The notes under the pieces were generated by a model, which was given only the letters and a program-made list of their open reading frames with translations, did no database searches and was not told where the DNA came from. Shown here piece by piece: positions 1-31,479 of a stretch of DNA of 31,479 bases. Position numbers and translations under genes: made by a program. How positions within the stretch are numbered: the stretch's first letter is position 1; each line of letters begins with the position of its first letter. The DNA comes from a virus (lineage: Duplodnaviria; Heunggongvirae; Uroviricota; Caudoviricetes): IMG/VR virus record IMGVR_UViG_2547132280_000007; one strand, given 5' to 3'.

Positions 1-642
1 TTAATCGGACGCTTTTAAATTTTTATTTTTCCCTGCAGAAAAATTAGCTTTCCCGCTGTTTTGCAACTCAACAAGAGGAGATAACCGTCGGTAAACAGCC
101 AAAAGTATCTTTAACTGAACCAGTTCATCTGCCCCCGATAGTTGAACCAAGTTTTTACGTTGTTCTTCACTAAGTGCCATCACAGATTCAAGTGATTTAA
201 CTGCGTCAGAAACAAGTTCAATCTCTTTAATTTGATTCTGTATACGCAGCTTCTCTGATTTCAACTTTGCCCATTCTCTTTGTCGATATGTACGCATCAC
301 CTGATCGTAAACTTTGTTGGCAGCCAGAATACTTCCACCAACAGCAGTAACTAACTCAGCAATCTGCCAAGAGATATCAATAAGAGCAGACAATTCAATA
401 AAGCCAGGAGAGGCATACTGAATTTTTTTCACTACAGGACGTAAATCTGGTGGAGTCGCACTGTAAGCCCCTCTAAAAAAGTTCACTACACTGTGCCCAC
501 CCTCCCAAGGCATTGTTGAATATCCTCTTGATCCTCCTTTTAGGCCATAAAAAAAACCATATAGCTGCAAATACTCTTTCGTTAAGACCGCGAAATCAGC
601 TAACTCCCAACGATTATCAAGCTCAATTATAACTTTTTCCAT
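1..642 (-). CDS. hypothetical protein, 213 aa, AT-rich; moron or flanking gene of unknown function
   Basis: Complete ORF (ATG at 642, stop at 1-3) with GGTGG about 6 nt upstream of the ATG. Roughly 38% GC against about 52% for the phage backbone. No motif recognised; C-terminal half looks coiled-coil-like (heptad-rich, K/E/Q/L). Confidence 0.5.
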   Translation of the reverse strand: MEKVIIELDNRWELADFAVLTKEYLQLYGFFYGLKGGSRGYSTMPWEGGHSVVNFFRGAYSATPPDLRPVVKKIQYASPGFIELSALIDISWQIAELVTAVGGSILAANKVYDQVMRTYRQREWAKLKSEKLRIQNQIKEIELVSDAVKSLESVMALSEEQRKNLVQLSGADELVQLKILLAVYRRLSPLVELQNSGKANFSAGKNKNLKASD

Positions 643-745
643 TTTCCACCAACCTGTCCAACTTTAAAAAGTTACTTTTAAGTATATGATAAACATAGTT
701 TATTAAACGTGATCCACTACTTTTAATGAAGAATATTCCCCAAAA

Positions 746-780
746 CAGAAAGCCCCTCGACTGAGGGGCTTTCTGTTTGT
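746..780 (-). terminator. intrinsic terminator hairpin downstream of ogr
   Basis: Perfect 13-bp inverted repeat cagaaagcccctc / gaggggctttctg with 4-nt loop gact (746-775). On the minus strand it is followed by TTTTG; on the plus strand by TTTGT, so it may act in both directions. Confidence 0.6.
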
Positions 781-782
781 AA

Positions 783-1001
783 TTACATCCACATAATTTG
801 CTGCCCTGACGGCAACGGGTGCGGCCTCACGGCGTGGACTTCTCCCGGCTTCACGATGTATCGCTGTACCGACTCATAAGTGATGAACGTAGCGCTGCAA
901 TTCACGTTCTGGCACTGGTGATAACGCTCTTTTGTCGTGTCAGTGATATAGCGACTTGTACGCGCATGTGCGGCATGCTGGCATAAAGGACAATGAAACA
1001 T
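783..1001 (-). CDS. ogr: Ogr late-gene transcription activator (zinc-finger), 72 aa
   Basis: Translation MFHCPLCQHAAHARTSRYITDTTKERYHQCQNVNCSATF... with the C-x2-C...C-x4-C zinc motif matches P2 Ogr as recalled. Start chosen at the internal ATG (1001) because GGAAGAGG lies 7-8 nt upstream; the track ORF extends to 1082. Confidence 0.9.
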   Translation of the reverse strand: MFHCPLCQHAAHARTSRYITDTTKERYHQCQNVNCSATFITYESVQRYIVKPGEVHAVRPHPLPSGQQIMWM

Positions 1002-1081
1002 CGCGAGCACCTCTTCCGGTTTTGTTAATGGTGCCATTTTATTTAATTTATCCTTATAAAACAAACAGATAAAACAAAACA
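1002..1081 (-). promoter_or_regulatory. AT-rich intergenic region upstream of ogr; candidate ogr promoter
   Basis: 80-bp AT-rich spacer between the D stop and the ogr start, containing TAAAAT-like and TTGTTT-like hexamers on the minus strand. Position-based only. Confidence 0.3.
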
Positions 1082-2245
1082 TTAATCATCATCTTCTGTT
1101 TCGTACTCCACATCAGAAAGCCTGACCTCAAGCTCTAAGGACGTCGTGAAGCCGCTATTATTCAGAAAATGTGTCACCTTAGTGATTGTCCAGTCCTGCT
1201 CGTCTATGACGCGCTTAAAGCCTGACACTCTGACCGGTGTTTCCGTGTAAATATCAGCACGACCAGTGGCAAGGCTGATGGAGAACTCCGCGACGCCCCG
1301 TTGCAGTTTGTCCCACTTCGCCTGAGCGGCGCGCATGGCCTGCGCTTTCGTGGCATATACCGTGGTCAGGGCAAAAACGTTGTCAGCCTCACCTGCCATG
1401 TATTCACCTTCGCGCGCTTCCGGTACTTTTGACGCTTTCTTCTGCGTGACTGGTTTCGCTTTCGGGTGCTCCAGTGCGCGCAGGTGTTTCTCTTTCTTTT
1501 TGCGTTTCAGTTTTACCTTCTGCTTTTGTGGCTTCGGGTCTTTGGTGTGTAACCACTTTGCCGTTACGCCGGTATAGGCTCCACGGTCAGCAATCGCAAA
1601 ATGATGGCGGTCGCCGTCGCTGCGGGTGATGGTAATCTGCGGGATTTTTTTACCGCTGGCCGTCACCCCCTGCCCTGCTTTGAGAAACAGCAGTTTTCCC
1701 ATTTTTACCGACACCTCGCCGCCGTTGCGTTCAGCAAGACGGGTCAGGAATTTCACATCAGACTCCTGCGACTGGTCGATGTGCGGGATTTTAATTCCGG
1801 CCAGTGACGGAGCGACACTGGCTTCCAGCCTGTTACGGGAGGCTATCGCCTCAACAATCGCACCGAGCGTGGTGTCATGCCAGGAGCCTTCCCGGCGGGA
1901 ATTGAGCGTCCCACGAAAATCTGCACTCCGGGCACGGATGGTGACCACATCCGGTGCGCCCCGGTGTTCAACCTCATCAACGGTAAATTTCCCTTTGCAT
2001 ACCAGGGCAAAGCCTTTCCAGCCGATATACACCGTCAGGACAGCGCCACGAATCGGCAGCCCGACCTGCCCGTCGGCATCGTTCAGTTCAATATCAAGCT
2101 GGTCAGCCTCAAAGCCCCGGTTATCCGTCAGGGTCATGCTCATCAGACGGTCGCTGATATTGCCGGTAATATCCCTGCTGTCGAGCATCAGCATGTAATC
2201 CGGCGTCAGCGTACTGCCTGCATCAAATGTCAGCGCATCCAGCAT
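1082..2245 (-). CDS. D: tail protein gpD, 387 aa
   Basis: Position and length as in the P2 FI-FII-E-T-U-D operon; start overlaps the U stop. Confidence 0.85.
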   Translation of the reverse strand: MLDALTFDAGSTLTPDYMLMLDSRDITGNISDRLMSMTLTDNRGFEADQLDIELNDADGQVGLPIRGAVLTVYIGWKGFALVCKGKFTVDEVEHRGAPDVVTIRARSADFRGTLNSRREGSWHDTTLGAIVEAIASRNRLEASVAPSLAGIKIPHIDQSQESDVKFLTRLAERNGGEVSVKMGKLLFLKAGQGVTASGKKIPQITITRSDGDRHHFAIADRGAYTGVTAKWLHTKDPKPQKQKVKLKRKKKEKHLRALEHPKAKPVTQKKASKVPEAREGEYMAGEADNVFALTTVYATKAQAMRAAQAKWDKLQRGVAEFSISLATGRADIYTETPVRVSGFKRVIDEQDWTITKVTHFLNNSGFTTSLELEVRLSDVEYETEDDD

Positions 2246-2724
2246 TATCCCGCCCCCGTCATACCCGTGAATCTGGTCGCCATACTGCCAGCCTTACCGA
2301 TGAGCGATTCCGCCTGTTTACCGATATCGCCATAAAGCGCGGCCAGTGATTCGTCAACGCGGGTGAGCGACAGCGTAAAATCAATTTTTCGGGGTGTGCC
2401 GTCTGCAAAGAAAATACTCCCTGTTTCACTCACCTTGCTGATGACATACATGCCGTAAATCATGCCAGTGCCATCCAGCAACGGCCACGCCCGGCCTTCA
2501 TCTGCCATCAGCCTGAGCGTGGTCATCGTCAGCTTTCCGCCGGTCAGTTCGGGATAAAGCACACCGGCAAGCGTCATGTTTTCCTCACCCACACCGAGAA
2601 ACTGGTAGGCCTCCCGTTTACCGATACGGGAATTTGACGGCCAGCGATAATCTGATTCACGCTGCATGGTCTGGTGTGGCAGCGTCTGGCGCATAAAAAC
2701 AAACATACCTAACGCGAGCATCAT
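2245..2724 (-). CDS. U: tail protein gpU, 159 aa
   Basis: Synteny (between T and D) and size match P2 gpU. Confidence 0.85.
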   Translation of the reverse strand: MMLALGMFVFMRQTLPHQTMQRESDYRWPSNSRIGKREAYQFLGVGEENMTLAGVLYPELTGGKLTMTTLRLMADEGRAWPLLDGTGMIYGMYVISKVSETGSIFFADGTPRKIDFTLSLTRVDESLAALYGDIGKQAESLIGKAGSMATRFTGMTGAG

Positions 2725-2738
2725 TTTTCGTCACCTCC

Positions 2739-5186
2739 TTAACCGTCATGCATCATGCTGGCACGGGCGCGCGCACGTTTATCCCGCTCGTATTTTTCGA
2801 GCGCATCCTGTAACTGGCGGTCAAGCTGTGTCCCCGGCGCAGTACCACCCGTCAGGCTGATGTGATATTCGTTTTTACTCTGGTCCACATAAGAGCGGCC
2901 AGCCGGTGCCGTGACCGGCTGATAAGCCTGATAGCCTGCATAAGAGCTGGTCGCCGGAATATAACCACCGGTGCCATACGTGGCGGCATGAGTTCTGGCG
3001 GCGGTCTGGTCAAGTGTGTCTGACTCTTTGTTGATAACACCGAGTTTTTCCAGTACCCAGTCAATACCGCTGCGCAGTTTGTTGAACGCATTAAGCGGCA
3101 GCATCAGCGCGTCAGCCAGTGCCTGCCCGAACATGACGCCCGTGTCACGGCAACGGTTCAGGGTGTCCTGTGTGGCTTTAACCGGAGCAATCAGGTTTGT
3201 AAACCACTGCCACGCGGCCTGTAACTTTTCGCCCAGCCAGTCAAACACCGGCTTAAGTGGCGTGAACAGCTCCCCCACCGGCGCAAATGCCGCTTTCAGC
3301 CCTTCAACCACACCGCCAAAGAATGCGCTGACAGGCTCCCAGTATTTACGGATAAGCAACGCCCCGGCGACAATGGCAGCCACCACGGCCACAACCGGCC
3401 AGCTAATCGCACCGATGGCCGTCATAACGGCACTACCAACCGTCGTGAAGATTGCCCCCATTGCGCCTGCTGCCGCGATAATGGCATTGATGCCGGTGAT
3501 AACCGGCCAGGCTACAAGGCCAATGGCACCGATGATGCCAGTCAGCGCCAGTGCACCGCCGGCAATGAGGCCGATGGTTGACGCCAGTGATTTGTTTTTC
3601 TGTATCCAGCCGTCGAGTTTTAACACATACTTTGTGGCCGTCTGCGTGAGCTTACGCAGCGCGCCTTCCTGCTGGTCAAACAGGTCAGTCCCCACAGCCT
3701 CATAAGCGGACTGAAACTCCTTAAAGTCACCGCCGAGGTTATCCTGCATGATTTTAACCAGCTCTTCCGTTTTACTGTCCGAGGCTTTCAGCGTGGCGGT
3801 CAGCGTATCCAGTTTTCCGCTTGCTGCCGCTGCCAGTAAAACGTTCGCTGATTTCAGGGCTTCCTCACCAAAAATGGTTTTAAGGTATTCCCCCTTCTGA
3901 GACGTTCCCAGCTTGTGTTTATCAAAGCTGGCCTGAATCTCTTTCAGAATGGTGAACAACGGACGCATATTTCCCTTTTTGTCCGAGGTTTTAACGCCAA
4001 GCTCTTTGAGTGCATCCCATGCTTTTCCAGTCGGAGCCTGTAATCGGGTGACAACGGCACTACTACCCGTACCCGCCATTGACCCCCTGATGTTATTGTC
4101 ATGCAGCACACCGGTCATGGCTGCTGCCTGCTCAAGACTTACACCTGCCGTTCTTGCGACCGGACCGAGGTAAGTCAGTGCATCACTGAGTCCCTGAAAA
4201 TCAGCCGCCGACTTATTCATCGTTGCCGACAACACGTCGCCCACATGGCTGACATCATCATTTGACAGTTGAAAGGATGCCTTAGTCCCCAGCAACAGTT
4301 GCGCGTTTTCTTCCATCGACCGCTGATTCGCCAGCGCCATATTCAGCGTGACCGGCGTTGCCGCCTGAATGGCATCAACATCCCCACCCGCTTTCGCGAT
4401 GATTATCTGTGCACCGACCGCATCATCCGCCGAGGCGGCGGTATTGTCGCCGAGCTGGCGCGCCTGTTTGCGTAGTGCGGTCATTTCGGCGGAGTCTTTT
4501 GCCACTCCGAGCACGGCCTGCAATTCTGAGTTTTTCTGCGCAAACTCATAACCGGGCATCAGCAACTTAACTCCGGCCATCGTTCCCGCCGCCGCAATCC
4601 CCACACCGGCAGCGCCCACTGAGGCCATATTTCCGGCCAGTTCCTTTCCGGCCTGATAACGCTGTTTGACTGCGTTAAGTTTGGCCTGTTGCGCACTGAC
4701 ACGCGCCAGCGCGTCACGCTGACGGTTAAGTTGTGCGATGGTTTCACTGATACGGTTTTTCAGTCCCTGCTCATCATGTGCAAGATTGCGGGTATTAATT
4801 CCCACAGCGGCCAGTTCCCGCTGCTGGCGTTTAACGGAATCCGTCAGGCGGTTATATTTCGCCTGTAAGTCCTCCGCCGCACGCTTTGCGGATTCCAGCA
4901 CTTTCGCCTGAGCACGGGTCGGTCGTTCGGTGTTTTTAAACTGTGTGGCAAGGGCTTCGGCCTCCTGCCGTGCCTTTTCAAGTGCATGACCAGTTACGGC
5001 AAGCTGTGCGCTGGTCTTACGGAATCCCTCAATACGGGATACCTGACCGTTCAGCTCGCGCAGTGATTTTTGTGTTTCCCGGATATCCCCCGACAGCGAC
5101 TTGCTCGCTGTACGGATGGATTTAAACGGGCGGGATGCCTGGTCAACAGCCCTGAGCAATACCTGTAATTTTACATTGTTACTCAT
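2739..5186 (-). CDS. T: tail tape measure protein gpT, 815 aa
   Basis: 815 aa; coiled-coil N-terminal region, central hydrophobic Gly/Ala-rich segments; located directly downstream of E/E'. Confidence 0.9.
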   Translation of the reverse strand: MSNNVKLQVLLRAVDQASRPFKSIRTASKSLSGDIRETQKSLRELNGQVSRIEGFRKTSAQLAVTGHALEKARQEAEALATQFKNTERPTRAQAKVLESAKRAAEDLQAKYNRLTDSVKRQQRELAAVGINTRNLAHDEQGLKNRISETIAQLNRQRDALARVSAQQAKLNAVKQRYQAGKELAGNMASVGAAGVGIAAAGTMAGVKLLMPGYEFAQKNSELQAVLGVAKDSAEMTALRKQARQLGDNTAASADDAVGAQIIIAKAGGDVDAIQAATPVTLNMALANQRSMEENAQLLLGTKASFQLSNDDVSHVGDVLSATMNKSAADFQGLSDALTYLGPVARTAGVSLEQAAAMTGVLHDNNIRGSMAGTGSSAVVTRLQAPTGKAWDALKELGVKTSDKKGNMRPLFTILKEIQASFDKHKLGTSQKGEYLKTIFGEEALKSANVLLAAAASGKLDTLTATLKASDSKTEELVKIMQDNLGGDFKEFQSAYEAVGTDLFDQQEGALRKLTQTATKYVLKLDGWIQKNKSLASTIGLIAGGALALTGIIGAIGLVAWPVITGINAIIAAAGAMGAIFTTVGSAVMTAIGAISWPVVAVVAAIVAGALLIRKYWEPVSAFFGGVVEGLKAAFAPVGELFTPLKPVFDWLGEKLQAAWQWFTNLIAPVKATQDTLNRCRDTGVMFGQALADALMLPLNAFNKLRSGIDWVLEKLGVINKESDTLDQTAARTHAATYGTGGYIPATSSYAGYQAYQPVTAPAGRSYVDQSKNEYHISLTGGTAPGTQLDRQLQDALEKYERDKRARARASMMHDG

Positions 5187-5606
5187 TCGTGTTTCCGCTT
5201 CGCCGGAGCGCCTTTTCGCGCCATGTGATGAGTTCGGTCAGGCTCATGGGATACAGTTCTGATGGCGGCCAGTGAAATATCACTGCCACATCCGCCATCA
5301 GGTCATCGACCGAGAGATTTTTCGGAAACGTTACTGCACCGAGTTCGGCGACAAAAAACCGACCACCTTACCGGCCAGTGCCACAAGGTCAGGCAGTTCC
5401 AGCGCGGCGACCTCCTGCTCGGTCAGCATCGGTGCCGTCATGCGCGGCAGCACTTTAATCAGTGCATCGACTTCGGAGTTTGCGACCGCAGCCAGACTGA
5501 CACCGCGCAGCGTCCCGGCATTGGGTTTCATCAGCGTGACCTGTTCGATAACCTGCTCACCACGCTTGACCGGATTGTCCAGGGTAATGACATTTTCTTT
5601 GTTCAT
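5179..5606 (-). CDS. E+E': gpE+E' tail assembly chaperone extension made by -1 programmed frameshift
   Basis: Hand translation: after the heptamer T_TTT_TTG (5358..5352, minus strand) the -1 frame reads VAELGAVTFPKNLSVDDLMADVAVIFHWPPSELYPMSLTELITWREKALRRSGNTNE and stops at TAA 5181-5179, overlapping the T start (ATG at 5186). Confidence 0.75.
5331..5606 (-). CDS. E: tail assembly chaperone gpE, 91 aa
   Basis: 91-aa ORF between FII and T, ending ...GFLSPNSVQ; contains the slippery site near its 3' end. Confidence 0.85.
   Translation of the reverse strand: MNKENVITLDNPVKRGEQVIEQVTLMKPNAGTLRGVSLAAVANSEVDALIKVLPRMTAPMLTEQEVAALELPDLVALAGKVVGFLSPNSVQ
5352..5358 (-). other. -1 programmed ribosomal frameshift slippery heptamer T_TTT_TTG
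   Basis: Minus-strand sequence GGTTTTTTGTCG located 7 codons before the gpE stop; the -1 frame downstream is open for 57 codons. Confidence 0.75.
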
Positions 5607-5662
5607 GGTTTTCTCACTTCTGAATCAGGGTTAACCGGCCAGCCAGGCTGACCGGATGAAAA

Positions 5663-6181
5663 TCACAGGCCGATATTGCGGCGGTGTTGCTCCAGCCGGT
5701 CGACGCCGTTCACCTTCTCAATCATGTTGATGGTGTCAATTTCGACCAGCTCCTTACCGTCCATCGTCAGCCGGAAATAGGTGCAGACCACGGAGATTTT
5801 CGACTCAGTGTCTTCTCCCTGTTTACCCTCGCCGGTGTCGATTTCTTTCTGACGTCCACGCATGACCACTTCGACGGCCACCGTTTCGCCGGTATCGTCG
5901 CGCTGGTAAGAGCCTGCAAAACGAATCGGCACGGCATCCACACCGGTTGCGGCGTAAAGCTCCCAGATAACCGAATCCGGGAAGCCACCGAGCGACCACT
6001 CCATTGACAGCGCATCGTCATCAAGGCCGAGGTCTACCGGTGCGCTGCCGTTCATTCCCGCACCGCGATAGTTTTCGAGCTTACGGGTCAGTTTTGGTAG
6101 CGTGACGGACTTCGCGACGCCCTGATAGCTGTAGCCGTTCAGAAAGACGTTCATTAACTTGAGTTTGCGCGGCATTGCCAT
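5663..6181 (-). CDS. FII: tail tube protein gpFII, 172 aa
   Basis: Synteny and length as P2 FII. Confidence 0.9.
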   Translation of the reverse strand: MAMPRKLKLMNVFLNGYSYQGVAKSVTLPKLTRKLENYRGAGMNGSAPVDLGLDDDALSMEWSLGGFPDSVIWELYAATGVDAVPIRFAGSYQRDDTGETVAVEVVMRGRQKEIDTGEGKQGEDTESKISVVCTYFRLTMDGKELVEIDTINMIEKVNGVDRLEQHRRNIGL

Positions 6182-6193
6182 CGGTCAGGCTCC

Positions 6194-7384
6194 TTAATTG
6201 CTGTTAACCGAGGTGACCAGATTTGCCAGGTATTTATCGGTAATACGCTGGCGCAGGGTCAGGTTTTCAAGAGGAGGCACCGGGGTATAGTCGTAGTCGA
6301 TATACAGTTTTCCGGCCTTGAGGGTTTCCGCATCGTTGGATTCTTCGCTGAACCAGCAGGTCGCATCCACGATATAGCCGTTTGTTTTCAGCTCACGGAA
6401 TTTGGCATTGATGCCGTCAACGATGTCGCGAATCAGCGTTGCGGTGATGGGCTTATCCACAGCCCACATGTGCGCCTCAGCCATCGTGTCGGCCAGCACC
6501 TGCGCAGTGCGGGTGTAGTTTTCAAAGAGGAACAGCGGGTCATCAGAGCAGGTACGGTTACCCCAGAAGCGGAAACCGTCGCGGCGAATCAGCGTAGTGA
6601 CACCTGACTCGTTAAGAAGGTCAGCATCGGTGCCGGACTCCTGCAAATCCCAGAATACAGATGCGCTGATGCCGGTAACACCGTTTACCCCGACGTTGGA
6701 CAGCGTTTTATGCCAGCCCTGCTCCTGGTCGATTTTAGCGCGCAGCCCCAGTGCACGGGCGGTGGCATACGCGGTGGCGGTGGTACTGGTGACCGTATCC
6801 CATGCGAGGAAATCCGGCCAGATGACCATCAGCTCACGCTGGCTGAAATTCTGACGGTAGGCTTTCACCTCGGAAATGGTTTTACAGCCCCATGCGCTGA
6901 TATACCCGAAAGCGCGCAGCTTCTGACAGACTGATGCCAGTGCAACAGCCACCTCTTTGGTATCCAGTCCCGGCACGCCGAGAATACGCGGTTTTACACC
7001 GGTTACCGACTCCGCCGCCAGCAGGGCTTTCAGTCCGGTGTACTGACCGTTTTCGTCGGTGGTGCCGATGATATTGGAAACGGTCTGCGCGAGTTTCGTT
7101 TCTTCGTCTTCGCCGGTGCCGTCTTCCACACGCACGACAACGGTGACCGGTTTTGACTGGTCGGCGATGGCCTGTAACGATGCCGCCAGCGTGCCTTTTT
7201 TACCGGCCTTCGCAATTGCGCTCTGCACATTGGTAATCAGCACCGGTTTATTGAGGGGGAAGGTTTCCGCATCTGCATCGCTGGCCGTGCAGACCATGCC
7301 GACAATGGCCGTGGATACGGTGGAAATGACGCGGGTGCCGTCGTTAATCTCCAGCACCTGCACGCCGTGATGATAGTCACTCAT
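6194..7384 (-). CDS. FI: contractile tail sheath protein gpFI, 396 aa
   Basis: 396 aa, first gene of the FI-FII-E-T-U-D operon. Confidence 0.9.
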   Translation of the reverse strand: MSDYHHGVQVLEINDGTRVISTVSTAIVGMVCTASDADAETFPLNKPVLITNVQSAIAKAGKKGTLAASLQAIADQSKPVTVVVRVEDGTGEDEETKLAQTVSNIIGTTDENGQYTGLKALLAAESVTGVKPRILGVPGLDTKEVAVALASVCQKLRAFGYISAWGCKTISEVKAYRQNFSQRELMVIWPDFLAWDTVTSTTATAYATARALGLRAKIDQEQGWHKTLSNVGVNGVTGISASVFWDLQESGTDADLLNESGVTTLIRRDGFRFWGNRTCSDDPLFLFENYTRTAQVLADTMAEAHMWAVDKPITATLIRDIVDGINAKFRELKTNGYIVDATCWFSEESNDAETLKAGKLYIDYDYTPVPPLENLTLRQRITDKYLANLVTSVNSN

Positions 7385-7480
7385 CCGTTTAACTCCGTGG
7401 TTAATGGGTGAGTGGTATTTTCAGTTGTGCAGGGCATGAGATGCTATTTGACCTGGCTGGTCAGGGGATGAAACAACAGA
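7385..7480 (-). promoter_or_regulatory. candidate Ogr-dependent late promoter region upstream of FI
   Basis: Non-coding spacer between the terminator at 7481-7506 and the FI start. No consensus element was identified with confidence. Confidence 0.3.
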
Positions 7481-7506
7481 TAAAAAAGGCGGGCAATCAG
7501 CCCGCC
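7481..7506 (-). terminator. intrinsic terminator ending the V-W-J-I-H-G operon
   Basis: Stem ggcgggc (7488-7494) / gcccgcc (7500-7506) with loop aatca; on the minus strand followed by TTTTTT (7482-7487). Confidence 0.65.
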
Positions 7507-7714
7507 TGTATTTATTGCGGTATTTCCGACCATTCAGGATTTGCAGGATCCACACGACCAGAAAGACAGCTACTGATTAATCAGGCCAATAAATACATGA
7601 ACAGTAAGCAATAGCCCGGCAGGTCTGAGGTACTGGCGCAATATAATTTGTGGCTGGATTACCTGTACGCACCGGAGCGGTCCGATACTTCCGGTACGTC
7701 AGATATTGAATGGC

Positions 7715-8125
7715 CTACGCCTCCTGCAGTTCAGGCCAGATGACATCCGGTGCGGTGCTGGTATCTGTTGCCGTCACAGCGTCGATATAATCCAGCACAA
7801 CGTTAAGTCGGGTAGTTTCTTCTTGCGTCAGTTTGCGCCCGGCCTGCAGCTTTAACTGAATCACGCTGATATTGGCCATTGCTGCGTCTATCAGCGACTG
7901 TTTTTTCTGTTCAGCGTCAGCTACCAGTTCATCATGAGAACGTTCCGGAGGGAGCGGCGCAGTAAATACCCCGTCTGAATACCCCCAGCCGATTCCGGGA
8001 TGCTCACTGATATCAGAAATATCAATGAGCTGCTGATTATCCGGCACTGTGAATTCAGCCTCGCCATCCCAGACAATGACATTCACAACCATCCCATTTT
8101 CAATAACTGCATATGACGCATTCAT
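7715..8125 (-). CDS. G: tail fibre assembly chaperone (gpG-position), 136 aa
   Basis: Start ATG overlaps the H stop (TAATG) with GAGGAG 9 nt upstream. Shorter than P2 gpG (about 175 aa), consistent with an exchanged host-range cassette. Confidence 0.75.
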   Translation of the reverse strand: MNASYAVIENGMVVNVIVWDGEAEFTVPDNQQLIDISDISEHPGIGWGYSDGVFTAPLPPERSHDELVADAEQKKQSLIDAAMANISVIQLKLQAGRKLTQEETTRLNVVLDYIDAVTATDTSTAPDVIWPELQEA

Positions 8126-10290
8126 TATGCAAACTCCTCGATAATACAAATCCCAGCGGCACCTTTCCCGCCTGTCATACTGGTTCCGCTATAACCGGCA
8201 TCGTATGCACCACCTCCGCCTGAACCATATGCCTTACCGCTAACGCCACCGCCAGCGCCTGCGCGTCCACCGCCACCCCAGTACGATGTTCCGCCTTCAC
8301 CACTGACGCTGATATTTCCGGACTGACCGTCGCCTCCATTTCCACCAGTGATGCGGATATCGCCAGTACTCGGCACACCTCCGTTACCGCCGTTTGTGTT
8401 TGTAATTCCCACTTTCCCGCCACCTGCGCCACCAGGAGCAATTAACGATGCGAATACGCTATTCCCGCCACTGGTGCCGTTCGTCGCACTAACACCACCG
8501 GCCCCACCTGCGCCGATAGTGACTGGATAACTATTCTGTATCGGGGTCATTATTGAAATTATTGTTCCACCGGCCCCACCGCCAGCACCGAAAAACGTTT
8601 CATTATTGGATATAGCCTTGCAGCCGCCCCCTCCGCCACCGCCGCCCGTTATTGTGACCCTAATCCGTTTTGTTCCTGGCGTCGGGGTGTACGTACCTGA
8701 TGACGTGAAAACCCGGGTATTCACCAAGCGTCCCACGTATCCACTTGCATCGCTCAAGCCAAGGTCAGCAGCAGTAGGTTTAATATGTGAACTGTAAATT
8801 ACATATACAGTTCCATCTGTCAGGCCTGTTGGTTTATTCGCTGTATAAGATGGTGATGTATGAATCGTTACGCTGGCGTTACTGGTATAATCCCACTGAA
8901 TATTAACACGTGTGGTGTAATTACCTATTTCAACATAAACATCATAGGTATCACCGGATGTATTCACCCATGCAAAATTAGTAAATCCAACCGATGTCCG
9001 TCGCCATAACGCACCAGTAAGACCTTTTGGATTCCCATTTCCCGCACGAAGAACAAGTTCAGATATACCAGCCTGCATAGGGGAGTTAACATTATATCCA
9101 GAACCACCAATCAGACTTATGTAAACCACGGAACTGGCCTGTGGCATGGTTACAGTTGCCAGCCTGAACCATCCTGTACCACCACTAAAAGACATGGTTG
9201 TTGAATTTGTTGCTCCAATATTGCGCAGGAATAATCTTTTATCAGGAATATCCGCGCCGTTCTGATCTTTCTGAAGACGTTTTTCAGCATTGTCATAGGC
9301 AGACTTCACCGCTTTCGGTGTTGCGGCCAGCGTTTCAGAAGTGCTATTGGTGGCGCTGCTGAGCTGGACAAGGCCTTTTCGCGCTGTGGTCGCGTCCTGT
9401 GCGGTATATTTCCCGTTAGCAAGGTCATATGCTGTCTTAACCGCCTTTGGCGTTGCCGCAAGCGTTTCAGAATCGCTGTTGGTGGCGCTACTGAGCTGGA
9501 CAAGACCTTTTCGCGCTGTGGTCGCGTCCTGTGCGGTATATTTCCCGTTAGCAAGGTCATATGCTGTCTTTACCGCCTTTGGCGTTGCCGCAAGCGTTTC
9601 AGAATCGCTGTTGGTGGCGCTACTGAGCTGGACAAGACCTTTTCGCGCTGTGGTCGCGTCCTGTGCAGTATATTTCCCGTTAGCAAGATCATACGCGACC
9701 TTTACCGCTCTCGGCGTTGCGGCCAGTGTTTCAGACGTGCTGTTGGTTGCGCTGCTTAACTGAGTAAAACCTTTTGCGGTCAGCGATGCATCCGGGTGTC
9801 GTCGTGAATGTTCGTGTTCTGAGATTTTGTCATCCACATATTTACGGGTCGCCAGTACTACCGACGGGTCGATTTTCAGCGTGATGGCTTCGGTATTCGA
9901 GACAACCAGAATCATGCGGATAGTCTGGGTACGACCACTGCCTTCCTGCAACTGCGGTTTGTACGTTTCCGGGCAGTTCGCCACCGCAATGAGTACGCCT
10001 TCATCATCATAAAGCCCAATCTCACGGATCCAGAATCCTCCCTCGTTTTCAGGGATAATTTGCTCCGCAATAATCTGGCTCTGATTGTTAGGGTCAACAC
10101 TCAGAAGATTCAGCGGTGCAATGCGTTTCTGGTTAATCAGTTTTGTCTGTGCCGGGTCTGGTGTCGGTAATACACCATTCGCATCACCAACGGCCATTTG
10201 CGTCAGATTCAGCTTACTGCCGAGCATCGTCGCGTTAGCCAGTCGTGCTGCGCCCTGATTAGTCAGAATGGCGTAGTATTTCACTGTCAT
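8125..10290 (-). CDS. H: tail fibre protein gpH, 721 aa, mosaic: P2-like N-terminus, four ~40-aa repeats, glycine-rich C-terminal domain
   Basis: The N-terminus MTVKYYAILTNQGAARLANATMLG... is the conserved P2 H baseplate-attachment region. The middle has four copies of GLVQLSSATNSxSETLAATPKAVKxAYDLANGKYTAQDATTARK. The C-terminus is Gly-rich (GGGGGGGCK..., GAGGGAGG, GGNGGDGQSG). Confidence 0.85.
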   Translation of the reverse strand: MTVKYYAILTNQGAARLANATMLGSKLNLTQMAVGDANGVLPTPDPAQTKLINQKRIAPLNLLSVDPNNQSQIIAEQIIPENEGGFWIREIGLYDDEGVLIAVANCPETYKPQLQEGSGRTQTIRMILVVSNTEAITLKIDPSVVLATRKYVDDKISEHEHSRRHPDASLTAKGFTQLSSATNSTSETLAATPRAVKVAYDLANGKYTAQDATTARKGLVQLSSATNSDSETLAATPKAVKTAYDLANGKYTAQDATTARKGLVQLSSATNSDSETLAATPKAVKTAYDLANGKYTAQDATTARKGLVQLSSATNSTSETLAATPKAVKSAYDNAEKRLQKDQNGADIPDKRLFLRNIGATNSTTMSFSGGTGWFRLATVTMPQASSVVYISLIGGSGYNVNSPMQAGISELVLRAGNGNPKGLTGALWRRTSVGFTNFAWVNTSGDTYDVYVEIGNYTTRVNIQWDYTSNASVTIHTSPSYTANKPTGLTDGTVYVIYSSHIKPTAADLGLSDASGYVGRLVNTRVFTSSGTYTPTPGTKRIRVTITGGGGGGGGCKAISNNETFFGAGGGAGGTIISIMTPIQNSYPVTIGAGGAGGVSATNGTSGGNSVFASLIAPGGAGGGKVGITNTNGGNGGVPSTGDIRITGGNGGDGQSGNISVSGEGGTSYWGGGGRAGAGGGVSGKAYGSGGGGAYDAGYSGTSMTGGKGAAGICIIEEFA
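9300..9790 (-). repeat. four tandem direct repeats, 120-bp period, inside H
   Basis: Units starting near 9311, 9441, 9561 and 9681 are near-identical; copies 2 and 3 differ by only a few bases. They encode the 40-aa tail-fibre repeat. Confidence 0.85.
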
Positions 10291-10898
10291 GCGTTTACTC
10301 TCAGGTTATCAATTAAATGAATGACCGAGGCCGGGAAATAATCCCCTCCGACAATAATGGCCTCCGGGGTGTAGGGATAAACCGTCAGGGCGTCACCGTG
10401 ATAGCATCCCGTTCCGGCAAAAATGTTGCCGGTTGTACTTAAACTGATAGCCAGTCCCGTCAGATGGCGGCTCGCCGGTTTTGCATCAGCAACGAGACGT
10501 TCCAGCTCCAGATACATTTCTTCGGTAATACCCTGCTCAAGCACGCCAACAACGATACGGAACGTCCCCGGCTCCTCGTTGAGCTGCCACCACTCCCTCA
10601 CTTCAATCAGATAGCCGAGCGGCTCCACAACACGCCGGATTGCGCCGACAGTACCCTTATGACAGTGGATGAAATAGGCATCGCGGATAACGGCGCGTTT
10701 TGTCGCTTCCGGCCACTTTTCATCCCACCTGTCGACCGAAAAGGCCCACGCCAGCCACGGCAGCAGATTTGCCGGGCAGGTGTCCGGGTTCCACAGCTCA
10801 CGAATACTGACCGGCGTTTTTTCAATTTCCGCACAGGCTTTTGCGGCAGCAATTTCAAGCGGTGATGAGCCGGTCGGCAGCAGTCGCGAATCACTCAT
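10287..10898 (-). CDS. I: baseplate protein gpI
   Basis: Synteny between J and H; the track ORF is 203 aa (P2 gpI is shorter, so the true start may be internal). Confidence 0.8.
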   Translation of the reverse strand: MSDSRLLPTGSSPLEIAAAKACAEIEKTPVSIRELWNPDTCPANLLPWLAWAFSVDRWDEKWPEATKRAVIRDAYFIHCHKGTVGAIRRVVEPLGYLIEVREWWQLNEEPGTFRIVVGVLEQGITEEMYLELERLVADAKPASRHLTGLAISLSTTGNIFAGTGCYHGDALTVYPYTPEAIIVGGDYFPASVIHLIDNLRVNA

Positions 10899-11799
10899 CC
10901 GAGCCTCCGGTCACGACGCGGTATTCGGTACAGAAAGACGCCTGCGTACTGTTGAGCACGATGTCGGCCAGTGGTGAAGCCAGTTCAACACGCTGCACGC
11001 CCTCCACATGCAAAGCGGCATAAATGGCAGACAGACGGATGTCGCGCCCCAGCCGGTGCTGTGCCGTGATATACGCTTCCAGTTTTTTCACGGCAGCAGC
11101 GCGGATGGGTTCGCTTTCGGGACCAGGGTAAAGGTAAAGCGTGGCGTTTATCTGATATTCAACAATGGCGGCAGACTGCACGGTCACGCGGTCGGCCACC
11201 GGCCTGACGTCCTCGCCATTCAGGGCGTTGCGCACCACAGCCAGCAGGTCTTCAGATGCCACACCGTTATTTTCACGTGACAGCACAGAGATGGTGACAC
11301 AGGCCGGAGACGGACTGGTGACAGAGATATCCGCGACACGCCCGTCGGCACTGCGACCATGATACTGATAGGCTCCCACCGACCCGGCGACGCTTAAGCC
11401 TTCAAACGCCTGCTGAATACGCAGACGATAATCGGTGTCAGACTCCATCACTGCCGGTGTCGGCGGGATAGTCGAATCATCTGCCGGGGTGATAGTCAGG
11501 CGCGTGGTGTTGTAATTGGCACCAATCACATCAAGGTCATTATCGGCTGCACAGGCCAGCATCACCGCCCGTGCAGCCTCATTCACACGCTGACGCCAGA
11601 TAAGCTCGCGATACGCATTTTCCTCCAGCAGTTTGACGAGAGGCTCGGATTCCAGCGTCAGGGTACGGGCGACCGCCTCCTGCTGGTCTTCCGGGTAAAG
11701 GGAAATCAGTGTCGCCTTGCGTTCGGCAAGAATGGTTTCAAAGTCCAGCTCCTCAACCACATCCGGTGCGGGTAGCTGGTTCAGGTCGATAATCGGCAT
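10891..11799 (-). CDS. J: baseplate wedge protein gpJ, 302 aa
   Basis: 302 aa, same as P2 gpJ; synteny W-J-I. Confidence 0.85.
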   Translation of the reverse strand: MPIIDLNQLPAPDVVEELDFETILAERKATLISLYPEDQQEAVARTLTLESEPLVKLLEENAYRELIWRQRVNEAARAVMLACAADNDLDVIGANYNTTRLTITPADDSTIPPTPAVMESDTDYRLRIQQAFEGLSVAGSVGAYQYHGRSADGRVADISVTSPSPACVTISVLSRENNGVASEDLLAVVRNALNGEDVRPVADRVTVQSAAIVEYQINATLYLYPGPESEPIRAAAVKKLEAYITAQHRLGRDIRLSAIYAALHVEGVQRVELASPLADIVLNSTQASFCTEYRVVTGGSDE

Positions 11800-11803
11800 G
11801 GTT

Positions 11804-12151
11804 TCAACTCACAGGGATGGTTAACGAAAGTGGCTGGCCGGTGTCGTTGTGCTGACCGGTTAACGTGACCGTCATTCGCCCGTCAAAACTGCGCGCCGTG
11901 GTGACGGATGACAGGGTGACGCGGGGTTCCCATTTCAGCACCGCCATGTAACAGGCGACCTTAATCTGCAACTCAAGCGCCGGGGTCTGCGGCTGGTCAA
12001 TCATTGACGCCAGCAACGAGCCGTAATCACGACGCATCACCCGTGAGCCGACCGGCGTGCGCAGGATATCGCCGATACTCTGGCTGATATGCTCAAGGTC
12101 AGTGACAGTCAGGCCATCACTGCGATTCATTCCGAGATAACGCGCAGTCAT
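11804..12151 (-). CDS. W: baseplate protein gpW (gp25-like), 115 aa
   Basis: 115 aa; overlaps the V stop. Confidence 0.85.
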   Translation of the reverse strand: MTARYLGMNRSDGLTVTDLEHISQSIGDILRTPVGSRVMRRDYGSLLASMIDQPQTPALELQIKVACYMAVLKWEPRVTLSSVTTARSFDGRMTVTLTGQHNDTGQPLSLTIPVS

Positions 12152-12783
12152 AGAGGTCCCCCGGTTGTGCCGCCGCTGTCGCCGGGGTGTTTATGGGTAT
12201 GCAGTACCTTACCGTTTGATGAGAGTTCACCGCCGGTGTGTTCAATGTTGCCGCGCATCGTCCCGCCCTTCTGTACTTCCAGCGTGCCGGTAGTCAGTTT
12301 GTTAGTGCAGACCACTTCCGGTGTGTCCAGGGTGACACGGGTTGACGCTTTCACCGTGACCACCGGTACCGTGGCAGTAACAGAATCAGAAGCCGTCACG
12401 CTGGCCGTTTTAATTCCGCTTACCATGAGTGCACTGGTTTCGGGTTCATACTCAATCACCGCCCCGTCAGGGAAACGGATATGCAGGGCATCCGCCGACA
12501 CAGACGGCGAGGGGTTATCGCCGGAATAAATCCCCGGCAGAACGAACGCCGTGTCGAGTTCACCGCCCACGGCCAGAATCAGCACCTGTTCCCCCTCGGA
12601 AGGTGCCCACCACGTGCGCGAACGTCCGGCGCGATGGGTCAGCCACTGAAGCCAGTCGGTGCACATGCCGCCGGTCTGCACACGGCAGCGACCGGCGTTA
12701 AGGTCGGTTTCGACGATAATGCCGGTGCGTATCATGTTGCGCAGTGCGCGCGCGAGTTCCTGAATATTTGCGAGAGTGTTCAT
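12148..12783 (-). CDS. V: baseplate central spike gpV, 211 aa
   Basis: 211 aa as in P2; first gene of the V-W-J-I-H-G operon. Confidence 0.85.
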   Translation of the reverse strand: MNTLANIQELARALRNMIRTGIIVETDLNAGRCRVQTGGMCTDWLQWLTHRAGRSRTWWAPSEGEQVLILAVGGELDTAFVLPGIYSGDNPSPSVSADALHIRFPDGAVIEYEPETSALMVSGIKTASVTASDSVTATVPVVTVKASTRVTLDTPEVVCTNKLTTGTLEVQKGGTMRGNIEHTGGELSSNGKVLHTHKHPGDSGGTTGGPL

Positions 12784-12849
12784 AACGGGAAGGATGCCGC
12801 CGGGTCATACCGGCGGCAATGTGACGATGAGGTGTCGGGAATGGCACAA

Positions 12850-13302
12850 CTAACGGTCGAGGTGAGCCAGGATAATCTCTTCAATCATCTGCACATCCTC
12901 ACCGGTAAAGCCGAGCAGAGGACGCGCCGGATAATCAATTTTCTTACCGTCTTTCCGGTTTTCTTCCGACAGACCGAACTGATGCACACTAGCGATTTTC
13001 GGCGACTTCCCGCCGTAAAATTCCATTGATGCCTGCTGCGGGCTGGCGCGGATATGCAAAAAACGACTGGTAATAAGTTTCGCAAACATTTTTCGCTTAA
13101 CGCGACCGGTCTTTTTTCTGGCGCTCTGCTGCTGGCGTGGCACGTAGGGTGTGCCGTCCGGGGCTTTCTGTGCCATCACCCGACGCTGCTGACTCTGCCG
13201 CAGACGTTTCGCCAGTTCGGCACTCAGTCGTCGACGCCCTGACGGTGACAGCGACTCAATCAGTCCGGTCAGCCGGTCTTCAAAACGCTTAAACTCATTC
13301 AT
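12850..13302 (-). CDS. S: tail completion protein gpS, 150 aa
   Basis: 150 aa; synteny R-S. Confidence 0.85.
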   Translation of the reverse strand: MNEFKRFEDRLTGLIESLSPSGRRRLSAELAKRLRQSQQRRVMAQKAPDGTPYVPRQQQSARKKTGRVKRKMFAKLITSRFLHIRASPQQASMEFYGGKSPKIASVHQFGLSEENRKDGKKIDYPARPLLGFTGEDVQMIEEIILAHLDR

Positions 13303-13762
13303 CCCACTTGCTCACCAGTTCGCCATTGATATAAAGCTCCATCGGGCGGGTGACCGGCTCCGGCGGCGTGGGCTCCGGGATATTCTTCACATGCAGTGCG
13401 CCGTCGACCTCACTGACCAGCGTGCGCTCGGTCAGCATCAGGCTGATGCTGATATCAAAGCTGCTGTCATTGTTGATGTCTGCATAAAACGTGAAGCCCT
13501 TTTTCTGGCCTTCGTCGGTGGTCATGATGTCGGGCTGATTTTCCCGCAGCCACGCCAGCACCGGCACGATGAGCAGGTCAAAATCACCGGTAAAGTCGGT
13601 CACAATGACATTGAGCGTGTAACGCTTTTCAAATGACAGCGACGTCGCCAGTGTGGAGGCAATACTCCCGTTATCCACGAATATCCGCAGCATCTCGGGG
13701 CTGGTTTTCAGCACCGTGACGGCATCAGTCAGCGCCCTGCGCAGGCTGTCGGGTTTGAGCAT
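13295..13762 (-). CDS. R: tail completion protein gpR, 155 aa
   Basis: 155 aa; synteny after the lysis cassette. Confidence 0.85.
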   Translation of the reverse strand: MLKPDSLRRALTDAVTVLKTSPEMLRIFVDNGSIASTLATSLSFEKRYTLNVIVTDFTGDFDLLIVPVLAWLRENQPDIMTTDEGQKKGFTFYADINNDSSFDISISLMLTERTLVSEVDGALHVKNIPEPTPPEPVTRPMELYINGELVSKWDE

Positions 13763-14015
13763 CGTTTTCGTCCTGACAGTGTTTAATCATTTTTACCTGG
13801 CTGGCACAGCGTGCCAGCGCGTTCTCAAGCTGCCGGATATCGGCACTTAAATCGCCGTTCGTCTGCGGGTCACTGCCCGGCATCGGGCAAAGACTCACTT
13901 TCGGGCAGGCGTTGTGGACAATCACTGGCGTCTGCGCAGGCCGGGCGCTGGTGCAACCGGCGCACAGCATCAGGCAGGTCAGCACCGTACCAGCGGCGAA
14001 AATCTTCGTTTTCAT
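13725..14015 (-). CDS. lysC: LysC, Rz1-like outer-membrane lipoprotein spanin, 96 aa, embedded in the lysB reading frame region
   Basis: Internal ATG at 14015 gives MKTKIFAAGTVLTCLMLCAGC with a lipobox (LCAGC); it lies in an alternative frame inside lysB, the classic Rz/Rz1 arrangement. Confidence 0.7.
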   Translation of the reverse strand: MKTKIFAAGTVLTCLMLCAGCTSARPAQTPVIVHNACPKVSLCPMPGSDPQTNGDLSADIRQLENALARCASQVKMIKHCQDENDAQTRQPAQGAD

Positions 14016-14295
14016 TGAGTAACCTCGTGATGGTTTTCTCGCGCTGTGCTTCACGCTTCGCGGCGTTCTCCAGTTCCTGACGCAGTGCCACCTGCGCCAG
14101 CTCGTTTTTGTCTGCCCTGGTAAGGGCAACATGAAGCTGGTTTTTCAGCATGGTGATGGTCGTCTGCTGCCCGCTGGCGACATTGTTCGCCCTGTCCAGT
14201 GAGGCGCGCAGTCTGGCGTTTTCATGCTTCGCCAGAAACAGCCCCGCCACCGCCAGCGATAACAACACGACCAGTGCAATCATCAGCTTTGACAT
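13870..14295 (-). CDS. lysB: LysB, Rz-like inner-membrane spanin, 141 aa
   Basis: N-terminal TM helix (MSKLMIALVVLLSLAVAGLFLA) followed by a charged coiled-coil region; 141 aa. Confidence 0.8.
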   Translation of the reverse strand: MSKLMIALVVLLSLAVAGLFLAKHENARLRASLDRANNVASGQQTTITMLKNQLHVALTRADKNELAQVALRQELENAAKREAQREKTITRLLNENEDFRRWYGADLPDAVRRLHQRPACADASDCPQRLPESESLPDAGQ

Positions 14296-14708
14296 AGTTC
14301 CCGCCCCTCAAGACGCTGACGGCAGGCCGTGCGTATCAGCCGGAAAAACAGCGACGCCACGAGATAAATCAGCGCGGTAAAAATCCACCCGGCAGCGACC
14401 AGCGCGATAAACGTCGCCACCATCACCACCAGAGCCGCCGCCCGTCTGCGCCACGGCACCGGCTGCAAAAACAGCGCCGTGACAATCTTCACGGCCAGCG
14501 ATTCCGGCGGCAGCTCCCGCCCGTAGCGTTCCAGCACATACTCAGTGGCATACACGCCGACACCACCGGCAACCACACAGATAACCGTCGCCAGAATCGC
14601 CCAGGCGGCGACAAAACTGACGGCCACGCTCTGCGGGTAAATCAGGGACAGTGCCAGCATCAGCGCCAGCGACACGTTCAGTATCAGTGAAAGGGATAAT
14701 TTCTTCAT
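14283..14708 (-). CDS. lysA: LysA lysis-timing membrane protein, 141 aa
   Basis: Hydrophobic multi-TM protein immediately downstream of K; 141 aa. Confidence 0.75.
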   Translation of the reverse strand: MKKLSLSLILNVSLALMLALSLIYPQSVAVSFVAAWAILATVICVVAGGVGVYATEYVLERYGRELPPESLAVKIVTALFLQPVPWRRRAAALVVMVATFIALVAAGWIFTALIYLVASLFFRLIRTACRQRLEGRELCQS

Positions 14709-14722
14709 GGTGTTTACTCCGT

Positions 14723-15220
14723 TTAAGCCGGTACGCCGCCGGCGGTACGCCAGACGGTGACCAGTTTTTCCAGTGAATGCTCACGCTGACCGTAACCGGC
14801 ACCCGGCAGGGACGCCCAGATATTGCGACAGCGTGAAATGGCGCGCTCAATGCGTCCCGTCCGGATGTCATTCAGTGCACCACGTTCGCGGATCAACTGA
14901 ATGGCGAGTCTGTCCTGTGACAACGGACTGAAATCAGGCAGGGCAAGCTGTTTGCGGTAATGCGGCCAGAACAGGTAAAGCTGCTGATAGCGACCGGAGG
15001 CCGTGGATTTTTCACCGCGACGGTTAAACACCTTCGCCGGTCGGCCATGCGCGAACGGGTGGTCACTGTAGTCGGTGAAGATTTCCGGCTTTCCGTCCAG
15101 TCCGGTGACTATCACGTCATAGCCCCGGTTTTTCGTCAGCGGATGATTCGCCGTCCCTTCGGACACGGCCAGCATGTCGAGAAAGGCGGCGATATTCTGA
15201 TGCGTGTTAATAACCGGCAT
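14723..15220 (-). CDS. K: endolysin gpK (lambda R-like lysozyme family), 165 aa
   Basis: 165 aa; follows the holin with a stop/start overlap. Confidence 0.85.
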   Translation of the reverse strand: MPVINTHQNIAAFLDMLAVSEGTANHPLTKNRGYDVIVTGLDGKPEIFTDYSDHPFAHGRPAKVFNRRGEKSTASGRYQQLYLFWPHYRKQLALPDFSPLSQDRLAIQLIRERGALNDIRTGRIERAISRCRNIWASLPGAGYGQREHSLEKLVTVWRTAGGVPA

Positions 15221-15501
15221 TACGGTTTCCCCCTGCCCTTAAAACGGCGCTGAATGGCAATCTCAATCACCTGATAGCCGGCGATACCCAGCATGGAGCC
15301 GATGCCGCACACCGCAGGCAGTGACAGGTCAGGAAACTGCACCAGAACAACACCGGCAACCATCGAGACAAAACCACCGAGCAACATGCGCCCGATAAAC
15401 AGACGCGGGGTGATGGGTTCACCACCGGCAAGCACCTTGCCGACAACAATCAGCACCCCAATCATGAAAAGCGACAGGACGCTTTTTTCTTCTGCTGTCA
15501 T
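15220..15501 (-). CDS. Y: holin gpY, 93 aa
   Basis: 93 aa with hydrophobic TM segments and a charged C-terminus (RRFKGRGKP). Confidence 0.85.
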   Translation of the reverse strand: MTAEEKSVLSLFMIGVLIVVGKVLAGGEPITPRLFIGRMLLGGFVSMVAGVVLVQFPDLSLPAVCGIGSMLGIAGYQVIEIAIQRRFKGRGKP

Positions 15502-15504
15502 GCG

Positions 15505-15708
15505 TTACTCCCACAGATTGACAGTTTCAGCCACGGGCGCGGTCTGAACGTCGGGCAGTTCGACGGCGGTGCCGTGCGGCAGCACCGCACCCAGTTCAGC
15601 CAGTCCCGGATTTGCGGCGAGCACGGCCTCGACCACACCCTCAGTGCGCCCGTAATACCGGACACAGATGGCGTCGAGCGTGTCGCCCTGTAGCGCAAAG
15701 GTCTTCAT
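15505..15708 (-). CDS. X: tail protein gpX, 67 aa
   Basis: Internal start MKTFALQGDTLDAICVRYYGRTEGVVE...; its ATG overlaps the L stop (TGATG). The track ORF extends to 15777. Confidence 0.8.
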   Translation of the reverse strand: MKTFALQGDTLDAICVRYYGRTEGVVEAVLAANPGLAELGAVLPHGTAVELPDVQTAPVAETVNLWE

Positions 15709-16217
15709 CAGATTTGACTCACAATGCAGCGCGGCTTGTCCTGGATTCGCGCCACTGCCCAGCGCATATCCCGCCACAGCTCATCAATGGTGCTGTCAAT
15801 GCTGTCGGCCTTCTTGTCGCCTTTGGCACTGGCATCCACGCCGCGATAACGCTCATAAAGCGATGCGGTCGCCATCGCACACACGGCGCGCTCGTAGTAA
15901 AAAACTTTGATGCTTTCACCGTCGATGTCGTCCGCCGGGACTTCCGCCAGACGCGTAAAACCGGCGGCAATTTTCTGTTCGCGGTACTCGTACAGCTCCG
16001 CATTCGTCTCCGCCATGCCTGACTTGATGGCCTCACGCAGACGGGCGGGGGCGACGGTCTGCTCAAGGCGCATACGTTCCCGGACGCGCTTCGGGTCGAT
16101 ATCGGGAAAAAAGAACGTGTTTTTAATCACCGGCTCGTCGCCTGCCGGTTGCGGGATGACCACCGTACCCTCACCGGACACGGGAGCCTCCTTTCGCGGA
16201 ATAATCAGCGTCATCAT
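15708..16217 (-). CDS. L: head completion protein gpL, 169 aa
   Basis: Start at MMTLIIPRKEAP... with GAGG 6 nt upstream; the track ORF extends to 16277. Confidence 0.8.
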   Translation of the reverse strand: MMTLIIPRKEAPVSGEGTVVIPQPAGDEPVIKNTFFFPDIDPKRVRERMRLEQTVAPARLREAIKSGMAETNAELYEYREQKIAAGFTRLAEVPADDIDGESIKVFYYERAVCAMATASLYERYRGVDASAKGDKKADSIDSTIDELWRDMRWAVARIQDKPRCIVSQI

Positions 16218-16316
16218 GACTACCTCAGAAAAGTCGGGCGGTGGACGCCGGTACAGTGTCAGGTGATTCACCCACACTGACCGGCGTGCCGCCCTGGCGC
16301 GGGGCGCATTCGGTTG

Positions 16317-17066
16317 TTAACTGGCTTTCTTTTTCGGGCGTCCACGTTTTTCCTGTGTCACGCTCCGGGTCTTACGCGGGGCGCGGGTGACCGCTTTTGG
16401 CTCCGGCTTCGGCTTCGGCTTCGGTTTCAGCTCCCGCTCCAGTCGTTCAATCTCTTTTTTGACGCCTGCCTGACAGTCGAGCTGTGTCGCACGTTGCAGG
16501 TGCGCCAGCGCACCGGCGGCATCACCACCGTCACGCAGAAACAGACCGGTAATTTTGTGCAGCTTTGCGCGCACTTCATCAGGCATGTCAGCCGTGGCGG
16601 TCAGTTCAAGGGTCTCCGTCAGCAGGCGGGTATCCACAGACTCACCGGCAGCGTGAGCGCGCATGGCCGCAAGCGCTACCTCCTCGGTGAACATGTACGG
16701 CGGGGTACGGCGGTGTTTACCCGGCATGGTCAGACCGTACTTCAGGGCATAACGGGCAATCTCCAGCGCACCGGCAATATCGCCGGTATCCAGACGCCAC
16801 AGCATGACCGTCATCAGAATGTCATCCTGTGCACCTTTGCCCTGCTCCAGCACACCGTTCACCCACGGCAACCAGAACGGCAGCAGTTCGCGCTTTTTCG
16901 CGGCCTTAAGCTCTTTTGAATAAATCGCTTTCAGTGTGCGCTGGTCTGCGGCCAGCTTGACCAGCATCTGCTCATAGACAGTTGCATGTCGCAGCGGGGC
17001 GGCTTCCCGCTGCGCGGTCATCGCTGCCGAGACCCGCATCATGTGGCGCTGTGCGGGACTCGTCAT
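16317..17066 (-). CDS. M: terminase small (endonuclease) subunit gpM, 249 aa
   Basis: Synteny N-M-L; the C-terminus contains a KPKPKPKPEPK tract. Confidence 0.85.
   Translation of the reverse strand: MTSPAQRHMMRVSAAMTAQREAAPLRHATVYEQMLVKLAADQRTLKAIYSKELKAAKKRELLPFWLPWVNGVLEQGKGAQDDILMTVMLWRLDTGDIAGALEIARYALKYGLTMPGKHRRTPPYMFTEEVALAAMRAHAAGESVDTRLLTETLELTATADMPDEVRAKLHKITGLFLRDGGDAAGALAHLQRATQLDCQAGVKKEIERLERELKPKPKPKPEPKAVTRAPRKTRSVTQEKRGRPKKKAS
16399..16428 (-). repeat. hexanucleotide tandem repeat (GGCTCC GGCTTC x3 GGTTTC) encoding (KP)n in gpM
   Basis: Read directly at 16399-16428 on the plus strand. Confidence 0.8.
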
Positions 17067-17069
17067 CGG

Positions 17070-18143
17070 TTACGCTCCCGGCTCTGCGGTCGCTTTAGCC
17101 GGTGTGGAGAAGTCACCGACCTTAATTTTTTCCACCAGACAACCGGCGGCGTAGTCTTCCACCACGTAATCAATGTTCATTGACTCGTAGTTCTCCACGC
17201 GGTCGAGTTTCGGGTTTTCCACAATCACGCGGCGATGGCTGTCATCCATGTAGTAGATGGACAGGTTTTCCAGCTTCGTAATGAGCATCGCATCCGCCGG
17301 GAAGTACGGGACGCGTACCGCCGGCAGGTTACCGATGCGTTTCTGACTGATGATGACGTCAGCGGCCAGCATTTCGCTGTTGTCCTGCTCTTTGTTGACG
17401 ATGGGGAAATACTTGTCCGCCAGTAGCTGACGCCCCACAATCACCACAAGGTCAGGGTCTTCCTGATACCACGGTTCAATCAGGTTGTTGGTCGCATCCA
17501 TCACCAGTGCGTCAAGGCTGGCATAATCACCGCCCTTACCCACGCGGATAACCTCAGAGGTGGTGTGCCCTTCCTCATCAGTGACCTTGCTCATCACGCG
17601 CGCCGGTGCTTCATTGCGGTATTTCTGCAGCCAGCCGACCGCCACATCCTGCAGCATCGGATTGCTGCTGCGGTCAGAGGTTTCGGCACGCTTCACGCCG
17701 TTAAAACCGGCCATGATGAAATCAAGGGACTGGCGTTTGATAATGGCGTTACGGATACGGAGCTGGAAATCCTGATAACGCGCCCACAGGTCAAGCGTTT
17801 TGTAGCGGATATAAAAATCGAAGTTAATCTGGTCGCATTCGTACTTGTTTGACGCCAGCTTCGAGAAGTCCTTTGGCTGACGCTCGGTGCCACCGGCGGT
17901 GTCGGTGGTGCTGGCGATGGAGCCGGTGACACCGATGCCAATTTTTTCCCCTTTCATTTCGCTGACCGGCACAATATTGATGCGGGTCAGAAAGTCAGAG
18001 GACTCCTGCATGGTGTTCATCAGGGTCTGGGTGACCGACGGTTCAACGGTGAATTTTTTCGACACATCACCGGCGTCGATGCCGTTCAGTTCGGCAACAC
18101 GGGACAGGTAGGCATTAAATTTAAAGCGGGTTTCCTGGCGCAT
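17070..18143 (-). CDS. N: major capsid protein gpN, 357 aa
   Basis: 357 aa, as P2 gpN. Confidence 0.9.
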   Translation of the reverse strand: MRQETRFKFNAYLSRVAELNGIDAGDVSKKFTVEPSVTQTLMNTMQESSDFLTRINIVPVSEMKGEKIGIGVTGSIASTTDTAGGTERQPKDFSKLASNKYECDQINFDFYIRYKTLDLWARYQDFQLRIRNAIIKRQSLDFIMAGFNGVKRAETSDRSSNPMLQDVAVGWLQKYRNEAPARVMSKVTDEEGHTTSEVIRVGKGGDYASLDALVMDATNNLIEPWYQEDPDLVVIVGRQLLADKYFPIVNKEQDNSEMLAADVIISQKRIGNLPAVRVPYFPADAMLITKLENLSIYYMDDSHRRVIVENPKLDRVENYESMNIDYVVEDYAAGCLVEKIKVGDFSTPAKATAEPGA

Positions 18144-18201
18144 AGTTTTTCCTGAAATTAAGGGTTAATCGTGAAGGTTTTCCCGGACTGACTGACGCCG
18201 G

Positions 18202-19056
18202 TCAGCAGTTCGTCATCAGCGTGTCACCGCCACCGCCGGTGGCTTTGCTGCGGCGCTGCTGGGTCAGACTTTCGGTGTGGTCGAGACTGTTTTTCAGGCG
18301 GGTGAATGCCTGGCTGGTTTCATCCGCCCTGTCAGTCACCTCCTGCTTAAGTGCGGAAAAGGCGGTTTCCATCTCAGCGAGGCGCTGCTCAGTGGCGCTC
18401 AGTTTTTCCTGCACATGTTCAGCAACAGCGGTCACCGCTTCATGCACGTCATTCAGACGGGCATCATCGCTGGCCTGTTTGCGGCCAAAAATGGACTTCA
18501 CCTTTTCGGTCAGGGCGGTGAACACGGTTTCAGGCAGGTCTTCAAATTCCAGCTCAACAGGCGTTGCCACTGAAATCAGGTTTTCAGGGCTTAATTTGAA
18601 GCGGTTCAGGGGGTTGTGTTTTGCCGTGCGGCAGAATTCCAGGTATTCCGTGCCGAGGCTTGCCGGGTCATCGGTGACGGCCAGCCCCACCAGATAACAT
18701 TTGCCGGTGTTGGCAAAGTTCGGCTGAATTTCCATTGAGGTGTAGACCTTCTGCGCGGCCTTGTTCATCGCGATAAGGTCATCGGTCGGGGTGATTTTCG
18801 CAAACAGCGCCCATTTGCCTTTCAGCGCCGAGTCATCGTCAATCTTTTCGGCCTTCAGTTCGGCCACATCGCCATAACGCTTAAAAATACCGTCAGGCAG
18901 GATGCCGCGCAGATGTTCCAGGTTAATGCGGCAACCGTAGACACGCGGGTCAAAGGTTTCGGCCATTTCCTGAATATCCTGCGCACTGATGACACGCCCG
19001 TCACAGGTGTCACCCTCAACGCCGATACGAAAGAATTTTGAGACTTTTTTTGCCAT
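18202..19056 (-). CDS. O: capsid scaffolding protein gpO, 284 aa
   Basis: Start at MAKKVSKFFRIGVEGDTCDGR... (ATG at 19056); the track ORF extends to 19122. Confidence 0.85.
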   Translation of the reverse strand: MAKKVSKFFRIGVEGDTCDGRVISAQDIQEMAETFDPRVYGCRINLEHLRGILPDGIFKRYGDVAELKAEKIDDDSALKGKWALFAKITPTDDLIAMNKAAQKVYTSMEIQPNFANTGKCYLVGLAVTDDPASLGTEYLEFCRTAKHNPLNRFKLSPENLISVATPVELEFEDLPETVFTALTEKVKSIFGRKQASDDARLNDVHEAVTAVAEHVQEKLSATEQRLAEMETAFSALKQEVTDRADETSQAFTRLKNSLDHTESLTQQRRSKATGGGGDTLMTNC

Positions 19057-19229
19057 TGTCAGGAGTCCTGAATAGTGATTAGAGGAGTCACATGTCGGCA
19101 TCAGTTTCCCGACGATGCGCATCCTCCGCCATCAGTCCCGGATGGCTTATCACTGACACAACAGCACCTTAGCGAATCGCGGGGCGCGACTCAGTAGCCT
19201 TGCCGTGTATTCATCACGGCGAGGTATTC
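19057..19229. promoter_or_regulatory. divergent late promoter region between O and P
   Basis: 173-bp non-coding spacer between the divergent O and P starts; contains the dyad GTCGG-N10-CCGAC (about 19094-19113). Confidence 0.5.
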
Positions 19230-21002
19230 ATGACCATCACCACAGACACCACTCTTTTACACGACCCGCGTCGTCAGGCGGCGCTGCTGTACTGGCAGGG
19301 ATTTTCCGTGCCGCAGATTGCCGCCATGTTGCAGATGAAACGCCCGACGGTGCAGAGCTGGAAACAGCGCGACGGCTGGGACAGCGTTGCCCCCATCAGC
19401 CGTGTCGAAATGAGTCTGGAAGCGCGGCTGACCCAGCTCATCATCAAACCGCAGAAAACCGGCGGTGACTTCAAGGAAATTGACCTGCTCGGACGCCAGA
19501 TTGAACGACTGGCACGGATAAACCGCTACAGTCAGACCGGCAACGAGGCAGACCTTAATCCGAACGTCGCTAACCGCAACAAAGGCGGGCGTCGCAAACC
19601 GAAAAAGAATTTTTTCAGTGACGAGGCCATCGAAAAGCTGGAGCAGATTTTCTTTGAGCAGTCTTTCGACTATCAGTTGCACTGGTATCGCGCCGGGCTT
19701 GAGCACCGCATCCGCGATATCCTGAAATCCCGCCAGATTGGCGCAACGTTTTATTTTTCCCGCGAGGCGCTGCTGCGTGCCCTGAAAACCGGTCATAACC
19801 AGATTTTTCTGTCGGCCAGTAAAACGCAGGCGTATGTGTTCCGCGAATACATCATCGCCTTTGCCCGTCTGGTTGACGTTGACCTGACCGGTGACCCGAT
19901 TGTCCTGGGCAATAACGGCGCAAAACTGATTTTTCTCGGCACCAACTCCAACACCGCACAGAGCCATAACGGTGACCTGTACGTCGACGAGATTTTCTGG
20001 ATCCCGAATTTTCAGGTACTGCGTAAGGTGGCATCAGGTATGGCCTCACAGAGTCACCTGCGCTCGACCTATTTCTCCACCCCGTCCACGCTGGCGCACG
20101 ACGCCTACCCGTTCTGGTCGGGTGAACTGTTTAACCGGGGACGCGCCAGCGCCGCTGAACGCGTGGAAATCGACGTCAGTCATAACGCCCTTGCCGGTGG
20201 GCTTCTCTGTGCGGACGGCCAGTGGCGGCAGATTGTCACCATTGAGGACGCCCTGAAAGGCGGCTGCACATTGTTCGACATTGAGCAGCTTAAACGCGAA
20301 AACAGCGCCGACGATTTTAAAAACCTGTTCATGTGTGAATTTGTTGACGACAAGGCATCGGTGTTCCCGTTCGAGGAGCTGCAACGCTGCATGGTCGACA
20401 CGCTGGAAGAATGGGAAGACTATGCGCCGTTTGCCGCAAATCCGTTCGGCTCACGTCCGGTATGGATTGGTTACGACCCGTCACACCGTGGCGACAGCGC
20501 CGGATGCGTGGTACTGGCACCGCCGGTGGTGGCCGGTGGCAAATTCAGAATACTTGAGCGTCACCAGTGGAAAGGCATGGACTTTGCCACCCAGGCGGAA
20601 TCCATCCGCAAACTCACCGAAAAATACAACGTCGAATACATCGGAATTGATGCCACCGGCCTCGGTGTCGGCGTGTTCCAGCTCGTGCGCTCGTTCTATC
20701 CCGCCGCGCGCGATATCCGCTACACGCCGGAAATGAAAACCGCAATGGTGCTCAAGGCAAAAGACGTTATCCGCCGTGGCTGTCTGGAATATGACGTCAG
20801 CGCCACCGACATCACCAGCTCGTTTATGGCTATCCGCAAGACCATGACCAGCAGCGGACGCAGTGCCACCTATGAGGCCAGCCGCAGCGAGGAAGCCAGC
20901 CACGCCGACCTCGCCTGGGCGACCATGCACGCCCTGTTAAATGAGCCACTCACCGCCGGTATCAGCACCCCGCTGACATCCACCATTCTGGAGTTTTACT
21001 GA
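19230..21002 (+). CDS. P: terminase large (ATPase) subunit gpP, 590 aa
   Basis: Start at MTITTDTTLL... (ATG 19230, GAGGT 4 nt upstream) gives 590 aa, the P2 gpP length. Confidence 0.9.
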   Translation: MTITTDTTLLHDPRRQAALLYWQGFSVPQIAAMLQMKRPTVQSWKQRDGWDSVAPISRVEMSLEARLTQLIIKPQKTGGDFKEIDLLGRQIERLARINRYSQTGNEADLNPNVANRNKGGRRKPKKNFFSDEAIEKLEQIFFEQSFDYQLHWYRAGLEHRIRDILKSRQIGATFYFSREALLRALKTGHNQIFLSASKTQAYVFREYIIAFARLVDVDLTGDPIVLGNNGAKLIFLGTNSNTAQSHNGDLYVDEIFWIPNFQVLRKVASGMASQSHLRSTYFSTPSTLAHDAYPFWSGELFNRGRASAAERVEIDVSHNALAGGLLCADGQWRQIVTIEDALKGGCTLFDIEQLKRENSADDFKNLFMCEFVDDKASVFPFEELQRCMVDTLEEWEDYAPFAANPFGSRPVWIGYDPSHRGDSAGCVVLAPPVVAGGKFRILERHQWKGMDFATQAESIRKLTEKYNVEYIGIDATGLGVGVFQLVRSFYPAARDIRYTPEMKTAMVLKAKDVIRRGCLEYDVSATDITSSFMAIRKTMTSSGRSATYEASRSEEASHADLAWATMHALLNEPLTAGISTPLTSTILEFY

Positions 21003-22036
21003 TGAGCAAGAAAAAAGGGAAAACACCGCAACCTGCGGCAAAAAAAATGACCGCCAGCGCCCCGAAAATGGAGGCATTCACCTTTGGTGAGCCGGTGCCG
21101 GTACTCGACCGGCGTGACATTCTGGATTACGTCGAGTGCATCAGTAACGGCAGATGGTATGAGCCACCGGTCAGCTTTACCGGTCTGGCGAAAAGCCTGC
21201 GTGCTGCCGTGCATCACAGCTCACCGATTTACGTCAAACGTAATATTCTGGCCTCGACATTTATCCCGCATCCATGGCTTTCCCAGCAGGATTTCAGCCG
21301 CTTTGTGCTGGATTTTCTGGTATTTGGTAATGCATTTCTGGAAAAGCGTTACAGCACCACCGGTAAAGTTATCAGGCTGGAAACCTCACCGGCAAAATAT
21401 ACCCGCCGTGGTGTGGAAGAGGATGTTTACTGGTGGGTGCCGTCCTTCAACGAGCCGACAGCCTTCGCGCCCGGCTCCGTGTTTCACCTGCTGGAGCCGG
21501 ATATTAATCAGGAGCTGTACGGCCTGCCGGAATATCTCAGCGCCCTTAACTCTGCCTGGCTGAATGAGTCGGCCACGCTGTTCCGCCGCAAGTATTACGA
21601 AAATGGCGCACATGCCGGATACATCATGTACGTCACTGATGCCGTGCAGGATCGCAACGATATCGAAATGCTTCGCGAAAACATGGTCAAGTCGAAAGGC
21701 CGCAACAACTTTAAAAATCTGTTTCTCTATGCCCCGCAGGGGAAAGCCGACGGCATTAAAATTATCCCGCTCAGTGAAGTGGCAACGAAGGACGATTTTT
21801 TTAATATCAAAAAAGCCAGCGCCGCTGACCTGCTGGACGCGCACCGCATCCCCTTTCAGTTGATGGGCGGCAAGCCGGAGAACGTCGGGTCGCTGGGTGA
21901 TATTGAGAAAGTGGCAAAGGTCTTTGTCCGCAATGAACTTATCCCGTTACAGGACAGGATTCGGGAAATAAACGGCTGGCTCGGCCAGGAGGTCATCCGC
22001 TTTAAAAACTACTCACTGGACACTGACAACGGCTGA
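21002..22036 (+). CDS. Q: portal protein gpQ, 344 aa
   Basis: 344 aa; start overlaps the P stop (TGATG). Confidence 0.9.
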   Translation: MSKKKGKTPQPAAKKMTASAPKMEAFTFGEPVPVLDRRDILDYVECISNGRWYEPPVSFTGLAKSLRAAVHHSSPIYVKRNILASTFIPHPWLSQQDFSRFVLDFLVFGNAFLEKRYSTTGKVIRLETSPAKYTRRGVEEDVYWWVPSFNEPTAFAPGSVFHLLEPDINQELYGLPEYLSALNSAWLNESATLFRRKYYENGAHAGYIMYVTDAVQDRNDIEMLRENMVKSKGRNNFKNLFLYAPQGKADGIKIIPLSEVATKDDFFNIKKASAADLLDAHRIPFQLMGGKPENVGSLGDIEKVAKVFVRNELIPLQDRIREINGWLGQEVIRFKNYSLDTDNG

Positions 22037-22041
22037 ACATC

Positions 22042-22063
22042 GCCGCCTGCGGGCGGCTTTTTT
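22042..22063 (+). terminator. intrinsic terminator after Q
   Basis: gccgcc-tgcg-ggcggc stem-loop (22042-22057) followed by TTTTTT (22058-22063). Confidence 0.7.
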
Positions 22064-22205
22064 ACACCCCGTCATCACGCCCTCACACGCTCACCACCGC
22101 ACAAAACACCCCGTAGACACACCAACGCCCCGGCGCACAATCTAAACGCCATCAAGACGCGCTCAGACGCTGAAAAAATAAAATCAGCACCACCGCCAGC
22201 GCGCA

Positions 22206-22224
22206 GTGCTTTCCCCGCCTCGCC
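22206..22224. other. cos: cos cohesive-end site (19 nt)
   Basis: gtgctttccccgcctcgcc is the reverse complement of GGCGAGGCGGGGAAAGCAC, which I recall as the P2 19-nt cohesive end. It lies about 170 bp past the Q stop, the expected position. Confidence 0.6.
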
Positions 22225-22299
22225 CGCCCGCTTCATGGGGCGGTTTTAATGCAGTTGCATGAGTACGTTGGAACCGCACTGGTGCTGACGATACCCAAT

Positions 22300-22320
22300 C
22301 AAACCTTGCTGTATAATTAC
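22300..22320 (+). promoter_or_regulatory. candidate sigma70 promoter for the cargo operon
   Basis: TG immediately followed by a perfect TATAAT (22310-22317), about 130 nt upstream of the cargo gene start; the -35 element is weak. Confidence 0.3.
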
Positions 22321-22450
22321 TTGCGAATTCACGCACATCAACGCGAATCTTACATCATGAATAATTCATTTATGGCTACAGAATGAGTATATTGCATGTT
22401 ATGAAATAACTTTGTGCTCCTTCTCGTGGACATGTTCAACGGAGATCCAG

Positions 22451-23572
22451 ATGATTGCTGATTCAGAAATACTTTATGTTCCGCTAGATGATTTGGAACT
22501 TGACACAGAAAACCCAAGACTTCCTGAAGGCGTGTCTCGTGACCAATTGGGAATGATTAACTACATAGCAACCTCAACATCTATCGAAGACTTAATGAGT
22601 GCTATTGCGGAAAATGGTTTTTTCCCTGGAGAACCATTGATTGTCATTCCTGATAGTGGAGCGCCGGGGAAGTACATTGTAGTTGAAGGAAACCGTCGCC
22701 TATCCGCGGTCAAATTATTACGCGATCCGACACTATGTGAAAATCCAAGTGCTCGACTACGAGAAATTGCATCAAATGCAAAACATACGGTCGATCGTGT
22801 TCCTGTCATTGAGCGCCAAACAAGAGAAGAGATTCTTCCGTACCTTGGTTTCAGACATATTACTGGTGTCAAACAATGGGAACCCTTATCAAAAGCTCGA
22901 TATATTAAACAGCTTTTTGATTATACCAATGCAAATCTGGATCCAATGCTACGCTACTATGAGGTTGCCAGAGCTATTGGCAGTCGTAGGGATCATATCA
23001 AGCGTAACCTAGACGCTTTAGCGGTGTATGAAATCATTAAAAAAAATGATTTTTATGGTATTGAAAAGCTAGATGAAGAAACGATTAAATTTTCAGTATT
23101 ATCAACAGCACTTGCTGATGAGCGGTTAGGCCAGTTTGTCGGAGTTTCAATCGAAGACGATGGAGACACAATACCAAGTCATCCTATCATCAATTCTAAG
23201 AGTTTAAAGAACAAAGAAATAAAAGAACTAACTGAATGGTTATATAAAAAAGGCGAGGATAAAAAAACTCGTGTAGGAGAATCACGTAATTTAAGAGAAC
23301 TAGCTGCTGTTGTAAGTAGCCCTAAGGCATTGGAGCAATTCCGAATGGGGGCTCCACTCGCAGTTGCCTATCAATTGACATCTGATATTACTAAGGACTT
23401 TCTCCAGTTACTTTATCAAGTTGAAGCAGCTTTGATAGATGCAGCAGGCATGGTTGCCACGGTAGAGTATGATAGACAGGCCCATGAAGTAGCACGAAGA
23501 ATCAATAAACATATTAAGCTTATAGGTTCTGAAATAGCAGAGAAAAATAGCAGAGGTGATGATGACTTTTGA
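22451..23572 (+). CDS. ParB/Srx-like N-terminal domain protein, 373 aa (cargo gene 1)
   Basis: Start at ATG 22451 with GGAG 6-7 nt upstream. The N-terminal 150 aa follow the ParB N-domain pattern: LDDLELDTENPR, IVVEGNRRLSAVKLL (GxRR box), VPVIER. AT-rich. Confidence 0.7.
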   Translation: MIADSEILYVPLDDLELDTENPRLPEGVSRDQLGMINYIATSTSIEDLMSAIAENGFFPGEPLIVIPDSGAPGKYIVVEGNRRLSAVKLLRDPTLCENPSARLREIASNAKHTVDRVPVIERQTREEILPYLGFRHITGVKQWEPLSKARYIKQLFDYTNANLDPMLRYYEVARAIGSRRDHIKRNLDALAVYEIIKKNDFYGIEKLDEETIKFSVLSTALADERLGQFVGVSIEDDGDTIPSHPIINSKSLKNKEIKELTEWLYKKGEDKKTRVGESRNLRELAAVVSSPKALEQFRMGAPLAVAYQLTSDITKDFLQLLYQVEAALIDAAGMVATVEYDRQAHEVARRINKHIKLIGSEIAEKNSRGDDDF

Positions 23573-24551
23573 AGTAGGAGTTATGCATCCCAACTCTCCT
23601 CATTTGTTTGCAGATTTAGCCGAGTTACTCACGGTAATTAATTATACCGGACGTAACTCACTACATAAAAATGATTTAGATTCAGTAAGAAAATTCGGCA
23701 TAACAAGCGTTGAAGAAATTGATGAAGAATGTAATTCTGAAGAAGAAATTAATGGAGACGCTGAGAGAAATGATCGTTTTGAAGAGCAACTCGAAGATGT
23801 TTGGACACAACTCGAATATAGAGAAAGTGCTCTTGGAAAAATATATCCATTTATAATTTCAGGTGATGAGATAATTATTAAAGAAAATCTAAACCAACAA
23901 CAACGAATATATGTTTTTCTTCTTTGCTGCTCTAGACTTAGATCCTTTAAGTCGATTAAAGGAGCAGCACAACGTTGGGCAAAGAGCTTTGCCAGAGTAT
24001 GTAAAGTAGCAATGATTTCTCTCTTACCTGCACATGGCACCGTAAGAATTTTTGATGCTAACTCCGATGATAGGCAAAATTATTATGGAACAAATCTTCG
24101 GACAGCTCTACAAACTTTAGGAAAAGATCTTGGAGTTTGTAGTTTAAACACAAGGGAAATAAATAGAGCTCCCACATCTGGTGATGCCGGGTTTGACCTA
24201 ATTGCTACAGTGGAATTTCCTGATGGTCAAACTAGCAACTATGGAATTCTTGGTCAATGTGGTGCACAAGAAACAGGGTGGCCAAGCAAAACATTAGAGG
24301 CTAACGTGTTAAAACTGACCACCTATTTCCAAATTGCGTTCCAGCATCCATCAACAATGTTCACGCCTGTTTTCTATCGGGAAGCAAATGGCGAATGGGT
24401 AAGCACACACGCAACCGCTGGGGTATTATTATTAGATAGGTTGAGAATCATATATCTACTTGATAAGGCAAACCAATGGGAAGCGATAACTACCTCTGAT
24501 TGGTTTCGCGAATTTGAGGAAGAGCTTTATACATTAAATCCAGAGCCTTAA
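23562..24551 (+). CDS. hypothetical protein, about 329 aa, translationally coupled to gene 1 (cargo gene 2); possible nuclease or effector
   Basis: Overlaps the gene 1 stop by 11 nt. Start is uncertain (GTG 23556, ATG 23559/23562 or ATG 23583); AGAGG lies 5 nt before ATG 23562. No confident motif seen. Confidence 0.6.
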   Translation: MTFEVGVMHPNSPHLFADLAELLTVINYTGRNSLHKNDLDSVRKFGITSVEEIDEECNSEEEINGDAERNDRFEEQLEDVWTQLEYRESALGKIYPFIISGDEIIIKENLNQQQRIYVFLLCCSRLRSFKSIKGAAQRWAKSFARVCKVAMISLLPAHGTVRIFDANSDDRQNYYGTNLRTALQTLGKDLGVCSLNTREINRAPTSGDAGFDLIATVEFPDGQTSNYGILGQCGAQETGWPSKTLEANVLKLTTYFQIAFQHPSTMFTPVFYREANGEWVSTHATAGVLLLDRLRIIYLLDKANQWEAITTSDWFREFEEELYTLNPEP

Positions 24552-24558
24552 TAGCTTA

Positions 24559-25503
24559 TCAATCCCATAATTCTATTGGCAATGCCTTCGTTACAGCTTC
24601 AAAAAGCGGCGGAGGCACTGCATTACCAACCACCGTGTATTTCATGCCAAGACTTGCAGCATTTGTTTCTGGAAACACTAGATCCTCAAACCCTTGTAAT
24701 AGTGCTGCCTCTCGAAAACTGAATCTGCGAGCTCTCCGATCCTCAACAAATCTCCATTCATCAGTTCTTACTTTCTCCATCGGAGGACTGACAGGATGCA
24801 ACGGCATATGCCTTGCATTAGCAACTATTGTCTTTGAAATTTGATCCCAATCCTGGCGACGATTGCGAGACATATAATACCAATGGAATCCCATATCATA
24901 AAATTCACCTTCTGGCCATTCAGGTAAATGCCCTATAGCATCTTTAATAGTAACATAGTTGACGCCAGTTGCTGGCCCATGAGTTGGCTGAGGGAACTCG
25001 TACTTAACTTTGAAATCATTACGGATTCCTACGATAAATATTCTTTTTCTTTCCTGCGCTACTCCATATTCAGCCGCATTTAAAACTTTTGCGGAAACAG
25101 TATAACCTGCTTCAGTAAAAACCCTGATCTGGTCAGATAACAAATGCTCAAAATTTTTTCTAACCATACCAGACACGTTTTCTACTATAAAAGCTTTAGG
25201 CTTTATATTGTTTAAAGCTCTAGCAAACTCTAAATAAAGAGTATTAATTTTTCGATCGGCTTTACGCGCACCACCCTGGCTGAATCCCTGACATGGATAA
25301 CAACCTACCAGCAAATCAGATTTAGGAAAAGTAGTTACATCAGCAATATTGCCTAATATGTAATCAGTTTCTGGATGATTGGCAATATAAACATCGCGCG
25401 CATACGGCAAGATATCGTTGGCCATAAGCACATCAAAGCCGGCTCTCAAAACCCCCGCATCGGAACCACCGCATCCAGAAAAAAGTGAAACTACTGTTGG
25501 CAT
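24559..25503 (-). CDS. DNA (cytosine-5)-methyltransferase, 314 aa
   Basis: C5-MTase motifs in canonical order: I SLFSGCGG, IV GCYPCQGFS (catalytic Pro-Cys), VI FIVENV, VIII QERKRIFIVG, X VVGNAVPP. Strong SD (GGAGGGGATA) before the ATG. Confidence 0.85.
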   Translation of the reverse strand: MPTVVSLFSGCGGSDAGVLRAGFDVLMANDILPYARDVYIANHPETDYILGNIADVTTFPKSDLLVGCYPCQGFSQGGARKADRKINTLYLEFARALNNIKPKAFIVENVSGMVRKNFEHLLSDQIRVFTEAGYTVSAKVLNAAEYGVAQERKRIFIVGIRNDFKVKYEFPQPTHGPATGVNYVTIKDAIGHLPEWPEGEFYDMGFHWYYMSRNRRQDWDQISKTIVANARHMPLHPVSPPMEKVRTDEWRFVEDRRARRFSFREAALLQGFEDLVFPETNAASLGMKYTVVGNAVPPPLFEAVTKALPIELWD

Positions 25504-25704
25504 TATCCCCTCCTAAAACCGACCGCGTATTATAGCGAAAGCCTCCGTATATAGAAGCAGGTTTTGAACAAGATTATGTTCTCACTTTTTAACAACTGTG
25601 GCCATAAAAAATTAGCTCAATATGAAAAACAGATTAATTCATTGTTTTTCATAGAAAAATTCCACAAACACTATAACATTCCCACAACACTGCAGTAGTA
25701 GTCA

Positions 25705-27981
25705 TTATTGTTTAATTGAAAAAACCGACCACTCATTAGCGACCGGATACGTGAATTTTTTCCCGTCATAATTTACGGTTGCCCCACGCGCCAGCGCCTC
25801 AAGCTCCCATCGCTGCGGCCTGATACCGTTCTGAGCAAGGTCAACGCGGATACGGGTAATTTGCATTCGTTCCGACCGGGTCAGTCTGGCCGATGGTGCC
25901 ATTTCATGCGGTTTTAACGGGCTTCCGTTTCTTTGCTGGCGATTTGGTGTTCTCAGGCCATGTTTTAATGCACCTCTGAGCGCCCTCACGACCTCCGGGT
26001 CATTCCATTCGATGACACCGTCATCAACCAGATTAAGCACTGCTGCGGCGTGCTCAGAAGGTGTGGGGGCTGGTAACGAAGTATCACCACCGGTGAGCTT
26101 TCCACAGTTATTGACAGGACTCCGAGGCGCGGCGATGCCGCTTTTTAAAGTCAAAGGCTCAACGACCGGAACTTTCGGCACAATGCGCCAGTCCGTCGTT
26201 CTGGTGATATGAATATGACGCGCGCCGAGATGCGGCGCGTAAATGCCGACCACTCTCTCGACTTCTTCCTCGTACTCGTTAACGTCATCCGACGGGCTAC
26301 GGGCAACCCTGACAGTCTGACAATCGCGCGGGACATTTGCCCCACCCTGCGCGCTGATATACAACGCAAAATCACCACTGTCTGCGGCAGCGCGAGCAGC
26401 CTCGACGCGTTCGTCAAACTCATCAGCAATACTGACGCCGCGAGGCAATTTGCGTAGTTCACGGTAAGCCCCCATTGTCGGCAGTCCAACCGTTTTAAAT
26501 TGCGGGATGCGCCACGTTGACGCCCATGCGGTAACAGCCGCGGCAGTATCTTTAAGCGGCTTACCGGTATCGTTATCGAGCTGACCATCCAGTGCATAGC
26601 CGTCGATATTTTTTGAAATGTATTTCGCGATATATCCCGCAGCACCGCCCCGGTTAAGGTGCTTTGCCTGAAAACGGTTTCGCGCGGCTCCTCTTTCGTC
26701 ACCATCCTCTTTGAGCGCATAGCGACGCATGATTTCGATAATCTGGTTACGCTGGCGTGGATTACAAAAAAGCATCATATGCCAGTGCGGCGTTCCGTCG
26801 TGGTGTGGCTCGACGACACGCAAACCGTAGACCTGTAAATCATTATCCTTAAATGCCGTGCGCATCAGGCTCCAGATGCGGCAGAGATAACGCTGCGCAT
26901 CCTTTGGATTAAATGCCTCATCGTTCCAGCCGTGATTAAGCTGAACGGTTTTACTTTCGCCTTTTCTGACCTGACGAGTCGGGTGATACTTTGACGGCGC
27001 GGTCAGCGTGATAAACATCCCCACATCACCCTCTGCGGCGGCGTAACGCTCAATACCGGCAATGGTGTTCATCAGCTCCATCCGGCGAATTTCAGGATTA
27101 GAAATACTGCCCATCACCTTACTGATAAGGTCGATGCGCTCGCCGGTTTCCCTGTTTTCAAGGTCACACGATTTAAGAAATTCCAGATTTGCCTGGCGGC
27201 GCGCACGCACATCACGAATGGCGTGTTTACTGGCATAAGGAGAACGGTCTTTATTGACCTCCCCGACAGCTATCAGTAACGCTTCATGCCAGCGCATACG
27301 CTGGCCTTTAAGCTGATGAGTCCACCACTCATCGTTAAACAGACGGGCAATGGCAGAATATGCCTGCCTCGTGGTCATCTGCCCTTTACGGTATTTTTTC
27401 CAGTAGAGCGGGGATATATTGAAAGCACGTGCAGCGCCAGCAACATGACCATAGAGGTGAGCCTGCGCCTCATCCGTAAACAGCGATTCTTTTTCGCCAT
27501 GCGCATCCACCCAGGCATCGCTGAGTTCCTCATACATCATGAAAAGCTGCGATGAGATACGGGCAACAAACTTTTTCAGCTCCTTGTCATTCATTCCCGG
27601 CAGGCGCGCATAGTGGTCACGCTCTGCCAGAAACAGTAACGACGCGTCGGTGTTCATTTCATGGCGCTGATTCACACGCTCAATGCGCGGCCATAAACGA
27701 CGCTGAAAAGTGGATGTGAGGAAATAAAACCCGTGCACCGGGCTTTTATTGCGCCGGATGTAGTCATAGCGTGAAGTAAACAGCGAGCGCAAAAAGTAAG
27801 GCAGGCGGTTAATCGTGGATAAAACACCCTGCACCTGACGCATCTCGTCACGTGTAAGGGGTCTTTCGCGCCCGACAGCCTCGCGTGGCGCGTTCCATGC
27901 ATAAGCACCGGTAAACGCCTTACCGGTGCCTGCGGCAAATACTGACGGAGGGACAAAACGCCCGGAGGCTTTAACGGCCAT
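25705..27981 (-). CDS. A: replication initiation protein gpA (rolling-circle nickase)
   Basis: Large protein directly after B and the small ORFs. Start chosen at MAVKASGRFVPP... (ATG 27981, coupled to the upstream ORF stop); the track ORF extends to 28023. Confidence 0.85.
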   Translation of the reverse strand: MAVKASGRFVPPSVFAAGTGKAFTGAYAWNAPREAVGRERPLTRDEMRQVQGVLSTINRLPYFLRSLFTSRYDYIRRNKSPVHGFYFLTSTFQRRLWPRIERVNQRHEMNTDASLLFLAERDHYARLPGMNDKELKKFVARISSQLFMMYEELSDAWVDAHGEKESLFTDEAQAHLYGHVAGAARAFNISPLYWKKYRKGQMTTRQAYSAIARLFNDEWWTHQLKGQRMRWHEALLIAVGEVNKDRSPYASKHAIRDVRARRQANLEFLKSCDLENRETGERIDLISKVMGSISNPEIRRMELMNTIAGIERYAAAEGDVGMFITLTAPSKYHPTRQVRKGESKTVQLNHGWNDEAFNPKDAQRYLCRIWSLMRTAFKDNDLQVYGLRVVEPHHDGTPHWHMMLFCNPRQRNQIIEIMRRYALKEDGDERGAARNRFQAKHLNRGGAAGYIAKYISKNIDGYALDGQLDNDTGKPLKDTAAAVTAWASTWRIPQFKTVGLPTMGAYRELRKLPRGVSIADEFDERVEAARAAADSGDFALYISAQGGANVPRDCQTVRVARSPSDDVNEYEEEVERVVGIYAPHLGARHIHITRTTDWRIVPKVPVVEPLTLKSGIAAPRSPVNNCGKLTGGDTSLPAPTPSEHAAAVLNLVDDGVIEWNDPEVVRALRGALKHGLRTPNRQQRNGSPLKPHEMAPSARLTRSERMQITRIRVDLAQNGIRPQRWELEALARGATVNYDGKKFTYPVANEWSVFSIKQ

Positions 27982-28246
27982 ATGAGCCAAAAGCCTCTGA
28001 ACAACGCTTGCTGAGTTGCTCAACCTGCGCGTTTAAATCAGCAAAAGATTTTGCGCTTCCGGTCAGAATATCGTGATGCATCAGGCCGGAAACGAGCTGG
28101 CTTAATTTCGGGTAATAACCAACCACTGCCAGCCATTCCTGACCGGCGTTTTTACCGCTTTCCGCTCTCTTTCTCTCGTGGAGAATAAACTGAAAGCTGT
28201 CACTGGTAACGACATAACGTTCGCCAATTTCAATACGAATACTCAT
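27971..28246 (-). CDS. small early protein, 91 aa (P2 orf83-position)
   Basis: Synteny between B and A; overlapping stop/start with neighbours. Confidence 0.6.
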   Translation of the reverse strand: MSIRIEIGERYVVTSDSFQFILHERKRAESGKNAGQEWLAVVGYYPKLSQLVSGLMHHDILTGSAKSFADLNAQVEQLSKRCSEAFGSYGR

Positions 28247-28467
28247 GCCATTCTCCGGTAATGTTTGTTTTTTGCTTCAAAGACTGACTGACAGGAAACA
28301 CAACGCGTGGCTGACGGATAAGCCGCACGACGGGCAGCAGGTATTGGCGCGTCACACTCTTCGCAAACCAGCGCAGAAGCACCGCAATGTTTTACCCTTG
28401 CCGCGTTAATCTGGCGCTCCAGTAATTCAGCCTGTTGTTCCTGAATAAAATCTACGTTGTCCGGCAT
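28243..28467 (-). CDS. TraR/DksA-like C4 zinc-finger protein, 74 aa (P2 orf82-position)
   Basis: Two CxxC pairs: CEEC and CVSC separated by about 17 aa. Confidence 0.65.
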   Translation of the reverse strand: MPDNVDFIQEQQAELLERQINAARVKHCGASALVCEECDAPIPAARRAAYPSATRCVSCQSVFEAKNKHYRRMA

Positions 28468-28469
28468 TA

Positions 28470-28772
28470 TCAGCTCCTTTTATCGTTAAGTTTCCTGGAT
28501 ACATCAGCGCAATAAATGACAAGTTCTGTCGTTAATTTTGTCAGTTCATCCACGGAGGAAATTTGCTTGTGAAATACAGCGCGTTTCACAAGTAAATTGA
28601 CCACATCAGACAGGAGGTTTAATTCGTTCTGATAAATCGCGATAACAGATTCAGTTATTTCGTGTTTTTCTTTATCAAGCCTAAGTTGAATAAGAGACAA
28701 ATCGCCATTTTTCATAACGGAGATTTTTAAGGCATTGTTCAGTAATACAACTGAACGAGAACAGGACATCAA
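28470..28772 (-). CDS. small early protein, 100 aa (P2 orf81-position)
   Basis: Synteny; overlapping stop/start with neighbours. Confidence 0.55.
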
Positions 28773-28993
28773 AGCACCTCCCCGCGAGACAATCCGATAT
28801 TGTGAAATTTTTCCGACTCCTGACTGAGCAGCTCGACTATCTCCACGCGGGATAACTCCGCCTTTGTGATGTGGCGAATCATGGCGTCAAGATGAGAAGA
28901 AAAGCGCGTCGCTGCATCGGCCTGTGCTTCGGTTCTGGCCTGTTGCAGCAGTAATGCGTATTTACCGCACTGATTTTCAGAAACTGTATGCAT
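28769..28993 (-). CDS. small early protein, 74 aa (P2 orf80-position)
   Basis: Synteny immediately downstream of B. Confidence 0.55.
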
Positions 28994-29056
28994 GACTTTC
29001 TCCAGGCAAAAAGAAGCCCCGCACGATTAAGTGCGTTAAAAACTCTGGTTAATTAT

Positions 29057-29557
29057 TTAATGCAGATATTGCTCTGGTTTAACCGACGTCAGAATTGTCG
29101 GTGCATACTCAAACAGGCTGAATAATTCACGTAATGCACGGAATAAGGCATCACGCCAGTAACATGATTCTTCATTAATTCGCCAGTATGGCTGGTTGAA
29201 TTCTTTTTCAGTCAATCCGGCATGCATAAATAAAGTACGGCGCTGACTGACTGTTAAAAAACTAATATATGCATACTCACTTGCACCGACCTGACGGCGT
29301 TTTGAGAATGCCCCACGCAGTTCATCAATTGCACAAACCAGCCGTTCACGTTCGACGTCGTTCATTTCTTCAAAACGCATCGTTGCGTGACGTTGTTTTA
29401 ACTGCGCATGGAAGCAAACCGTTAACCGTTCGCGCTCCATCATCTGATTATAATAATCACATGTATCCTGCCAGCGAGGGACGGCAAGATGCTTACCAAT
29501 TATCCGGCGCATAGCTGCTGGCTGTTTTTCAACGAGATTAAGCGTCATCACTGTCAT
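29057..29557 (-). CDS. B: replication protein gpB (helicase-loader-like), 166 aa
   Basis: Start at the third codon (MTVMTLNL...) gives the P2 gpB length; the track ORF extends to 29563. Confidence 0.8.
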   Translation of the reverse strand: MTVMTLNLVEKQPAAMRRIIGKHLAVPRWQDTCDYYNQMMERERLTVCFHAQLKQRHATMRFEEMNDVERERLVCAIDELRGAFSKRRQVGASEYAYISFLTVSQRRTLFMHAGLTEKEFNQPYWRINEESCYWRDALFRALRELFSLFEYAPTILTSVKPEQYLH

Positions 29558-29724
29558 TTCCATACCCTCCGGCTTTTCAGAAAGGTCAGAGCCTTCTTTA
29601 ACGGACTCTGTTTTTTGGTGCGGATAATGATTCCCTTGCGCCCCTTCCCGTGGGTGATGGTGAAGTCAATCGCCCTGGGGCTTTCGTTACGCAGTAACTG
29701 AGCAATACAACGCGGCTCATTCAT
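29554..29724 (-). CDS. small ORF between cox and B (P2 orf78-position)
   Basis: Start MNEPRC... at ATG 29724 (GGATGGGG upstream); its stop overlaps the B start. Small and basic; weak evidence. Confidence 0.4.
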   Translation of the reverse strand: MNEPRCIAQLLRNESPRAIDFTITHGKGRKGIIIRTKKQSPLKKALTFLKSRRVWK

Positions 29725-29726
29725 AA

Positions 29727-30014
29727 TCACAACCCCATCCACAAGAGCCATGCATCACGCTGTTCAACCGGTCGGTTATAAAACGCCTCACGTACAGCGC
29801 GATTAAACTCAGGAATGAAAACCCATTTTTCACCGGCACGAGCCTTCGGTTTGCAAGGATCACGCAATTCAATAATTGGTAATTTATTTGCTTTCACCAT
29901 TTCACTGACGGCTGTCTTTGGCTTCCCTAATAAATCAGCAAATTTATCCACATGAACCGCATCAAGCGGATACTGAATCACATAATTTTCAGCGTCCATA
30001 TATGGTACCCTCAT
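29727..30014 (-). CDS. cox: Cox-like excisionase / early-promoter repressor, 95 aa
   Basis: First gene of the leftward early operon, divergent from C. ...RDPCKPKARAGEKWVFIPEFN...WLLWMGL parallels the P2 Cox pattern as recalled, but is clearly diverged. Confidence 0.7.
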   Translation of the reverse strand: MRVPYMDAENYVIQYPLDAVHVDKFADLLGKPKTAVSEMVKANKLPIIELRDPCKPKARAGEKWVFIPEFNRAVREAFYNRPVEQRDAWLLWMGL

Positions 30015-30076
30015 AGGATCCAGCCCTTTCTAAACCACTCAAAACCGTTTAGACGCTGGTTTATTCTCAAATCAAT

Positions 30077-30094
30077 GGAACCTATATAGGTTCC
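30077..30094. promoter_or_regulatory. 18-bp perfect palindrome GGAACCTATATAGGTTCC; candidate operator
   Basis: Read directly from the sequence. Confidence 0.55.
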
Positions 30095-30114
30095 AGTTTT
30101 GAGGGAATTTAGTC

Positions 30115-30124
30115 CCTATATAGG
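30115..30124. promoter_or_regulatory. second CCTATATAGG copy, 34 bp downstream of the first; candidate operator
   Basis: Direct repeat of the 10-bp palindromic core, ending 11 bp before the C start. Confidence 0.5.
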
Positions 30125-30135
30125 CACCATGTCAA

Positions 30136-30429
30136 ATGAAATTAAGCGAAAAGATTAAGGCCTTGCGTGAGGCTGAAGGGCTAAGCCAATCAAAATTCTG
30201 TGAAATCATAGAGTTACCGCTAAGCACACTTAAAAAATATGAAGGAGGAAACTTTGAACCCGGTGGCACAGCTTTGCTAAAAATCACTATGCATCCCACA
30301 TTCCAAAAATATGCTCTATGGCTTATGACAGATAAAACCGCGCCGGACGCAGGACAAATCGCACCGGCTCTCGCGCACATTGGGCCAGAGTCAACAGAGT
30401 CCAACCACTCCGCGAAAAGGATTGGCTAA
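30136..30429 (+). CDS. C: immunity repressor C, 97 aa
   Basis: The C-terminal ...YALWLMTDKTAPDAGQIAPALAHIG... resembles the P2 C repressor as recalled; divergently oriented to cox. Confidence 0.75.
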   Translation: MKLSEKIKALREAEGLSQSKFCEIIELPLSTLKKYEGGNFEPGGTALLKITMHPTFQKYALWLMTDKTAPDAGQIAPALAHIGPESTESNHSAKRIG

Positions 30430-30498
30430 CTCTATATAAAGATTACATTTTCACCATTTGCTACCAAGATGGTGAATACAGCGCCGGAGGGCTTTCTT

Positions 30499-31479
30499 AT
30501 GGCAATTAAGAAGCTCGATGATGGTCGCTATGAAGTGGACATTAGACCTCGCGGTCGCGACGGAAAACGCATCCGCAGGAAATTCGAAAGAAAAGCTGAA
30601 GCACTAGCATTTGAGCGATACACAATCGCCAATGCCAGTCAGAAAGAATGGGGAGGCCAGCGAGCAGACCGCCGAACTTTGAGTGAGTTGCTGGACATCT
30701 GGTGGAAATATCACGGGCAAAACCACGAGCATGGAACAAAAGAGTTTAATCATCTACTCAAAACCATCAGCGGCATAGGTGATATACCAGTGAGCCGGAT
30801 GAGCAAAAGGGCTTTGATGGATTATCGTTCCATGCGACTACGTGATGGTATCAGTGCCGCAACGATAAACCGTGACATGTACCGATTATCCGGCATGTTC
30901 ACAAAATTAATTCAATTGGATGAATTTTCCGGGCAACACCCAATTCACGGACTGCCGCCACTGGCGGAGGCCAACCCTGAAATGACGTTCCTGGAAAAAG
31001 CAGAAATCGCAAAACTGTTAAATGTTTTGGCTGGTGATGACTTACTTGTCGCGCTTTTATGTCTGAGCACTGGAGGAAGATGGACGGAAGTTGCCACGCT
31101 AAAACCAGCACAGATTACAAATTGCAGGGTTACCTTCCTGAAAACCAAAAACGGTAAAAAGCGAACCGTGCCGATTTCTGAGGAACTGGAGAAAAAAGTT
31201 AAAGAGGAGGCCAGCGCCAAATTATTCAAAGTTGATTATGAGAAATTTTGCGGGATTTTACGCAGAGTGAAACCTGATATACCACCCAATCAGGCAACCC
31301 ACATCCTGCGGCATACATTCGCAAGCCATTTCATGATGAATGGGGGCAATATAATCGCACTGCAACAGATTCTGGGACATGCGAGCATTCAGCAGACGAT
31401 GGCCTATGCGCACCTTGCGCCTGACTACCTGCAAAATGCCGTCGCTCTGAATCCACTAAAAGGCGGAGTGACGTTATAA
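30499..31479 (+). CDS. int: tyrosine integrase, 326 aa
   Basis: Start MAIKKLDDGRYEVDIRP... (GGAGGG 7 nt upstream); C-terminal catalytic motifs HILRHTFASHF and GHASIQQTMAYAHL (Tyr). The stop is the last codon of the window. Confidence 0.9.
   Translation: MAIKKLDDGRYEVDIRPRGRDGKRIRRKFERKAEALAFERYTIANASQKEWGGQRADRRTLSELLDIWWKYHGQNHEHGTKEFNHLLKTISGIGDIPVSRMSKRALMDYRSMRLRDGISAATINRDMYRLSGMFTKLIQLDEFSGQHPIHGLPPLAEANPEMTFLEKAEIAKLLNVLAGDDLLVALLCLSTGGRWTEVATLKPAQITNCRVTFLKTKNGKKRTVPISEELEKKVKEEASAKLFKVDYEKFCGILRRVKPDIPPNQATHILRHTFASHFMMNGGNIIALQQILGHASIQQTMAYAHLAPDYLQNAVALNPLKGGVTL

Follow-up and report, generated by a model that had tools for sequence, protein, structure and literature searches.

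The immunity repressors (C proteins) of P2-family phages bind two repeated half-sites, and by 2007 the operators of P2, P2 Hy dis, and WPhi were the only ones located (PMC1904268). These half-sites measure 8 bp and lie 22 bp apart in P2, 8 bp and 26 bp apart in P2 Hy dis, and 10 bp and 34 bp apart in WPhi; those of P2 and WPhi flank the -10 element of the promoter Pe. In these two phages, a mutation in a single half-site keeps repression, while a double mutation relieves it (PMC1904268). The paradigm for the family is one of nonpalindromic direct repeats (i.e., asymmetric half-sites that are read by a symmetric dimer), and C.Esp1396I, a restriction-modification regulator, has been cited as a structural relative of P2 C (PMC2995052).

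Predicted lysis-lysogeny switch

We analyzed a 31,479-bp stretch of DNA, here called the window, in which cox and C are divergent genes and int lies downstream of C in the lysogenic operon (Table 1). The gene order is that of L-413C, P2, and WPhi, and we identify the region, as judged from its genes, as the C/Cox lysis-lysogeny switch of a P2-like prophage. C was aligned over residues 3 to 97 with the "C protein" structures of P2 (PDB 2XCJ/2L49; E=1.9e-21) and keeps the GQIAPALAH motif and the C-terminal dimerization region of P2 C. Cox would be the putative Pc repressor and excisionase.

The longest cox ORF (29727-30014, minus strand) starts at an upstream ATG at 30014, beyond the ATG at 29999. 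The true start is probably the ATG at 29999, which gives a protein beginning with MDAENYVIQ (cf. MEVNDYVIQ of WPhi Cox), and this 273-nt version is annotated in most database records of the L-413C-type class described below. With this start, the cox-C spacer extends from 30000 to 30135 (136 nt). The interval 30015-30135, which had been given as the switch by an earlier reading of the DNA (referred to here as the sequence-only reading), is what separates the C ATG from the longest cox ORF.

C and Cox are recognizable but diverged from the P2 proteins (42 to 43% and 41% identity, respectively), as had been claimed on that occasion, and the operator sequence is also a different one. For Cox, the divergence is from P2 only, since Cox is close to that of WPhi (82% identity) and is 88% identical to that of P37. 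Class specificity is thus confined to C and the operator.

Table 1 Features of the predicted switch and of a low-GC island in the window
Feature	Position	Strand	Remarks
PD-Lambda-5_A-like protein	22412-23572		E=7e-29
ORF without family	23556-24551		
C-5 cytosine DNA methyltransferase	24559-25503	minus	PF00145, E=5.5e-65
cox	29727-29999	minus	90 aa, 273 nt; Pfam PF10743 Phage_Cox, E=1e-23
Third CC(W6)GG palindrome, CCATATATGG	29996-30005		Across cox start codon; invariant in 11 class members
Inverted pair TCTAAAC/GTTTAGA	30029-30035/30047-30053		Candidate Cox-binding and Pc region; cox-proximal half of spacer
Extended inverted repeat (predicted leader hairpin)	30063-30108	minus	5' end of predicted Pe transcript; encloses O2 at top
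O2, promoter-distal candidate C operator site	30077-30094		Core CCTATATAGG at 30081-30090; center at ~+15 of Pe; same position as WPhi O2
Pe -10, TAAATT	30106-30111	minus	Promoter scan; alternative register, CTAAAT (30112..30107)
O1, promoter-proximal candidate C operator site	30112-30127		Core CCTATATAGG at 30115-30124; same position as WPhi O1
Pe -35, TTGACA	30130-30135	minus	Promoter scan; directly abuts C start codon
C immunity repressor gene	30136-30429	plus	97 aa; Pfam HTH_3, helix-turn-helix
int (tyrosine integrase)	30499-31479	plus	Pfam Int_N, E=2.7e-28; Phage_integrase, E=3.6e-19

Two palindromic repeats in the cox-C spacer

The 10-mer CCTATATAGG is present in exactly two copies in the window, at the cores of the candidate sites O2 and O1 (Table 1). 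The copies are separated by 34 bp from start to start (24 bp between them). Both the pair between the divergent cox and C genes and the extension of the first copy to a perfect 18-bp palindrome (GGAACCTATATAGGTTCC) had been noticed by the sequence-only reading, and we confirmed them. Each copy is a perfect 10-bp palindrome. GGAACCTATATAGGTTCC is the sole perfect 18-bp palindrome in the window and also its sole perfect 14-bp palindrome, and the second copy lies inside a 16-bp near-palindrome.

By chance, 0.23 matches to CCTATATAGG with at most one mismatch were expected in the window. There was no excess of distal copies with up to two mismatches over the whole window (3 extra matches versus ~6 expected). 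Direct 10-mer repeats at most 60 bp apart were observed five times in the whole window (1.9 expected from shuffles), and the number expected inside the 136-nt spacer was ~0.006. These expectations, together with the perfect palindromy of both copies, led us to reject a chance origin of the repeats.

The third palindrome, CCATATATGG, is specific to the L-413C-type class and is absent from WPhi and P37. It may be a third C site, a weak one, or belong to Pc.

Comparison with mapped operators

On the Pe strand, the window reads TTGACA-TGGTG-CCTATATAGG-GAC-TAAATT-CCCTCAAAACTGGAA-CCTATATAGG (i.e., gaps of 5, 3, and 15 nt). The corresponding strand of WPhi, taken from its record and a published oligonucleotide, reads TTGACA-GTAACC-TATTGGTGAC-TTATAT-TCCCGTCAAAAGGTTGTG-TATTGGTGAC; O1 and O2 of WPhi are two copies of GTCACCAATA (TATTGGTGAC on the Pe strand), 34 bp apart. 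Our locus thus shares with WPhi (class III; PMC1904263, PMC1904268) the 10-bp repeats, the 34-bp spacing, the location of O1 between the -35 and -10 elements of Pe and of O2 just past the start, the TTGACA abutting the C ATG, the leader motif TCCC(G)TCAAAA, and a similar Cox. It differs in that the half-site is a perfect palindrome, whereas GTCACCAATA is asymmetric, and in that the C proteins are only 56% identical, with the recognition helix LGTVKNYESGH in WPhi and LSTLKKYEGGN here.

With P2 (class I; 2XCJ, PMC2995052), the locus has in common the protein family and two repeats that flank the Pe -10 element, and it would also have the face-to-face promoters of the P2 switch. In contrast to those of the window, the half-sites of P2 are 8 bp long, nonpalindromic (ATCTAAAC), and 22 bp apart. 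The variable positions of P2 C that contact bases (Tyr31, Ser35, Tyr36, and Arg41; PMC2995052) align with Leu, Lys, Lys, and Asn, with three of the four replaced.

On the basis of the gene identities, of this layout, and of the comparisons described below, we consider that the two copies of CCTATATAGG are very probably the operator sites O1 and O2 of the C immunity repressor in a P2-type C/Cox switch (probability, roughly 0.85).

The paradigm of asymmetric half-sites fails at this locus, where both 10-mers are palindromic and are set in a perfect 18-bp palindrome (O2) and a 16-bp near-palindrome (O1). Palindromes are also found in related classes (TCCTATATAGGA and GCCTATATAGGC), and 12-bp palindromes occur in sister classes. 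The two C sites (GTCATTAA...) of the P37-type classes (P37, locus L004; L088, L110, L121, and L128) are inverted rather than direct around the Pe -10 element, and GGTTC-N-GAACC arms are present in each site of other classes (L114 and L123). Partial dyad symmetry of the individual sites seems to be widespread in the family.

Promoters Pe and Pc

The promoter scan produced a single match, TTGACA-18-TAAATT (minus strand; 10/12), at a position homologous to the annotated Pe of WPhi. Its -10 element aligns with that of WPhi Pe (TTATAT/TATATT) and is followed by the shared leader motif. The arrangement TGTCAA-ATG, which sets the Pe -35 element against the C ATG, is also found in WPhi, P2, and nearly all relatives. 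Given this Pe, the whole of its promoter spacer is taken up by O1, and O2 is located at ~+10 to +20.

The sequence-only reading had suggested that the TATA core of each repeat could overlap a -10 element. Taken further, this would mean that the cores themselves are the -10 elements of Pe and/or the convergent Pc and that the repetition reflects promoter architecture. TATATA is indeed contained in each repeat, TTTATT (30060-30065) and TATATA (30083-30088) are arranged 17 nt apart like a weak plus-strand promoter, and no Pc was found elsewhere by the promoter scan. However, the -10 element of the sole scan match lies between the repeats, TATATA does not have the invariant final T of a -10 element, the repeats of related classes at the same positions do not contain TATA (GTCACCAATA and ATGGTAGAGAT), and the mutations of the lytic variants described below affect the outer C/G bases rather than the TATA core. 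We therefore regard promoter architecture as a very unlikely explanation of the repeats. As for the suggested overlap, it probably does not apply to Pe, given the scan and the homology to WPhi, but the downstream repeat could possibly overlap a weak -10 element of Pc.

No plus-strand promoter (Pc) passed the promoter scan. Two hand-picked candidates, TTTATT-17-TATATA and ATCACA-18-TATGGT (near the cox start), were weak and not conserved and were discarded. Homology to WPhi would place the start of Pc near 30016, at a distance of ~82 nt from that of Pe. On the cox side, however, this spacer has 16 nt fewer than that of WPhi, and the mapped -35 element of WPhi Pc consequently has no counterpart.

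In the corresponding part of WPhi, Cox recognizes a 12-nt repeat that includes TTCTAGG (PMC5009727). The inverted pair TCTAAAC/GTTTAGA would, by analogy, be a candidate Cox operator occupying the place of these repeats; the counterparts in P37, arranged likewise, are CTTAAA(A)AC and GTTTAAG. TCTAAAC also matches seven of the eight bases of the P2 C half-site ATCTAAAC, which is probably a coincidence.

The substitution 30106 A>G, which is common among prophages, alters the final base of TAAATT and was present in three (L134, L135, and L138) of five Escherichia coli genomes sampled toward the low-identity end of the ranking. This would mean either that CTAAAT, one base over, is the real -10 element or that Pe is weakened in many resident prophages.

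Covariation of the repeats with C

We compared 80 IMG/VR loci encoding C relatives, which were reduced to ~45 distinct combinations of switch sequences. Among these ~45 relatives, and with shared ancestry ignored, the presence of an ATAGG-type motif at O1/O2 correlated with the identity of C residues 1 to 45 (Spearman, 0.65; p=1.5e-6), and it did not correlate with Cox identity (Spearman, 0.26; p=0.09). In the nearest C classes, the core ATATAGG is found where the window has its repeats, at ~-55 and -21 relative to the C ATG. Two classes whose C proteins are 85% and 72% identical have ACATATAGGTTCCA twice, 33 bp apart; their recognition helices (PLSTLKKYETGN and SLSTLKKYETGN) are identical or nearly identical to that of the window (PLSTLKKYEGGN). 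The class with a 75% identical C has CCTATATAGG and CCTAAATAGG, 32 bp apart, and that with a 69% identical C has TCCTATATAGGA and TCCTAAATAGGA, also 32 bp apart.

These results also bear on the identity of the binding protein. The Cox proteins of the family bind repeated sequences in the Pe-Pc region (PMC5009727), and the repeats could in principle be sites for Cox, or for a host factor such as IHF, instead of C. Against this, loci with Cox proteins 82 to 89% identical to that of the window (WPhi, P37, SW3, L083, and L132) have wholly different repeats there, the repeats being unrelated even where Cox is 88 to 89% identical. In locus L079, conversely, Cox is unrelated or undetected, and the ATAGG motif is kept. 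The Cox sites of WPhi are located on the cox-proximal side, and, as read from the sequence, no IHF consensus overlaps the repeats. The covariation pattern led us to reject Cox as the binder, and a reading with either Cox or a host factor in place of C appears highly improbable. The motif tracks the helix-turn-helix region of C, not Cox, which points to C as the predicted binder.

Immunity class and distribution

Phages that belong to one immunity class are expected to share at least 95% C identity (PMC3448106). C of the window matched the gpC protein of L-413C, a Yersinia phage (AY251033/NC_004745), at 100% identity, and the spacer is also alignable within the class. The 771-nt cox-C segment was 99.2 to 99.7% identical to those of at least seven named phages. 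The class members include L-413C, R18C, Salmonella phage FSL SP-004, Peduovirus P24B2, vB_YpM_50, P2_AC1, and the T22 prophage; the records KC618326 and NC_041848, labeled "Escherichia phage P2," correspond to this P2-like prophage of strain T22 and not to canonical P2. The spacer of the window differs from that of L-413C at three positions and from those of most members at none. We therefore assign the window, by sequence, to the L-413C-type immunity class. It belongs neither to class I with P2 nor to class III with WPhi, to judge from the C identities given above and from the operators (ATCTAAAC and GTCACCAATA, respectively, versus CCTATATAGG).

A 171-nt segment containing the spacer was detected at 95% identity or more in 420 of 5,426 complete E. 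coli genomes (~8%), always on the chromosome, and also in 36 IMG/VR contigs. Together with the C and switch matches, these numbers indicate a common immunity type that has already been sequenced. The distinct immunity specificity proposed by the sequence-only reading thus stands with respect to P2 and WPhi (C identity below 95%) but is not new, as L-413C, R18C, FSL SP-004, and P24B2 are of the same type. The rest of the genome differs from the L-413C class as a mosaic (best match, 97.5% identity over 91% of the query).

Seven immunity classes were reportedly distinguished by Karlsson et al. in 2006, and the L-413C genome is said to have been described by Garcia et al. in 2008. In the literature covered by our search, no mapped operator and no binding or repression experiment was found for the L-413C-type class.

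Natural variants of the switch

The variant comparison drew on 11 records of phages, 36 contigs from IMG/VR, and 5 prophage variants sampled from E. coli. In the 11 phage records, the spacer was invariant except at the neutral site 30054 and for private changes of L-413C and R18C. Because the spacer is nearly invariant within the class, conservation of the repeats is by itself uninformative.

The window carries the majority (presumably wild-type) operator, whereas L-413C and R18C have point substitutions in or next to the 10-mers. In L-413C (locus L002), the flank of the O2 palindrome is affected by 30078 G>T, the Pe -10 element by 30107 A>G, and the last base of O1 by 30124 G>T. In R18C (locus L012), 30090 G>A alters the last base of O2 and 30116 C>A alters the second base of O1; the 771 nt contain no other difference. 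The C proteins of both phages are wild type. Within the compared set, substitutions in the 10-mers were confined to these two lytic isolates; none of the 15 private substitutions of the other members was inside a 10-mer (Fisher p=0.015; binomial p=3e-4). Phage HQ103, isolated on Yersinia pestis EV76-CN, has instead a 7-bp frameshift deletion in C. The repeats were intact in 34 of the 36 IMG/VR contigs; the remaining two are R18C itself and a contig that has lost the Pe -10 element through a deletion. The five sampled E. coli prophage variants differed at 30054 and 30106 only.

R18C has been described as virulent (R18C paper); the same paper reports no lysogeny or immunity test and does not comment on the switch. 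Changes at both sites in L-413C and R18C fit the published observation that repression is relieved only when neither half-site is left intact (PMC1904268), and, like the covariation, they point indirectly to C as the predicted binder. It is plausible, on correlative sequence evidence, that the operator changes in these two phages are vir-like and cause their clear-plaque or virulent behavior.

A predicted hairpin around O2

O2 is enclosed by an extended inverted repeat with outer stems CTCAAA/TTTGAG and inner stems GGAACCTAT/ATAGGTTCC. The Pe-strand RNA was predicted to fold with -16.4 kcal/mol (z = -4.7). A hairpin was predicted at the same place, with other stem sequences, in most of 49 distinct relatives (mean z = -2.6). 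In an alignment of 30 sequences, compensatory changes were present in eight of nine consensus pairs, 85.9% of the cells were paired (71.3% in shuffles), and the covariation score was 0.369 (0.144 in shuffles; 0 of 500 shuffles as high). The structure also scored above all slid controls. A scan of 29600-30600 against Rfam (E<=1) returned nothing, and no mention of a stem-loop at the switch was found in the searched P2/WPhi switch papers. A homologous hairpin occurs in nearly all C classes (loci L054 to L133), with class-specific stems.

This covariation is compatible with RNA structure and with DNA dyad symmetry alike. Some of the symmetry of the O2 palindrome could stem from the conserved hairpin and not from C. 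The WPhi literature contains an unexplained ~100-fold rise of a Pe reporter (Pe-cat) when the phage flanks (including all sequence downstream of O2, and Pc) were replaced by vector sequence; this effect is compatible with a negative leader element and equally with the loss of convergent transcription.

If the palindromes were nucleic-acid structures only (i.e., a leader hairpin, attenuator, or terminator between face-to-face promoters), no protein would need to bind them. The stable fold, the family-wide hairpin at O2 with its compensatory changes, the WPhi reporter effect, and a terminator-like minus-strand match (a stem of 8 bp and, after it, TTGATTTG) are all in line with such a role. The identical 10-mer O1, however, is part of the promoter spacer; as this is upstream of the transcription start, an RNA hairpin could have no effect there, and a hairpin does not need an exact 10-mer duplication at WPhi-like spacing. 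Moreover, the O2 change of R18C leaves a G-U pair in the stem and is nevertheless accompanied by a change in O1, and other classes do not conserve the U-tract that follows the stem. An intrinsic terminator as the sole role of the 18-bp palindrome was discarded, because O1 is not transcribed from Pe and because of this lack of conservation of the U-tract. Structure without protein binding is thus very unlikely to account for the repeats, and the hairpin is more readily viewed as a further layer added at O2 than as a replacement for an operator.

Proposed mechanism and significance

With O1 and O2 as C operator sites, the switch would work as follows. In a lysogen, C dimers would occupy O1 and O2, about three helical turns apart, and would bend the DNA in the manner of WPhi C and P2 C. 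Binding of RNA polymerase to Pe and its escape would both be blocked, and cox, B, and A would consequently be silent. When C is low, Pe would fire, and Cox would shut the convergent lysogenic promoter Pc. Both sites would be required, as in WPhi and P2. Because each site is a perfect palindrome, one C dimer would most likely be bound symmetrically per site. O2 would additionally form the top of the leader hairpin of the early transcript, kept across the family.

A more specific version is that every half-site constitutes a full site with dyad symmetry, which a single C dimer reads symmetrically, with two dimers about three helical turns apart cooperating to close Pe in the L-413C class and a few sister classes and with O2 built into the covarying leader hairpin, which possibly adds control at the level of RNA or of convergent transcription. 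We put this version forward tentatively and hold it somewhat less probable than not. C.Esp1396I would be an analogous case, as a helix-turn-helix dimer sits on each of two directly repeated palindromic sites and a tetramer is formed (PMC2995052). It is an unrelated system, with a center-to-center spacing of 15 bp versus 34 bp here, and the likeness is one of mechanism only. If symmetric reading is true, the class would be a natural system for how symmetric P2-family C dimers read "direct repeats," and the asymmetric repeats of P2 and WPhi would be suggested to be degenerate palindromic sites.

As far as can be told from these comparisons, the switch is an ordinary member of a known and very common immunity class, and its operator layout copies that of WPhi. 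As a standard, already sequenced P2-family immunity region, it changes little. What may be new are the perfectly palindromic half-sites and the covarying hairpin that encloses the downstream site across the family. The former bear on the acknowledged puzzle of a symmetric C dimer reading direct repeats, and the latter bears on the flank effect on WPhi Pe. The data also provide a specific, testable operator assignment for a class present in ~8% of complete E. coli genomes, and the lytic behavior of the plague-diagnostic phage L-413C and of R18C could readily be explained by their point changes at the two operator sites.

Other features of the window

A low-GC island (0.37 to 0.46) extends from 22100 to 25600 between Q (the portal gene) and A (a replication gene), i.e., at the "TO" hotspot of P2, and is probably anti-phage defense or restriction-modification cargo (Table 1). 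At the ogr-side prophage end, a low-GC (0.42) ORF of 213 aa (1-642, minus strand) matches PD-T4-10_B defense models (E=1e-34) and covers only the C-terminal two thirds of the longest PD-T4-10_B profile; it may be a second defense moron or a truncated one.
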